NCBI GenBank assembly: GCA_041690395.1
Contig: JAWLHJ010000003.1
Span: 632,729 to 696,728, forward strand
Direction: 5' to 3'
Length of the DNA: 64,000 nucleotides
From: Longimicrobiales bacterium
GTDB lineage: Bacteria > Gemmatimonadota > Gemmatimonadetes > Longimicrobiales > Gaopeijiaceae
In this document: one piece after another, positions 1 through 64,000 of the stretch
Layout: every line of letters starts with the position of its first letter
How positions within the stretch are numbered: position 1 is the first letter of the stretch
Program-made: the position numbers and the translations under genes
The notes under the pieces: generated by a model
The model's input: only the letters and a program-made list of their open reading frames with translations
Told to the model about the DNA's origin: nothing
The model's database searches: none

Positions 1-1
1 A

Positions 2-967
2 GTGGCCCCAACCGGAGTAGATCGCCGCGCCGATCACCCCCTGGCGCCCCTCTTCCTCGAGGCGGTACCCCATGTGCGCACCGTACCAGTCCATCTCGCG
101 CCACACCAGCGGGTCGGCACCGGGCCGCACCGGCTCCGCATAGGGCGGGATGTACATGCGGGCGGTATAGCCGCCCATCTGGTGATGATCGATGAAGGCC
201 TGCGGTATCCAGTCCCGGAACAGGATCTCCGCGCCGTACTGCGACTCGACCGTGGCCTGCATGAACGCGTCACGGTTGTTGTCGTGCCCGATGTAGTGAT
301 GATAGAGCTCGGGAGGGCGCGTCGTCTCGTACTCGGTGCCGACCTGCTGCCGGTACCAGTCGGTGACGATGTGGTTGCCGTCCGGATTGAACATCGGGAT
401 CTGGATGGCCACCGTCTCGTCGAGGATGCGCATCATCTCCTCGTCGTCGCGCGTCGCCATCTCGTAGAGGATCTCGACCGACGCCTGACTCGGCGCCACC
501 TCGGTCGAGTGCAGCCCGTACGACTGGACGAGAACGACCTTGCCCCGCTCCACAGCGTCGTCGATCTCGGCCTGGCTCCGGCCGCGCGGGTCCTGCAGGA
601 GCGCGTTCAGCCGCTGGATCTCGTCGAGGTTCGCCAGGTTCTCGGGGCTCGAGACGAAAATCACCAGGAACGGGAGCCCCCGGGTGGACGTGCCCACGTC
701 ACGGACCTCGATCCGGTCGCTCCGCTCGCCGATCATCTCGTAGTACGGAAGCATCTCGTCCCACCGCACCAGCTGCCGGTCTGCGCCCATCACGTGGCCG
801 AAGTACTCCTCGGGCGACGGGATGGCCTGCGCGGCCGCGGACGCGACCGTGGCCAGGCTCAGCGCGACGGCCAGCGCCAGCACGGAAGCCGAGCGCAGGG
901 TATCAGCCGCGCCTCGCTGCAGCGGTCGGAGAAGTCGGTTTCGTAGGGCCCTGGGGCTCGAAATCAT
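2..967 (-). CDS. M14-family zinc carboxypeptidase/peptidase, secreted (3' end runs off the window)
   Basis: Translated by hand (not in the ORF track): ATG 967 with GGAG upstream, signal peptide (..ATVASAAAQ), 'IPSPEEYFGH', 'GLHSTE', 'NPDG', 'YHHYIGHDNNRD', 'DHHQMG', typical of bacterial M14-like peptidases. Confidence 0.85.
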   Translation of the reverse strand, partial: MISSPRALRNRLLRPLQRGAADTLRSASVLALAVALSLATVASAAAQAIPSPEEYFGHVMGADRQLVRWDEMLPYYEMIGERSDRIEVRDVGTSTRGLPFLVIFVSSPENLANLDEIQRLNALLQDPRGRSQAEIDDAVERGKVVLVQSYGLHSTEVAPSQASVEILYEMATRDDEEMMRILDETVAIQIPMFNPDGNHIVTDWYRQQVGTEYETTRPPELYHHYIGHDNNRDAFMQATVESQYGAEILFRDWIPQAFIDHHQMGGYTARMYIPPYAEPVRPGADPLVWREMDWYGAHMGYRLEEEGRQGVIGAAIYSGWGH

Positions 968-1071
968 GGAGGTACTCCGCGATCGGTCTGGGGTTGAGGT
1001 CCCTTCGGGATAACGTCTTCGGCCCACGGATCGCAAGTGGCGCGCTTGTGCTTCGCGCCGATTCCGGACAT

Positions 1072-1109
1072 GAGAAAGCCCCGCGGACCAGGTGGCCCGC
1101 GGGGCTCTC
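1072..1109 (-). terminator. Intrinsic terminator downstream of tRNA-Asn
   Basis: Minus strand AGCCCCGCGGGCC-ACCT-GGTCCGCGGGGCT followed by TTCTC. Confidence 0.75.
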
Positions 1110-1115
1110 GCATTA

Positions 1116-1188
1116 CTGGGGCGGGAGGGTTCGAACCTCCAACCTCCTGGTTAACAGCCAGGCGCTCTGCCGGTTGAGCTACACCCCA
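1116..1188 (-). tRNA. tRNA-Asn(GTT), CCA not encoded
   Basis: Cloverleaf: acceptor TGGGGTG/CGCCCCA plus G73; D arm GCTC-AACCGGCA-GAGC; anticodon arm CCTGG-CTGTTAA-CCAGG; T arm GGAGG-TTCGAAC-CCTCC. Confidence 0.97.
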
Positions 1189-1240
1189 TACGCTTGGCGG
1201 GTTCGTGCCGATGACCCCCGCCGATCGACACTCCCCCACC

Positions 1241-1279
1241 AACGCAAAACGGCCGCGATCCCCTGGGGACCGCGGCCGT
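1241..1279 (-). terminator. Attenuator (3:4) intrinsic terminator between the Asn leader peptide and tRNA-Asn
   Basis: Minus strand ACGGCCGCGGTCCC-CAG-GGGATCGCGGCCGT-TTTGCGTT (14-bp stem with one G-U, U-rich tail). Confidence 0.75.
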
Positions 1280-1302
1280 CTCGTCGTTCCGATTTCGTTC
1301 GG

Positions 1303-1380
1303 CTACGCGAGTCCGCGGTCGCAGTCCCCATTGGGATTGCGATTCATATTCGGATTCGAGTTGCCGCGCGTGTTGTTCAT
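1303..1380 (-). CDS. Putative Asn-rich leader (attenuator) peptide MNNTRGNSNPNMNRNPNGDCDRGLA
   Basis: 25 codons, 8 Asn (3 AAC, 5 AAT); ATG follows a -10 box after a 6-nt gap (leaderless); followed by alternative hairpins and tRNA-Asn. Confidence 0.75.
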   Translation of the reverse strand: MNNTRGNSNPNMNRNPNGDCDRGLA

Positions 1381-1386
1381 GCACCG

Positions 1387-1415
1387 ATTATCACGAGGAG
1401 GGTCCGATCCGTCAA
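1387..1415 (-). promoter_or_regulatory. sigma70-type promoter of the leader-tRNA-Asn transcript
   Basis: Minus strand TTGACG (1415-1410), 17-nt spacer, GATAAT (1392-1387). Confidence 0.75.
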
Positions 1416-1424
1416 GCCGTCTCT

Positions 1425-2405
1425 CTATCCGCCCGTCTGGGACAGCGCCACGAGCCCACCCGACCCGACCGCGCTCCCCTGGACCAGATGGTGCCGCTCG
1501 GGCTTCACCCGCAGCGTCTCCTCGATCAGCGGGCGGATGTCGTCGCCGGCGCGGAGCGGGTCGCGGAGATTCGTCTGGAGCGACCCGAACAGGCACGGGC
1601 GTAGCTGCCCGTCGGCCGTGAGACGCATGCGGTTGCAGCGGTCGCAGTAGTTGTGGCTCATCGGGGTGATGACACCGACGGTGCCGGGCGCTCCCGGGAA
1701 GCGATGATAGCGTGCGGGTCCGTTCCCGAACGGCCCGTCCACCGGCTCGAGCTGTTCGATGGCGCGCACCCGCCTGAGCGCCTCGGCGCACGACACGAAG
1801 CTTCCGGCGCTCAGGTCGAGGTTCGCCCCCGTCGGCATCATCTCGATGAAACGGATGTGCCAGGGTCGCTCACGCGTGATCCGGGCGAAATCCTCGATCT
1901 CGTCGTCGTTCTGACCCCGGATGAGCACGACGTTGATCTTGATGGGCGCGAAGCCCGCTTCCTCGGCGGCCCGGAGCCCGTCCATGATCTTGGGATACGA
2001 GCCCGGACGCCGCGCGATCTCGTCGACGCGGTCGGGCCGGAGCGAGTCGAGGGACACGTTCAGCCGGTGGACGCCCGCGGCGCGTAGCGCGTCGGCGTGC
2101 TCCGCGAGCAGCACCGCGTTCGTCGACAGCGAGAGATCCTCGATCCCCGGCACCCTGGACAACATGGCCGCCAGCTCCGGAAGGTCGCGGCGCACCAGCG
2201 GCTCGCCCCCCGTGATCCGAACCCGCTTGAGCCCCATGCCGGCCATCGTGCGCACGATCCGCTCGATCTCCTCGTAGCTCAGGAGCGCTTCGCGCTTCAA
2301 CCAGGGCAGCCCTTCCATGGGCATGCAGTACACGCAGCGGAGGTTGCACTTGTCGGTGACCGAGATCCTCAGGTACTCGACGCGGCGTCCGAACTGGTCG
2401 ATCAC
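1425..2405 (-). CDS. moaA: GTP 3',8-cyclase (Moco biosynthesis, radical SAM)
   Basis: DQFGR..YLRISVTDKCNLRCVYCMP, CDRCNRMRLTADG, C-terminal GG; GTG start overlaps the moaE stop. Confidence 0.95.
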   Translation of the reverse strand: MIDQFGRRVEYLRISVTDKCNLRCVYCMPMEGLPWLKREALLSYEEIERIVRTMAGMGLKRVRITGGEPLVRRDLPELAAMLSRVPGIEDLSLSTNAVLLAEHADALRAAGVHRLNVSLDSLRPDRVDEIARRPGSYPKIMDGLRAAEEAGFAPIKINVVLIRGQNDDEIEDFARITRERPWHIRFIEMMPTGANLDLSAGSFVSCAEALRRVRAIEQLEPVDGPFGNGPARYHRFPGAPGTVGVITPMSHNYCDRCNRMRLTADGQLRPCLFGSLQTNLRDPLRAGDDIRPLIEETLRVKPERHHLVQGSAVGSGGLVALSQTGG

Positions 2406-2872
2406 GATGCGTCTCCCGTCGTCGCGGTCGCGGACGCTCCGCCGGATCCCGGCGGCGCGGTCCCCTCGACCCAGCTCGCCTCGCCGTCCACATAGCGCTC
2501 CTTCTTCCACACCGGAAGGCGCTTCTTGATCTCCTCGATGACGTACCGGGACGCCTCGTACGACTCGGCCCGGTGGGGGCTCGACACCGCGATCGCGACA
2601 CTCACCTCGCCGATGGCCAGCTCGCCGGTGCGGTGCACCACGGAGAGCCGGTCGGTCCCGAGCGTCTCCGCGGCCTCGCCGGCGATCTCACGCAAGACGC
2701 CGCTCGCCATGGCCTCGTACGCCTCGTAGTGCATGCCCCGCACGGAGCGGCCGTCCGCGTGGTTCCGTACGACGCCCAGGAACAGCAGCACCGCCCCGTC
2801 CTCGTCGGAGCCGACGTGGGCGAGGACCCGCTCCGGGTCGATGGGGTCGGATTGCACGACGGCGCGCACCAC
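2402..2872 (-). CDS. moaE: Molybdopterin synthase catalytic subunit
   Basis: GAVLLFLGVVRN, YEAYEAMA, HRTGEL, HR, PVWKKE motifs. Confidence 0.95.
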   Translation of the reverse strand: MVRAVVQSDPIDPERVLAHVGSDEDGAVLLFLGVVRNHADGRSVRGMHYEAYEAMASGVLREIAGEAAETLGTDRLSVVHRTGELAIGEVSVAIAVSSPHRAESYEASRYVIEEIKKRLPVWKKERYVDGEASWVEGTAPPGSGGASATATTGDAS

Positions 2873-2875
2873 GGC

Positions 2876-3127
2876 TCAGCCCCCCGCCACCGGAGGTATG
2901 AACGCGACCTCGTCGCCGGCCGACAGACGCTCGTCGGGTCCCGCGTAGGTCTGGTTCACGGCGACGGCCGGCTGCTCGGGGAGCCCGTCGAAAGGCGCTC
3001 CGCGGTCCCGGAGGCTTCGCACCAGATCCCGCACGGTCGCGTCCGGCGCCACCTCCACGGACAGCTCGGACGTGCCGAGCAGGTCACGGTAGGCGGCGAA
3101 GAACAGCGTTCGGACGGAAAGGGACAT
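2876..3127 (-). CDS. moaD: Molybdopterin synthase sulfur carrier
   Basis: 83 aa, AVN..Y, 'DEVAFIPPVAGG'. Confidence 0.95.
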   Translation of the reverse strand: MSLSVRTLFFAAYRDLLGTSELSVEVAPDATVRDLVRSLRDRGAPFDGLPEQPAVAVNQTYAGPDERLSAGDEVAFIPPVAGG

Positions 3128-3217
3128 GTGGCCCGGGCGGATGGAGGGTCGCGGTGCGGCCGACCGGCGCCGTGATCACGCCGGTCACCTTCAGAGTGAG
3201 GGACCCCGAACCGGCGG

Positions 3218-3799
3218 TCAACGTTCCGCCGCGCCGCCCTTCCCGGAATGTCCGGACGATTCCCCACCGGGCCGCCTCCGCCTTTCGTCCTCCCCACCCC
3301 GGTTCCGGATGGCCCGGATGCGTCGCCCGATCTCGACCCTCAACTCGTACAGCTGCAGAACCTGGGCGGGCGACAGAACCTCCTGGAGACGTGCCTGCTC
3401 CTCACGGACGAGCTCGGCCTCACGGAGCCGGAGCGCCACGAAGTGCTCGAGTAGCGCGGCCGAGGCGGAGTCGTCCGGCGTCTCGGCGGCGAGGAGCTCC
3501 TCCGCGCGTTCTTTGGCCTCCCGCTCCTCCCGCGCCAAGGCGTGACGCCTGACCTCGTACTCCCGTGCGATGGCCGACAACTCTTCGGCCTCCTCCTCCG
3601 TCAATCCCAACCGGTGCTGGATGATCTCGCCCATCCGGGCCCGTATCCGCTCCTCGAGCCGCGACCGGTCCTGCCCCTCCCTGGGCCGATCCGGCGTGCG
3701 CTGAGCCGACAGCGGGACGGAGGACGCGGCGAGCATGAGCGCTCCGGCCAGCACGAGAAGCCGGGTCGTCGAGCGGCCCACGTTCGAGCCGCGCGTCAT
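3218..3799 (-). CDS. Secreted helical Spy/CpxP/heavy-metal-sensor-like protein of the ECF module
   Basis: Signal peptide (..LAASSVPLSAQ), 'LGLTEEE', 'LSPAQ' (LTxxQ-like) repeats; ATGA overlap with the anti-sigma gene. Confidence 0.6.
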   Translation of the reverse strand: MTRGSNVGRSTTRLLVLAGALMLAASSVPLSAQRTPDRPREGQDRSRLEERIRARMGEIIQHRLGLTEEEAEELSAIAREYEVRRHALAREEREAKERAEELLAAETPDDSASAALLEHFVALRLREAELVREEQARLQEVLSPAQVLQLYELRVEIGRRIRAIRNRGGEDERRRRPGGESSGHSGKGGAAER

Positions 3800-4266
3800 G
3801 AGCCACCACCTACGTCGGCGAGATCCGCGAGCAGCGCTTCGAGCGCGTCGTCGGAGAGATCCTCGAGCACGACGGAGCCGGCGACCGTGCCTTCCCCGAG
3901 TACCCAGGGCCAGCCCTCCTCGACCTCCATCGCGAACGCAGGGGCGACAACGCCGACGCCGTCGCCGGACGTGAGCCCGATCCCCAGCGCCAGAGCGGCC
4001 ACGGCGGCCGCGGCCATCGCCCACCAGGGACGATGGACAGCCTGCCGGTCGAACGCCACGGCGCGCCGGACCCGCGTCGCCAGGTCGTCGGCCGTCGTCG
4101 GTCGGGACTCGAGAAGCGCGCGCACCAACGCCAGCTCTGCGTCGCACTCCGCGCAACTCGCGACGTGCGCCTCGAGCCGGACGCGCGCGTCGCCGGCGAG
4201 AAGTCCGTGCACGAGCTCGGGAATCGCTTCCCTCACCACACCGCAATCGATCGCATTCATGTTCAT
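3796..4266 (-). CDS. Zinc-finger (ZAS, zf-HC2) anti-sigma factor with TM helix
   Basis: HVASCAEC (HxxxCxxC), one hydrophobic helix, coupled to the sigma gene. Confidence 0.85.
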   Translation of the reverse strand: MNMNAIDCGVVREAIPELVHGLLAGDARVRLEAHVASCAECDAELALVRALLESRPTTADDLATRVRRAVAFDRQAVHRPWWAMAAAAVAALALGIGLTSGDGVGVVAPAFAMEVEEGWPWVLGEGTVAGSVVLEDLSDDALEALLADLADVGGGS

Positions 4267-4820
4267 CGCATCAGCTCCCTCAGGCGCCGGATGCCGTGGA
4301 AATAGTTCACCCTCGCCGCCCCTTCGCTCGATCCGGTGATCTCTCCGATCTCCCGGAAGCTGAGCCCCTCCTCGGTCCGCAGCGCGACGGAAAGCCGCTG
4401 CTTCTCGGGTAGCGTGCCCAACGCGGCCCGGGCGCGCCGGGCCTGGTCGTTCATGGTGGCCCTCTCGGCCGGATCGGGGTGGTCGGTCACGACTTCCGCC
4501 GCGTCCTCGAGAGAGGTCTCGCCCCGACGCCCGGCCTTCCTGAGCGCACCCTTTGCCTCGTTCGCGGTGATGCGGAGGAGCCAGGTGCGGAACGAAGCGT
4601 CACCCCGGAAGCCGTCGAGCGCCCGCATCGCCTTCACGAACGCATCCTGAACGACGTCCTCGGCCGCCCCGGGCTCGCGCAGATAGGAGAGCGCGAGCCG
4701 GTAGGCACCGTCCTGGTGACGCCGGACCAGAGCGTCGAGCGCCCCGTCATCGCCTTGTTGAGCACGCCGGACCAACTCCGTGTCGGGAATCTCCGAACCA
4801 CCCCGCTCATCGTCATTCAC
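4263..4820 (-). CDS. ECF RNA polymerase sigma factor
   Basis: AEDVVQDAF, FRGDASFRTWLLRI, region 4 'LPEKQR..GLSFREIGEI'. Confidence 0.93.
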   Translation of the reverse strand: MNDDERGGSEIPDTELVRRAQQGDDGALDALVRRHQDGAYRLALSYLREPGAAEDVVQDAFVKAMRALDGFRGDASFRTWLLRITANEAKGALRKAGRRGETSLEDAAEVVTDHPDPAERATMNDQARRARAALGTLPEKQRLSVALRTEEGLSFREIGEITGSSEGAARVNYFHGIRRLRELMR

Positions 4821-4941
4821 CGATGATCAGACGCTCGAAGGGGTCGATCCGTTAGGTGCGATCCGGAAGATGCTCCGACAACCCGCGCGTGTGGCACGGC
4901 CCGCAACCGTTCCTGGCGCGGTCAGGCCCGGTGGCCGGGCA

Positions 4942-5241
4942 TCACACCTTGGGCTTGTCGAGCTTCTCGACGCGCGCGCGGAGGTGCTTGGACGGCTTGA
5001 ACACCGGAACGGAGCGGGAGGGAACCTCGACCTGCTCCCCGGTGCGTGGATTACGGGCCATGCGTGTCTTGCGCTTCCGGACCTTGAAGGTCCCGAACCC
5101 GCGGATCTCGATGTTCTCGCCCTGGGCCAGAGCGAGCTTCACCGCGTTGAGGAAGCCGTCGACGACGAGCGCGCAGTCCTTCTTGGTGATTCCTGGGCCA
5201 ATGGCTTCGGTCACCTGTTCGACCAGGTCCGCCTTCGTCAT
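4942..5241 (-). CDS. HU/IHF-family DNA-binding protein
   Basis: MTKADL, IRGFGTF, ARNPRTGE, FKPSK. Confidence 0.95.
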   Translation of the reverse strand: MTKADLVEQVTEAIGPGITKKDCALVVDGFLNAVKLALAQGENIEIRGFGTFKVRKRKTRMARNPRTGEQVEVPSRSVPVFKPSKHLRARVEKLDKPKV

Positions 5242-5334
5242 GCTCCCTCCAGAGCGGGTTCTCAAACTAGAAAGGCGCCGTCCGAGGGTCGGACGGGCGT
5301 GCCAGGGTAACGGGCGCGATCTTTCGCCGCAAGA

Positions 5335-6474
5335 CTACGGGAGTCGTTGCGCGGTAGGAACTTGCGCCTCCCTGCGCTTTTCCATGAGCGACACGAAGCG
5401 ATCGAAGAGATACCGGCTGTCGTGAGGGCCCGGCGCGGCCTCCGGATGGTACTGCACCGCGAAGACCGGAAGCGTCCGGTGTTCGATACCCTCGACCGTA
5501 TGGTCGTAGAGGTTCAGGTGCGTGAGGCGTAGCTCGGGCGCACCCGGAATGGTGCCGTCGTCGGCGCTCCGCACCGCGAAGCCGTGATTCTGCGACGTGA
5601 TCTCGACGGTGCCGCGCTCGAGGTTCTTCACGGGATGGTTTCCACCGTGGTGGCCGAACGGGAGCTTGTACGTCTCCGCGCCGAACGCCCTCGAGATCAG
5701 CTGGAGGCCGAGGCAGATCCCGAAGACGGGCACGCCGGCCTCCGCGAGCTGCACGATGGCGTCCCGCGCCTCGCCGACCGCGGCGGGGTCGCCGGGCCCG
5801 TTCGAGACGAAGAGGCCGTCGGGCGCTGCGGCCGCGACCTCGGCGGCCGACGTGTCCGCGGGAATGACGGTCACGCGGCATCCGCGCTCGGCGAGCAGCT
5901 TGGGGGAGTGCGCCTTGACACCGAAGTCGTACGCCAGCACGTGGAAACGCTCTTCGCCCACCGCGGGAATCTCGTAGCTCGCTCGGGTCGAGACACCGAC
6001 CGCGAGATCGAGGCCCTCCATCAGCGGATGGGCCTGGATCCGTTCCATGGCCTCGGCCTCGGGCGTGTCCGCCGAGGCGATGGCGCCGCGCATGGCCCCG
6101 TGCGAGCGGATGTGGCGGGTGAGCGCCCTCGTATCGATGTCGGTGATGCCGGCGACGCCGTGCGTTCCCAGATAGTCGCCGAGACCGCCTTCGGCGCGCC
6201 ACGACGAGTGCATGCGGGACGCCTCGCGCATGATGAAGCCGGACACCCGCGGACTCTCGGACTCCCGGTCCTCGTCGTTCACACCGTAGTTCCCGATCAT
6301 GGGATACGTCATCGTCACCAGCTGGCCGGTATACGACGGATCCGTCAGGATCTCCTGGTATCCGGTCATGCAGGTATTGAACACGACCTCGCCGACGGTC
6401 AGGTCGGTGGCTCCCACGGAGAGGCCGTCGAAGCGGCGGCCGTCCTCCAGGAGCAGGTAGGCGTTGGATTCCAC
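5335..6474 (-). CDS. carA: Carbamoyl-phosphate synthase small subunit
   Basis: GEVVFNT..GYQEILTDPSY, SNGPGDP, GICLG, SQNHGF, QYHPE. Confidence 0.97.
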   Translation of the reverse strand: MESNAYLLLEDGRRFDGLSVGATDLTVGEVVFNTCMTGYQEILTDPSYTGQLVTMTYPMIGNYGVNDEDRESESPRVSGFIMREASRMHSSWRAEGGLGDYLGTHGVAGITDIDTRALTRHIRSHGAMRGAIASADTPEAEAMERIQAHPLMEGLDLAVGVSTRASYEIPAVGEERFHVLAYDFGVKAHSPKLLAERGCRVTVIPADTSAAEVAAAAPDGLFVSNGPGDPAAVGEARDAIVQLAEAGVPVFGICLGLQLISRAFGAETYKLPFGHHGGNHPVKNLERGTVEITSQNHGFAVRSADDGTIPGAPELRLTHLNLYDHTVEGIEHRTLPVFAVQYHPEAAPGPHDSRYLFDRFVSLMEKRREAQVPTAQRLP

Positions 6475-6514
6475 TCGGGTCCTCGCGACGACGGAAAGCG
6501 ACAGAGTCGCCGGA

Positions 6515-6542
6515 AACCTACCCAGGAGGGATGACCGGTCAA
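6515..6542 (-). promoter_or_regulatory. Possible carA promoter
   Basis: Minus strand TTGACC, 16-nt spacer, TAGGTT, about 40 nt before the carA start. Confidence 0.35.
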
Positions 6543-6645
6543 GCGTGGCGCTCCCCTACGCGCCGGCCCACCGGGTTGATTAGGTTGCCGGCCTCCGGGC
6601 GGCGCGCCGCCCTTCCCTACCCGAACCCCGCTCGCGGACCCGGTC

Positions 6646-7221
6646 TTGGACACGCTGTACGTACACGCCGACGAATCCTGCCTCGGAAACCAGTTTCGTG
6701 AGCGCGCCAATCCCGGCGGCGCCGGCGGGCTCGTGGAGATCTGGCGGAACGGCGCCTGGGAGCGACGCGACTACTGGATCTCGGAGCCGGACACGACCAA
6801 CAACCGCATGGCGATCCGGAGCGCCATCGAGCTCCTCGGGGCCCTTCGGCGCCCCTGCCGTGTGATCTTCGTCTCGGACAGCCAGTACCTGGTGAAAGGC
6901 ATCCGTGAGTGGCTTCCGGGATGGAAGCGGCGCGGCTGGAAGCGGAAGGGCGGACCCATCGAGAACCTGGAGCTCTGGCAGCGGCTCGACGGGCTCCTCC
7001 AGCGTCACGACGTGCAGCCACGTTGGGTCAAGGGCCACGCCGGGCATCCGGAAAACGAGTACGTCGACCACCTCGCCACGACGGCGGCGAAGGAGCTCAC
7101 TCAGAGTGGTGGGCTGCTCCCGTCGGGGTTCGGCGAGTGGTTGGAGGACGAGCGCGAGCGCGGGAGGTACCTGGACTACATGGAGTTCACCCCGCCCGAG
7201 GAACGGTACGGAAGCTCCTGA
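6646..7221 (+). CDS. rnhA: Ribonuclease HI
   Basis: DESCLGN..NPGG, TTNNRM, DSQYLVKGI..W, WVKGHAGHPENE. Confidence 0.92.
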   Translation: MDTLYVHADESCLGNQFRERANPGGAGGLVEIWRNGAWERRDYWISEPDTTNNRMAIRSAIELLGALRRPCRVIFVSDSQYLVKGIREWLPGWKRRGWKRKGGPIENLELWQRLDGLLQRHDVQPRWVKGHAGHPENEYVDHLATTAAKELTQSGGLLPSGFGEWLEDERERGRYLDYMEFTPPEERYGSS

Positions 7222-7239
7222 GGGGGTTCGTGCCCCGGG

Positions 7240-7905
7240 TCAGGGTTTTTCGTCGAGGACGGCTCCGAATCGACCGCAGAACGCCTCGACGAGTGCCTCG
7301 CGCACTTCACCCATGGGGACCTCGCGACCCAGCTCACGCTCCAGCGAGGTGACCTCCCGGTCCACGATCCCGCAGGGCACGATGGTGCCGAAGTACGAGA
7401 GGTCGGTGCGGACGTTGAGCGCCAGACCGTGCGAGGTGATCCACCCCGACGAGACCCGCACGCCGATCGCCGCGATCTTGCCGCCCGGCGTCCACACCCC
7501 CGTCTGACCCTCGCTGCGCTCGGCCGCGACGCCGTACGACGTGACGACGTCGATCACCACGCCCTCCAGGTCGCGGAGATAGGCGTGCAGGTCCTTCCGA
7601 TCGGGCTTCAGGTCCAGGATCGGATACGCGACCAGCTGCCCGGGCCCGTGGTAGGTGACGTCCCCACCCCGCCCCGTGTCGAACAGCTCGATCCCTTTTC
7701 GGGCCCGCTCGTCCGCGTCCACGAGCACGTGCTCGGGATGCGAGCTCGAGCCGAGCGTGATGACATGCGGGTGCTCGACGAGAAAGAGGGTGTCGGGAAT
7801 CTCTCCCGCGCGCCGCGCCTTCACCGCGTCTTCCTGGACGCCGAGGGCGTCGGCGTAGGGCATCAGGCCGAGCTCCCGGACGACGAGCCGACGGGGGACG
7901 GTCAT
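7240..7905 (-). CDS. lipB: Lipoyl(octanoyl) transferase
   Basis: EHPHVITLG, RGGDVTYHGPGQLV, KIAAIG, HGLALN, PCG. Confidence 0.96.
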   Translation of the reverse strand: MTVPRRLVVRELGLMPYADALGVQEDAVKARRAGEIPDTLFLVEHPHVITLGSSSHPEHVLVDADERARKGIELFDTGRGGDVTYHGPGQLVAYPILDLKPDRKDLHAYLRDLEGVVIDVVTSYGVAAERSEGQTGVWTPGGKIAAIGVRVSSGWITSHGLALNVRTDLSYFGTIVPCGIVDREVTSLERELGREVPMGEVREALVEAFCGRFGAVLDEKP

Positions 7906-7961
7906 GGGCTGGCAGCCTCCCCGGGGCCTGCCGCGCGCACGCCGGCCCCGACGAACGCCGA

Positions 7962-7991
7962 AGCCCCCGGAGCCGACTGGCTCCGGGGGCT
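7962..7991. terminator. Perfect 13-bp hairpin after the E2 gene (terminator or stabiliser)
   Basis: agcccccggagcc-gact-ggctccgggggct. Confidence 0.6.
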
Positions 7992-8017
7992 CGAATCCTG
8001 CGGGTCCACCGGTCCGG

Positions 8018-9388
8018 TCACGCGTCCTCGGGGAAGTCCTCGAGGGTCTCCTTCAAGCGCGAAAGGAAGCGGGCCGCGTCCGCACCGTCCACGACGCGGT
8101 GGTCGTAGCCGAGCGTGAAGATCGCGCGCTTCCGAATGGCCATGGCGTCGGTCCCGTTCTCCGGGTCCTCCACGACGACCACGCGCTTCTCGATCGCCCC
8201 CGTTCCGAGAATCGCCGACGTCCCCTTCGGGATGACCGGCAGGCCGGCCAGCGTCCCGAGCACGCCCGGGTTGGTCACCGAGAAGCTGCCACCCTGGATC
8301 TCGTCCGGGCTGAGTTGTTTGCTCCGCGCCCGCTCGGCCAGGTCGACGATCTTGTTCCCGATGCCGACGAGGCTCAGGTGGTCGGCGTCGCGCACCACCG
8401 GAACGATGAGCCCCGGGTTCAGGTCGACGGCCATACCGAGGTTCACGTTGCCCCGGTAGATGATGTTGTTCCCCGAGATAGTCGCGTTGACCATCGGGAA
8501 CTCGCGCAGCACGCGGGACACCGCCCACGCGACGAAGGCCGTGTAGCTGACCTTCGCGCCCTGCTGCTTCCACTTCGGCTTGTTCGCGGCGCGCACCTTG
8601 TCGATCGACGAGAAGTCGATCTCGATGAACGAGTGGACGTGCGGCGCCACGCGCTTGGCCAGCACCATGTGCTCGGCCGTGAGGCGGCGCATCTTGTCCA
8701 TCGGCTGGACGTCGTCCGCGTCCCGCACCGGATACTCCGGATGCTGGACCTCCTTGTAGAACTTCGTCCAGAGGTCGGACGGTGCGGCGGACGGTGCGGG
8801 GGCCTGCGCCGGCTTCGACGGGGCGGCCGGAGCCTGCGCCGCCGGCTTGGCCGGAGCCTCCGCCTTCCCGGGCGACTCGATGAAGTCGAGGATGTCCTGC
8901 TTGGTCACCCGACCCGCGTGCCCGGTGCCCGTCACCGACGCGATGTCGACGCCGTGCTCCTCGGCGATCTTGCGGACCACGGGGGTCGACCGCGTGCGGA
9001 GGCGCTCCTCGGCGCTCCCGGCCGGGGCATCCGAGGCCTCGGCTTCGGCTGCCGCCGGGGCCTCCTGCTCCGGCTCCTTCGGGGCCGCGGGCTCCGCCGC
9101 TGGCTCGGCCTTCGCCTCGCCTCCACCGGAGTCGGCCGCGGCTCCCCCCTCGGTATCGATGTAGGCCACGATGGTGCCTACTTCCACGGTCTCGCCTTCC
9201 GCGACCGCGACTTCCACGAGGGTCCCCGACTGGGGGGACGGGATCTCCGCGTCCACCTTGTCGGTCGAGATCTCGAGGATCGGCTCGTCGCGCTCCACAG
9301 TATCACCCACCTGCTTGAGCCACTTCGAGACCGTTCCCTCCGCGATCGACTCCCCCATCTGGGGCATCGGCACTTCGATTCGAGCCAC
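8018..9388 (-). CDS. 2-oxoacid dehydrogenase E2, dihydrolipoamide acyltransferase
   Basis: Lipoyl domain 'STDKVDAE', E3-binding 'TPVVRKIA..GTGHAGRVTK', catalytic 'DHRVVDG'. Confidence 0.95.
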   Translation of the reverse strand: MARIEVPMPQMGESIAEGTVSKWLKQVGDTVERDEPILEISTDKVDAEIPSPQSGTLVEVAVAEGETVEVGTIVAYIDTEGGAAADSGGGEAKAEPAAEPAAPKEPEQEAPAAAEAEASDAPAGSAEERLRTRSTPVVRKIAEEHGVDIASVTGTGHAGRVTKQDILDFIESPGKAEAPAKPAAQAPAAPSKPAQAPAPSAAPSDLWTKFYKEVQHPEYPVRDADDVQPMDKMRRLTAEHMVLAKRVAPHVHSFIEIDFSSIDKVRAANKPKWKQQGAKVSYTAFVAWAVSRVLREFPMVNATISGNNIIYRGNVNLGMAVDLNPGLIVPVVRDADHLSLVGIGNKIVDLAERARSKQLSPDEIQGGSFSVTNPGVLGTLAGLPVIPKGTSAILGTGAIEKRVVVVEDPENGTDAMAIRKRAIFTLGYDHRVVDGADAARFLSRLKETLEDFPEDA

Positions 9389-9471
9389 GCTCGATAACTC
9401 CGGTTTACCGGTTGTCAGGTCCAGCGACGCGTCGGTTACCCACCACGCCGCGCTTCGATCCTACCGTGCTC

Positions 9472-10500
9472 TCAGTACCCCGCCAGATATCTGGCGGCTT
9501 CGACGATGTCGTCCGTCTGCGGAAGAAAGTAATCTTCCAGCGACCCGGAGTAAGGGACCGGGGCATCGATGGCCGTCACCCTGAGCATCGGCGCGTCGAG
9601 CCATTCGAACGCCGACTCGCTGACCCTCATGGCGATCTCACCCGCGATTCCTCCCGTCCGCGTGTCCTCGTGCACGATGAGGAGACGTCCGGTCTTCTTC
9701 ACGCTCTCGACGATCGCGCCGTCGTCCATCGGGAGCAGGGTGCGCAGGTCGATGATCTCGACGGACACCCCGTCCTCCTTCTCCATGCGCTCGGCCGCCT
9801 CGACGCTTTTGTGCACCATCGCGCCGTAGGTCACGATCGTGAGCGCATCGCCCTCACGAACCGTGCGCGCCACCCCGAGCGGCACCACGTAGTCCTCGTC
9901 CGGAAGGACCTCGCGGAGCGCGGGCGCCCGGTACAGCCCCTTGTGCTCCTCGAACAGCACCGGATTGTCGTCGCGGATGGCCGCCTTCAGCAACCCCTTC
10001 GCGTCGTACGCCGTGCTCGGGTAGACGATCTTCAGGCCCGGTGTGTGGAAGAACGCCATCTCCACGTTCTGCGAATGGAACGGGCCGCCACGATTCCCGC
10101 CGCCCACGGGGCCTCGGATCACGAGCGGCATCGGTCCCGCGCCTCTGTAGAGCGAGGTCGCGATGTAGTTGGTGATGACGTCGTAGGCCGGCGAGATGAA
10201 GTCCATGAACTGGATCTCGACCACCGGGCGGAGGCCGGCGTGGGCCGCTCCCGCGGCCGCACCCGTGAAGCCGCCCTCGGCGATGGGCGTGTCGATGACT
10301 CGCGCGGCCCCGAAGTGCTCCAGGAAGCCGCGGGTCACCTTGAACGCCCCGCCGTAGACGCCGATGTCTTCACCCAACAGGAAGACGCTGTCGTCGCGCG
10401 TCATCTCCTCGAAGAGCGCCTCGCTGACGGCCTCGAGGAGCGTCACCGGCTCTCCGTTGCGGGTCTTCATGAGGTGCTCGGGTACCGCTTGCTCGGTCAT
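9472..10500 (-). CDS. 2-oxoacid dehydrogenase E1 beta subunit
   Basis: LGEDIGVYGG, DTPIAE, EIQFMDF, GPFHSQ, IDLRTL. Confidence 0.93.
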   Translation of the reverse strand: MTEQAVPEHLMKTRNGEPVTLLEAVSEALFEEMTRDDSVFLLGEDIGVYGGAFKVTRGFLEHFGAARVIDTPIAEGGFTGAAAGAAHAGLRPVVEIQFMDFISPAYDVITNYIATSLYRGAGPMPLVIRGPVGGGNRGGPFHSQNVEMAFFHTPGLKIVYPSTAYDAKGLLKAAIRDDNPVLFEEHKGLYRAPALREVLPDEDYVVPLGVARTVREGDALTIVTYGAMVHKSVEAAERMEKEDGVSVEIIDLRTLLPMDDGAIVESVKKTGRLLIVHEDTRTGGIAGEIAMRVSESAFEWLDAPMLRVTAIDAPVPYSGSLEDYFLPQTDDIVEAARYLAGY

Positions 10501-10510
10501 AACCACCCTT

Positions 10511-11581
10511 TCAGACGGCCTTCTTGGGACGGGGTCCGGCCCAGATCCGGCGCGTGACGCGCTCGGACCCCGCGTAGACCCCTTCGAGTGTTTCGGGCGC
10601 GGCCGGCGGCCCGGCGGAGCGCGCACGCTCGAGCCCCTCCGCGCACTGGCTGACGACGTCCGCCTCCAGAGCCTCGAGCTCCGATCCGGTGGCCGCTTCG
10701 GCGTCGAGGATCCGGGCACGGAGTCGCTCGACGGGATCGCCGTCTCCGTAGCGGATCTCGACCATCTGGACTCCCTCGCCGATTCGCGCGCGCTCGGCCG
10801 CCCGCCGAACGGCCGTGACGACGGACAGCACGTCGCCGCCGTCGGCGTGCTCCATACCCAACCCGTAGCCCGGTGCCTTCTCGGAGAAGGACGCCAAGCG
10901 GGTGTGCGTGCGGACACGCTCCACATTGGCGGGGGCTTCCACGACGAGGACCAACGGGCTGCGGCGCGCCGCGGCGAAGACGATCCCCTCGTGCCAGGCG
11001 CCGGTCGACGTCGCACCGGCGCTGTCGCAGACGACCCCGACCCGTTCCTCGCCACGCATTCGGGCACCCAGGGCCCATCCGCCGACGACTTCGACGAGCA
11101 GACCCATCGGCACGACGGGCGCCAGCAGACCGCTCTGCCAGTCGATGCGGTGGAGCTCCGAGCCGGACTCGCGCGCGGGGCCGACCCGGTGGGCGAGATG
11201 ATCGCGGAAGAAGTCCTCGATGCCGACACCGAACAGCTGGAGGGCTCCGGCGGCCCGGAAGGTCGGCGCGAAGACGTCGCCGGTTCCGTCGGTGGCGCGC
11301 CGGATCGCGAAGGCCGAGCCGACCGGCCCGGCCTCACGGTGCGGAGCGCGGCGGGGAGCCATCCGCACCAGGCCCTCGTCCGCCATGACGGCCAGGCGCG
11401 ACTCGGCGGCCCGGGTCAGGCGGAGGAGACGGTAGAGCTCGATCGCCTCGTCAGCGTCGAGATCCGGCGCCGTGCGAGGCGCAGCCGGCTGCTCGGGAGA
11501 ACGACCGGACCCGGCGAAGGGGAGCGCGGACCTGGGAAGCCCGGCCGCGTGTCGCGGTGCGTCCCCTGCTTCCGGGGGCAA
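10511..11581 (-). CDS. Degenerate E1 alpha-like protein (TPP motif and catalytic loop lost)
   Basis: E1a-like 'ATSTGAWHEG', 'KAPGYG..ADGGDV..AERARIGEG'; GDG replaced by SAG, no NN, no GH-x-x-x-D loop. Confidence 0.75.
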   Translation of the reverse strand: MPPEAGDAPRHAAGLPRSALPFAGSGRSPEQPAAPRTAPDLDADEAIELYRLLRLTRAAESRLAVMADEGLVRMAPRRAPHREAGPVGSAFAIRRATDGTGDVFAPTFRAAGALQLFGVGIEDFFRDHLAHRVGPARESGSELHRIDWQSGLLAPVVPMGLLVEVVGGWALGARMRGEERVGVVCDSAGATSTGAWHEGIVFAAARRSPLVLVVEAPANVERVRTHTRLASFSEKAPGYGLGMEHADGGDVLSVVTAVRRAAERARIGEGVQMVEIRYGDGDPVERLRARILDAEAATGSELEALEADVVSQCAEGLERARSAGPPAAPETLEGVYAGSERVTRRIWAGPRPKKAV

Positions 11582-11584
11582 GCC

Positions 11585-11977
11585 TCAGGGCTCCGGCTGG
11601 TTCGGCGAACCGCCCCCATCGGGCGAGCCAGGGCCTTCCGGAACCACAGGCGCGTCGGTCCCCGTCCCTGGCAGCACCGGCTCGGGCTGACCCTGCGGCT
11701 GCACGGGCTGGTCGATCTCGATGACCGAAGTCGGATTGTCGGCACGCGAGGACATGATCGACAGGACGAGCGACAGCACCATGAAGATGGTGCCGGCGGT
11801 CCAGGTCGCCCGGGTGAGCACCGTGGTGGCCTGGCGGCCGCCCAGGATGCCATCGGTCATGGCACCGGCTCCGCCGCCAACGGCAGCGAGTCCTCCACCT
11901 TTTCCTGCCTGGAGGAGGATCACGACCGACAGGAAGATCCCGTCGAGCACCAGAACGGCGAGCAAGAATCCGTACAT
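11585..11977 (-). CDS. secG: Preprotein translocase subunit SecG
   Basis: Two TM helices, 'ILLQAGKGGGL', 'LTRAT'; follows tpiA. Confidence 0.93.
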   Translation of the reverse strand: MYGFLLAVLVLDGIFLSVVILLQAGKGGGLAAVGGGAGAMTDGILGGRQATTVLTRATWTAGTIFMVLSLVLSIMSSRADNPTSVIEIDQPVQPQGQPEPVLPGTGTDAPVVPEGPGSPDGGGSPNQPEP

Positions 11978-12044
11978 CGTCTCAAATTCCTATGAACAGC
12001 CTGCGGGGGCGAGACCGTAAACGTCGATCAGGCTGCAAACGCTG

Positions 12045-12785
12045 TCAACGGGATGCGGCCGCGATCGCGGCGAAGGAATCGGCATCGAGGCTCGCCCCTC
12101 CCACGAGGACGCCGTCCACGTCGGACGCGCCGAGGAGCTCCGCGGCGTTGTCCGGCTTCACCGAACCGCCGTAAAGGATCGGGACGTTCGGGGCGCCGAC
12201 GACGCCGACTCCGTCCTCCAGGCACGACCGGAGCGTGGCGTGTGCGGCCGACGCGTCCTCCGGCGTGGCGGTCTCCCCGGTGCCGATCGCCCAGACCGGC
12301 TCATAGGCGACGAGGAAGCGGGCCGATTCGTGGGCCACCGTCGGGAGCACGGCGCCGAGCTGGCGGACGATCACCTCGTCCACGCGTCCCGCCCGCCGCT
12401 CCTCGAGCGTCTCCCCGACGCACACGACGGGCACGAGGCCATGCCTCAGCGCGGCCTCGACCTTACGGCGGACGTCCTCGTCCGACTCCCCGAACACGTG
12501 GCGGCGCTCGGAATGGCCGACGAGTGCGAACGTGGCCCCCGCGTCGCGGGCCATCACCGCCGACGTCTCGCCGGTGAACGCCCCTGCGTCCTCCCAATGG
12601 ATGTTCTGCACCCCGATCGACACGCGAGGGGGACGAGCCGCCATGGCGGCGGCGAGCGACACCGAAGGGGGGAAGATCAGGATCTCGTGGTCCCGGGAGA
12701 CTTCGTCCAGCACGAGCGCGTCGAAGAAGTCGCGCGTCGCCGTCGGACCGTGGTGCATCTTCCAGTTTCCGGCGATGACCGCCAT
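12045..12785 (-). CDS. tpiA: Triosephosphate isomerase
   Basis: AGNWKM, GHSERR, AYEPVWAIGTG, YGGSV, LVGGASL. Confidence 0.98.
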   Translation of the reverse strand: MAVIAGNWKMHHGPTATRDFFDALVLDEVSRDHEILIFPPSVSLAAAMAARPPRVSIGVQNIHWEDAGAFTGETSAVMARDAGATFALVGHSERRHVFGESDEDVRRKVEAALRHGLVPVVCVGETLEERRAGRVDEVIVRQLGAVLPTVAHESARFLVAYEPVWAIGTGETATPEDASAAHATLRSCLEDGVGVVGAPNVPILYGGSVKPDNAAELLGASDVDGVLVGGASLDADSFAAIAAASR

Positions 12786-12818
12786 TTGGACTCCTCGTTC
12801 GTTGGGTGGCGACTCGCG

Positions 12819-14021
12819 TCAGGCGTCGGACAGGGAGACCACGCCCGGCAGCGCGACCCCGGCCAACAGATCGAGCGAGGCTCCGCCGCCCGTCGACACG
12901 TGCGAGATGCGGTCGGTCACCCCGGCCCGCTCTGCGGCGGCCCCGGAGTCTCCCCCGCCGATGATGCCCAGCGTACCTTTGTCGCAGGCGTCGGCCAGCG
13001 CGCGGGCCACGTCGATGGTGCCCTCGGCGAACACGTCCATCTCGAAGACGCCCATCGGCCCGTTCCAGACGACCGTGCGGGCGCTCCCGATGATCTCGGC
13101 GTAGAGGGCGCGGGTCCGCGGACCGATGTCGGCGATCCGGTCCGTCGGGCCGACCGCTTCCCTGTCGACGACCCGGGTCGCGGCGCCGGGCTCGATCTCG
13201 TCGGCGACCACGCAGTCGAGCGGCAGCACGAGCCGTTCCCCGTTACCGTCCATGATCTTTCGAGCCATCTCGAGGCGGTCCTCTTCCACGAGCGAGCCGC
13301 CGGTCTCGAGCCCCATGGCGCGGAAGAACGTGTTCGCCATGGCGCCCCCGATCAGGAGCCGGTCGACCTTCGGGAGCAACGCCGAGATCACGTCGATCTT
13401 CCCGGAGATCTTCGCACCCCCGAGGATGGCCACGAACGGCCGCTCGGGGTCGTCGATGGCGTCGTGCAGGTACTTGAGCTCCCGCTCGAGCAGCAGGCCC
13501 GCGACGGCGACGCCTCCCCCGGTGACCACGGCGTCCGCGAGGCCCGACGTGGACGCGTGGGCCCGATGCGCGGTCCCGAAGGCGTCGTTCACGAAGACCG
13601 AGCCCAGGGCCGCCCACGAGCGCGCGAGCTCTGGGTCGTTGGTGGTCTCCCCCGGCAGGAAGCGGGTGTTCTCGAGGAGCACGACGTCGCCCGGCTCCAT
13701 GGCGGCCACGGCCTCGTCGACCGCGGGTCCCGTCCCTTCCGGGACGAACCGCACCGGGCTCCCGAGCAGCTCCTGGAGCCGCTCGGCGACCGGCTTCAGG
13801 GAGAACTCGGGTTTTGGGGCCCCCTTGGGACGACCGAGGTGCGAGAGCACCACCGGGCGCGCGCCCGCGTCGAGCAGGACGCGGAGGGTCGGAACCGAGG
13901 CTCGGATGCGCTGGTCGTCCGAGACGCTCCCGTCTTCGAGGGGGACGTTGAGGTCGGTGCGAACGAGCACGACCTCACCGCTCAGGCGAGCGGCGTCCAT
14001 GCCGGAAAGTCGTCGTTTCAT
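12819..14021 (-). CDS. pgk: Phosphoglycerate kinase
   Basis: RTDLNVP, SHLGRPKG, NDAFGTAHRAHAS, WNGPMG, STGGGASL. Confidence 0.98.
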   Translation of the reverse strand: MKRRLSGMDAARLSGEVVLVRTDLNVPLEDGSVSDDQRIRASVPTLRVLLDAGARPVVLSHLGRPKGAPKPEFSLKPVAERLQELLGSPVRFVPEGTGPAVDEAVAAMEPGDVVLLENTRFLPGETTNDPELARSWAALGSVFVNDAFGTAHRAHASTSGLADAVVTGGGVAVAGLLLERELKYLHDAIDDPERPFVAILGGAKISGKIDVISALLPKVDRLLIGGAMANTFFRAMGLETGGSLVEEDRLEMARKIMDGNGERLVLPLDCVVADEIEPGAATRVVDREAVGPTDRIADIGPRTRALYAEIIGSARTVVWNGPMGVFEMDVFAEGTIDVARALADACDKGTLGIIGGGDSGAAAERAGVTDRISHVSTGGGASLDLLAGVALPGVVSLSDA

Positions 14022-14057
14022 GTGTCCCGTGGGTACCGAGCGAATCAGCCGGGCGCG

Positions 14058-15071
<1,014 letters not shown>

Positions 15072-15133
15072 GATGTCCGGTCCTCTTGGGGTCTGGTTTC
15101 AGGGTGAGGAGCTTCGCACGAAAAACATAACGT

Positions 15134-15895
15134 CTAGGCCGCGCCCTGCGTCACGGCTCGGGCGAAGGTGGCCACGACCACGGGTCCCGCGCCAGCCTCG
15201 ACCAGGCGCTCGGCCGCGGCGGAGACGGTCGCTCCGGTGGTGAGCACGTCGTCGACGAGGAGCACGGCCCGGCCGCCCAGCCGCCGGGCCTCGGGACCCG
15301 CGTCGAACACGCCGTCGACGTTCCGAAGCCGCTCCGCCGGCGTCAGGGTCGTCTGTGACCGCGTGGCTCGGGTCCGCCGGAGCGCCGCCACGTAGGGCAG
15401 ATCGAGGCGCTCCGCGACGCGACGCGCCAGGAGCTCGGCCTGGTTGTAACCCCGGGCCTTCATCCGCCCCGGCGTGGTCGGAACCGCGGTGACGACCGCG
15501 CCCCCGTGCCCTCCATCCGGCCAGGGAAGGTCCAGCGCGGCCACCGCGTCGCCCATGAACGGCGCCAGCTCGCGCCACCCCTCGTACTTGAGCCCGTGCA
15601 CCAGGTCATCGACCGGCGGGCGCAGCTCGTAGGCGAAGCGCGCACCGACGAGCGGCTCGGGCCAGGCGGCGCACTCACGGCACTCCACCTCTTCGGAGCG
15701 GCCCGTGCCGCGCGGCCAGTGGCACCGAGGACATCGGGGCCACGACCCCGGCCTCATCCGGGCGCGGCACGAGACGCACACGAGCTCCGGAACCGGTGAC
15801 CGTCGCTCCGGAAGCCACGAGCCGCACGAAACGCACCCGGACGGCAGCAGCAGACCGAGCAGGTCGGACGCCCAGGTCGCCGGGGCCACACTCAT
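15134..15895 (-). CDS. comF: ComF-family protein (double zinc ribbon + phosphoribosyltransferase)
   Basis: CxxC pairs, RGYNQ, LLVDDVLTTGAT. Confidence 0.9.
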   Translation of the reverse strand: MSVAPATWASDLLGLLLPSGCVSCGSWLPERRSPVPELVCVSCRARMRPGSWPRCPRCHWPRGTGRSEEVECRECAAWPEPLVGARFAYELRPPVDDLVHGLKYEGWRELAPFMGDAVAALDLPWPDGGHGGAVVTAVPTTPGRMKARGYNQAELLARRVAERLDLPYVAALRRTRATRSQTTLTPAERLRNVDGVFDAGPEARRLGGRAVLLVDDVLTTGATVSAAAERLVEAGAGPVVVATFARAVTQGAA

Positions 15896-16734
15896 CGCGT
15901 GGCCCGGGACTCCAGCGCCGTGCGCATGACGTCCATGCCCGCCTCACGCCCCCACCACCTCTCGAAGGCGACGGCCCCCTGCTGGACGAGCATCTCCCGT
16001 CCGTCGACCGCCCGGATCCCCTTAGCCTCGGCGTGGCGCACGAACACGGTCGGCTCCGCCGAGTAGACGAGGTCCATGGCCGCTTCCACGGCGCCCAATA
16101 GCCCGAAGTCGATCGGAGCCGGATCGTCGGGCTCCAGACCGAGTCGGGTCGCGTTCACGACCAGCCCGAAGTCGACGCCCTTCACGTCGTCGCTCTCGGC
16201 GGCGACCCGCGCCCGCTCGCCACCGATCCGCCGGGCCACGGCCCGCGCCCGCTCGGGTGTCCGGTTGAGGAGCACCACCTGCTCGGCGCCTTCCTCGATC
16301 AGGCCCAGGAGCACCGCCCGCGCGGCTCCGCCAGCGCCGAGGAGGAGCACGCGGCGCCCCGTGACCGACTCCGGCAGGAAGTCGCGGAGGGCCCTCTTGA
16401 AGCCCTCGACGTCGGTGTTGTCACCGTGCACGAGGCCCTCTTCGTCGCCCCAGAACGTGTTGCAAGCCCCCGTGCGCCGCACGGCGTCGCTGGGCCGGTC
16501 GAGCAGTCCCGCCGCCCGCTCCTTGTGCGGGAGCGTCACGTTGCCCCCGCCGCCCGCGTGCGCGATCCCTTTCAGAAGCCCCGGGAGATCCTCCGCGTCG
16601 CAGCCGAGGGCGACATAGACGCCGTCCACGCCGGCGTCCCGTATGGCGGCATTCTGCATGGCCGGCGAGGCCGAATGGTCGACCGGATCGCCGAGCAGGA
16701 CGAGCAGCCGGCGCCCCACCGGTTGCGCCGTCAT
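15892..16734 (-). CDS. aroE: Shikimate dehydrogenase
   Basis: GDPVDHSASP, NVTLPHK, GACNT, NTD, GAGGAARA. Confidence 0.93.
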   Translation of the reverse strand: MTAQPVGRRLLVLLGDPVDHSASPAMQNAAIRDAGVDGVYVALGCDAEDLPGLLKGIAHAGGGGNVTLPHKERAAGLLDRPSDAVRRTGACNTFWGDEEGLVHGDNTDVEGFKRALRDFLPESVTGRRVLLLGAGGAARAVLLGLIEEGAEQVVLLNRTPERARAVARRIGGERARVAAESDDVKGVDFGLVVNATRLGLEPDDPAPIDFGLLGAVEAAMDLVYSAEPTVFVRHAEAKGIRAVDGREMLVQQGAVAFERWWGREAGMDVMRTALESRATR

Positions 16735-17267
16735 CCCGAGGCCTCGTCGGCAAGACGGCGGAGGACCTTCCCGACGAGATCCTCCAGGCGCCGGTACGTC
16801 CGGTCGTACTCCTCGTCGCTCCCGCCGATCGGATCAGGGATGGATCCCGAGTCCGCTCCGGTCTCCGTGCCCTCCGCGTAGGCCGTGAGGAGGGTGGCGT
16901 GGGCTCCACCTCCGAGCTCGCTCACGCGCATGAGGTGCCCGGGGGACATCGTCAGGATGAGGTCGGCCCACTCGATCTCGCGGCGCGTCAGCAGCGTCGC
17001 CCGATGGTCCCGCAGATCGACGCCGCGCTTCGAAGCGACGCGCACCGCACCCCCGGAGGGGGGCGAGCCCGGAAAGGCGCCCACACCCGCGGACCGCGCT
17101 TCCAGTCCGGTCATGGCGCCCTCGCCCGCCAGGCGCGTCGCGATCGCCTCGGCCATCGGGCTCCGGCAGGTGTTGCCCGTGCAAACGAAGAGGATGCGGT
17201 GCGTCCCCCGTCCGGACGCTTCCCGTGACTCGGCGCGATCGTCTCTCTCAGTGGTCGAATGGCTCAT
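16731..17267 (-). CDS. Low-molecular-weight protein phosphatase (YwlE-like Arg/Tyr phosphatase)
   Basis: P-loop VCTGNTCRSPMAE, IPDPIG. Confidence 0.9.
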   Translation of the reverse strand: MSHSTTERDDRAESREASGRGTHRILFVCTGNTCRSPMAEAIATRLAGEGAMTGLEARSAGVGAFPGSPPSGGAVRVASKRGVDLRDHRATLLTRREIEWADLILTMSPGHLMRVSELGGGAHATLLTAYAEGTETGADSGSIPDPIGGSDEEYDRTYRRLEDLVGKVLRRLADEASG

Positions 17268-17925
17268 GGATCTCCGGAATGACACAGCGGAGGCGGCCGA
17301 CGGGCACGCTGCCCGCGCGCACCACGACCGGCTCCGGCCCCGTGCAGTCGAGGACGGTGGACGGCTCGGACGGGGGCAGCGTGCCCCAGTCCACGACCAG
17401 GAGGCGGTCGTCCATCGCTTCCGCGATCTCCATGGCTTCCGATCCCGAACGGGCCGGGGGGTGGCCCGGCTCGTTCATGCTGGTCGACGTCAGCGGGGCC
17501 CCGTAGCAATCCAGGAGCCGCCGCACGAACGGGTGCGGGCTGACCCGCACGCCGACGCCCGCTCCGCTTTCGCTGCGGACGCCTTCGGGGAAGATACGGT
17601 CGGGGTCGGCCAGGACCAGGGTGAGCGCCCCCGGCCAGAACGCCCCCGCGAGCTCGCGTGCGGCCTCGGTCCACCGGAGGCCCGGAACGGCATCGGGGCC
17701 GGGGATCAGGATGAGGAGCGGGCGGTCGGCCGTCCGGGCCTTCAGCCGCTGGACACGAGCGACCCCTTCGGGCGTCACCGGGCCGCCGAGGCCGTACACG
17801 GTCTCCGTCGGGTACGCGATGGGGAGGCCGGCCTCCAGGTGGGCGACCACCCTGCCGAGATCTCCCTCGGGATCGCCCCGAAGATCGAGACGCTCGGGCC
17901 CGCTCGCGGCGTCGGGCGTGTTCAC
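17248..17925 (-). CDS. tsaC: L-threonylcarbamoyladenylate synthase (TsaC/Sua5/YwlC)
   Basis: YPTETVYGLG, FWPGALTLV, TSTSMN, STVLD. Confidence 0.9.
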   Translation of the reverse strand: MNTPDAASGPERLDLRGDPEGDLGRVVAHLEAGLPIAYPTETVYGLGGPVTPEGVARVQRLKARTADRPLLILIPGPDAVPGLRWTEAARELAGAFWPGALTLVLADPDRIFPEGVRSESGAGVGVRVSPHPFVRRLLDCYGAPLTSTSMNEPGHPPARSGSEAMEIAEAMDDRLLVVDWGTLPPSEPSTVLDCTGPEPVVVRAGSVPVGRLRCVIPEIHEPFDH

Positions 17926-18626
17926 GGCGCCTGGCGCTCGGCTCGCTGGAGCACGGCCTCGGCCACCACGAGGTCGTCGGGGCGCGTCACCTTGAAGTTG
18001 CCCGGACCCGCGTCCACCATCCGTACCGGGCCGCCGATCGCTTCGACGAGCGCCGCGTCGTCGGTGCCCTCCCCCGCCCCGTCCTGATACGCCCTGCGAA
18101 GAACGGCCGCCGGAAAGACCTGCGGGGTCTGCGCGTGCCACATGGCGGCTCTGGGCGGCGTCTCGACGATGCGTCCCTCGCTGTCGACGCGCTTCAGCGT
18201 GTCGACAGCGGGCGTTCCGGCCACGGCGCCCACGCCGCCGGACGCGATGTCCACGCAGCGCGCCACGACCTCCGCCGTCACGAACGGTCTGGCCGCGTCG
18301 TGCACGGCGATGACGTCGAGGTCGTCCTCGAGCCGAGCGATGCCCGCCCGGACCGACTCGGTGCGCGTCGCGCCGCCGGCCGTCACCCGGATGCGGGGGT
18401 CGAGTGAGGTGAGCCAGGCCGGTGGTCCTTCCTCGTCGTCCGGCGGGAGGGCGACCACGATCGAGACCACACGCGGGTCGGCCAGGAACGGCCGGAGCGC
18501 CCGCTCCAGGACGGGCACCCCCGCCAGCTCCAGGAACGGCTTCTTCACACCGCCCATCCTCCGTCCCGACCCCGCGGCCGGCACGACCACGCCGACGCGG
18601 GGGCGCCGCGCCTCACCGTCGGTCAC
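17922..18626 (-). CDS. ispD: 2-C-methyl-D-erythritol 4-phosphate cytidylyltransferase
   Basis: PAAGSGRRMG, GGATRTESV, VHDAARP, AQTPQ, TDDA, NFKVT. Confidence 0.95.
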   Translation of the reverse strand: MTDGEARRPRVGVVVPAAGSGRRMGGVKKPFLELAGVPVLERALRPFLADPRVVSIVVALPPDDEEGPPAWLTSLDPRIRVTAGGATRTESVRAGIARLEDDLDVIAVHDAARPFVTAEVVARCVDIASGGVGAVAGTPAVDTLKRVDSEGRIVETPPRAAMWHAQTPQVFPAAVLRRAYQDGAGEGTDDAALVEAIGGPVRMVDAGPGNFKVTRPDDLVVAEAVLQRAERQAP

Positions 18627-20044
18627 GGCCCATAGCCACCGTCATCTCCGCCCTGGCCGTTCCCATAGCTCCCGGGCGCCACGGAATCGAAGCGCGTGTA
18701 CGCCTTCTGGAAGAAGAGCTGCACCACGCCCGTGGGTCCGTTCCGCTGCTTGCTGATGATCAACTCCGACTTGCCGTCGAGCTCCTCCTTCTTCTCCGCC
18801 GGAGCATAGTACTCGGGCCGGTAGAGGAACATGACGACATCGGCATCCTGCTCGATCGAACCGGACTCACGCAGATCGGACAGCATGGGTCGCTTGTCGG
18901 TGCGCTGCTCGGGACCACGGCTGAGCTGCGAGAGCGCGATCACGGGCACCTCGAGCTCGCGCGCGAGCGCCTTGAGGCCCCGCGAGATCTGACTCACCTC
19001 CTGCACCCGGCTCTCCGACTGCCCGGCGCCCGACATGAGCTGCATATAGTCGATCACGATCAGTCCCAGATCCTTGTCGTCGGACCGGAGCTCGGACTGG
19101 AGGCGACGCGCCTTGGCTCGGATCTCGAGGACGTTGCTTCCGGGCTGGTCGTCGATCCAGATCGGGGCGGTGTTCAGGTGACCGGCGGCGGCCGCGAGGC
19201 GTTGATGCTCCTCCTGGGAGAGGCGGCCCTTCCGCAGCTTCTGCGCGTCGATGCGTCCCTCGGAGCAGAGCAGCCGCTGCACGAGCTGCTCAGAGGACAT
19301 CTCGAGGGAGAAGATCGCGACCGGGATCTCGTGCGAGATGGCCGCGTTGGCCGCGACGTTCATGACCCAGGACGTCTTCCCCATGGACGGTCGCGCCGCC
19401 ACGATGACGAGGTCGCCCTTCTGCAGTCCCGTCGTCATCCGGTCGAGGTCCGGGAAGCCGCTCGGGACACCCGTGATCCCGGAGTCGGACTGCTGCAGCC
19501 GCTCGATGTGCTCGAACGCCGACCAGAGGATCTCCTTGATCCAGACGAAGCCTTCGCGCTTGTGGCTCTCCGCTACCTGGAAGATGCGCGCCTCGGCCTC
19601 GTCCAGGATCTCGTCGACGTCCTTCGCACCCTGCTCGTAGACGTCGCGGATGATCTGCGTCGACTGTTCGACCAGGCGCCTCAGGAGCGCCTTGTCGCGG
19701 ACGATCCGTGCATGGTACTCGATGTTCGCCGCGGTCGGAACGGCGTCGACGAGGTTGCCGAGGTAGTCGAAGCCACCGGCCGACTCGAGCTCTCCGGACT
19801 TCTTGAGCTCCTCCGACACCGTGATGACGTCGATGACGTCGCCGCGCTCGAAGAGCCGCACCATGGCCCGGTAGAGACGCCGGTTGGCCTCCCGGTAGAA
19901 CATGGTGTCGCTCAGGACCTCGACGGCGCGGGTCACGGCGTCGCGGTCGATGAGCATTCCGCCCAGGATCGCCGTCTCCGCCTCGAGCGAGAACGGGGGG
20001 GTGCGGTCGAAGACCGCCTGGGTCAGGGAGGAAGGTGCTTCCAA
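18623..20044 (-). CDS. dnaB: Replicative DNA helicase
   Basis: AARPSMGKT, FSLEMS, IDYMQLM, SQLSR, LRESGSIEQDAD, KQRNGPTG. Confidence 0.98.
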   Translation of the reverse strand: MEAPSSLTQAVFDRTPPFSLEAETAILGGMLIDRDAVTRAVEVLSDTMFYREANRRLYRAMVRLFERGDVIDVITVSEELKKSGELESAGGFDYLGNLVDAVPTAANIEYHARIVRDKALLRRLVEQSTQIIRDVYEQGAKDVDEILDEAEARIFQVAESHKREGFVWIKEILWSAFEHIERLQQSDSGITGVPSGFPDLDRMTTGLQKGDLVIVAARPSMGKTSWVMNVAANAAISHEIPVAIFSLEMSSEQLVQRLLCSEGRIDAQKLRKGRLSQEEHQRLAAAAGHLNTAPIWIDDQPGSNVLEIRAKARRLQSELRSDDKDLGLIVIDYMQLMSGAGQSESRVQEVSQISRGLKALARELEVPVIALSQLSRGPEQRTDKRPMLSDLRESGSIEQDADVVMFLYRPEYYAPAEKKEELDGKSELIISKQRNGPTGVVQLFFQKAYTRFDSVAPGSYGNGQGGDDGGYGP

Positions 20045-20123
20045 GCCGGGGCTCGATCGATGGGATGCATGGGGAAACGGACCCGCAATCTACGGGAGCC
20101 CGCAGTCGCTGAGGAGGGGCGGC

Positions 20124-21050
20124 CTACCCGGCCTCGTCCATGACGTCCCGCAGGAGCTGCAAGTCGTCCCAGAATGCCCTCGTCCAGTTCCCGTTCCTGA
20201 GCAGCGCGGCCGGGTGGTACGTCACCACGAGCGGCACGCCCTGATAGCTGTGCACCTCGCCGCGGAGCTTGCCGAGCGCCGTCTTGTCCCGCCCGGTCAG
20301 GAGCTGGGCCGAGAACGAGCCGACCGCGAGGATCGCCCGGGGCTGGACGATCTCGATCTGCTTCAGCAGGTACGGCGAGCACGTCTCGATCTCGCGCGGC
20401 TCGGGGTTCCGGTTCCCCGGCGGGCGGCATTTCAGGACGTTGCAGATGTAGACCGACTCCTCCCGCGAGAGGTCCACCGTCGCCAGGAGCAGGTCGAGGA
20501 ACTTTCCCGCCGCCCCCACGAACGGCAGGCCGGTCTCGTCCTCGTTCGCGCCCGGCGCCTCGCCGACCACCATGAGCCGCGCGTCGGGCGAGCCGTCCGC
20601 GAACACGACCTGGGTGCGGCTGTCGGACAACCCGCACCGCGTGCACCCGAGCGCGAGGTCACGGAGCGCGTCGTGGTCGTCGGGAAGGACCGGTAGGTCC
20701 GCGCGCGCGACCGGCTTCGACGCGGGCTTGCACGCCGGAGCCTCCGCCCCGGACGCCTCGGGACGGCTCGCCGTGTTCGAGCGGTCGATCTCCTCGCGGA
20801 CCAGGTCCTTCAGGGAGCGGGCGGCAGCGTCGCCCGTGGCTACGGCGCGGCCGGGGGCTTCCCGAGCCACGGCAGGGTCGGGCCGGCGGGTGGGCGCGGT
20901 GCCCGCCACCGGAGCCCGCTTCGCTTCCCGGACGAGCGCGATCAACCGCTCACGGTCGAGTCCGTCCAGGAACCACTCCGTCTCACCCATGTCGATGCTC
21001 TGACGGACGAGACGCGCGGCGACGGTGCGGAGGTCGACGTCCCCGCTCAC
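20124..21050 (-). CDS. Family-4 uracil-DNA glycosylase (4Fe-4S)
   Basis: CTRCGL, GEAPG..ED..G.PFVG, KCRPPGNR, TYHPAALLR. Confidence 0.93.
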   Translation of the reverse strand: MSGDVDLRTVAARLVRQSIDMGETEWFLDGLDRERLIALVREAKRAPVAGTAPTRRPDPAVAREAPGRAVATGDAAARSLKDLVREEIDRSNTASRPEASGAEAPACKPASKPVARADLPVLPDDHDALRDLALGCTRCGLSDSRTQVVFADGSPDARLMVVGEAPGANEDETGLPFVGAAGKFLDLLLATVDLSREESVYICNVLKCRPPGNRNPEPREIETCSPYLLKQIEIVQPRAILAVGSFSAQLLTGRDKTALGKLRGEVHSYQGVPLVVTYHPAALLRNGNWTRAFWDDLQLLRDVMDEAG

Positions 21051-22288
21051 GAGCCATGCTCCAGCGCCGGGGTCACCCGGTCCAGGATCTCATCCGCGAC
21101 CTCGTGCTTGGAGGCGAGCGGAAGCCGCTCCGGCTTGCCCTCGGCCGTCAGGATCGTGACGCGGTTCGTGTCGACCTCGAAGCCCGCGCCCTCCTCGTTG
21201 GCGTCGTTCGCGACGAGCAGGTCGAAGCCCTTGGATTCGAGCTTCTTCCGCGCGTTGGCGATCACGTCGGACGTCTCGAGGGCGAAGCCCACCGCGACGC
21301 TCCCCGCCTTGCGCCGGCTCCTCGTGTCGCGTGCGACGTCAGGATTCTCGGTCAGCGTGAGGGCGAGCCCGTCGCCCGAGTCGCGGCGCTTGAGCTTGTC
21401 GGTCCGGGCATCGACAGGCCGGTAGTCGGCGACGGCGGCGGCGAAGATCGACACGTCGGCCTCCCCGATCCGCTCCGAGACGGCGGCGTGCATGTCGACG
21501 GCCGACTCGACCCGGACCAGATCCACGCCCACCGGTGCGTCCAGCGCGGTCGGCCCGCTCACGAGAGTGACCCGCGCGCCTCTTCTCCACGCGGCGGCGG
21601 CGAGCGCGTAACCCATGCGTCCCGACGAGCGGTTCCCGACGTAGCGGACCGGGTCGATGGCCTCCCGGGTCGGGCCGGCCGTCACGAGCACGTGCCGGCC
21701 CTGCCAGCGGGCGTCGCGCCCGAGCGCCCTCCCGACGTGCGCCACGATGTCGGCCGGCTCGGTCATGCGGCCCGGCCCCTCCCCTTCACCCGCGGCGAGG
21801 GGACCGACGGCGGGACCCAGCACCTCGTAGCCCAGGGCGTTCGACAGATGCTCGATATTCGCGCGAACCTGGGGATGATCGTACATGACGTCGTTCATGG
21901 CCGGGCAGACGAGCACGGGGGCCCTGGTCGCCAGGAGCGTCGTGCAGATCAGGTCGTTCGACCGACCGTGGGCGGCCCGCGCGACGAAGTCCGCGGTCGC
22001 GGGCGCGACGCAGACGACGTCGGCCTCCCGACCCAGCCTGACGTGCAACGCGGCCCCCTCGGCGGAGAACATGTCCGTCAGGGGAAGCCGTCCGGTCACC
22101 GACTCATACGAAAGCGGCGTGACGAAGCGGAGTGCCGATCCGGTCGGCACCACGTCCACCACGCCGCCCAGCCGGGTCAGGTCCCGGGCGAGCTGCACCG
22201 TCTTGTAGGCCGCCACGCCCCCGGTCACGCCGAGGACGATCCGCCGACCCTTCCAGGGGCTACGCGGAACGAGCACGACGGGCGGCAC
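21047..22288 (-). CDS. coaBC: Phosphopantothenoylcysteine decarboxylase/synthetase
   Basis: GVTGGVAAYK, PAMN, TAGPTREAIDPVRY..NRSSGRMG, AAVADY. Confidence 0.96.
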   Translation of the reverse strand: MPPVVLVPRSPWKGRRIVLGVTGGVAAYKTVQLARDLTRLGGVVDVVPTGSALRFVTPLSYESVTGRLPLTDMFSAEGAALHVRLGREADVVCVAPATADFVARAAHGRSNDLICTTLLATRAPVLVCPAMNDVMYDHPQVRANIEHLSNALGYEVLGPAVGPLAAGEGEGPGRMTEPADIVAHVGRALGRDARWQGRHVLVTAGPTREAIDPVRYVGNRSSGRMGYALAAAAWRRGARVTLVSGPTALDAPVGVDLVRVESAVDMHAAVSERIGEADVSIFAAAVADYRPVDARTDKLKRRDSGDGLALTLTENPDVARDTRSRRKAGSVAVGFALETSDVIANARKKLESKGFDLLVANDANEEGAGFEVDTNRVTILTAEGKPERLPLASKHEVADEILDRVTPALEHGS

Positions 22289-22307
22289 GACGGAATCGTC
22301 CGTCCGC

Positions 22308-22523
22308 TTACTCTTCGCGACGCCGGCGCTTGACGAGCCTGAACTCGATCTGGCCGGAGGTCAGCGCCTCGAGCGAGCGGGTCGTGAGCTTCTTCTCTTC
22401 GCCGATCGGCATCGCCTCACGGGGAAGCGAGTTGAGCTCGCGCGCGTACTTCGCTGCGACGAGCACGCCGAGATACTTGCTCTCGGTTCCGGTCGCCACT
22501 TCCATCGGTGTGAACACCCGCAT
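22308..22523 (-). CDS. rpoZ: RNA polymerase omega subunit
   Basis: 'SKYLGVLVAAKYARELN'; lies between gmk and coaBC. Confidence 0.88.
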   Translation of the reverse strand: MRVFTPMEVATGTESKYLGVLVAAKYARELNSLPREAMPIGEEKKLTTRSLEALTSGQIEFRLVKRRRREE

Positions 22524-22571
22524 CTGGTCTCTCCCTGTCGTACTTCTGGTGACCCGCAACGAGACCCGCGC

Positions 22572-23231
22572 CTAGCTGGCCGCGCGTCCCTCGATTTCCC
22601 GCTCCAACACCCGCGCTACCTCGGCCCTCAGCCCGCGCGCGTCCTCTCTCGTGCCCGAGGTCTCACCGGGAGCCAACTCGCCCGCGACGATCGCCTCGAT
22701 CTCGGCCAGGCATCGCTCGAGATCGTCGTTGACGACCACGTAGTCGAACGCCTCGGCCGCATCCAGCTCGTCGAGCGCGGACCGCAGCCGGCGCTCGATG
22801 TCCTCCCGCCCTTCCGTTCCCCGCTCGCGAAGCCGGGTCATGAGCGACTCGGCCGAGGGCGGCAGCACGAAGATCAGCCGGGTCTCCGGGAACGCCTCCT
22901 TCACCTGACGCGCGCCCTGGACGTCGATGTCGAGCACCACGTGCGCGCCGCGCGCTGCGGCGGCCTCGAGCTCGACCCTCGGCGTCCCGTACAGTCGGCC
23001 GTGGACCTCCGCCCATTCGGCCAGCTCACCCCGCTCCACCATCGCCTCGAAGGTTTCGCGGTCCACGAAATGATAATCGATCCCGTCCCGCTCCGTACCC
23101 CTCGGGGCCCGCGTCGTGGCGGACACCGAGAACTCGTACCGCCCGGATCCGTCGACGAGCCGGCGCGACAAGGTGGTCTTGCCGGTGCCGCTCGGCGCCG
23201 CGAGGACGACGGGGCAGGCGCCGGACGTCAC
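22572..23231 (-). CDS. gmk: Guanylate kinase
   Basis: APSGTGKTT, SATTRAPR, DIDVQGA, LPPS. Confidence 0.95.
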   Translation of the reverse strand: MTSGACPVVLAAPSGTGKTTLSRRLVDGSGRYEFSVSATTRAPRGTERDGIDYHFVDRETFEAMVERGELAEWAEVHGRLYGTPRVELEAAAARGAHVVLDIDVQGARQVKEAFPETRLIFVLPPSAESLMTRLRERGTEGREDIERRLRSALDELDAAEAFDYVVVNDDLERCLAEIEAIVAGELAPGETSGTREDARGLRAEVARVLEREIEGRAAS

Positions 23232-24115
23232 TCGACGTTCTCGACCTGCTCGCGGACGCGCTCGATCTCTTCCTTCAGGCCCACCGACGCCTGGGCGATC
23301 CGCGCGTCGTTGGCCTTCGAACCGATCGTGTTCGCCTCCCGGTGCATCTCCTGGACCAGAAAGCCGAGACGCTTGCCCACGGGCTCGTCCCCCGCGGCAC
23401 CCAGCGCCTCCTTGAAGAGCTCGATGTGCGAGCGGTAGCGGACGATCTCTTCGTTGATGTCCCAGCGCTCGGCCAGGTACGCGACCTCGCGCGCGAGCCG
23501 GTCTTCGTCCACGTCCACCTGTCCGCTGAGCTCGGCGACGGCCTCCCGCAGGCGGTCGCGCTCGGCGGTGAGCCGCTCGGGCGCCCGCTCTGCCACCTCG
23601 TCGAGAAGGGCGTCCATGGCGTCCACCCTGCCACGGAGGTCCGTCTCGAGCCGGCGTCCCTCGGCTTCGCGCATCTCGCGGGCGGCCGAAGCCGCGTCGG
23701 CCGCGAGCTCCTCCACCCACTCGGGCTCGAGGCTCGCGCCCCGGTCCGGCTCGCCGCCGCGGAAGAGCTCCCCGAAGCGCGCGATCATCTGGAGGTCCAC
23801 CACACCCGGCACCGCCAGGTGCTCGCGAAGCCCCTCGAGCGCATCCTTCAACGCCTCCGCGCGCTCGAAGTCCACGTGGACCTCGCGGCCCGCACTGCCG
23901 GAGCCACGCCCTATGGTGAGCGACGCGCTCACGTGTCCCCGGGTGAGATGCCGCTTCAGCCCTTCGACGACGGAGCGCTCGAACCGGTCGAGGCCCTGCG
24001 GCGTCTTCACGCTGGTGTTGAAGAAGCGGTGGTTCACGGTACGCACCTCGATGCGAACGAGACCCTCGTCGGTCTCCCGCTCGGCGTCGCCGTACCCCGT
24101 CATGCTCCGGATCAT
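23228..24115 (-). CDS. yicC: YicC/YloC family endoribonuclease
   Basis: MIRSMTGYG, VNHRF, QEMHREANTIGSK, REQVENVE. Confidence 0.95.
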   Translation of the reverse strand: MIRSMTGYGDAERETDEGLVRIEVRTVNHRFFNTSVKTPQGLDRFERSVVEGLKRHLTRGHVSASLTIGRGSGSAGREVHVDFERAEALKDALEGLREHLAVPGVVDLQMIARFGELFRGGEPDRGASLEPEWVEELAADAASAAREMREAEGRRLETDLRGRVDAMDALLDEVAERAPERLTAERDRLREAVAELSGQVDVDEDRLAREVAYLAERWDINEEIVRYRSHIELFKEALGAAGDEPVGKRLGFLVQEMHREANTIGSKANDARIAQASVGLKEEIERVREQVENVE

Positions 24116-24179
24116 CTTCGCGCTCCATGCATAGCCGACAATACTAATACCGATGCGCGAACGACCGAAGGTGGGGCGG

Positions 24180-26078
24180 TCAGTTGCGCATGGTCCAGCG
24201 GAGGCCGTACGAGGTCCGGAGGGCCGGCAAGACCCGCCCCGGGAACGCCTGGAGGTTCCGGCGTACGGTGACGTTCTCCCAAGACACGAAGATCCGGACC
24301 GTCACGATCCGCACCTGGATGCGGGCGTCCCAGCTCTGGTAGAAGGGCACCGTCACGAGTTGCGTGCCGTCCGGATCGTCGTCCGGCGGGGGAGCGAAGA
24401 CCTGCATGGGGTCGTGGCCCCGCACCCCCACGCTCGCCCTGAGCTCCAGGTTCTCGGAGTCCATGTACACACGGTGGAAGTCGAACGCGCCCCGGTAGAT
24501 CCGCGCCGGGAGATACGGACCCGGCCGGTCCCACTCCTGGTACGAGCCCACGAGATCGAGGCCTTCGAGCGGGGTCGGCACGCGTCCGTGCGCTTCCCAT
24601 CCCCGGCGGGTCACACCTGGCACCGGGTCGGCGCCGAGGTCGGGCGCCAGCCCCAACGGCAGCGAGACGTCGTGCTCGAGCCCGAGCGCGGCCGCCGAGA
24701 CGGTCGCGCCACGCCACGAGAGCATGGCGCCCGCCCGGTAGGTCGTCCGGTCCGTGAGCCAAAGCGTGGCCGGACGGCGGGACTCCCAGGCGGGTTGCGC
24801 CGGGTCGACCGGCGCCTCCGGATCGTCGGGATCCGGCTCGGCAACCGGCGGCGGCGTGCGGTCCAGCACCGGGCCGGAGCGGGCCCCGTACCGTCCCGAG
24901 CTCCAGTCGCCGAACAGCGTGACACCCGCGAGGGGCTCCACCCAGCCGCCGACCGACCGGCTCCACGGCCGCGCCCCCTTCCAGTCCTCGCGCGTCACGC
25001 GGCCCGTGACGCCCCCGAGACCCTCGCGGCGCCACCCACCCTCGACGTCCAGGCGATTCTCGAGGAGGTCGTCTCCGCCGATGAGGCGAAACGCTCCGTC
25101 CGCCCACAGTCCGGCCGCCTCGAGCGAGAGCCGCCCCCCGTGCTGCGTGCGCCCCCCTCCTTCGGTCGCGTAGAGCGGGCGCTCGTCGTCCGTATCGACG
25201 GTGTGGCGGCCGGTGAAGAGCTCGGCCACGACGCCGTCGGCGAGTCGAGCCCGCCCCCGGAGCGTCACGTCCGTGCGGGTCACCGGCGCGGGATAGTCGG
25301 CGACCTCGGAGCGCGACCCCATGCGTCGGTAGTCGAGCGCGATACCGGCGGCCTCCCCCCGGTGGAGCTGGTACCGGACCCAACTCCCCGTCCGGCTTCC
25401 GGTCTCCCGGCCACCGGCGCCGCGCGTGTCGGAGCGCTCGAGCGCCAGGCCCAGGCTCCCGCCCAGCGCGTTCGGAGCGGTGAACGTGCCGCGGAACAGA
25501 TTGTTGTCGAGATCGCCCGTCCCGGCCTCGACCAGGGAGTACGGCCGGTGGTCCTCGTAGTCCAGCGACCACATCTCCACGAGAATCCGCCCACCGCTCC
25601 GCCTGACGCGCACGCGCTCGATCCCTCCGAGGCCGACGCGCTGCAGATCGACGACCCCTCCCGACATCGGCAGCAGCTCGAAGCCGTCACGGATGACGCG
25701 GACGCCGCCGGCGCCATGAGCGAACGCGCTGAACGCCGCGGGCGTCCCGTAATCGCCTGCCTGGAGCGGCACGACCCCGGGAACCTCGTCCACGAGCTCC
25801 ACCAGCGTGTGGGCTCCGGACGCCATGATCTGCTCGTGGTCCCAATTCCAGGTGCCCATCTCCCACCCGGAGCGGACCCCGTCGGCGTGCGCCGGGAGGT
25901 TGTGGAAGTCCGGTACGCTGTCCGTCGTCAGCGTGTCGGCCGTCACCGAATCGGGCGCCATCCGAGCGACCTCGGCCGAGTCGGGCCGTGGCAGCGAGTC
26001 GGGCACGGGGTCCTGGGCGACCGCCCCTGCCGGCCACGCGCCCAGGACGAAGAGAAGGACGGGAAAGCGCTTCGTCAC
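24180..26078 (-). CDS. Outer-membrane beta-barrel protein with N-terminal plug-like domain (hypothetical)
   Basis: Signal peptide (..AGAVAQ), plug-like 'LVELVDEVPGV..VIRDGFEL', amphipathic strands, C-terminal 'YGLRWTMRN'; GTGA overlap with pepA. Confidence 0.65.
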   Translation of the reverse strand: MTKRFPVLLFVLGAWPAGAVAQDPVPDSLPRPDSAEVARMAPDSVTADTLTTDSVPDFHNLPAHADGVRSGWEMGTWNWDHEQIMASGAHTLVELVDEVPGVVPLQAGDYGTPAAFSAFAHGAGGVRVIRDGFELLPMSGGVVDLQRVGLGGIERVRVRRSGGRILVEMWSLDYEDHRPYSLVEAGTGDLDNNLFRGTFTAPNALGGSLGLALERSDTRGAGGRETGSRTGSWVRYQLHRGEAAGIALDYRRMGSRSEVADYPAPVTRTDVTLRGRARLADGVVAELFTGRHTVDTDDERPLYATEGGGRTQHGGRLSLEAAGLWADGAFRLIGGDDLLENRLDVEGGWRREGLGGVTGRVTREDWKGARPWSRSVGGWVEPLAGVTLFGDWSSGRYGARSGPVLDRTPPPVAEPDPDDPEAPVDPAQPAWESRRPATLWLTDRTTYRAGAMLSWRGATVSAAALGLEHDVSLPLGLAPDLGADPVPGVTRRGWEAHGRVPTPLEGLDLVGSYQEWDRPGPYLPARIYRGAFDFHRVYMDSENLELRASVGVRGHDPMQVFAPPPDDDPDGTQLVTVPFYQSWDARIQVRIVTVRIFVSWENVTVRRNLQAFPGRVLPALRTSYGLRWTMRN

Positions 26079-27571
26079 CCGCTCCGGCTCCGGACCCATT
26101 GGACGAGAAGGCGGGTCGGGAAGCCGTACCCGCCCTTCCGGCGATAGGGCAGGTCGCCCTCTCCGTACGCGGTTCCGGCGATGTCGAGATGCGCCCACCG
26201 GGCATCCCCGACGAACTCCTTCAGGAAGACCGCCGCCGTGATCGTGCCCGCCGAACGCCCGCCGATGTTCTGGAGATCGGCGGTCTCGCTGTCGAGCTGC
26301 TTCCGGTACTCGTCCCAGAGCGGCAGCTGCCAGCAGCGCTCTCCGGACACGGTGCCGGCGTCGAGCAGCTCCCGCACCAGCGCCTCGTCGTTGCCCAGCA
26401 CGGCGGCCGCCTGGTCTCCGAGCGCGACGACCACGGCCCCGGTGAGGGTCGCGCAGTCCACCATGGCCGCCGGGCCCAGACGCGCTCCGAACGCCAGCGC
26501 GTCGGCCAGGATCAGCCGGCCCTCGGCGTCCGTGTTGATCACCTCGACCGTCTTGCCGGCCAGGGTCCGGATGACGTCACCGGGCTTGACCGCGGTCCCC
26601 GACGGAAGGTTCTCGGACGACGGCACGATGCCGACGACGTTCGCCCTCACGCCCAGCTCGGCGATCGCCTGCATGGCGCCGATGACCGCCGCCCCGCCCG
26701 ACATGTCGAACTTCATGTCCTGCATGCCGAGGGACGGCTTGATCGAGATGCCGCCGGCGTCGAAGGTGAGCCCCTTCCCGACGAGCACCAGGGGCGGATC
26801 GCCCTTCTCGCCCCCCTCGTGCCGCATGACGATCAGGCGCGCTTCTTCCTCGGAGCCACGGGACACGGCCAGGATCGCGTGCATCCCCTCCTCCACCATG
26901 CGCGCCTCGTCGTAGATGTCGACGGACATGCCGACGGAGCCCGCGATCCGGACGGCCTCCTCGGCGAGGTGGGTGGGCGTCGCGAGGTTTCCCGGACGGG
27001 ACTGCAGCGTGCGCGCGAGGTTCTCGCCGCGCGCGATGGCGGCTCCGGCCATGGTGGCGTTGCCCCGGGCGTCGTCGTGTCCGGCGCCGACCAGGTCGAC
27101 GGCGCGGACGGGCACGACCGGGTTCTCGTCATCGGGTGTCTTCAGCTCGGTGAAGCGCCACGCGGCCAGCGCCGCGCCCTCCGCGGCGGCCTGCGCCACG
27201 ATGTCCGGCGCCAGCGCGTCGAACCCCTCCAGCGACACGGCTCCGGACTCCATCCGGAATCGCTCGGCCGCACGAACCAGTCTCCCCGCCGTGCGACGCA
27301 CCGTCTCGGCATCGACCTTCTCGGCCTTGCCGAGCCCGAGGAGCAGCACCCGCTCCGGACCTTTCGCCGTTCCCGGGGAGAAGAGGAGCAACTCGTCGTC
27401 CGGGCGTCCCCTCATGTCGCCGCGCTGCAGGGCCCGGGCGATCTGGCCTCCGAGGACCTCGTCGAGATCCGCGAGCGCCCCCTGAGGGGTCTCGGTCCCG
27501 CGCGGGATGCCGACCCCGAGGATAGGCGTCTCATGGGCCTCCGGCTTCACATCGACGTAACGGAGCTGCAT
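26075..27571 (-). CDS. pepA: Leucyl aminopeptidase (M17)
   Basis: VGKGLTFDAGG, MKFDMSG, NTDAEGRL, TLTGA, HLDIAG. Confidence 0.96.
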   Translation of the reverse strand: MQLRYVDVKPEAHETPILGVGIPRGTETPQGALADLDEVLGGQIARALQRGDMRGRPDDELLLFSPGTAKGPERVLLLGLGKAEKVDAETVRRTAGRLVRAAERFRMESGAVSLEGFDALAPDIVAQAAAEGAALAAWRFTELKTPDDENPVVPVRAVDLVGAGHDDARGNATMAGAAIARGENLARTLQSRPGNLATPTHLAEEAVRIAGSVGMSVDIYDEARMVEEGMHAILAVSRGSEEEARLIVMRHEGGEKGDPPLVLVGKGLTFDAGGISIKPSLGMQDMKFDMSGGAAVIGAMQAIAELGVRANVVGIVPSSENLPSGTAVKPGDVIRTLAGKTVEVINTDAEGRLILADALAFGARLGPAAMVDCATLTGAVVVALGDQAAAVLGNDEALVRELLDAGTVSGERCWQLPLWDEYRKQLDSETADLQNIGGRSAGTITAAVFLKEFVGDARWAHLDIAGTAYGEGDLPYRRKGGYGFPTRLLVQWVRSRSG

Positions 27572-27739
27572 GGGGTGTGTCCAAGGAGGAAAGGCGCGGG
27601 TCCGAGCCAACGGGCGCGCGCTGCGTCGGGCGCGTACCCGGGGGCCCGGAATTGCACGGAAGCTACCCGGGGAAGCGGAGCCGGATCAAGGCGGACGCCC
27701 GCAGCACCGGCCCGGTGAGAAGGCGCCGACCGGCGACGC

Positions 27740-29329
27740 TCAGAACGAGCGCCAGAGCCCCAGCTGCAGCCTCGTCCCTCCAAGGCTCGTGCCCCACTGC
27801 CTCTGTCCGGCGACGGTGGTCCGGAGATCCTCGAACAACCGGAACCCGAGCCTCAGGTCGACCGCATGAGAGATCAGGTCCTCCTGCGACCTCGTCGTGC
27901 GGTAGAGGCGATAGGCGAGCTGAGCGTCGACCGGTCCGATACTCCCGGACGCGCCCGGGCCGACGGCGAGTGAGCGGAGATCTTCCCGGGCCCAGAGTCT
28001 CCCGGACGCGCGGAGCCACACGCGTCCCGCACGTTGATCGAATGCCGCCGCGACCGAGCGGCCCCGGGCGGCGTCACCCCAGCGCATGACGGCACCGTCC
28101 ACGGACACGCCTCCGGTCGCGTGCCGGACCGACAGGCCCAGGGAGCGCTCGTCACGGACCGGGGCTCCGACCAGAAGCGTGTCTCCCGCCAGCCCCGAGC
28201 GCCTCCGCGCGAAGCCGCCTTCCAGCGCGAGCGGACCCCACACGTCGACGGACCCGCGCAGGCGGAGCCGCCCCACGGTGAGGGAAGAAGCGTCGAAGGG
28301 TCGATCCACCCTCACATCGCTCGTCAGGGCCAGAGGCCCGGCCCTCGCCGACTGACTCCACCCCGCGAACGTGCGTCGATACCCCGGTCCCTCCCGGAGC
28401 CAATGGAGCGAGACGTCGGACGCGTAGCGCCACGTGCGCCCTCCGAGGCGGAGGTCGGTGAATACGGTGGCCTTGGGAAGATCCGTCGAGAACCCCTCGT
28501 CCGACCGGGATGGCTCCAGCCCGGCCGCCGCTCCGACCCCGAACCTGCGTCCCCCACCCCGGATCAGCATGCCGTCCCAGTAGGCGCTGAAACGCTCGTA
28601 AGGATTGTAGAATCGACCGACGCGCACGTCCATCGGGACACGCTCGAAGCGCCGCGACACGGACAGCTCATAGGCGCGCAGGCTCACCGCGGGAACCGCC
28701 GCGAACGTCTCCCCGTAGCGATAGGCGGCGCGGAGGTTGCCACGCACGGAGATCCCCCCCGGGAGCTCGGTCGCCGTGAACGCCAGCCGACCGACCGAGC
28801 TCGCGAAGCGACGCCGGGTGTCTCCGAACGACGAGCCCGTCCAGGAGGTCCGCGACTCCCGGGCGTCCAGCTCGAGTCCCATCCGCCCCCGCACCCTCGG
28901 GCCGGTCACGGGATCGTCATCTCGCGCCACCGTGGTCGCCACGGGAATCGGGGTCGGCGCGTCGGCCGGACCCTCACGCGGGGCCCCGTCGTCGGCCGAC
29001 CGAAGCAGAACGTAGACCGCCCCGCCCCGCTCCAGCTCCATCGAGCCCGGAAGGAGCGCAGCCACCGAACGTCTTCGAGAGACCGACAGCACCTCCAACC
29101 TCGCACCCGGCGCGTCTGCGGTCGCCGACAGATAGGCGACCAGGGTGTCCCCCATCGATACACCGTGGTCGACGCCGATCGGCAGGTAGATCCCCTCGAC
29201 GCCGACGTAGTCGACGGTGACGAGCGTGCGGGGCGGCTCCTGCCCGGAGACCGGGGCGGCGGCCGAGACGGCGACCGAGGCCATGCCGAGGCCCACACCC
29301 AAGACGAGCGTCCTGACGGCCCGCAACAC
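27740..29329 (-). CDS. Putative outer-membrane beta-barrel (porin) of the cytochrome operon
   Basis: GTG with GGAG RBS, signal peptide, small N-terminal beta domain, Pro-rich linker, many amphipathic strands, C-terminal 'LQLGLWRSF' (terminal Phe). Confidence 0.7.
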   Translation of the reverse strand: MLRAVRTLVLGVGLGMASVAVSAAAPVSGQEPPRTLVTVDYVGVEGIYLPIGVDHGVSMGDTLVAYLSATADAPGARLEVLSVSRRRSVAALLPGSMELERGGAVYVLLRSADDGAPREGPADAPTPIPVATTVARDDDPVTGPRVRGRMGLELDARESRTSWTGSSFGDTRRRFASSVGRLAFTATELPGGISVRGNLRAAYRYGETFAAVPAVSLRAYELSVSRRFERVPMDVRVGRFYNPYERFSAYWDGMLIRGGGRRFGVGAAAGLEPSRSDEGFSTDLPKATVFTDLRLGGRTWRYASDVSLHWLREGPGYRRTFAGWSQSARAGPLALTSDVRVDRPFDASSLTVGRLRLRGSVDVWGPLALEGGFARRRSGLAGDTLLVGAPVRDERSLGLSVRHATGGVSVDGAVMRWGDAARGRSVAAAFDQRAGRVWLRASGRLWAREDLRSLAVGPGASGSIGPVDAQLAYRLYRTTRSQEDLISHAVDLRLGFRLFEDLRTTVAGQRQWGTSLGGTRLQLGLWRSF

Positions 29330-29331
29330 GG

Positions 29332-30585
29332 TCAGCTCCGCCCCGTCGGGTGACACGTGAGACAGGCCGCCGATTCATAAACGTAGCCGGCGCGCTCGCT
29401 GTGCTTGTCGTCCATCTCGCTCTGGCGGTGCTCGTGGCACCCGAGGCACGAGAACGTCGCGTAATCACCGGGCGTCTCATGGCACTCGGCGCAATCGGCT
29501 CCGGTGTGCGCGCCCGAGAAGATGGGGAAGTCGTGCGCGAACGTCGCGCCGTCCCACGTGCTCGTCCGGTGGCACGCGGTGCAGTCCGTCGGAAAGCCGA
29601 TGCCCTGGTGCTCGCCCTCGTAATCGATGCGGTGACAGGCGTAACAGTCCTGCGGGCCACTCGGTTGGTAGAGGGTCTCCGACGAGGAGCCGACGTGACA
29701 GTCCGCGCACGCGAGCCGGTCGTGATCGGGCGGGATGTCGAACCCGGTGGCCAGCCCGTGCTCGAAGACGGCCCCGTCCCAGTCGTTCATGTCGTGGCAC
29801 ATGAGGCAGGTGGTCGGGAAGCCCGAGCCGGCGTGCTCGTCCTGGTAGTCGTCCAGGTGGCACGTCACGCAGTCCTCGGGCCCGGCGGGCGGCTGCGGAA
29901 TGGAGCCACCCGCCCCGCTGTGGCAGGAGGCACATTCGATGCCCGCGTGCCGCCCCAGGAGCGCGAAGCCCCCCGAAATCTCGAAGTGGTCGAACGCGAC
30001 GTCCCGGAAATCGAGCATCGAGTGGCAATCCAGGCACTCCGTGGAGAAGCCCAGCGCTTCATGGTCGACCAGCGGATTGAGTCGGTAGTCGCCCATGTGG
30101 CACGCCACGCATTCACGGTCGAGGGGCGTGAACGCCCCGCCCAGGTCGTCGACGTGGCAACTTTCGCAGGACGTCTGAAAGTGGGCGCCCTCGAGCGGGA
30201 AGTCGGCCGGGTGCACGGTCCCCGGGTCCATGAGCGTGAACGAGGTCGTCGTGTGGCAGGAGGCGCACGGCCGGGTCGCGCTGCCCTGGTGGACATCGAC
30301 GTGGCACGAGGCACAGTCCACCGGGTCGGCGATCGAGGTCTCGAACCGGAGCCCCTCGTGACAGGACGCGCACGTCACGTCCTCGTGGCGCCCGTCCAGG
30401 CGGTATCCGGCGTCCCGCGCGTGATCGAACACGATGTCCGGCCGCAGGGGCGCCCAGGCCTCGGTCGTGTGACAGTCGACGCATGAGATCCCCTCGGGAA
30501 GTACGCCGTGCGGCTGGACCTGCGTCTGCCCCGACACCGCCAACGGAATGGACGCCAGGAACGTCAGGAGCAGCGGCGCGCGCAT
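29332..30585 (-). CDS. Exported multiheme cytochrome c, 16 CxxCH
   Basis: Signal peptide MRAPLLLTFLASIPLAVSG; 16 CxxCH counted; FxH..LxGxH repeats. Confidence 0.92.
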   Translation of the reverse strand: MRAPLLLTFLASIPLAVSGQTQVQPHGVLPEGISCVDCHTTEAWAPLRPDIVFDHARDAGYRLDGRHEDVTCASCHEGLRFETSIADPVDCASCHVDVHQGSATRPCASCHTTTSFTLMDPGTVHPADFPLEGAHFQTSCESCHVDDLGGAFTPLDRECVACHMGDYRLNPLVDHEALGFSTECLDCHSMLDFRDVAFDHFEISGGFALLGRHAGIECASCHSGAGGSIPQPPAGPEDCVTCHLDDYQDEHAGSGFPTTCLMCHDMNDWDGAVFEHGLATGFDIPPDHDRLACADCHVGSSSETLYQPSGPQDCYACHRIDYEGEHQGIGFPTDCTACHRTSTWDGATFAHDFPIFSGAHTGADCAECHETPGDYATFSCLGCHEHRQSEMDDKHSERAGYVYESAACLTCHPTGRS

Positions 30586-30587
30586 GG

Positions 30588-32225
30588 TCACGACCCACCT
30601 CCATGGCAGTCGACACAGTCGGTGCCGACGGGCCGGTACCGGGTGAAGGGCCCGCGCTCTCCCTGCTCCGTGACGTGACACGAAGCGCATGGCACCTCGC
30701 GATGCGCCCCGTCCAGCGCGAATGCCGAGCGCCCGTGGTCGAACCGGGCGTCCACGGGCACGAAGGCTTGGGTCCCGTGGCACGCGGCGCACCCCAGCTC
30801 GGGGAACTCGCCCGAGTGGGGATCCTCCGAGCGGTGGCACGACGCGCACGTCGTGTCCTGGGCTCCGCCATCCACCCCCGCGTGATCGAAGGCGACGATG
30901 TCGAAGGCGTCCGTCACGTGGCACACTTCGCACGCGCGGTCGGCGTAGAGATCGTCGTGCGGGCTCTCGAGGGCGTGGCAGGACGCGCAGTCCGTCGCGC
31001 CGAGGCCGAGGGTGAAGCGGTCATGGCCCCGCTCCGGATCGAGGTGGCAGGCCCAACAGGGCGTCACCGCATGGGCTCCCGTGAGGGGGAGCGCCGAGGC
31101 GGCATGCCGCTCCACGCCGTACGCGGACGGAGCCCAGCGCGCCTCCGTGTGGCAGGTCGCGCACGCCGTCCATCGATCGCCCGATCCGGGGAGCGCGTGC
31201 CGGTCCACGTGGCACGACCCGCAGGACGTCGCCACCGGCTTCGGATAGGTGGCACCGGCGCTCCCCGGGAGGTACCGCATGCGGATCAGCTCCGTCGCCG
31301 GCGGACGCCCGGGCCGGTGGCAGGCGACACAGTCGGCCGCCGCGTGCGCACCCACGAGCGGGAACGCCGTCCGGCCGTGATCGAACCTGCCGTCGAGGGA
31401 TGCCGAGCTCAGAGCTCCCCAACCGGTGGGCGAATGACACGAGGCGCAGGCGCCGCTCATGCGTCCCGCGTGGGGATCCGCATGGCAGTCGGCGCAGCTC
31501 CCGAATGCGACCGGACGATACGGGACGGGATCGCGATCTTCGGCGTGACACGCGGCGCATTCGACCCGGGCATGCAGGCCCTCGAGCCGGAAGCGTGCGC
31601 GCTCGTGCGCGAACGCGGTCGGGTCCGTCCAGGTCCCCGCGTCGTGGCAGTCGGCGCAGGACCGATCCCGGAACTGATCGCCATGGGGGTCGCTGTCCGC
31701 GTGACACGTGGCGCAGCCCTGGTCGAGACCCAGGAACGTCCGGCCGAGGGCCCCGTGCTCGGTCAGGGTCCGGACCACGACCGGATCCGCGATCAGCTCC
31801 GCGCGGTGGCACTCCCGGCACGCCACGTCTCCGTGGCTCAGCTCCAGCGCGTATCCGGTCTCCCCGTGCTGGAACGCCGCCTCGTCGAGGCGCCGGAGGT
31901 CGAAGTCCGGGCCCAGATGCTCCTGATGGCAGTCCGCGCAATCCCGCTGGATCGAAGCATGGTAGCCCCGGTCGGCCGCGATGCGCGTCTCGATCAACGC
32001 ATGACACGAGAGGCAGCGGTCCGGAGAGGTTCCGCGCTTTCCGAGCTCGTGGCAGGCGGTGCAGTTCCGGATCCCCTCGAGCTCGGCATGGGGCGCCGCG
32101 AGCTTTCCGGGCGAGAGGATCTGGGCGGCGGCGGGAGCGGTCGCGACGCAGGCCAGACCCGTGAGCAGCAGGAGCACGACCCCGGTGCCGCGCCCGCCGC
32201 GCCCGACCTCGCGGCGCGGTCTCAT
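30588..32225 (-). CDS. Exported multiheme cytochrome c, 19 CxxCH
   Basis: Signal peptide (..ATAPAAAQ), 'SPGKLAAPH'; 19 CxxCH counted. Confidence 0.92.
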   Translation of the reverse strand: MRPRREVGRGGRGTGVVLLLLTGLACVATAPAAAQILSPGKLAAPHAELEGIRNCTACHELGKRGTSPDRCLSCHALIETRIAADRGYHASIQRDCADCHQEHLGPDFDLRRLDEAAFQHGETGYALELSHGDVACRECHRAELIADPVVVRTLTEHGALGRTFLGLDQGCATCHADSDPHGDQFRDRSCADCHDAGTWTDPTAFAHERARFRLEGLHARVECAACHAEDRDPVPYRPVAFGSCADCHADPHAGRMSGACASCHSPTGWGALSSASLDGRFDHGRTAFPLVGAHAAADCVACHRPGRPPATELIRMRYLPGSAGATYPKPVATSCGSCHVDRHALPGSGDRWTACATCHTEARWAPSAYGVERHAASALPLTGAHAVTPCWACHLDPERGHDRFTLGLGATDCASCHALESPHDDLYADRACEVCHVTDAFDIVAFDHAGVDGGAQDTTCASCHRSEDPHSGEFPELGCAACHGTQAFVPVDARFDHGRSAFALDGAHREVPCASCHVTEQGERGPFTRYRPVGTDCVDCHGGGS

Positions 32226-33532
32226 GCCGCCCCGAACTTGGTATCGACCTCGACCCCGCACTGGTCGAGGAAGCGCGTCGGCAGCTCACCCCCCGCGAAG
32301 ATCAGGACCTGGTCGTTCGGGAGCGCGTAGGGGTGCCCTCCCTCCACGGTCAGCCAGACCCGATCGGCCTCGATGCGGAAGACCTCGGTGCTCCAATGGA
32401 CGTCGATCCGCCCCTCGGCGATCGCACTCTCGACACGGTCGCGGTTGCCGGGCTTGATGCGGCTGAACCGGTCGCGACGGTAGGAGAGCGCCACGCGGGT
32501 GCCGCGTTCCTCGGAAAGGGCGAGCGCCGCCTCCACGGCCGAATCTCCGCCACCGACGACGAGCACGCGGTCGCCTCGGAACGCCTCGGGCTCGGCGAGG
32601 GCGTACTGGACCTTGGGGAGCTCCTCGCCGGGCACGCCGAGCTTCCGCGGGATCCCCCTTCGGCCGATAGCCAGAATCACGCGAGGGGCGCGGAAGGACT
32701 CCCCCTGGGTACGCACCTCGAAGCCACCCTCCACCCGCGCGACGTCGTGCACGGTGAGCCCGAGACGGAAGGGCAGATCCGCGTCCACCGCGACACGGGT
32801 CCAGACCGCCATGAGGTCCTCCTTCCGGATCTCGCGTCCCCCGATGCGGCCGACCCCCGGGATCTTCACCGGCTCCGTCATGACCAGCTTCTTGCGGGGG
32901 TAATGGCGGACCGTCCCCCCCAGATCCGGTTCCTTGTCGATGGTCACGAAGCGGAGCCCGGCACGCTGGGCATGAAGCGAGGCGGACAGTCCCGCCGGTC
33001 CCGCTCCGACGATGACCAGGTCGAGGCCGTCCCCACGTCGCTTGGCCCGACCGGCGATCCCTTCGATGCACTGCCGGCCCTGCTCGAACGCGTTCCGGAT
33101 GAGCCCCATCCCGCCCAGCTCCCCGACGATGTACAGGCCCGGTACGTTGGTTTCGAAATCCGGCTTGATGCGGGGGATGTCCACGCCGCGCTTCGCGGTC
33201 CCGAACACCAGCTGGATCGCCTCCATGGGGCAGGAGCGCTCGCACAGGCCGTGTCCGATGCAGGACGCCGGCGCGATGGGGACGGCCTGTCCGTCACGGA
33301 TGCCCAGCACCTGCCCCTCGGGGCACACGTCCACGCAGCTCCCCGTTCCGATGCACCGGTCGGGATCGATCACCGGATGCAGCGACGTCGGTTCGTGCAG
33401 GCCGTACTCCAGGGCCAGGACCTCCGCTTCGTCGGTCCGTCGTTCCTTCCGCCGGAGTCCGAGCAGCACGGGCCCGGACGCGGCGACCACGAGCCCCACC
33501 CCGATCAGCGTGACGAGCGTGCCGTCCGTCAT
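32222..33532 (-). CDS. Membrane-anchored ferredoxin + thioredoxin-reductase-fold FAD/NAD(P)H oxidoreductase
   Basis: N-terminal TM helix; CIGTGSCVDVCP and CIGHGLCERSCP; GAGPAG; GGGDSA; SYRR. Confidence 0.88.
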   Translation of the reverse strand: MTDGTLVTLIGVGLVVAASGPVLLGLRRKERRTDEAEVLALEYGLHEPTSLHPVIDPDRCIGTGSCVDVCPEGQVLGIRDGQAVPIAPASCIGHGLCERSCPMEAIQLVFGTAKRGVDIPRIKPDFETNVPGLYIVGELGGMGLIRNAFEQGRQCIEGIAGRAKRRGDGLDLVIVGAGPAGLSASLHAQRAGLRFVTIDKEPDLGGTVRHYPRKKLVMTEPVKIPGVGRIGGREIRKEDLMAVWTRVAVDADLPFRLGLTVHDVARVEGGFEVRTQGESFRAPRVILAIGRRGIPRKLGVPGEELPKVQYALAEPEAFRGDRVLVVGGGDSAVEAALALSEERGTRVALSYRRDRFSRIKPGNRDRVESAIAEGRIDVHWSTEVFRIEADRVWLTVEGGHPYALPNDQVLIFAGGELPTRFLDQCGVEVDTKFGAA

Positions 33533-34389
33533 CCGAAGATCCAGGTGTAACCGAAGGCGACCGCGACGCCGACGTGGACGATCAGGACCAGCAGCATCAC
33601 GATCGCGAGCGGCAGATGGAACGCGTGCCAGTATCGGAAGGCACGCTGGAAAGGACGGATCAGGGCGACCTGTTGCCGTCTCAGCCGGTCTTCCTGGAGC
33701 CGGTCCACGAGAGCCGCGCGCGTGTGCTCGGGGACGCCCGCCGCGGACAGGCGCCGTTCGATCCGGGCCCGGTCACGACGACGTGTCCAGCGGTACCGGA
33801 CGGAGAGGCCGACCGCCGAGAGGATCCCCGGGGGGCCATCCGATGCGGGCTCCGCGCCGATATCCAGGAGCTCGAGGACCTGGGCCGCCGGCAGGCGGAG
33901 TCCGGCCTCCACGTCTTCCAGGAGCCCCCTCATCTGGTCCTGGATCTCCCGCACCTGGAGGAAGCGGCCGTTCACGGTCTTCGGGATCCAGACATAGATC
34001 CACCGCCCGAAGACACCGCTCGCGACGACCATCGCCATGCTCCAGAACGCGATGGCGACCAGCCCGCCGAAGCGGAAGGTCGTGTGCAGGAGGACGAGGA
34101 AGGGCCCGAGGAGACAGAGGAAGATGTGGAAGTGCAGCCAGCCCTTGAGCGTGCCGACCCGGGAGAGCGCCCGGACCCTCTTACGCAGCGAGTAGAGCCC
34201 GACGCCGAGGAGGATCATCGCGGTCCCGACGACACCGAACCCCTGGCCGATCAAGCCGGTCGGGGCATACAGGTCGTGCAGGGGCGAGAAAGGGCGCTCG
34301 GTGAGCGGCGTGACGTAATAGGCGAGGCCTCCCCAGAAGGCCCCGCCGGCGATGGACACGCCCAGCAGGAACAGCACTCGTACGAACAC
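33529..34389 (-). CDS. Inner-membrane protein, ferric-reductase-like di-heme cytochrome b (start uncertain, ORF open to 34512)
   Basis: About 5 TM helices; two TM His pairs at i/i+14 (HIFLCLLGPFLVLLH; HLPLAIVMLLVLIVH); 'YSLRKR'. Confidence 0.7.
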   Translation of the reverse strand: MFVRVLFLLGVSIAGGAFWGGLAYYVTPLTERPFSPLHDLYAPTGLIGQGFGVVGTAMILLGVGLYSLRKRVRALSRVGTLKGWLHFHIFLCLLGPFLVLLHTTFRFGGLVAIAFWSMAMVVASGVFGRWIYVWIPKTVNGRFLQVREIQDQMRGLLEDVEAGLRLPAAQVLELLDIGAEPASDGPPGILSAVGLSVRYRWTRRRDRARIERRLSAAGVPEHTRAALVDRLQEDRLRRQQVALIRPFQRAFRYWHAFHLPLAIVMLLVLIVHVGVAVAFGYTWIFG

Positions 34390-34641
34390 GCGTTCGCTCT
34401 CGGCTCGATACCCCGGCACTCGGCCAGGCGCGTATGCGTGGGAGGAGCACACACGCGGTAGGGGTCGGATGCACCACGAGGTGCTCCGGCCGGTCGGAGC
34501 GGTATCTGGCAAGCGTCATGCCATGGCGAGGGCCGCGGAAAGCGAGCGGCCGTCTGGGCTATTCGACGGTCACTGCACCATTCTGGTGCATCAGGATCGT
34601 GGTCGCTGCGTTCCGTGACCGGAAAGAGAAGCCCTCCTCTT

Positions 34642-36357
34642 TCAGCGGCCCGACAGGATCGCTTCGACGAGATCTTCCGACGCCTCGGACGCGTAACTCC
34701 CGTGAGGTCGTGGATACCGGTCCAGCCCCTCCCGGAAGCACCGGTGGTAGGTCCGTCCCGACCGGAGCGTCATCGGTCCGCTCTCCGGACGCCAGGTCGC
34801 ACCCTCCGGCACGTCGGCTTCGGGCATCCGGATGCCGAACCGCTCCCGCGTTTCAGCCTCGGTCCGCGAGACCAGCGCCTCCCCGAGGTCGATCGCGTCG
34901 AGGAGCCGCCGCTCGGTATAGACCGTCAGGGTGTCCCGCGCGCCGTCCGGGTCGCCCGCCTCGTAGCGCGCTCCGGCCTCACGCTCGAGCCCGGCCTGCT
35001 CGGCCACGAGGCGTGTCTCGAACGCCTCGAGGTCCGCGGTGACGGGCCGGAGGAAGGCTCCGGGCTGCTCGCACGCGTGGTAGAGGAGCCGCTTGTGGAC
35101 CCGGAACGCCGAGCGCGTCGCTTCGAGCGGAGCGAAGTCCGCGTCGAGGAAGGCGTCGTCGGCGTCCTTGGTCATGTAGCGGTGCTGCTTGTACTCCGGT
35201 GGCACGTCCCGGACGCCCAGCCGCACCGGCACAAACGGACTCGCCACCGAACCGGTGATGGACATCCAGAGCGGGACGAGCTCCGGATGCACGCCGGGCC
35301 TCAGGTGCGCCACCTGGCCGTAGCCCGAGCCGTCGTTCGACCACCGCGGATCGCGGACGAGCGCCATCATGTCCGCCACCGACACCGGAGCCATCCCCCG
35401 AACCTCTTCTTCGAGGAGAGGCGGATACCGGAACAGGTTGTGCGGATCGTCCTGGGAGGGATCGCTCGGGAAGGTGCGGCCGTAGACACGGTGCAGGTTG
35501 AAGGGCTCGTCTCCGTCCGGATCCCACCACCCCTGCTCGACGGCGAAGGAGACGAGGTTCTCCGAGCCCATGTGGTCGGGTGAGCGCTCGAAATCGACCG
35601 GGAAGTCGCCGATGTAGCCCGGATACGATACGCGCACGTCGTCCGGCCCGAGCCGCTCGGCGGCCCAGAGCCCCTGCCCTCCGGCGTAGTCGATGAGCAC
35701 CCACCCCTCCTCGGCGTCGGCGAAGAGATGCGAGTTGCCGCCGTACGTGGCGTAGCCGTGCCCGTCGATGAGCCGCCCCACGATCTCCACGGCCTCGCGG
35801 GCGCTGCCGGCCCGCTCCATGACGATGCGGGACAGGTCGCTGTAGTTGAGCCCCCGCTGCGGGACGGGCGTCATCTCCACCAGCTCCGGGCGCGACGGCG
35901 ACCAGACGTCCCGGGCCGCCAGGCCGCGCTCGTTCAACCCTCCGTTCGTGAGCGGCGGCGGAAAGCCCGCGAACTCCGAATAGTTGGTCGTGATGAAGCG
36001 GAGCGTCTCCGTGACCTGGGGAATCCGGAAGCGTTCCCCGGGGATGCGCGCCTCCTCCGTGATGCCGACCTCCATGGTCGTGCCGGGCGGGAACGTGCGC
36101 GCGGGCGTGATCTCGTACCAATGGCTCGACGGCTCGTGACCGAAGCCGCCGAGCAGCACGGAGCCGTCTTCGGTGAGGTTCCGGCCCACGTAGAAGGCGA
36201 TGCTCTTGGCGGGCATGGCCTCGCTCGGGCTTCGGGCCTCGGGCCCGGATACCGGCGCGGGTGATGGGGTCCGTACGGGGATCAGGAACAGGCAGGCCGC
36301 CAGAAAGGACGCCACTCCAGCGGTTCGTAGGGGGCGTCCGGAGAGCGGAGAGAGCAT
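34642..36357 (-). CDS. C69-family dipeptidase-like Ntn-hydrolase, exported
   Basis: Signal peptide, 'SIAFYVGRNLTEDGSVL', 'NGGLNERG', 'ERAGSAREAVEIVGRLI..GY', 'FADAEEGW'. Confidence 0.8.
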   Translation of the reverse strand: MLSPLSGRPLRTAGVASFLAACLFLIPVRTPSPAPVSGPEARSPSEAMPAKSIAFYVGRNLTEDGSVLLGGFGHEPSSHWYEITPARTFPPGTTMEVGITEEARIPGERFRIPQVTETLRFITTNYSEFAGFPPPLTNGGLNERGLAARDVWSPSRPELVEMTPVPQRGLNYSDLSRIVMERAGSAREAVEIVGRLIDGHGYATYGGNSHLFADAEEGWVLIDYAGGQGLWAAERLGPDDVRVSYPGYIGDFPVDFERSPDHMGSENLVSFAVEQGWWDPDGDEPFNLHRVYGRTFPSDPSQDDPHNLFRYPPLLEEEVRGMAPVSVADMMALVRDPRWSNDGSGYGQVAHLRPGVHPELVPLWMSITGSVASPFVPVRLGVRDVPPEYKQHRYMTKDADDAFLDADFAPLEATRSAFRVHKRLLYHACEQPGAFLRPVTADLEAFETRLVAEQAGLEREAGARYEAGDPDGARDTLTVYTERRLLDAIDLGEALVSRTEAETRERFGIRMPEADVPEGATWRPESGPMTLRSGRTYHRCFREGLDRYPRPHGSYASEASEDLVEAILSGR

Positions 36358-36450
36358 GGATGCGCTCCTCGTTGTAGCAGGCGAACGAGCGGTCGAAGCG
36401 CCTGCAAAGTAAGCGCGAATCCGGTGTCGCGCTCGCCGTCCGGAACCTCG

Positions 36451-36480
36451 TTGCACACCCCTCATCTTCGGTTTATGTTC
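36451..36480 (+). promoter_or_regulatory. Promoter of the imuB-like gene overlapped by a candidate LexA box
   Basis: TTGCAC-17-TATGTT; CTTC-N7-GTTC (36466-36480), one mismatch to the GTTC-N7-GTTC LexA motif. Confidence 0.5.
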
Positions 36481-36530
36481 GGTTTCCTGCCGCAGTCGCC
36501 GGCCCCGTCACAGGAGCGTCCCACACCGCC

Positions 36531-37910
36531 ATGTCGCAGTCCCGCGCGAGTGCCGAACATGTTCCCACCCACCTGAACGGGCGGGGGTGGGCTCAGATTA
36601 CGTCCCATCCCCCCACCCCCTTCCAACCCGCTTCCCCCCGGCCCGCCTCCCCCGGCAACCGCACGGCTCTTTGCCTCTGGCTTCCCACCTTCGAGCTCCG
36701 GCTCGAGCTCGTCCGCTCCCCGGAGCTCGACCGCACCTCCGTCGCGCTCCTCTCCGAGGGCGAGCACACGCAACGGACCGTCTGGCAGGTCTCGGCACGA
36801 GCCCACGAAGCCGGAGTCCGGCCCGGCCAGCGCGTGTCCCAGGCCGTCTCGCTCTGCCCTGCCCTGACGCTGCTCGAGCCCGATCCGGCCCACTACGACG
36901 CAGCCACGGACATCCTCCTGGAAACCCTGACCGAGGTCTCTCCGGTGATCGAGCCTGCGGGACGGGGACGGGTCTTCCTGGGGATGGACGGGCTGGACCG
37001 CCTCTTCGGCCCGCCCCGGCGTCAGATCGAGCGGACACTCGGCGCGCTCTTCGAGATCTTCCCCGCCCCGCTCGTGGCCGCGTTCCGCGCCGGGATGGCG
37101 CCGGGGCGCTTCGGTGCCTGGGTGGCCGCGACCCGCGCCGGGGGAGGCGAGCCGGTGATCGTGCCCGAGCACGAGCTGAGCGTGTTCCTCGGGGGCTGTC
37201 CCGTCCGTGTCCTCCAGGTCGATCCGCGCATGATCGAGCGGCTCGAGCGCCTCGGCATCGACACACTCGCGGCGCTCCGGGAGCTGCCGGAGCCGTCCCT
37301 CGTCGCCCAGTTCGGGAAAACCGGTCGCGCCATCCACGCCTGGGCTTCCGGCCGGCGCATCGATCCGGTCCGGCCGTGGCACCGCCCCCGCCCGCTGCGC
37401 GCATCGCTCGCGTTCTCGAATCCGGTGGGCATGGTCGACACCCTGCACGGCGCGCTCGACCGGCTCGTGGAGCGCGCGCTCACCCGTCCCGCGCGCCGTG
37501 GCCGGAGCGTGACGGGCGTCCGACTCGGCGCCCATCTGGAAGGCGGGGGCTCCTGGGTCGTGGAGGCCACGCTCCGGGAGCCCACCACCGTCTGTGAGCG
37601 CATCGCCGCGCCCCTGCGCTCGAAGATGGCCATCGCCCCGCCGCCGAAGGCCGTCGACACGCTCTTCTTCGAGATCACCGACTTCGGCGCGCCCTCGGCC
37701 CAGGAGAGCCTCTTCGACCGGAAGGACGCCGGAAGCCGGGAGGGTGCCGGAAGCGGCCCCCTCCAGGGCGACGTACCGCCGTCCCTCCGCGATGCCGTGA
37801 AGGAGCTCAAGCTCCGGCTCGGTGACTCGCCGCTCTACCGCGTGGTCGAGCTCGACCCCTGGTCGCGGATTCCCGAGCGCCGCCACGCCCTTCTGCGTTT
37901 CGACCCGTAG
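36531..37910 (+). CDS. ImuB-like inactive Y-family polymerase (mutasome scaffold)
   Basis: 'SARAHEAGVRPG..SQAVSLCP', 'SPVIE..GRVFL..GLDRLFG', 'LERLGIDTL', clamp-binding-like 'QESLF'; catalytic acidic residues absent. Confidence 0.8.
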   Translation: MSQSRASAEHVPTHLNGRGWAQITSHPPTPFQPASPRPASPGNRTALCLWLPTFELRLELVRSPELDRTSVALLSEGEHTQRTVWQVSARAHEAGVRPGQRVSQAVSLCPALTLLEPDPAHYDAATDILLETLTEVSPVIEPAGRGRVFLGMDGLDRLFGPPRRQIERTLGALFEIFPAPLVAAFRAGMAPGRFGAWVAATRAGGGEPVIVPEHELSVFLGGCPVRVLQVDPRMIERLERLGIDTLAALRELPEPSLVAQFGKTGRAIHAWASGRRIDPVRPWHRPRPLRASLAFSNPVGMVDTLHGALDRLVERALTRPARRGRSVTGVRLGAHLEGGGSWVVEATLREPTTVCERIAAPLRSKMAIAPPPKAVDTLFFEITDFGAPSAQESLFDRKDAGSREGAGSGPLQGDVPPSLRDAVKELKLRLGDSPLYRVVELDPWSRIPERRHALLRFDP

Positions 37911-37927
37911 ATCGCGATCTCACGCAC

Positions 37928-38194
37928 ATGCCCAGACGCCCCCAGCTCCGTCCCCTCGGCCAGCCGAAGCCCGTCCACGTCCGCACCGACACGCAGGGCG
38001 ATCCCGAATTCGTGCGACTCCCCGGGAAAACCGCGCGTAAGGTGATCCAGGTCCGGGAGCGCTGGCGGATCGACGACGAGTGGTGGCGCCGGCCGATCTC
38101 CCGCGCCTACTACGCGGTCGCCCTCGACGACGGCCGCGCGCTCACGCTGTACCACGACCTCGTGGAACACACATGGTATGCACAACGCGGCTGA
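37928..38194 (+). CDS. Small ImuB-associated protein (DUF6504-like)
   Basis: 'ERWRIDDEWW..RAYYAV..LYHD..WY' resembles the ImuB C-terminal domain. Confidence 0.65.
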   Translation: MPRRPQLRPLGQPKPVHVRTDTQGDPEFVRLPGKTARKVIQVRERWRIDDEWWRRPISRAYYAVALDDGRALTLYHDLVEHTWYAQRG

Positions 38195-38288
38195 TGCCGT
38201 GGCGCGATGAGGCGTGCCGAGTGAGGGCTTGGATGCAAGCATCCGAGCGAAGCGCCCCGAACGAGGTACGCCTCATCGCGTCACGGCC

Positions 38289-38699
38289 TCACCCTACGTG
38301 CACTACGCATCGCCGCACGGACCCTCTCCGCCGGTGCTCCCACAGATAGATCCCCTGCCAGGTGCCGAGAGCGAGCCGGCCACCCTCGAACGGAATCGAC
38401 AGGGTGGTCGCGGTGAGCGCGGCCCGGATGTGCGACGGCATGTCGTCCGGTCCTTCCGCCGTGTGCGTGAAGTGCGGATCGCCCTCGGGCACGTGTCGCT
38501 CGATCCAGTTTTCCAGGTCGCGGCGAGCCGACGGGTCGGCGTTCTCCTGGATCGTCAGGCTCGCGGAGGTGTGCCGGATCATCACCGTGCACAGCCCCTC
38601 GTCGAGACCGCTCCGGGCCACGCATGCCTGCACGACATCCGTGATCTCGTGGAGCCCCTTCCCACGGGTCCGCACCTCGACGTGCTCGATCACGCGCAC
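38289..38699 (-). CDS. yjbQ: YjbQ/UPF0047 family protein
   Basis: HTSASLTIQENADP, HTAEGPDDMPSH, LGTWQGIYLWEH. Confidence 0.92.
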   Translation of the reverse strand: MRVIEHVEVRTRGKGLHEITDVVQACVARSGLDEGLCTVMIRHTSASLTIQENADPSARRDLENWIERHVPEGDPHFTHTAEGPDDMPSHIRAALTATTLSIPFEGGRLALGTWQGIYLWEHRRRGSVRRCVVHVG

Positions 38700-38715
38700 C
38701 TCCCGCTCATTTCCC

Positions 38716-39537
38716 TCAATCCAGGAACAGGTCGGGCAGCAGGGGTTTGCCCGGCTCGACGGCATAGCGATCGAGGTCGGTGACCCCTTCCTCGCCCAGA
38801 ACCTCGTCGTCGATGAAGAAGCGGCCGGTGGTCTCCCTCGCCGGTCGGGTGAGGATCGCATGCGCCGCGTCCGCCACGATCTCCGGGGTCCGGCACCGGC
38901 TCACGTCCACCCCCGGGAGCAGGTTGAGCGCGGCCGTATGGATGATGGTCCGCGGCCAGAGCGCGTTCACCGCGACGCCATCCTTCCGGAACTCCTCGGC
39001 CATCCCCAGCACGCACATCGACATGCCGTACTTCGACATGGTGTAGGCCAAATGCGCGGCGAACCAGCGGGGGTTCATGTCGAGGGGCGGGGCGAGGGTG
39101 AGGATGTGCGGGTCGTCCGCCTTCTTCAGGTGCGGCAGAGCGACCCGCGAACACAGGAACGTCCCCCGCGCGTTCACCTCGTGCATGAGATCGAAGCGCT
39201 TCATGGGGGTCTCGAGCGTCGGCGTCAGGCTGATGGCCGACGCGTTGTTCACCAGCACGTCGATGCCGCCGAAGCGCTCCACGGCCGCTTCCATGGCAGC
39301 CACGACCTGGTCCTCGTGACGAATGTCGCACTGGACGGCGAGGGCCTGTCCGCCCGCCTCCACGATCTCGTCCGCGGCCGTGTGGATGGTACCCGGGAGC
39401 TTGGGATGAGGCTCCGCGGTCTTGGCCGCGATCACGACGTTGGCCCCGTCCTCGGCCGCGCGCCTCGCGATCGCGAGGCCGATGCCGCGGGAGCCTCCGG
39501 TCATGAAGATCGTCTTTCCGGCGAGGGTGCGTTCCAT
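38716..39537 (-). CDS. Short-chain dehydrogenase/reductase (HSDL2-like)
   Basis: TGGSRGIG, HPKLPGTI, NNASAI, YTMSK. Confidence 0.9.
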   Translation of the reverse strand: MERTLAGKTIFMTGGSRGIGLAIARRAAEDGANVVIAAKTAEPHPKLPGTIHTAADEIVEAGGQALAVQCDIRHEDQVVAAMEAAVERFGGIDVLVNNASAISLTPTLETPMKRFDLMHEVNARGTFLCSRVALPHLKKADDPHILTLAPPLDMNPRWFAAHLAYTMSKYGMSMCVLGMAEEFRKDGVAVNALWPRTIIHTAALNLLPGVDVSRCRTPEIVADAAHAILTRPARETTGRFFIDDEVLGEEGVTDLDRYAVEPGKPLLPDLFLD

Positions 39538-39714
39538 GGTGGCGTCTCCGCGTGGCACGTGGGAAGTGCTGGGTGCACCCGGAAGGTGGCACGCCGGGAA
39601 GACCGAGGCCACGTCGCTGGTTGCGGCCTCCAACCCGGACCCCGTACTATGCGCCCGTAGCATGCGATCGTAGTGCCTCTACAAAGCCGGCCACCCTTCA
39701 GAAGGAGGTCCAGC

Positions 39715-39861
39715 ATGGCACATCTCGACGACGTCGACACCTCCGCACGCGTCCACGGACCCGCCCGCTTCGTGGCCTGGGCCACCCTGGCCCTGATGCT
39801 CATCACGGTTCTCTACGCGATCCGCATCGCGGTCGAGAACTGGTCGTTCATCGGAGTCTGA
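39715..39861 (+). CDS. 48-aa single-TM protein leading the nor operon
   Basis: Strong RBS AAGGAGG, one hydrophobic helix, stop 1 nt before norC. Confidence 0.65.
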   Translation: MAHLDDVDTSARVHGPARFVAWATLALMLITVLYAIRIAVENWSFIGV

Positions 39862-39862
39862 T

Positions 39863-40678
39863 ATGACCAAGCGTCAGACCCGGCTGTTCTTCATCGGGGG
39901 CACCGCCCTCTTCGCGCTCATCTTCATCGCGATGACCGTGGACAGCCACCGCCAGTTCCCCGAGCTGACCAACGCGCACCTCATCACGGAAGACGTGACC
40001 GAGGGCAAGCATGTCTGGCACCGCAAGAACTGCATCAACTGCCACACGCTGCTCGGTGAGGGCGCCTACTTCGCGCCGGACCTGACGAAGATCACGCAGC
40101 TGAGGGGCGAAGCGTACCTGACCGCCTTCCTCCAGGACCCGGCGCAATTCTACTCCGACGAGGTGCACCGGCGGCTCATGCCGAACCCGGAGCTCGACGA
40201 CACCGAGATCGCGCAGGTCATCGCCTTCCTCGACTGGGTGTCGCAGATCGACAACCAGGGATGGCCGCCGCGCCCGATCCTGGTGACCAGTGGCCCCATC
40301 GCGGGTGCGTCGGCGGGCCGGAGCGCCACGGACGCGGTCTCGGACGACCCGGTGGCCCTCGGCCAGGCCGTCTTCCACCAGCCGGTACCGGGGTGCTTCG
40401 CGTGTCACTCCACCGCTCCCGGAACGGCCATGGTGGGTCCCTCGATGGCGGGCATCGGCGGCCGGGCGGAAGACATCATAGCGAGCGGCGACTACACGGG
40501 ATCGGCGACCGACGCGGAGAGCTATATCCGCGAGTCGATCCTCGATCCGAACGCCTACCTCGTGCCGGGTCAGACGTTCTCCGCGGGCGGGGTCTCGTTC
40601 ATGCCCGCCAACACGGAGGACCTCCTCACGCCCGAAGAGATCGACCAGCTCGTCGCCTACCTCATGACCCTGCGCTGA
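39863..40678 (+). CDS. norC: Nitric oxide reductase cytochrome c subunit with an extra C-terminal cytochrome c domain
   Basis: TM anchor, 'GKHVW..NCINCHTLLGEGAYFAPDL', 'RRLMPN', 'GWPP'; second CFACH..MP. Confidence 0.9.
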   Translation: MTKRQTRLFFIGGTALFALIFIAMTVDSHRQFPELTNAHLITEDVTEGKHVWHRKNCINCHTLLGEGAYFAPDLTKITQLRGEAYLTAFLQDPAQFYSDEVHRRLMPNPELDDTEIAQVIAFLDWVSQIDNQGWPPRPILVTSGPIAGASAGRSATDAVSDDPVALGQAVFHQPVPGCFACHSTAPGTAMVGPSMAGIGGRAEDIIASGDYTGSATDAESYIRESILDPNAYLVPGQTFSAGGVSFMPANTEDLLTPEEIDQLVAYLMTLR

Positions 40679-40688
40679 GGGGCCAGCC

Positions 40689-42056
40689 ATGCGCTTCCGA
40701 TCCCAGTTCGTCGCGTACCCGTACTTCGCGGTCGCTCTGATCCTTTTCGGCCTCCAGATGGTGTTCGGCATCCTGCTCGCGGTGAAGTACCTCGGGCCCG
40801 ATCCCATCATGAGCTGGATGCCCTTCAACACCGCGAAGGCCATCCATACCAACCTGCTCATCGTATGGGTGCTCGCCGGCTTCATGGGCGCCGCGTACTA
40901 CGTCGTCCCGGAGGAGTCCCGCACCGAGATCTACAGCGTGAAGCTGGCGTATATCCAGCTCATCGTCTGGACGCTGATGGGACTCACGGCGGTCATCGGC
41001 TACATGTTCGAGTGGACCGCGGGCAACAAGTTCCTCGAGCAGCCGTTCCCGCTGAAGATCGTCATCGTCGTCGTCATGCTGATGTTCCTCTACAACATCG
41101 GCATGACGATCTACAAGGCGAAACGCTGGACGACGACGGAGGCGGTGCTGGTGGCGGGGCTCGCGCTCGCCGCGATCCTCTACCTCCCGGCGCTGATCAC
41201 CTACAACAACTACACGGTCAGCATCTACTACCGTTGGTGGACCATCCACCTCTGGGTCGAGGGGGTCTGGGAGATGGTCCAGGCCGGACTCCTCGCGTAT
41301 CTGCTGATCCGCCTCTCGGGCGCCGACCGCGAGATGATGGAGAAGTGGCTCTACGTCATCGTCGGCCTCGTGTTCATCGCGGGGATCCTCGGGACGGCCC
41401 ACCACTACTACTGGATCGGCGTCCCGGCGTATTGGCTGCCGGTCGGCGGGATCTTCAGCGCGCTCGAGCCGCTCGCGCTCTTCGGCATGGCCATGTACGC
41501 GTACTTCGCCATGCGAAGATCGGGGTTCGGACATCCCAACCAGCTGGCGCTCCACTGGACCATCGGGAGCGCGATCTTCACCGCGTTCGGAGCGGGGCTG
41601 CTCGGGCTCGCACACACCTGGCCGGCCGTGAACAAGTGGACCCACGGCACGCTGATCACGCCCATGCACGGCCACTCGGCGTTCTTCGGCGCCTACGTCA
41701 TGATCGTGCTCGCGGTCGTCACCTACGCCAAGCCGCACCTCACCGGAAAGAAGAGCGAGTCAGCCGAAACATCGCTCGGTCTGTGGGCGTTCTGGCTGCA
41801 GGTCGGCGGCATGTTCGGGATGACGCTGGCCTTCGGGACGGCCGGTATCACGCAGACGTACCTCGAACGGATCATGGGCCTCGGCTACATCGAGACGCAG
41901 TTCAAGATCCAGCCGCACTTCCTCATGCTCGTGGCCACGGGCTTCATCTTCACCGCGGGCGTGGCCGCGTTCATCGTCGACTTCTTCCGCGACCCGCCCG
42001 TCCCGCCCAGCGGTGGCGGGCCCGAGCGGGGTGACGTGGAACCCGTGACTCCATGA
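40689..42056 (+). CDS. norB: Nitric oxide reductase large subunit (cNOR)
   Basis: [52 protein letters not shown]. Confidence 0.95.
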
Positions 42057-42865
42057 GCGAACCGGGGCCGGGTGGTCTGCGCCTCCCCGCGGAGGAGCCG
42101 TACTACCTGCCCACCGGCAACGAGGTCGAGATCTTCGAGATGTGTCACCGGCGTGAGCTGGCGGTGATGCTGAAAGGCCCGACCGGTTGCGGCAAGACCC
42201 GCTTCGTCGAGCACATGGCGTGGCGGCTGGGGCGCCCCCTGGTGACCGTGGCGTGCCACGACGATCTGTCCGCCAGCGACCTGACGGGGCGATACCTCAT
42301 CCGTGACGGCGAGACGGTTTGGCAGGACGGTCCGCTCTCGCTCGCGGCGCGGCACGGTGCCATCTGCTATCTCGACGAGGTGGTCGAGGCACGGCAGGAC
42401 ACGGTCGTGGTCATCCATCCGCTAACGGACGACCGCCGGATCCTTCCCGTGGACAAGGCGGGCGAGCTCATCGAGGCCGCGCCGGGCTTCCAGCTGGTGG
42501 TGTCGTACAATCCGGGATACCAGCACGTGCTGAAGGACCTCAAGCCCAGCACGCGCCAACGCTTCGTGGCTCTCGATTTCGATTTCCCGGCCCCGGAACA
42601 CGAGATCGATATCGTGCGTCACGAAACCGGAGTGGACCGGGGCATGGCGGCCGACCTGGTCATGCTGGCCGGCCGCCTCAGGAATCTGCGTGATCGCGGC
42701 CTCGCCGAGGTCCCCAGCACACGCCTCCTGGTCGCGACGGGCCGTCTGATCGCGAGCGGGCTCGAACCGCGCACGGCGTGCGAAGTGGCCCTCGTCGCTC
42801 CGCTGACGGACGACCCGGAGCTTCTCGCCGCGATCCGGGACCTGCTGACCGCCTCCCTGACCTAG
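42053..42865 (+). CDS. norQ: MoxR AAA+ ATPase NorQ
   Basis: [41 protein letters not shown]. Confidence 0.95.
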
Positions 42866-42885
42866 CCGGGCAGGAGCGCCGCCCA

Positions 42886-44946
42886 GTGTCCGAACCGGAA
42901 GAGGTCATCCTCGACGGTGCGCATCACGCGACGACGACCATCGCCTCGCTGTGGCGACGACACATCGGGACGCCGGGATCCCCGGAGGTCCGACTGACCG
43001 ACGTGAAGCATCGTCTGGAGCTCCTCACGCGGGCCGTGTACGGCACGACGCCGCCGATCGGCGTCGCGGAGCCGCCGGCGGTCCCGAACTGGTTCGGTCG
43101 CGTCGCGCTCCGGATCCCCCGCCACCTGGTCCGAAAGCATGCCGTCGCCTGGACCGACGGCATGCGCATCCGGCTTCCCGCGACCCTGGACGCCTCGGAC
43201 GGGGAAGCCGAGACGATCGCCCGCTACCGGGGTTGGGCGATGTCGCTCGCGGCTCGTTGTCACAGGGGCACGCCGGACTTCCTCACACGTCTCGACGGGG
43301 GGAGCCAGGGTACGGGCGGCCGCCTCGTCCGCGACCTCTTCCTTCTCAGCGAAGCCGCCAGCAGCGACCGTGAGATCGCTCGCGATCTTCCGGGCCTCAG
43401 GAGCGACCTGGCCGCCGCCCGTCGCTGCTCTCTGGCGGACCGGCCCCACGCCCGCGTCCTCACGGGACCGGAGAGCCAGGTGGAGCGGCTCCTCGTGACG
43501 GCGCTCGAGTCCGATCCGGCCGATGAGCCCGCTACCGTCCCCCACGCACGGAGCCCGTCGGACTCGCTCGCCTGGGCCACCACGACCGCCGCCGAGCTGG
43601 AGCGTCGATTCGGGGACGACCGAGGGAACGCCCGGTATCGAGGCATCCCTCCGGTGGAGGCGTGGGGCCTCGTGGAGCCGCTCCCCGACGCGGCGCTGAA
43701 GCTCAGGGAGGCGGGCATCGACCCCCTCGAGGAGGACGAGGCCGATCGGTCGGAGCGGATCCGCACGCTCGCGCGCCGCCCCCGCATCCGGCAGGCCCCG
43801 GAAGACGAGGACGACGACCAGGTGGGGATGTGGATGGTCCAGATCGACGACCCCCAGGAGTCCGTGGAAGACCCGATGGGGCTGCAGCGGCCGACGGACC
43901 GTGACGACGACGCCGACCCCGGCGACCTCGCCGACTCGCTCTCCGAGCTCCCGGAGGCCCGTATCGTCCCGGTCCCGGGCACGCCCAAGGAGGTTCTCGC
44001 CAGCGAGGACCCGCCGGAGCGGACCACCGTCACGGCCGGAAGCGTTCCGCAGCCCGTCGGCATCTCGTACCCGGAGTGGGACTATCGCGTGGAGCGGTAC
44101 CTTCCCGGCCAGGTGGTCGTTCGACCTGGTGTCGCTCGCGAAGGCGACGTCGCGTGGGCGGATGCCGCGCTGAAGCAGCATGGGAGAGAGGTCCAGAGGG
44201 TTCGGCGACAGTTCGAGCGGCTCCGGCCCCATCGGACCCGCTTGGGCCGGCAAACGGACGGCCCGGACATCGACCTCGGAGCGTACGTCACGGCGTATGC
44301 CGACCGGAAGGCCGGCCAGGCCCTCGACGACAGGCTCTACGAGGAGGTGCGGCCCGCGCGGCGCGACCTCTCGATCCTTCTGCTCGTGGACGTGAGCGGG
44401 TCCACCGACAGCTGGGTGGCGGATACACGGCGGATCGTCGACGTGGAGAAGGAGGCGCTCCTGCTCGTCTGCGAGGCGCTCGACGCGCTGGGCGATCCGT
44501 ACGGCGTCCTGGCGTTCTCGGGCGAGGGACCACGCGGCGTGTCCGTCGCCACGGTGAAGGGATTCGAGGAACGGAACGGTCGGCAGGTCCGGTCGCGCAT
44601 CTCGGCGCTCGAACCCGACCGGTTCACGAGGACGGGAGCCGCTATCCGCCACGCCACGGCCAGGCTGGCCGCACGGCCCAGCCGCCACCGACTCCTCCTG
44701 GTCCTGTCGGACGGCAAGCCCAACGACATCGACCTGTACGAAGGACGGTACGGCATCGAGGATACCCGCCAGGCCGTCGCGGAGGCCCGGCTCGAGGGGC
44801 TGGATGCCTTCTGCGTCACGGTCGACCGGCATGCTCCCGAGTACCTCCCCCGCATCTTCGGGCCGACCGGCTACGCCATGCTGCGCCACGCCACCAAGCT
44901 ACCCGGCGTGCTGGTCGAGGTGGTGAGGCTGCTGCTGCGCAGCTGA
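42886..44946 (+). CDS. norD: vWA-domain NOR activation protein NorD
   Basis: YPEWDY, MIDAS DVSGS, TRTGAAIRHA, SDGKPND..YEGRYGIEDT. Confidence 0.92.
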   Translation: MSEPEEVILDGAHHATTTIASLWRRHIGTPGSPEVRLTDVKHRLELLTRAVYGTTPPIGVAEPPAVPNWFGRVALRIPRHLVRKHAVAWTDGMRIRLPATLDASDGEAETIARYRGWAMSLAARCHRGTPDFLTRLDGGSQGTGGRLVRDLFLLSEAASSDREIARDLPGLRSDLAAARRCSLADRPHARVLTGPESQVERLLVTALESDPADEPATVPHARSPSDSLAWATTTAAELERRFGDDRGNARYRGIPPVEAWGLVEPLPDAALKLREAGIDPLEEDEADRSERIRTLARRPRIRQAPEDEDDDQVGMWMVQIDDPQESVEDPMGLQRPTDRDDDADPGDLADSLSELPEARIVPVPGTPKEVLASEDPPERTTVTAGSVPQPVGISYPEWDYRVERYLPGQVVVRPGVAREGDVAWADAALKQHGREVQRVRRQFERLRPHRTRLGRQTDGPDIDLGAYVTAYADRKAGQALDDRLYEEVRPARRDLSILLLVDVSGSTDSWVADTRRIVDVEKEALLLVCEALDALGDPYGVLAFSGEGPRGVSVATVKGFEERNGRQVRSRISALEPDRFTRTGAAIRHATARLAARPSRHRLLLVLSDGKPNDIDLYEGRYGIEDTRQAVAEARLEGLDAFCVTVDRHAPEYLPRIFGPTGYAMLRHATKLPGVLVEVVRLLLRS

Positions 44947-45029
44947 CGACGCGGCCGCCCGTCGCCTTAGATTGCAGCGGCACGCGCCCGACACGAACCT
45001 CCCTTCCATCCGCAGCCGAGCCGCCGCCC

Positions 45030-47189
45030 ATGGTGGACATACGCGCCCATCTCCGGACCCTCCGTCAGGTCGTCGACGGGCGGACCGGGACCCTGGACGA
45101 TCCGCATGCCTGGCGCGAGCAACTGCTGGACGTCACGCTCGTTGCGGCCTTCCTACTGGGGGTCATCACGGCGCTGCCCGGCGTCGCGGCCGCGGTTCCG
45201 AGGGGTGATTGGGCCCTCGTGGCCGTCGACGGCGGCGCCCTCGCTCTCCTGTCCGTGATCGCGTTGCGTCGGAGCCTCCCCTACCGACTCAGGGCGTGGA
45301 GCTTCCTGCTCCTCGTCTTCGCCCTGGGCACCTGGTTCCTCGCCACCGTCGGAGCCGTGAGCCTCGTCTACCTCATGGCCGTCCCCATCCTCGCGGTGCT
45401 GCTCCTGGGCTTCGTCCCGGCCGTCGCGCAACTCGCGGTCAATGCGGTCACGGTGCTGCTCGTCGGCCACCTCTTCGCACCGGACGTCCCGATTCCGCGC
45501 TACGCCGACGCGCGCCTGCTCCACTGGGTGTTGGTGAGCCTCAACCTGACGTTCGTCAGCGCGGTGATCACGGCCGGCGTTGCGTACCTGCTCCGCCGCC
45601 TCGAGGCGGCACTGAAGGAGCAGCGACGCGTCACGGCCGCGATCGAGCAGGCGGACGAGGCGGTGGTCCTGGGCGGATCGGACGGACGGATCGGCTACGC
45701 GAACGCGTCGGCCCGACGCATGCTGGACGCCCTGACGATGCCGGGGAGCGACACCCGACGGATCCAGCACCTCGTTCGCCAGCTGCAGGGACCCCTGGGG
45801 ATGCCCGTGTCGCTTGAAGCATCGCTTCCATGGGAGGGTGAGGTCGAGCTGCCCGGAGACGAAGGGCCTCGACAGATCCGAGCGTCCATCTCCCCCCTTC
45901 GGGATGGAGGCGACGAGGTGACGGGCTTCATGGCGTTCCTCCAGGACGTGACCCGGGAGAAGCGGATGGAGGCCCGCGTGCGGAGAGGGGAGCGGTTGGA
46001 GGCGCTCGGCACCCTGGCGGGCGGCGTTGCCCACGACTTCAACAACATCGTGGGGTCGATCCTGGGCCTGGTGGACGACGTCCGGAGCCGGGCGCCGTCG
46101 CCCGCGATCGCGATGTCCCTGGACGCGATCGTCCGGGCCTGTCTCCGCGCGAGGGAGGTCGTGCGGCAGATGATGGTGTTCGGCCGCAAGGCGCCGCTCG
46201 AGCGCCGACCCATCCTGGTCCGGGAGACCGTCGAGGAGGCGCTCTCCCTCGTGCGGGCGGGGACGCCGGCGGACGTCGAGGTACGGAGCAGCCTCCGAAG
46301 CGAAGCGCGGGTGCTGGCGGGCTCCGCGGAGATCCATCAGGTGCTCATGAACCTCTGCACCAACGCGGTGCAGGCGATGGAAGGGCGAGCGGCCGGCACG
46401 CTCGCCGTCGGGCTACACGACGCTGACCCGCCGGCCGACGCCCCCTCGGAGGGCGCCGATGACCCCCCGGGCGGCCCCGAGCACGTTTGCCTCACGGTGA
46501 CGGACACCGGCACCGGCATCCCCCCGGAGGATCTCTCGAGGATCTTCGACCCGTTCTTCACGACCAAGACCTCCACGCACGGCACGGGCCTGGGGCTCGC
46601 GAGCGTGTACGGGATCGTGCGGTCGATGGGCGGCGAGGTGAGGGTCTACTCGGAGCCCGGCGCCGGGACCACGTTCCGCGTCTACCTGCCGATGGATCGG
46701 CCCACAGAGCCGGACTCCCCCACCAGCGCGGAATCCGACCCGGACGAGGCCTCCGACGTCGAAGCGGGACCGTCCGCCGCCGAGGCCGAGCGGGTCATCC
46801 ACGTTCTCGTCGTGGATGACGAGGAGGTGTTGCGCAGGATGACCGCGCGCACGCTCCGCCGCCTGGGCCATGAGACCACCGAGAGCGGCCATGGGGCCGA
46901 GGCGCTGGAGGCGGTGGCAGCCGATCCGGAGACGTTCGACGTCGTGCTGACCGATCTGACCATGCCGGTCATGGGTGGTGGCGAGCTCATCCGGCGATTG
47001 AAGGAGCTGCGGCCGGGACTCCCCGTCGTGCTGGCCTCCGGCTTCGCGGACACCCCCGAGGGCCGGGCGCTCGACACCACGGACGGGGTCGTCTTCCTCC
47101 CGAAGCCGTTCACCCGCCGGGAGCTGGCTGCCGCCCTCGAGGAGGCGCTGCGGCGGGGGGTGGTGGACGACGAAGGTGACGGAACGTGA
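45030..47189 (+). CDS. Membrane hybrid sensor histidine kinase (TM-PAS-HisKA-HATPase-REC)
   Basis: About 6 TM helices, PAS-like region, GGVAHDFNN, MNLCTNA, FDPFFTTK..GTGLGL, TDLTMP receiver. Confidence 0.92.
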   Translation: MVDIRAHLRTLRQVVDGRTGTLDDPHAWREQLLDVTLVAAFLLGVITALPGVAAAVPRGDWALVAVDGGALALLSVIALRRSLPYRLRAWSFLLLVFALGTWFLATVGAVSLVYLMAVPILAVLLLGFVPAVAQLAVNAVTVLLVGHLFAPDVPIPRYADARLLHWVLVSLNLTFVSAVITAGVAYLLRRLEAALKEQRRVTAAIEQADEAVVLGGSDGRIGYANASARRMLDALTMPGSDTRRIQHLVRQLQGPLGMPVSLEASLPWEGEVELPGDEGPRQIRASISPLRDGGDEVTGFMAFLQDVTREKRMEARVRRGERLEALGTLAGGVAHDFNNIVGSILGLVDDVRSRAPSPAIAMSLDAIVRACLRAREVVRQMMVFGRKAPLERRPILVRETVEEALSLVRAGTPADVEVRSSLRSEARVLAGSAEIHQVLMNLCTNAVQAMEGRAAGTLAVGLHDADPPADAPSEGADDPPGGPEHVCLTVTDTGTGIPPEDLSRIFDPFFTTKTSTHGTGLGLASVYGIVRSMGGEVRVYSEPGAGTTFRVYLPMDRPTEPDSPTSAESDPDEASDVEAGPSAAEAERVIHVLVVDDEEVLRRMTARTLRRLGHETTESGHGAEALEAVAADPETFDVVLTDLTMPVMGGGELIRRLKELRPGLPVVLASGFADTPEGRALDTTDGVVFLPKPFTRRELAAALEEALRRGVVDDEGDGT

Positions 47190-47899
47190 CCACCCGCGCG
47201 TCGCACATCGTCCGCATCGAGCCCTTCGGCCGAGGAGGGGTCAAGGCCCGCGTCCACCTGGACGAGGGCGAGGCGCTCGAGGTGATGCTCGAGGCGCTGG
47301 AGCGGTCCCGGCTCGGCGTGGGAGACACGTTGAGCCCGGATCGTCGAAGGGCGCTCCTCGCAGCCGACGCCGATGTCCGCGTGCGCGAATCGGCGTTGAG
47401 CCTCATCTCTTTCAGGGCCCGAACCCGCACGGAGCTGGAACGGAAGCTTCGCGCCAAGGGCTTCGAAGCGGCTCGGATCGACGCGTGCCTGGACCGGCTG
47501 GCCGAGAGCGGGCTCATCGACGACGCCGCCGTGTCGGCCGCGTTCGTCCGTGACCGGCTCCGGCATCGACCCAGGGGAAGGAGCCGGTTGCGATCCGAGC
47601 TACGCGCCAAGGGCGTGACGTCGCACGTGGCCGACGACGTGGTCGACGAGGTCTTCGAGAAGGAGGGCGTCACGGACGTGCAGCTCGCGGCCGAGGTCGC
47701 CGAGGCGTGGGTCTCACGGCAGAGCCCAGCGCTCGTCGCGGCGCTCTCCGTGGACGCATGGACCGACGAGCGCCAGCGCGCCCAACGGCGACTTCGCGGC
47801 TATCTGGGCCGACGCGGCTTCAGCGGGGAGGCTCTGAGGGCGGGCGTGGCGCGGGCCGAAGCGCTCAGCCGAGCAGCGCGAGAAAGACCCCGGCCGTGA
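47186..47899 (+). CDS. recX: Regulatory protein RecX
   Basis: RTRTELERKL, GLIDD, PRGRSRLRSELRAKGV, YLGRRGFS. Confidence 0.88.
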   Translation: MTTRASHIVRIEPFGRGGVKARVHLDEGEALEVMLEALERSRLGVGDTLSPDRRRALLAADADVRVRESALSLISFRARTRTELERKLRAKGFEAARIDACLDRLAESGLIDDAAVSAAFVRDRLRHRPRGRSRLRSELRAKGVTSHVADDVVDEVFEKEGVTDVQLAAEVAEAWVSRQSPALVAALSVDAWTDERQRAQRRLRGYLGRRGFSGEALRAGVARAEALSRAARERPRP

Positions 47900-48992
47900 C
47901 GGCCGAGCCGACGACGCCGGCCACGTTCGGCCCCATGGCGGACATGAGCGGGTTCACCCGCCCGTTGGTCTCCTCCGACACGAACTGCTGAACCACGCGC
48001 GCCGACATCGGCACGGCGGACACGCCGGCCGCCCCGATGCACGGATTGATCCGGCTCTTCTCGGGAAGCGCCAGGTTGAGCAGCTTCGCGAAGAGGATCC
48101 CGCCGGCGGTGCTGAACGAGAACGCGACGGCCCCGAGCGCCAGGATCATCAGCGTCTGGACGGTGAGGAAGTTCTCGGCGCCCATCGTGCCGCCGACGAC
48201 CAGTCCGAGCAGGATGGTCACCACGTCGATCATGGGACCGCCGGCAGTCTTCTTCAGGCGCTCCGTCACGCCCGACTCGCGAATCAGGTTCCCGAACATG
48301 AGGAGCCCGAGGAGCGGAGCGCTCGACGGCACCGCCAACGAGGCGACGACGCCGGTCACGATCGGGAACAGGATGACCGTGGTCTTCGACACCGGCCGCG
48401 CCTGCGGCATGTCGATCGCCCGCTCGCGCTTCGTGGTGAGCATCCGCATGATCGGCGGCTGGATGATCGGCACGAGCGACATGTAGCTGTACGCGGCCAC
48501 GGCCACGGCCCCGAGCAGGTGCGGCGCCAGCTGGATGGTGATGAAGATCGAGGTGGGCCCGTCGGCGCCGCCGATGATGCCGATCGCGGCGGCCTCCTGC
48601 GGGGTGAAGCCGAAGAGGTACGCGGCCGCGAGCGCGGCCATGAAGATGCCCACCTGCGCCGCCCCACCGAGGAGGAACGTGAGCGGCCGCGCGAGCAACG
48701 GGCGGAAGTCCGTGAGCACCCCGACACCCAGGAAGATCAGGGGCGGCAGGAGCTCCGTGCGGATGCCGGCGTCGTAGATGACCCCCATGATGCCGTCGGC
48801 GTACGAGCTCATCCCAGCCTGCGGTAGGTTCGCCAGCAAGGCGCCGAAGCCGATGGGAATGAGGAGCAGTGGCTCGTATCCCCGCGTCACCGCGAGGTAG
48901 ATCAGCGTCCCGGCGACGACGAACATCACCAGGTTGCCGAGCGTGAGGGCGGCGAGCCCGGACTGGGCCAACAGCTCGCTGAGGATCTCCAT
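47865..48992 (-). CDS. oadB: Na+-translocating decarboxylase beta subunit
   Basis: YEPLLLIPIGFG, GIIGGADGPT, AVAAYSYMSLVPIIQPP, GVSAVPMSARV, AMGPNVAG. Confidence 0.95.
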   Translation of the reverse strand: MEILSELLAQSGLAALTLGNLVMFVVAGTLIYLAVTRGYEPLLLIPIGFGALLANLPQAGMSSYADGIMGVIYDAGIRTELLPPLIFLGVGVLTDFRPLLARPLTFLLGGAAQVGIFMAALAAAYLFGFTPQEAAAIGIIGGADGPTSIFITIQLAPHLLGAVAVAAYSYMSLVPIIQPPIMRMLTTKRERAIDMPQARPVSKTTVILFPIVTGVVASLAVPSSAPLLGLLMFGNLIRESGVTERLKKTAGGPMIDVVTILLGLVVGGTMGAENFLTVQTLMILALGAVAFSFSTAGGILFAKLLNLALPEKSRINPCIGAAGVSAVPMSARVVQQFVSEETNGRVNPLMSAMGPNVAGVVGSAVTAGVFLALLG

Positions 48993-48996
48993 GGGG

Positions 48997-50898
48997 TCAG
49001 GCCACGGTGAGGATGGGCGTCGAGCTGTCGATCTCGTCACCGACGCCGACGTGCACCGCGCTCACCTTGCCGGCCACGGGTGAACGGATGTCGTGGGTGG
49101 CCTTCATCGCCTCGACGACGGCGATCACCCCACCCTCCGCGACGGTGTCACCGACCCTCGCCCGGATGTCGACCACCTCCACGGCCCCGGCGAACGTCGA
49201 GTAGACCGGTGTGCCTCCCGGCTGCGACCCACCCGTCCCGGAGGTCGGCACGGCGCCCGCGGCCGCAGCCGCCCCCGAGCCGGCACCACCGGCGCCCGAG
49301 ATCGGCTCGAGCGTGACGGTGAAGGTCCGCGTCTTCCCGCCCTCCTGGACCGTGCACTTCGTCGTCACCGGCCCGGACGGCGCGGCTGGCGCGGCATCCC
49401 CCGCGCGGGACTTCGTGCCCCCGGCACTCGCACCCCCGACTCTCGCACCGGACGGCGCCTCGTCGGCATCCCGCTTCAGGGGGATGTCGATCTTGGACCT
49501 GCCGGTCAGGAGGCGGATTCCCTCGTTGGTCTCCATGCGCTTGCCCGGAACCATGGCGGCCAGAACCAGGAAGACGTTCTCGTCCGTCGTGGGCAGACCG
49601 CGCTCTTCGAGAGCCGCGCGGGCTTCGGGGATGTTGTTCGGAGCCGCATCGAGCGGATCGCCGTCGAAGGGCTCGAGCTCGAGCTGCTCCGAGGCCCGCT
49701 CCACCACCGCGGGATCCGGAGGCAACGGAGTGCGCCCGAAGTAGCCCAGCACGGCCTTTCCGTACCCGGCGTCGATCTTCTCCCAACGCCCGTAGAGCAC
49801 GTTGTTGAACGCCTGCAGCCAGTACTGCTGGCTGCCCGGCGTGACGCTGGTCCAGGCTCCGCCCGCTTCGACGACGACCGGAAACTCGGCCAGGACCTCA
49901 CCGTACCGGTCGAGAATGCCCGCCTTTTCCATCATATGCACGTTCGGCCCGATGGCGCCGCCCGGCATGGGAAAGCCCAGAACGCGCGCGTCGGGCGTGG
50001 TGGTCGTGGGGTTGAAGGCGTAGTCCGAGAGCGACTCTTCGAGCATCGACTCGATCTCGGACAGCCCCGCGACGTCCATGTCGAGGCTGTATCCCGTCCC
50101 CTTCAAGGAATGCGCGAGCGCGCGGGCGTCGGGCTGCGACGTGCCCGCCGCGAGCGGCCGGATGGAGAGGTCGACGCCGTCCGCGCCGCCGTGGATGGCG
50201 GCCATGTAGCAGGCCACGCCCGTAGCGGCGGTATCGTGCGTGTGCATCCAGAGCGGCATCTCGGGGGGCATGATCTTCTTCAGGCCGACCGCCGTCCGGT
50301 AGATGGTGGCGGGGTCCGTCGTCCCGCTCGCGTCCTTCAGGCAGATGCTGTCGACACGGATATCGCTGTCGAGGATCTTCCGCCCGATATCGATATAGAA
50401 GTCGGGCGTGTGGACCTTGTCGGAGTCGAACGGAAGGCCCATCAGCGCGATCACCGCCTGATGATGCATCCCGGCGTCGACGATGGGCTTGCCGGTCCGA
50501 CGCATGTTCCGGACATCGTTCATGTAGTCGAAGTTCCGGTCCCACGTGGTCCCGGCCGCGGCCATGAGCCGCCCCTGGAGGGCGAGCGCCTCCGGCGACT
50601 GCGTCGTGAGCGTGACCCCCGACACCGACCGCGTCAGGATCTGGAGATCCGCGTCCGGCCCGACCGCCTCGCGCATGCGCCGCATGTTCTCGAAGGGATT
50701 CCGGCCGAGGTAGAACAACGGGGCCTGGAAAAGGGCTCCCCCGCCGAACTCGAAATGTCGAATGCCGAGCTCGGCCGACGCCTCCATGGCCGGCAGGAAG
50801 TCCTCCAGCCGGACCTTGCCGCCGAACGTGCTCTGCAGCCCGTCGCGGAACGGAGTGAACATGACGCGGACACGGCGGGGAGCATCGGTGAAGATCAT
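48997..50898 (-). CDS. oadA: Carboxyltransferase + biotinyl domain (OadA/PycB-like alpha subunit)
   Basis: FRDGLQS, EFGGG, CLKDASG, HTH, MPGG, SVTP; C-terminal biotin domain EAMKA. Confidence 0.85.
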   Translation of the reverse strand: MIFTDAPRRVRVMFTPFRDGLQSTFGGKVRLEDFLPAMEASAELGIRHFEFGGGALFQAPLFYLGRNPFENMRRMREAVGPDADLQILTRSVSGVTLTTQSPEALALQGRLMAAAGTTWDRNFDYMNDVRNMRRTGKPIVDAGMHHQAVIALMGLPFDSDKVHTPDFYIDIGRKILDSDIRVDSICLKDASGTTDPATIYRTAVGLKKIMPPEMPLWMHTHDTAATGVACYMAAIHGGADGVDLSIRPLAAGTSQPDARALAHSLKGTGYSLDMDVAGLSEIESMLEESLSDYAFNPTTTTPDARVLGFPMPGGAIGPNVHMMEKAGILDRYGEVLAEFPVVVEAGGAWTSVTPGSQQYWLQAFNNVLYGRWEKIDAGYGKAVLGYFGRTPLPPDPAVVERASEQLELEPFDGDPLDAAPNNIPEARAALEERGLPTTDENVFLVLAAMVPGKRMETNEGIRLLTGRSKIDIPLKRDADEAPSGARVGGASAGGTKSRAGDAAPAAPSGPVTTKCTVQEGGKTRTFTVTLEPISGAGGAGSGAAAAAGAVPTSGTGGSQPGGTPVYSTFAGAVEVVDIRARVGDTVAEGGVIAVVEAMKATHDIRSPVAGKVSAVHVGVGDEIDSSTPILTVA

Positions 50899-51104
50899 CG
50901 GTTTTCCTGAATATTCGTGACGGCCATACCCGGATGGACACGCGAGACGGCAGAAGTGATCGCGGCGACGAGGGCCGTATCGGACGCCTCGGGGGCCGGG
51001 AAGAGTGCGGTCAGAGCGCGAATCAGCCCAGCCAGGACGGAGAGCAGGACGAGCACGGCCGCGAAGGCCGCGGCGCAGACGACGAGAAGGCTGGGTTCTG
51101 TCAC
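50895..51104 (-). CDS. oadG: OadG-like gamma subunit
   Basis: Short, one TM helix, 'LVAAITSAV'; coupled to oadA. Confidence 0.75.
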   Translation of the reverse strand: MTEPSLLVVCAAAFAAVLVLLSVLAGLIRALTALFPAPEASDTALVAAITSAVSRVHPGMAVTNIQENR

Positions 51105-51252
51105 GATGGCGGTCTTTCCCTGGGCGGAGACGAAGCGGCCAATATTGCAGTGCAAACGGCTCATGCCAAATGAGGCGACCGGTCCGCGCGTTGCGCGCCC
51201 CTTCCACGACGGCGTACGTAGAGGACCGTCAACCCGCCGACCCGGAGTCCCA

Positions 51253-52488
51253 ATGAGAGACCGACGCATCACGTTTCCCGGCGCCCATGGCGACCGGCTG
51301 AGCGCCCGCCTCTCCACTCCGCCCGACGGGCAGATCCGGGCGTGCGCTCTCTTCGCCCACTGCTTCACCTGCTCCAAGGACCTCAAGCCCGTACGGCACG
51401 TGACCCGGGCGCTGACCCAGGCGGGCATCGCGGTCCTCCGCTTCGACTTCACCGGTCTCGGCGAGAGCGAGGGAGATTTCGCGGACACGACGTTCTCTTC
51501 GAACATCGAAGACCTTCTGGCGGCGGCCGCGTACATGGAGCGTGAGCTCGAGGGTCCGGCGATCCTGGTCGGCCATTCGCTCGGAGGCGCGGCCGTGCTG
51601 GCGGCAGCCGCGGAGATCGAGTCCTGCCGGGCCGTGGCGACCATCGGAGCGCCCTATGATCCGGCCCATGTCACGCATCTGTTCGGCGACCACCTCCCCG
51701 AGATCGAGGCGGAAGGGGATGCCGAGGTGACGATCGCCGGACGAGCGTTCACGGTGAGCCGGAAGTTCCTGAGGGACGTCGAAGGGCATCGGATGGAGAA
51801 GATCGTGGCGGGGCTCGGCCGCCCGCTCCTGCTCTTCCACTCGCCGGTCGACAACGTGGTCGGCATCGACAACGCGGCCAAGCTCTACACCGCCGCCCGG
51901 CACCCGAAAAGCTTCGTCTCCCTGGACGACGCGGACCACCTGCTCCTCGACGAGCGCGACGCCCGGTACGTGGGCGACGTCCTCGCCTCGTGGGTGAGCC
52001 GCTATATCCCTGAGCGTCCCGAGCGCGAGCGAGACGAGGCCGACCTGGTGGGCGAGGCGCAGGTTGCGGCCCGCACCGGCCAGGACGGGTACGTGACCGA
52101 GATCCTGGCCCGGGGCCATGCGCTCCTCGCGGACGAGCCGGTAGCGGTCGGCGGCACCGACCGCGGCCCCACGCCCTACGACCTTCTGGCCGCCGCCCTC
52201 GGCGCCTGCACCACCATGACGCTCCGCATGTACGCGGAGCGGAAGGAATGGCCCCTCGAGGAGGCGTCCGTCCGGCTGACGCACCGGAAGATCCATGCGC
52301 GCGACGAGGAGGAGTGCGAGAACCGCGACGCCCGGATGGACTCCTTGGAGCGGGAGATCGCGCTGGAGGGGCCCCTCGACGACGAGCAGCGGGCGCGCCT
52401 CATGGAGATCGCCGACCGCTGTCCGGTGCATCGGACGCTGAGCGCGGGTGTCGTGATCGAGACGCGGGAGACGAAGGCGGCGCCCTGA
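51253..52488 (+). CDS. Alpha/beta hydrolase-OsmC fusion protein
   Basis: AHCFTCSKD, GHSLGG, ADEP..GG.D.GPTPYDLL..LGACT, CPVH. Confidence 0.9.
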   Translation: MRDRRITFPGAHGDRLSARLSTPPDGQIRACALFAHCFTCSKDLKPVRHVTRALTQAGIAVLRFDFTGLGESEGDFADTTFSSNIEDLLAAAAYMERELEGPAILVGHSLGGAAVLAAAAEIESCRAVATIGAPYDPAHVTHLFGDHLPEIEAEGDAEVTIAGRAFTVSRKFLRDVEGHRMEKIVAGLGRPLLLFHSPVDNVVGIDNAAKLYTAARHPKSFVSLDDADHLLLDERDARYVGDVLASWVSRYIPERPERERDEADLVGEAQVAARTGQDGYVTEILARGHALLADEPVAVGGTDRGPTPYDLLAAALGACTTMTLRMYAERKEWPLEEASVRLTHRKIHARDEEECENRDARMDSLEREIALEGPLDDEQRARLMEIADRCPVHRTLSAGVVIETRETKAAP

Positions 52489-52503
52489 GGCCACCCCGGC
52501 CCG

Positions 52504-53163
52504 TCACTCCTGGTCGAGCCCTTCCTCGACCACGAACCGCGTCAGCCCCGCGACCGTCCGGATCCTGAGCTTGGTCATGAGCCGCTCCCGGTGCGTCTCG
52601 ACCGTGCGGGGGGAGATCTCGAGCTTCTCGGCGATCTCGCGGTTCGTGAGGCCCTCGGCCACGAGAACGAGCACCTCTGTCTCCCGGGCGGTCAGGCTCT
52701 CGAGCCGGCTCTTGCGCTGCTCCCGCTCGAGCTCGGCGCGGAGTCCCACGCTGAGCTGGTGCGTGACGCGCTCCGCGAAGTACTCACGCCCCTCGTGGAC
52801 GGTCTGGATCGCCTTCCGCAGCTCGGCCGGCGTCACGTCCTTCAGCACGTAGCCGTCCGCGCCGGCACGCACCGCCTGCAGCACGTACTCCGGATCGTCG
52901 TGCATGGACAGGATGAGGATCCCCGACTCGATCTCGTCCGAGCGGAGCTCGCGCGTGACCTCGAGGCCCGTCCGCCCGGGCATGGTCACGTCGAGGAGCA
53001 CGACGTCCGGCCGCAGCTTTCGCGCAAGCTCGAGCGCCTCGTCCCCGTCACCGGCCTCGGCCACGACCTCCAGCCCGTCCACTTCCTCGAGCACGTTGCG
53101 GATCCCCTGGCGGACCACGGCGTGGTCGTCGGCGATCATCACCCGGATCTTGTCGTCACTCAC
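52504..53163 (-). CDS. NarL/LuxR-family response regulator
   Basis: IADDH, LDVTMP, LuxR HTH 'LTARETEV..TNREIA..TVETHR'. Confidence 0.93.
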   Translation of the reverse strand: MSDDKIRVMIADDHAVVRQGIRNVLEEVDGLEVVAEAGDGDEALELARKLRPDVVLLDVTMPGRTGLEVTRELRSDEIESGILILSMHDDPEYVLQAVRAGADGYVLKDVTPAELRKAIQTVHEGREYFAERVTHQLSVGLRAELEREQRKSRLESLTARETEVLVLVAEGLTNREIAEKLEISPRTVETHRERLMTKLRIRTVAGLTRFVVEEGLDQE

Positions 53164-54961
53164 GCTCTGCTGCTCCCGTGTCGGTCGGAACGAAGACCCG
53201 CACCCGCGCGCCGCCGCCCTGGCTGTTTCCCATCTCGAACTCACCCCCGAGCGCCACGATCCGTTCCCGGATCCCGGCCAGCCCTCCCCTGCTCCGCAGC
53301 TTCCTCGCGGCGTCGTCGCTGAACCCGGTGCCGTCGTCCTCCACGGACAGGGCCACGCCGGCCGGCTCGACCTCGAGTCGCGCCTCGACCCGCCGGGCCT
53401 CGGCGTGCCGCACCGCGTTCGCCAGCGCTTCCTGGAGGGTACGGTAGAGCGCAACCTCACCGTCCGGAGGGAGCGGCGGGAGGGCTCGGTCGGGGCTCTC
53501 GAAGCGCACCTCGAGCGTCCCCTGCTCCTGGAAGTCACGGACGAGCGCCCTGAGCGAGGGTACCAGGCCGAGGTCGTCGAGCGCCATGGGGCGTAGGTTG
53601 CGGGTCACGCTGCGGATGCTGCGGATCCCCTCGCCGACGAGCGTCTTCGCCCGCTCGAGCGCCGGCGCCATCGAGGCGTCACCCCGCTCCTGGAGCATGC
53701 CGAGCTGCATGTTGAGCGCCGCGAGCACCTGGGCGGTCTCGTCGTGGAGCTCGCGCCAGAGCCGGTTCCGCTCTTCCTCGTGCTGCCGGACCATGCGCGC
53801 CTGCAGGCGCTCCAGCTCCTGCGTGCGGTCCTCGAGATTCCGATGCAGGCGCTCGTTGGCCAGCGACGCACCCACCTGCTGCCCGAACGCGAGGAGGAAG
53901 CGGGTGTCGAGCACGGTGAAGGGGTCGCGCGCCTCACCGACCACGACCAGCGCTCCGACCACGGCATGGTCCCGGAGGATCGGGAGGGCGGCCGTGTAGG
54001 CGTGCGTCCACGACGCGTCCTCACCGCCCGCGCCCGGATCGTTGAGCGCCACCGGAACGCCCGTCTCGCAGACCGTCCGCGCGCTCTGGAGCGCCGAGGC
54101 GGGTGGACGCTCGAACGGCCAGAGGGCCGCCACACCCGCCCCGTGGACGAAGCGTCCCCGCTCCCCCGACCCACCGGCTGGCTCCTCCACGGTCTCGCCG
54201 GCCCGTAGATAGAGGGCCGACCCGTGCACGCCCCGGAGGCCCAGCGCCCGCCTGAGCACCGCCTCGGTCGTGGTCTCCTCCCGGCGAGGGGCGCCCTGGA
54301 GCTCGGACGACAGCGCCGTCAGCGTACGGAGCCCCTGATCGAGGTCTTCGAGCACCAGGAAGAGGATCCCGAGCCCCGTCCCCATCTGGAAGACGATGTC
54401 GAGGTAGTATCCCCAGGGATTCCAGATGCCCTGGGCCCGCAGGAACGGGTAGTCGAGATGGTGGAGGGCCCAGAGCGCGAGCACGATCACGAGCAGCCGC
54501 GCGGCCGGCGATCGGACGAGGCGGTCGTACCGGTGGAACGCCCACGCCGTCCAGGCGGTCGTGACGCTCAGGAACGCCACCATGGGGCCGGCCGCCCAGA
54601 GGAAGCTGTCCAGCACGTAGATGGCGACGTACGACCACGCGACCGGGAGCAGGACGAGCGCCAGGTAGCCGCGCCTCCACTCCAGGTTCTGCGAGAAGAC
54701 GAGCGCCGCCCAGAGGAGCGCGAGCGCCGTCCAACCGGTGGTGACCTGGTGCCAGAAGAGCCACCACGAGACGCCGGTCTCCACGAAGGTCACGATCGCG
54801 ACCACGCGGAGCGCGTAGATCGCCCACGCCAGCGCCCAGATGCCGAAGTAGCGCTTCCGGTAGCGGCCGTGCAGCACCCAGCACAGCCACACCAGGCCGA
54901 GGGTGACGAAGAGCTGCAGGTAGGCGGCGGCGCGCTCGGCCGACGACGCGGAGAGATCCAT
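53156..54961 (-). CDS. 7TM + GAF-like HisKA_3 sensor histidine kinase
   Basis: About 7 TM helices, 'EERNRLWRELHDE', LRPMALDDLGL, QEALANAVRHA, DDGTGF. Confidence 0.9.
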   Translation of the reverse strand: MDLSASSAERAAAYLQLFVTLGLVWLCWVLHGRYRKRYFGIWALAWAIYALRVVAIVTFVETGVSWWLFWHQVTTGWTALALLWAALVFSQNLEWRRGYLALVLLPVAWSYVAIYVLDSFLWAAGPMVAFLSVTTAWTAWAFHRYDRLVRSPAARLLVIVLALWALHHLDYPFLRAQGIWNPWGYYLDIVFQMGTGLGILFLVLEDLDQGLRTLTALSSELQGAPRREETTTEAVLRRALGLRGVHGSALYLRAGETVEEPAGGSGERGRFVHGAGVAALWPFERPPASALQSARTVCETGVPVALNDPGAGGEDASWTHAYTAALPILRDHAVVGALVVVGEARDPFTVLDTRFLLAFGQQVGASLANERLHRNLEDRTQELERLQARMVRQHEEERNRLWRELHDETAQVLAALNMQLGMLQERGDASMAPALERAKTLVGEGIRSIRSVTRNLRPMALDDLGLVPSLRALVRDFQEQGTLEVRFESPDRALPPLPPDGEVALYRTLQEALANAVRHAEARRVEARLEVEPAGVALSVEDDGTGFSDDAARKLRSRGGLAGIRERIVALGGEFEMGNSQGGGARVRVFVPTDTGAAERE

Positions 54962-55063
54962 GGCCCGGAAGATCCCCACGGCCGCCCGCACGGGCAATGC
55001 GGCTTGTATCTCGGACGGTGAGCGCTCATTCTGCCCACCCCGCAGCCGAGTCCACCCACTGGA

Positions 55064-57403
55064 GTGAGAGACCACCCGATGACCCGACCCTTCGGACCCC
55101 GCCGTGCCGTCTGGATCGAGATCGACCGAGCCGCCCCCGACGTAGCCTCCGCCGAAGCGCTGGACGCGCTGACCCGCGTGGACCTGATCTACCGCGCGCT
55201 CGTGGCCATCCAGTTCAACTTCTCGCAGTCGGGGCACCCGGGTGGCTCCGTGTCGGCCGGGCAGATGATGACCGCGGCGCTGTTCGACACGATGGAGTAC
55301 GACATCGGCGATCCGAACCGCGACGACCAGGATCTCCTCTGCTTCGCCGCGGGGCACAAGGCGACCGGCCTGTACGCGATGTGGGCGCTGCGCGACGAGC
55401 TCACGCGTATCGGCGACCCGTCGCTGCTCCCGGACGAGGACCGGCTGCGTCTGCGCTGGGAGGACCTCATCGGATTCCGGCGGAACCCGACGCACCCGAC
55501 GCCGCTCTTCAAGTCGCTCCAGGCGAAAGCGCTCGACGGCCACCCGACGCCCATGACGCCGTTCCTCCGCATCGCGACCGGGCCGTCGGGCGTCGGAATG
55601 GGCGCGTCGATCGGGCTGGCATTCGCCGCCGCGGACTACTTCGGCGAGGACGCGCCGCGCATCCACATGCTCGAGGGCGAGGGAGGCCTCACCCCGGGCC
55701 GGGTCTACGAGTCCGTGGCGGCGGCCGGGGCCTCGGGCCTCTCGAACGCGATCTGCCACCTCGACTGGAACCAGGCCTCGATCGACTCCGACCAGGTGAC
55801 CCGCGAGGGAGACCGCTGGGGCGACTACGTGCAGTGGGATCCCATGGAGTTCTTCTACATCCACGACTGGAACGTCGTGCACGTGGCCGACGGCTTCGAC
55901 ATGGGCCAGGTCCTCACCGGTCAGAAGAAGGCGCTCGAGATCGACAACGGACAGCCCACGGCGGTGGTGTACCGGACCGAGAAGGGATGGCGTTACGGGA
56001 TCACCGGAAAGAAGTCGCACGGCGGCGGCCACGACATGGGGAGCGAGGCCTACGTCGAGGCCATTCGGCCCTTCCTCGGGGACGCGGTCGACCGGCTCCC
56101 CGCCCCGCCCGACCCGAACGACATGACGGCCGTGGAGGCGTGCCACTGGGAGACGTTGGGCCTGGTGCGCGAGCTGCTCGAAGGCGAGTCTGCGCTTGCC
56201 CGTGGGATGGCGGGCCGGCTCTCCGACGCACGGGAGCGACTCGACGCCCGCGGCCGGACGCCCCGTGACGGCGCGCCCAGCGTCGACAAGCTCTACGCCG
56301 CGTGCGGCTCCGACGACACGCCGGCCGAGCTCCGGCTCGACGTCGGCAAGAGCGTGCCGCTCCGGAAGCAGCTCGGCGCCGTGCTGGGGTACCTGAACGA
56401 GAAGTCGGGCGGGGCGATCCTCCTGGGCGCGGCCGACCTCCTCGACTCCACCGCCATCTCCGGCGGATCCAAGGCGTTCCCGGCCGGATACTGGCACCAC
56501 CACGCCAACCCCGGCAGCCGGACCCTGACCATGGGCGGCATCTGCGAGGACGGCATGTCGTGCATGCTCTCGGGCGTCTCGGGCTTCGGGAAGCACGTGG
56601 GCGCGGGCGCGTCGTACGGCGCGTTCATCAGCCCGCTCGGACACATCCCGGCGCGCGTGCACGCCATCAGCCAACAGATGCGCCAGTACGTGACGCCCGG
56701 ACGCTACACGCCGTTCATCCTGCAGTGCGGACACGCGGGCATGAAGACCGGCGAGGACGGCCCGACCCACGCCGACCCGCAGGCGCTCCAGCTACACATC
56801 GAGAACTACGTGCCGGGAACGGCGGTGACCCTCACGCCCTGGGAGCCCCAGGAGATCTGGCCGCTCATGGCGGCCTCGATCCGGGAGGAGTTCGCGGTCG
56901 TGGTGCCGTTCGTGACGCGACCCTCCGAGCCGGTCCTCGACCGGGAAGCGATCGGGCTCGCGCCGGTCGAAGCCGCCGCGGACGGGGTCTACCGGCTGCG
57001 CGCCGCATCGGGCGAGCCGGACGTCACCGTGGTCCTGCAGGGCTCGGGCGTCACCATGGCCTTCATCCAGGACGCGCTCCCGCGGCTACTCGCGGACGGG
57101 ATCGACCTGGAAGCGATCTACGTGGCCAGCCCGGAGCTGTTCGACAAGCTCCCCGCCGAGCGCCGCGCCGAGATTTTCCCGGCCGAGCGGGCGAACGTGG
57201 CCATGGGTGTGACGGGCTTCACCATGCCGACGATGTACCGGTGGATCCGCTCCGACCTCGGCCGCGCGCACACCATGCACCCGTTCATGAAGGGGCACTA
57301 CCTCGGCAGTGGCGCCGGCGAGATGGTCATCCACGAGGCTGGGATGGACGGCGAGGGGCAGTACGAGGGGATCCGCCGCTATCTGGACGCGCTCAGCGGC
57401 TGA
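55064..57403 (+). CDS. Divergent single-chain transketolase-like TPP enzyme
   Basis: GHPGGS, GH, DGHP, TGPSG, GEGG..DWN..SID, GICE, GEDGPTH. Confidence 0.8.
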   Translation: MRDHPMTRPFGPRRAVWIEIDRAAPDVASAEALDALTRVDLIYRALVAIQFNFSQSGHPGGSVSAGQMMTAALFDTMEYDIGDPNRDDQDLLCFAAGHKATGLYAMWALRDELTRIGDPSLLPDEDRLRLRWEDLIGFRRNPTHPTPLFKSLQAKALDGHPTPMTPFLRIATGPSGVGMGASIGLAFAAADYFGEDAPRIHMLEGEGGLTPGRVYESVAAAGASGLSNAICHLDWNQASIDSDQVTREGDRWGDYVQWDPMEFFYIHDWNVVHVADGFDMGQVLTGQKKALEIDNGQPTAVVYRTEKGWRYGITGKKSHGGGHDMGSEAYVEAIRPFLGDAVDRLPAPPDPNDMTAVEACHWETLGLVRELLEGESALARGMAGRLSDARERLDARGRTPRDGAPSVDKLYAACGSDDTPAELRLDVGKSVPLRKQLGAVLGYLNEKSGGAILLGAADLLDSTAISGGSKAFPAGYWHHHANPGSRTLTMGGICEDGMSCMLSGVSGFGKHVGAGASYGAFISPLGHIPARVHAISQQMRQYVTPGRYTPFILQCGHAGMKTGEDGPTHADPQALQLHIENYVPGTAVTLTPWEPQEIWPLMAASIREEFAVVVPFVTRPSEPVLDREAIGLAPVEAAADGVYRLRAASGEPDVTVVLQGSGVTMAFIQDALPRLLADGIDLEAIYVASPELFDKLPAERRAEIFPAERANVAMGVTGFTMPTMYRWIRSDLGRAHTMHPFMKGHYLGSGAGEMVIHEAGMDGEGQYEGIRRYLDALSG

Positions 57404-57409
57404 GGGGCG

Positions 57410-58471
57410 TCAGGCCGGAACGCCGGCCGGGTACAGCACGACCTTGTTCCACCCCGGGCGGCGGTCCGCGAACGCCCGGTAGGCCTCGACGCCCTCGGAC
57501 AGCGGAAGGCGGTGCGAGACGAGCGACGCGAGCAGCGCCTCGTCTCGCGCCGCCATCTCCAGCGCCCGGGGCATGTAGGCCCTGGCGGGACAGCGTCCTC
57601 CGGCATACCGCAGGTTGCGGTCGTAGATCTCGCCGGGAGACAGCGCCAGGTGCGGCTCCACGTGGAAGCCCACCGCGCCGATCGCGCCCCCGGGCCTCAG
57701 CATGTCCGCCGCGGTGCGGGTGGCCTCGGGCGTGCCCACCGCCTCGATCGCGGCGTCGGCGCCCCGTCCGTCGCTCCGTCCGCGGGCCGCCTCGACCGGA
57801 TCCTCGCTCGAGAAGTCCACCGGGGTCGCGCCGAACCGGGCCGCGGCCTCGAGCCTCGTCGGCACCCGGTCGACCGCCAGCACCTCACGCGCTCCCGCTG
57901 CCAGCGCGGCCCTCACGGCGAGGAGCCCCACCGGACCGCATCCGATCACGGCGACCAGCGCGCCCTGTTCGACACCCGCCAGATCGGCCCCGAACAGCGC
58001 GGTCGACAGGATGTCTCCGGCGAAGAGCGCCACGGCCTCGTCCAGGACGTCGGGCACTCTGACCAGCGAACCGTTGGCGAGGGGCACCCGCACGAACTCG
58101 GCCTGCGCCCCGTGGAGCCCCTTTCCGTCCTGGACCCAGCCGAAGAACTGCCCTCGGGGGCACCGCGCGGTGAGTCCCACTTGGCAATAGAAGCAGTCCC
58201 CGCAGGACGTCGTGAACGGGCACACGACCCGGTCCCCGACGGCCACCGCCGTCACGTCGGGGCCCGCCTCGACGACGCGTCCGACGAACTCGTGTCCCAT
58301 GACCGTGCCGACGTCGATGCCCCGCTCGCGCCCGAAGTACGGATGCAGGTCGGAGCCGCAGATGCCCGCGGCGAGCACTTCCACGATCGCGTCACCGCGG
58401 TCCTGCAGCTCCGGCTCCGGGACGTCCTCGTGGGCCAACGTCTCGATCGCCCGGAAGGTGATCGCCTTCAT
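57410..58471 (-). CDS. Zn-dependent alcohol/aldehyde dehydrogenase (MDR)
   Basis: GICGSDLH, GHE, CGDCFYC..C, GCGPVG. Confidence 0.93.
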   Translation of the reverse strand: MKAITFRAIETLAHEDVPEPELQDRGDAIVEVLAAGICGSDLHPYFGRERGIDVGTVMGHEFVGRVVEAGPDVTAVAVGDRVVCPFTTSCGDCFYCQVGLTARCPRGQFFGWVQDGKGLHGAQAEFVRVPLANGSLVRVPDVLDEAVALFAGDILSTALFGADLAGVEQGALVAVIGCGPVGLLAVRAALAAGAREVLAVDRVPTRLEAAARFGATPVDFSSEDPVEAARGRSDGRGADAAIEAVGTPEATRTAADMLRPGGAIGAVGFHVEPHLALSPGEIYDRNLRYAGGRCPARAYMPRALEMAARDEALLASLVSHRLPLSEGVEAYRAFADRRPGWNKVVLYPAGVPA

Positions 58472-58501
58472 CGGACGCGATCTCCGATTCTACTCTCGGT
58501 C

Positions 58502-58518
58502 TTGAAAATCATTCTCAA
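58502..58518. promoter_or_regulatory. Fur box
   Basis: TTGAAAAT-C-ATTCTCAA, 8-1-8 inverted repeat with one mismatch, resembling TGATAAT-N-ATTATCA; 67 nt upstream of the Fe3+ ABC operon. Confidence 0.8.
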
Positions 58519-58585
58519 CCGTGCCATTGTCACGACGTTCGAAGCAAGAGGAACACACCCGATCGACCCGAGGGAGACCCGATCG

Positions 58586-59611
58586 ATGCACACGGCACGC
58601 AGATTCCTGGCCGCCGCCGGCCTTCTCGCCATGGCGGCATGCGCGGGCGCGGACGACACCGACGTCGTCAACGTATACTCGCACCGCCACTACGAGTCCG
58701 ACCAGATCCTGTTCGATCGCTTCACGGAGCTCACCGGGATCCAGGTCAACGTGGTGACGGCGTCGGCCGACGAGCTGATCACGCGGCTGGAGAACGAAGG
58801 CGAAGCCTCCCCCGCGGACATGCTGATCACCGTCGACGCGGGCCGGCTGCACCGCGCCAAGGAGCGGGGGCTCCTCCAGCCCGTCACGTCCGCCACGCTC
58901 GAAGCGAACGTGCCGGATCACCTGCGTGACAGGGACGGCCAGTGGTGGGGGCTGACGCAGCGCGCCCGGGTCCTCGCGTTCCACCGCGAGCGGGTCGACT
59001 CCACGACGCTCTCGACGTACGAGGCGCTTGCCGAGCCGGAATGGGACGACCGCGTGCTGATTCGTTCGTCGGAGAACGTCTACAACCAGTCGCTGATGGC
59101 GTCGATCATCGCGCACCACGGCGAGGAAGGCGCGACGGCCTGGGCCGAGGGCATGGTCGAGAACATGGCGCGGCAGCCGAGCGGCGGTGACACCGACCAG
59201 GTCACGGCCGTCGCCGCCGGCGCCGGGGACGTCGCGGTGGCGAACACGTACTACATCGCCCGCCTCGTCGAGTCCACCGATCCCGAGGAGCAGCGTATCG
59301 CGTCGCAGATCGGGGTCTTCTTCCCGAACCAGGGGGACCGCGGCACGCACGTGAACGTGAGCGGCGCCGGCGTTACCCGATACGCGGGCAACGTCGACAA
59401 CGCGGTCGCCCTCCTCGAGTTCCTGACCGGCGTCGAGGCCCAGGGCGTGTTCGCCGAGGCGAACCAGGAGTACCCGGTGCACCCCGACGTGCCCTGGTCG
59501 GCGACGCTCCAGAGCTGGGGCGACTTCCGCGCCGACACGCTCGACCTCACGGTGCTCGGTGAGTTGAACGACGCCGCGGTCCGCATCTTCGACCGCGCGG
59601 GATGGAGATAG
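58586..59611 (+). CDS. fbpA: Fe3+ ABC transporter substrate-binding lipoprotein (FbpA/FutA)
   Basis: Lipobox MAAC, VNVYSHRHY, SPAD..TVD, YNQS, NTYY, GTHVNVSG. Confidence 0.92.
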   Translation: MHTARRFLAAAGLLAMAACAGADDTDVVNVYSHRHYESDQILFDRFTELTGIQVNVVTASADELITRLENEGEASPADMLITVDAGRLHRAKERGLLQPVTSATLEANVPDHLRDRDGQWWGLTQRARVLAFHRERVDSTTLSTYEALAEPEWDDRVLIRSSENVYNQSLMASIIAHHGEEGATAWAEGMVENMARQPSGGDTDQVTAVAAGAGDVAVANTYYIARLVESTDPEEQRIASQIGVFFPNQGDRGTHVNVSGAGVTRYAGNVDNAVALLEFLTGVEAQGVFAEANQEYPVHPDVPWSATLQSWGDFRADTLDLTVLGELNDAAVRIFDRAGWR

Positions 59612-61248
59612 TCCTACCGCGCAACTGGCGGCTGGCCGTCCGGTCCCTTCCCTGGGGCTGGACGGCTCTGTCGTTGGTGCTGGTCTCGTTGCTGGCGATT
59701 CCCGTCATCACGATCCCGATCGGGGCTCTGGCCCCGGCGGGAGAATCGTGGGCGCATGTTTCGGAGACGCTCCTCCCTCGGTACCTCGGCAACACGCTCT
59801 TCCTCATCGCCGCCTCGGGTCTGATCGCCCTGGCGCTGGGCGCCGGGACGGCATGGCTCGTGGCGATGTGCGAGTTCCCGGGCCGCCGCCTCTTCCGGTG
59901 GGCCCTGGTGCTGCCGCTCGCGGTGCCGGCGTACATGGCCGCCTACGTCTACGCCGGGATGGTCAGCGTGACCGGACCCATCCAACGGACGATCCGGGCG
60001 GTGGTGCCCGGCGCGGGCGACACGCTGTTCTACTGGAACGTGATGCAGATCGAGGTCGTGGCGGTCATCTTCGGCCTCGTGCTCTTCCCCTACGTGTACC
60101 TGCCCGCGCGAGCGCTCCTGGAATCGCGGGCCGGCCCCACGCTCGAGGCCGCGCGGGTGCTCGGGCGCAGCCACGCTTCCGTCTTCTGGAGCGTGGGGCT
60201 CCCGCTGGCCCGTCCGGCGCTCGCGGGCGGAGTGGCGCTGGTGCTCATGGAGGTCGTGAACGACTACGGTGCCGTGAAGTATTTCGGGGTGCCGACCTTC
60301 ACCACTGGCATCTTCCGTGCGTGGTTCTCGCTTGGCGATCTGGACTCCGCGGTCCGGCTCTCGGCGATCCTGATGCTGGTCGTGCTCGCCATGCTCATCG
60401 TCGAGCGTTGGCAGCGGGGACAGGCGCGCTATGCGGCCCCCGGCTCGCCCGGAAGGGCCGCGCCGTACCCGCTCCGGGGAGCCAAGGGGCTCGCCGCGAT
60501 GCTGTTCTGCCTGCTGCCCATCGCCTTCGGCTTCCTGGTTCCCGTGCTGCAGCTGTTGCTGTGGGCCTTTCGTACCGCGCCCGACGTGGTGGATGGACGC
60601 TTCGTCAGGATGGCGGCCAACAGCCTCGGGCTCGCCGGGCTCGCCGGGCTCATCGCGGTCGCGGTGGCGCTGGTGCTGTCGTACACGAGCCGGCTCGACC
60701 GGACCGACATCACGCGGGCGGCTTCACGGGTGGCGCTGCTGGGGTACTCGGTCCCCGGCGCGGTGATCGCCGTGGGCGTTCTCACGGTGTCGATCTTCCT
60801 GGACGGCCTCCTGGGCGGAGGCGTCCGACTGGTTCTCACCGGGACGGCGGTCGCGTTGGTCGCGGCCTATGTCGTCCGCTTCCTGGCCGTCGCGTACCTC
60901 CCGGTCGAGGCGGGGCTGGAGCGCATCGGGACGAACCTCACGGAAGCGTCGCGCATGCTCGGGGCACGGCCTCTGCGAACACTTCTGCGTATCGAGGTGC
61001 CCTTGTTGAAGGGAACGCTGGTCGCGGCAGGGACCCTGGTCGTGATCGACGTGTTGAAGGAGTTGCCGCTCACCCTGATTCTGAGACCGTTCAACTTCGA
61101 CACGCTGGCGACGAGAGCCTTCCAGCTCGCGTCCGACGAGCAGCTCGCGGAGTCGGCACCAGCGGCGCTCCTGGTCATCTTCTGTGCGACCATCGTGGTC
61201 GCCTTCCTCCACCGCACTCTCGACGGGAAGCCCGAACTTGGTCGCTGA
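59602..61248 (+). CDS. fbpB: Fe3+ ABC transporter permease
   Basis: Duplicated permease with two EAA loops, PLAVPAY, KELP.TL.LRPFNF.TLA. Confidence 0.92.
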   Translation: MEIVLPRNWRLAVRSLPWGWTALSLVLVSLLAIPVITIPIGALAPAGESWAHVSETLLPRYLGNTLFLIAASGLIALALGAGTAWLVAMCEFPGRRLFRWALVLPLAVPAYMAAYVYAGMVSVTGPIQRTIRAVVPGAGDTLFYWNVMQIEVVAVIFGLVLFPYVYLPARALLESRAGPTLEAARVLGRSHASVFWSVGLPLARPALAGGVALVLMEVVNDYGAVKYFGVPTFTTGIFRAWFSLGDLDSAVRLSAILMLVVLAMLIVERWQRGQARYAAPGSPGRAAPYPLRGAKGLAAMLFCLLPIAFGFLVPVLQLLLWAFRTAPDVVDGRFVRMAANSLGLAGLAGLIAVAVALVLSYTSRLDRTDITRAASRVALLGYSVPGAVIAVGVLTVSIFLDGLLGGGVRLVLTGTAVALVAAYVVRFLAVAYLPVEAGLERIGTNLTEASRMLGARPLRTLLRIEVPLLKGTLVAAGTLVVIDVLKELPLTLILRPFNFDTLATRAFQLASDEQLAESAPAALLVIFCATIVVAFLHRTLDGKPELGR

Positions 61249-62062
61249 GGCCCCCAACGACACGCCATCGCCCCCCGCGCTCCGGCTCGAGGACGTCGGC
61301 AAGCGGTATCCGGGCGCCGATTGCGACGCGCTCAGAGGCGTGGACCTCGAGATCCGCGACCGGGAGCTCGTCGCGGTCGTCGGCCAGAGCGGATGCGGCA
61401 AGACAACGCTTCTTCGCATCATCGCCGGCCTCGAGGTGCCCGACAGCGGCACGGTCCGCATCGGTGGCGAAGTGGTCGCCGGCTCGGGCGTCTGGGTCGC
61501 TCCGGAGCATCGAGGCGTCGGCCTGGTGTTCCAGGACTTCGCGCTCTTCCCCCACCTCACGGTCGAGAAGAACATCGCGTACGGGCTGAGGGGCCTGCCC
61601 CGGGCCCGCCGGGCCGAGCAGACGGCCAAGATGCTCGAGCTCGTCGAGCTGGAGGGGCTGGGAGGGCGGTATCCCCATCAGCTCTCCGGAGGACAGCAGC
61701 AGCGGGTGGCGCTCGCCAGGGCGTTGGCACCGGAACCGAGCGTGCTCCTGCTCGACGAGCCGTTCAGCAACCTCGACGCCCCCTTGAAGGCGTCGCTCCG
61801 GGAAGGTCTCACCCGCGTCATCCGCCGCACCGGAGTCCCGACCCTGCTCGTGGTTCACGACGTCGAGGACGTCGTCGTGCTGGCGAACCGGGTCGCCGTG
61901 CTCAAGGACGGCCGGATCGTGCGGGAGGGTTCCCCGATCGGCCTGTGCCAGAACCCGGGCGACCCCTATGTGGCGCGCTTCTTCGAGCGGCTCCGTACGC
62001 CGGACGCGAACCGCTTCCCGATCGAGGCGATCGAGAAAGCCGCGGACCCGGTCGGGCGCTGA
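61238..62062 (+). CDS. fbpC: Fe3+ ABC transporter ATPase
   Basis: GQSGCGKTT, FQDFALFPHL, LSGGQQQR, LLLDEPF. Confidence 0.92.
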   Translation: MVAEAPNDTPSPPALRLEDVGKRYPGADCDALRGVDLEIRDRELVAVVGQSGCGKTTLLRIIAGLEVPDSGTVRIGGEVVAGSGVWVAPEHRGVGLVFQDFALFPHLTVEKNIAYGLRGLPRARRAEQTAKMLELVELEGLGGRYPHQLSGGQQQRVALARALAPEPSVLLLDEPFSNLDAPLKASLREGLTRVIRRTGVPTLLVVHDVEDVVVLANRVAVLKDGRIVREGSPIGLCQNPGDPYVARFFERLRTPDANRFPIEAIEKAADPVGR

Positions 62063-62080
62063 GCCGGACGGGCTACCGGC

Positions 62081-62878
62081 TCAGTACGTCCAGGTCAGCC
62101 CCGTTCGTAATCGTGCGTCCAGCGACGCCAGCCCGTCGGGCGGCCCACTGTCGTAGCGCATGTCGAACGAGACGGTCATCGCCAATCGGTCGTTCACCGG
62201 CGTCGCGAGGCTGAGGTCGTGCAGGACGCGCACGTCGCCCAGATCGTCGACGCGGGGCTGGATGTACGATGTCGAGGTGACGACGAGCTGGTCCGCCACG
62301 AGCCGGAACGACAGGAAGGTGCTCGAGCGTACGGCGGTGGTCTTGAGGGCGTGGCTGGCGGTGTCGGGGAGATCGAGGCGCTCGTCCTCGAGCATGAGCG
62401 ACATCCCCGCCCCGATCTCGCCCCACCGGCCGGCCGACACCGGCGTGCGTGCGCCTCCACCGACAATGGTCCGGAACTTCAGGAGCTGCGACCGGTCGTA
62501 GTTCGCCTGCGCGTACCACTCCGGCCAGATCCACGAGGAGTGCCGGTAGGTCCTCCGGTAGTGGAAGAGCCCCGACGACGAGAACCGGCTGCGCCCCACG
62601 AAGCCGATCCCGCCGTTGCCCACGATCATGGTCGTCACGGCCCCGTCCACCCGGTACACGCGTCCGCTGGTCCCGAGCTGGACGAAATCGGTATTCCCGG
62701 CCTGCGCCGACAGGTTCCCGTTGAGCGACCCCGAGATCCCTTCGGGCGGGGCCTCGCGGGACAGGGGCTGGACGTCCACCTGCGCGGCCGCCGGCGGGGG
62801 ACCCACCAGCACCGACATTGCGACGCAGACGACGAGCAGCCGCGCGACGGACGCGGCGAGGAAGGAGCGTTCGGGCAT
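62081..62878 (-). CDS. DUF481-like outer-membrane beta-barrel protein
   Basis: Signal peptide, 'GNTD', amphipathic strands, 'YDSGPP', C-terminal 'GLTWTY'. Confidence 0.75.
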   Translation of the reverse strand: MPERSFLAASVARLLVVCVAMSVLVGPPPAAAQVDVQPLSREAPPEGISGSLNGNLSAQAGNTDFVQLGTSGRVYRVDGAVTTMIVGNGGIGFVGRSRFSSSGLFHYRRTYRHSSWIWPEWYAQANYDRSQLLKFRTIVGGGARTPVSAGRWGEIGAGMSLMLEDERLDLPDTASHALKTTAVRSSTFLSFRLVADQLVVTSTSYIQPRVDDLGDVRVLHDLSLATPVNDRLAMTVSFDMRYDSGPPDGLASLDARLRTGLTWTY

Positions 62879-63052
62879 CGTTCGGAGGTCGTTCGGAGGA
62901 AGTGGCGGTGTCCGGCACCGGAACCGCGACGGGGTCTCAGACGGTAGCAAGGTCGAGGCTTCCGTCCACCCCCTCCTTGCCGCTCGGCGCCGAGCCACGG
63001 ACATTGGCCGGCACCATTCGGTCATCGCACGAACCCATCGCAGGAGTCGAAC

Positions 63053-63742
63053 GTGAAGAAGGTACTCCAGGCGCTCGCCGTCTTTTCCCTGATGCTCACG
63101 GCGCCCCTCGCGGCGCAGAGCGCGGACATGAGCTTCTTCATCACCAGCGAGGGGCCCGGCGACGGCGCCGACCTCGGCGGCCTGGCGGGCGCGGACCAGC
63201 ACTGCCAGGACCTCGCCTACGCGGCGGGCTTCGGCGACATCACCTGGCACGCCTACCTGAGCGCCGCCCCGGAGGGAGGGCAGCCGGCCGTGCACGCCCG
63301 TGACCGGATCGGGAGCGGCCCCTGGTACAACTACGCGGGCATGCTCGTCGCTCAGGACGTGACCGATCTCCACTCGGAGAACGCGAACCTCACCAAGGAG
63401 AGCATCCTGACGGAGCGCGGCTCGATGGTGAACGGCCGGGGCGACTCCCCCAACCAGCACGACATCCTGACGGGCTCGGACCTGGACGGCACGTTCTGGG
63501 ACGGCGAGGGACACACGGTGTGCGACAACTGGACGAGCAGCGGCGCCGAGGGCGGCGCGCGCGTGGGGCACCACGACCGTCAGGGCGGAGGCGACAACCC
63601 GGAGTCGTGGAACTCGGCGCACACCTCCCGCGGCTGCAGCCAGGAGAACCTCCAGGCCACGGGCGGGAACGGCTACTTCTACTGCTTCGCGGTCGACGCG
63701 CGATTCCAGCAGGGCGCGCGTTCCGAGGAAGGTGTCCGTTGA
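63053..63742 (+). CDS. Secreted endostatin/C-type-lectin-like protein
   Basis: Signal peptide, 'FFITS..GADLGGLAGADQHCQ', 'ARDRIG.GPW', 'HDILTGS', 'YFYCF'. Confidence 0.75.
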   Translation: MKKVLQALAVFSLMLTAPLAAQSADMSFFITSEGPGDGADLGGLAGADQHCQDLAYAAGFGDITWHAYLSAAPEGGQPAVHARDRIGSGPWYNYAGMLVAQDVTDLHSENANLTKESILTERGSMVNGRGDSPNQHDILTGSDLDGTFWDGEGHTVCDNWTSSGAEGGARVGHHDRQGGGDNPESWNSAHTSRGCSQENLQATGGNGYFYCFAVDARFQQGARSEEGVR

Positions 63743-64000
63743 GCGGCCGGGGAGCGGCCCGGCACGGGCGACGGAGTGGACGGCGGGCCGCGCCGGCGGC
63801 CGGAGCGCTCGGCGCCGGTGCCCTTGCCGTGATTCTGACCGTCGCGGCCGTGGTCGCCCTGCTCACTGTCGTGGCGCCTGCGTCCATCTCGGCGCAGGCT
63901 GTGGAGCGCGGCACGCCGGTCGGTGAGTGGAGGCAGTGGGGCGCGGACGACTACGGGACGCGCTACAGCCCGCTCGACCAGATCGACGCGAGCAACTTCG
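63739..64000 (+). CDS. PQQ-dependent dehydrogenase, N-terminus (truncated by the window end)
   Basis: TTG overlapping the previous stop, signal peptide, 'GEWRQWGADDYGTRYSPLDQIDASNF'. Confidence 0.75.
   Translation, partial: MSGRGAARHGRRSGRRAAPAAGALGAGALAVILTVAAVVALLTVVAPASISAQAVERGTPVGEWRQWGADDYGTRYSPLDQIDASNF

Follow-up and report, generated by a model that had tools for sequence, protein, structure and literature searches.

Comparison of a bacterial locus with its relatives indicates that a probable asparagine-sensing attenuator in Gemmatimonadota is a real and conserved element, and that it would depart from the classical kind in having a tRNA gene as its target. The locus lies in a 64,000-nt stretch of DNA from a Longimicrobiales bacterium (hereafter, the window; its genome, G000, is 98% complete), and the gene concerned encodes a distinct tRNA-Asn(GTT), which we call type-2. 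In the explanation that we favor, and to which we assign as a whole a probability of about 0.6, the attenuator would induce an Asp-like tRNA-Asn that serves the synthesis of Asn on tRNA. The regulatory part of this explanation, a ribosome-mediated transcription attenuator, appears highly probable from the sequence comparisons; given the attenuator, it is a good supposition that type-2 feeds an AspRS/GatCAB route. In the proposed mechanism, a ribosome would start at the 5'-terminal AUG of a short leader ORF and, when Asn-tRNA is scarce, would stall on the Asn codons (64% of which are the wobble codon AAU), upstream of an RNA segment (segment 2) that could then pair with segment 3 before segment 4 is synthesized, allowing the polymerase to read through into the tRNA. 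When Asn-tRNA is ample, the ribosome would cross the last ~9 codons and cover segment 2, and segments 3 and 4 would form a terminator. The single AspRS would then aspartylate type-2 and GatCAB would amidate the product, restoring Asn-tRNA, while the ordinary tRNA-Asn would be charged by AsnRS.

The preliminary description of the window had placed six elements on its minus strand (a promoter, a leader ORF, a hairpin 1:2, an antiterminator 2:3, a terminator 3:4 and a tRNA gene with its own terminator), and a base-by-base check found all six at the claimed coordinates. The predicted promoter consists of a -35 hexamer at 1410-1415, whose T-G-A is invariant across 21 aligned leaders, and a -10 hexamer at 1387-1392, whose A at position 2 and T at position 6 are likewise invariant. 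This promoter-like site (1415-1387) was the sole one in positions 1-3000, where shuffles gave an expectation of 0.3, which is weak evidence alone. Transcription is predicted to start at, or adjoining, the ATG of the leader ORF (1303-1380), which would hence be leaderless. The ORF comprises 25 codons and a TAG stop, with 8 Asn (5 AAT, 3 AAC) within codons 1-17; its peptide had no Pfam match, and homologous ORFs occur at 40 non-redundant loci. Segment 1 (1333-1342) covers Asn13-Pro16 and pairs with segment 2 (1316-1329) to give hairpin 1:2 at 1342-1319 (-12.7 kcal/mol). By folding and alignment, segment 2 is the 5' arm of the antiterminator and an imperfect repeat of segment 4, and its pairing with segment 3 (1265-1283) comprises 12 Watson-Crick pairs, 1 GU pair and 1 mismatch (duplex, -24.9 kcal/mol). 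Pairing in the alignment makes segment 3 both the 3' arm of the antiterminator and the 5' arm of the attenuator terminator, which segment 4 and its U-rich tail (1241-1262) complete (3:4 core, -28.9 kcal/mol); helices 2:3 and 3:4 exclude each other. The tail is short, with four U in a row, and a terminator scan missed this hairpin. Against 200 shuffles, the folding of the leader had a z-score of -6.19. The spacer between terminator and tRNA (1189-1240), which is 4-98 nt in homologs, folds as a hairpin and contained no promoter-like site in the promoter scan. The type-2 gene follows at 1116-1188, bearing U1-A72, G2-C71, G3-C70 and G73, and 3' of it lies a terminator-like hairpin (1070-1112, -36.6 kcal/mol). 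Both flanking genes are also on the minus strand: moaA (1425-2510; preceded by moaD and moaE), which ends 10 nt upstream of the -35 hexamer with no terminator in between, and a gene for an M14 zinc carboxypeptidase downstream (2-1036); neither is kept beside the element elsewhere. Among the 12 RNA runs listed, none contained more than 7% of the words, and the contigs from four of them lay outside the ORF and terminator; they included one near-identical contig, at 1103-1238, which as a single contig was not treated as evidence. In an Rfam search of positions 1-4000 and of eight loci, only tRNAs scored above threshold, with no T-box and no leader family.

Across the whole genome, 266 leaderless short ORFs lie behind a -35-like motif, and just two of these combine an amino-acid run with a terminator, namely the Asn leader before tRNA-Asn and a His leader before hisG. 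The latter (L533:53-133; C2:746952, outside the window) is leaderless and has 6 His codons, 5 of them consecutive, followed by a terminator. Since the two leaders have the same build, classical attenuation is likely used in this phylum. No other Asn leader (e.g., before gatCAB, aspS, or asnS) was found among the genome's seven short ORFs with at least 4 Asn in 12 codons. Three similar short frames on minus strands (C2:567548, C2:455183 and C3:182010) end in an Asn run and a CxxC-like tail, and are probably the ends of paralogous genes. Terminator-like hairpins with U tails also occur directly 5' of genes for tRNA-Tyr (C5, 596078) and tRNA-Phe (C1, 919669), upstream of which no amino-acid-rich ORF was found. 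The genome further contains a cluster of 17 tRNA genes (C1:919395-922679) and, on C3, a selenocysteine tRNA.

To count leaders among relatives, we required an ATG, 18-28 codons, at least 3 Asn and a hairpin of -8 kcal/mol or lower with a T-rich tail, and left out loci with <250 nt upstream or a run of N. Leaders were present at 15 of the 113 type-2 loci from a sample of genomes drawn without selection, at 26 of 104 in the family (whose loci were partly retrieved via similarity to the window) and at 10 of 36 in a phylum sample. Their union is 40 non-redundant Gemmatimonadota loci, the window included, with 39 different peptides and a common layout of promoter, leaderless 19-27-codon Asn-rich ORF, antiterminator, terminator and tRNA-Asn. 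No leader was found at 44 ordinary tRNA-Asn loci. The leader is thus present at only about a quarter of the type-2 loci of the family, and many leader-free type-2 loci show a -35-like motif shortly 5' of the tRNA. The type-2 pattern is estimated to have 430 loci in the genome collection; of the 119 that were retrieved, 115 are assigned to Gemmatimonadota taxa. One genome, G014, carries two type-2 copies, one with a weak leader of 3 Asn (L012 and L257 are the two loci) and one with none. At three other loci (L143, L116 and L179) the terminator and spacing are retained while the Asn codons are down to 0-2 or the ATG is missing; these are possibly decaying leaders.

The alignment of 21 leaders shows little or no variation in the -35 core, the two key -10 bases, the position of the ATG and the TAG stop. 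The distance from -35 to ATG is mostly 35 nt. Asn codons, frame and stems are kept while the leader sequence drifts. Within the last 21 codons of 31 leaders, there are 144 AAY and 7 AAR codons, and of 149 Asn codons in the leaders 96 (64%) are AAT, compared with 10.5% in 1,540 long ORFs of the window genome, a single-genome baseline. Asn alternates with variable residues. Asn codons have a 6-nt spacing in many leaders, and in several leaders adjacent Asn codons interrupt this period. Because the intervening residues are variable, a role for the peptide as such is unlikely. Several loci were left out of particular counts: L094, which lacks a terminator, and L002, whose leader is identical to that of L001, from the codon, naked-RNA and footprint counts; L116, which has no ATG, from the codon and footprint counts; and L175 from the naked-RNA folding only.

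The three helices are retained to different degrees in the 21 aligned leaders. Terminator 3:4 was paired in 96.6% of cells, with 5 pairs changed on both sides, and antiterminator 2:3 in 89.6%, with 4 pairs changed on both sides, whereas helix 1:2 was the weakest of the three (78.2%, 2 pairs). The value for 2:3 includes an extra conserved helix just 5' of the stop, overlooked in the first reading, in which segment 2b (1308-1311) pairs with 1283-1280 and lengthens the antiterminator; it was paired in 87% of cells, with one pair changed on both sides. None of 500 shuffles matched the observed number of cells changed on both sides and slid controls reached at most 53% pairing, a comparison in which the structures, having been drawn on the window sequence, are favored over their slid versions and in which the aligned sequences are kin. 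Leaders from other orders have different stem sequences and pairing that is identical in kind. Taken singly, segment 2 was better than its own shuffles at p < 0.05 in just 19 of 34 loci. The preliminary description had anticipated an Asn-rich short ORF with covarying stems in related genomes, and such ORFs are present at the 40 loci, with changes on both sides in both 3:4 and 2:3 among the 21 aligned leaders; its main proposal, an Asn-sensing, ribosome-mediated attenuator on a tRNA gene, is supported by the conservation of ORF, Asn codons, promoter spacing and stems. As naked RNA, the leaders preferred 2:3 over 1:2, and the antiterminator had a median probability of 0.87, while in the full transcript at equilibrium 3:4 beats 2:3, so that read-through needs kinetics. 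The switch is therefore likely a kinetic one, set by the position of the ribosome during synthesis of segment 4.

We modeled the effect of the ribosome by folding 31 leaders up to the terminator loop at equilibrium, with a footprint of -15 to +9, +11 or +13 placed at each codon. The median energy holding segment 3 was 13.1 kcal/mol with the ribosome at the Asn codons, 4.5 kcal/mol at the minimum after the last Asn, 7.0 kcal/mol at the stop and 8.5 kcal/mol without a ribosome. The Asn value exceeded the minimum by more than 5 kcal/mol in 29 of the 31 leaders, and the drop came a median of 1 codon past the last Asn (range, -5 to +6), i.e., the Asn block ends where the ribosome begins to cover segment 2. 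In this equilibrium model, the regulatory codons of the 31 leaders lie where a ribosome stalled on them would not yet cover segment 2. The claim in the preliminary description that segment 2 is masked by a ribosome at the stop is borne out only in part. At the stop, 25 of the 31 leaders showed a difference of more than 3 kcal/mol, and the window genome is not among these; its values (16.1 at the stop vs. 17.7 kcal/mol) amount to almost no masking there, because segment 3 is held in the model by the 5' portion of the ORF that the ribosome has left. With segment 2 situated 15-23 nt 5' of the stop, equilibrium folding has it masked best by a ribosome on the codons following the last Asn, which points to passage over the last ~9 codons as the main masking event.

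The surroundings of the leader support the tRNA gene, and not a biosynthetic or synthetase operon, as the putative target of attenuation. The tRNA is the leader's sole constant neighbor. Upstream neighbors vary (moaA, mdh, and others, including divergent genes), with mdh the usual one in the family (L007:1795-2733 and about a dozen loci), and downstream genes differ in kind and strand and often lie beyond a hairpin. In 11 of the 40 leaders, the terminator ends 4-12 nt 5' of the tRNA, which leaves no space for a separate tRNA promoter. Moreover, several sister genomes have the same promoter after mdh, straight before the tRNA, and the leader is absent.

The regulated tRNA is not the only tRNA-Asn of the genome. 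A second gene in G000, for an ordinary tRNA-Asn(GTT), is leader-free and has a promoter immediately 5' of it; the two genes align with a score of 51 of 73. U1-A72, G73 and the lack of an extra D-loop base are found in both, while type-2 has G2-C71 and G3-C70 where the ordinary tRNA has C2-G71 and C3-G70. The body of type-2 shows strong conservation and a distinct make-up (A15-U48), and the gene scores as a normal tRNA (70 bits). G2-C71 is given as a minor Asp determinant that is conserved in bacterial tRNA-Asp, C38 as a strong Asp determinant, and U1-A72 as the GatCAB determinant, in the accessible part of PMC9976931. C38 occurs in the type-2 tRNAs of three genomes (L252 in G199, L247 in G241 and L253 in G254), two of which also have U32. 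Derivation of type-2 from tRNA-Asp was unsupported, tRNA-Asp being outside the seven nearest other tRNAs by overall similarity.

The gene content of G000 is that of a bacterium that could make Asn on tRNA. It encodes a single AspRS, AsnRS, GlnRS, GluRS, GatA and GatB, and a gatC was recognized by eye upstream of gatA; neither AsnA nor AsnB was found in this genome, in which a weak match to Asn synthase proved to be MnmA. According to the portions available of two papers (PMC4206432, PMC2330236), genomes with AsnRS, GlnRS and GatCAB and without Asn synthetase make Asn on tRNA. The presence of type-2 followed that of canonical gatB: among 251 family genomes, which as kin are not independent, 106 had both, 2 had the tRNA only, 22 had gatB only and 121 had neither. 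Three genomes with fragmentary matches to canonical gatB were counted as positive, and for one of the 108 type-2 matches (G212) the identity as a tRNA was not confirmed. A divergent GatB-like match was the only one in 15 genomes, which were scored as negative; scoring them as positive changes the table to 106/2/37/106. The GatB_N-like proteins of these 15 (e.g., G093, G016 and G217; E about 1e-34 to 1e-43), in which type-2 is absent, are mostly long frames of about 700 aa. A recheck of 10 of the 22 gatB-only genomes found no type-2 in any, and five near-complete gatB-negative genomes had ordinary tRNA-Asn only. AsnRS was found in 230 of the 251 genomes, which led us to reject a lack of AsnRS as the reason for constitutive type-2; an ordinary-type tRNA-Asn matched in 176 of the 251, and GlnRS was present in 93 of 101. 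One GlnRS (L036:1294-3843) has a long C-terminal extension that by eye resembles a YqeY/GatB tail. All 25 tabulated leader genomes have gatB, and 21 of the 25 have an ordinary tRNA-Asn. AsnB-like genes are too widespread to be decisive, being found in 64 of 128 genomes with gatB, in 93 of the 123 remaining ones and in 9 of the 25 with a leader.

Beyond the family, type-2 was counted in 112 genomes of the class, which are again related by descent, so that p-values computed from such counts are too strong. It was present in 16 of 22 genomes with GlnRS and gatB, in 23 of 65 with gatB and without GlnRS, and in 1 of 6 with neither, whereas it was present in none of the 19 with GlnRS and without gatB, which cover several families. 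It was also in none of 19 genomes from other classes, 12 of which have GlnRS and gatB. For these phylum counts, which include G037 and G330 (flagged unpublished, one row each), a strict type-2 pattern (28 of 131) was replaced by a looser version (40 of 131). Among 11 AspRS proteins, the anticodon-domain motif did not differ between 6 gatB-positive and 5 gatB-negative genomes. We take this motif to be discriminating-like; its constancy would fit a tRNA-side solution, which it does not show. The preliminary description had read the system as a feedback loop on tRNA supply. The tRNA as target stands, but that reading overlooks the ordinary tRNA-Asn with its own promoter, the regulated gene being a distinct isoacceptor that tracks gatB. 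We prefer a role in synthesis because more tRNA would aid an Asn-starved cell only if it feeds synthesis.

The attenuator evidence is equally compatible with type-2 being just a spare isoacceptor, in which case stalling would raise total tRNA-Asn and the link to gatB would reflect shared ancestry. The AAU bias would sense the level of tRNA as well as its charging, 22 gatB genomes of the family have no type-2, and on low-GC contigs of no relation, 10 of 54 loci selected by pattern carry an Asn-run ORF in front of a tRNA-Asn gene, the acceptor stems of these genes being varied. However, an extra tRNA charged by AsnRS would presumably give no relief of an amino-acid shortage, type-2 is absent from 121 of 123 family genomes without canonical gatB and from all 19 class genomes with GlnRS and without gatB, and the leader is at none of the 44 ordinary loci; together these render a mere spare unlikely. 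Some specialized tRNA isoacceptors serve cell-envelope or peptide-modification roles, and an Asn-sensing attenuator could likewise control a type-2 that carries Asp or Asn to such a non-ribosomal process. The conserved, distinct body (A15-U48) would agree with this role, but type-2 scores as a normal tRNA and tracks gatB rather than a neighboring transferase, its neighbors varying freely, and we consider the idea very improbable.

Two further readings question the sensor itself. Since naked RNA folds as the antiterminator, any lagging ribosome would permit read-through, and the leader might sense general translation speed or the coupling of polymerase and ribosome, with Asn codons, spaced at 6 nt in many leaders, serving to keep the RNA unstructured or to form an A-rich protein-binding repeat. 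Against this, AAY is used to the near exclusion of AAR (144 vs. 7) with both AAT and AAC in use, several leaders have Asn codons side by side, which disrupts the 6-nt period, and the amino acid matches the downstream tRNA just as His matches hisG in the same genome; we give such a general sensor very little credence. That the hairpin merely terminates the upstream operon, the ORF being incidental and the tRNA having its own promoter or a downstream gene being the target, seems the least probable of all. The proximity of moaA to the -35 hexamer, with no terminator between, and the short U tail would suit it, as would the RNA contig at 1103-1238, which we do not take as evidence. Nevertheless, the element is retained whether moaA, mdh or another gene lies upstream, and also where neighbors are divergent, 11 of the 40 leaders end within 12 nt of the tRNA, sister genomes keep the promoter right before the tRNA where the leader is absent, and at many loci a hairpin follows the tRNA, beyond which the genes vary.

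If the favored explanation, an attenuator inducing a tRNA for Asn synthesis, is true, classical attenuation would cover a tRNA gene and asparagine as well, and the two routes to Asn-tRNA would be divided and regulated by a dedicated, inducible tRNA and not by enzymes, which is testable. For synthetase specificity, a non-discriminating aspartylation brought about by the tRNA would be new, and leaders before RNA genes may form a class that gene-centered surveys have passed over. A broader generalization, about which we are evenly divided, is that Asn decoding is split in Gemmatimonadota between an ordinary tRNA for AsnRS and an Asp-like tRNA that makes AspRS and GatCAB an Asn pathway, that this pathway is switched by attenuating the tRNA gene, and that tRNA-Asn attenuation maybe arose more than once in bacteria. 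Outside the phylum, a metagenome pattern that required an Asn run and a T tract, and so gives no estimate of prevalence, had 117 matches, including 54 tRNA-Asn loci, of which 10, on low-GC contigs, had an Asn-run ORF, 7 of these with a hairpin. At L315, L345, L373, L382, L393, L401 and L405, low-GC contigs of unrelated sequence carry a tandem-Asn mini-ORF, a hairpin and a tRNA-Asn. Their leaders have tandem Asn runs, in contrast to the alternating Asn of the Gemmatimonadota leaders, and the contigs in part support the occurrence of the layout outside Gemmatimonadota.

Within the titles and abstract openings searched, a scope outside which most subscription journals fall, no attenuation of a tRNA gene and no Asn leader peptide was found, and the term 'tRNA gene' is absent from the main text of PMC2965389 as available. 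In the accessible text of a survey of actinobacteria, the attenuators are those of trp, trpS and leuS, and an ilvB leader of similar appearance in Streptomyces was unresponsive when its codons were swapped (PMC1262725). The system described here resembles the classical attenuators (trp, his, phe, thr, leu, and ilv) in its short ORF rich in a single amino acid, its alternative antiterminator and its GC-rich terminator with U tail, and, as in those, the putative target is tied to the sensed amino acid. It differs in the tRNA-gene target, the use of Asn, the leaderless ORF, the alternation of Asn with variable residues, the location of segment 2 inside the ORF, upstream of the stop, and the lack of a match to an Rfam leader family. 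Attenuation is the mechanism of control at pheM-pheST and an Asn T-box is found on the clostridial aspS-gatCAB operon; pheM-pheST controls a synthetase, and here it would be the tRNA substrate that is controlled. The pheM-pheST attenuator of E. coli, named in the available text of PMC1262725, shares with ours the control of a component involved in charging tRNA with the sensed amino acid. Similarly, the polycysteine sORF attenuators of mycobacteria use a leaderless short ORF as an amino-acid sensor and, in the part of the report at hand, gate the ribosome-binding site of a protein gene (bioRxiv 10.1101/834739), in contrast to the intrinsic terminator and RNA product here. Read-through at T-box riboswitches likewise follows the charging state of one tRNA; however, T-boxes bind uncharged tRNA directly, the window shows no T-box match, and in PMC2494555 no T-box was found before the genes of the amidotransferase. 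Finally, tRNA-dependent Asn synthesis of the Bdellovibrio type involves the same set of AsnRS, GlnRS, one AspRS and GatCAB, without Asn synthetase and with U1-A72; in the available portion of its description (PMC4206432) no separate or regulated isoacceptor appears, whereas here a distinct tRNA tracks gatB.
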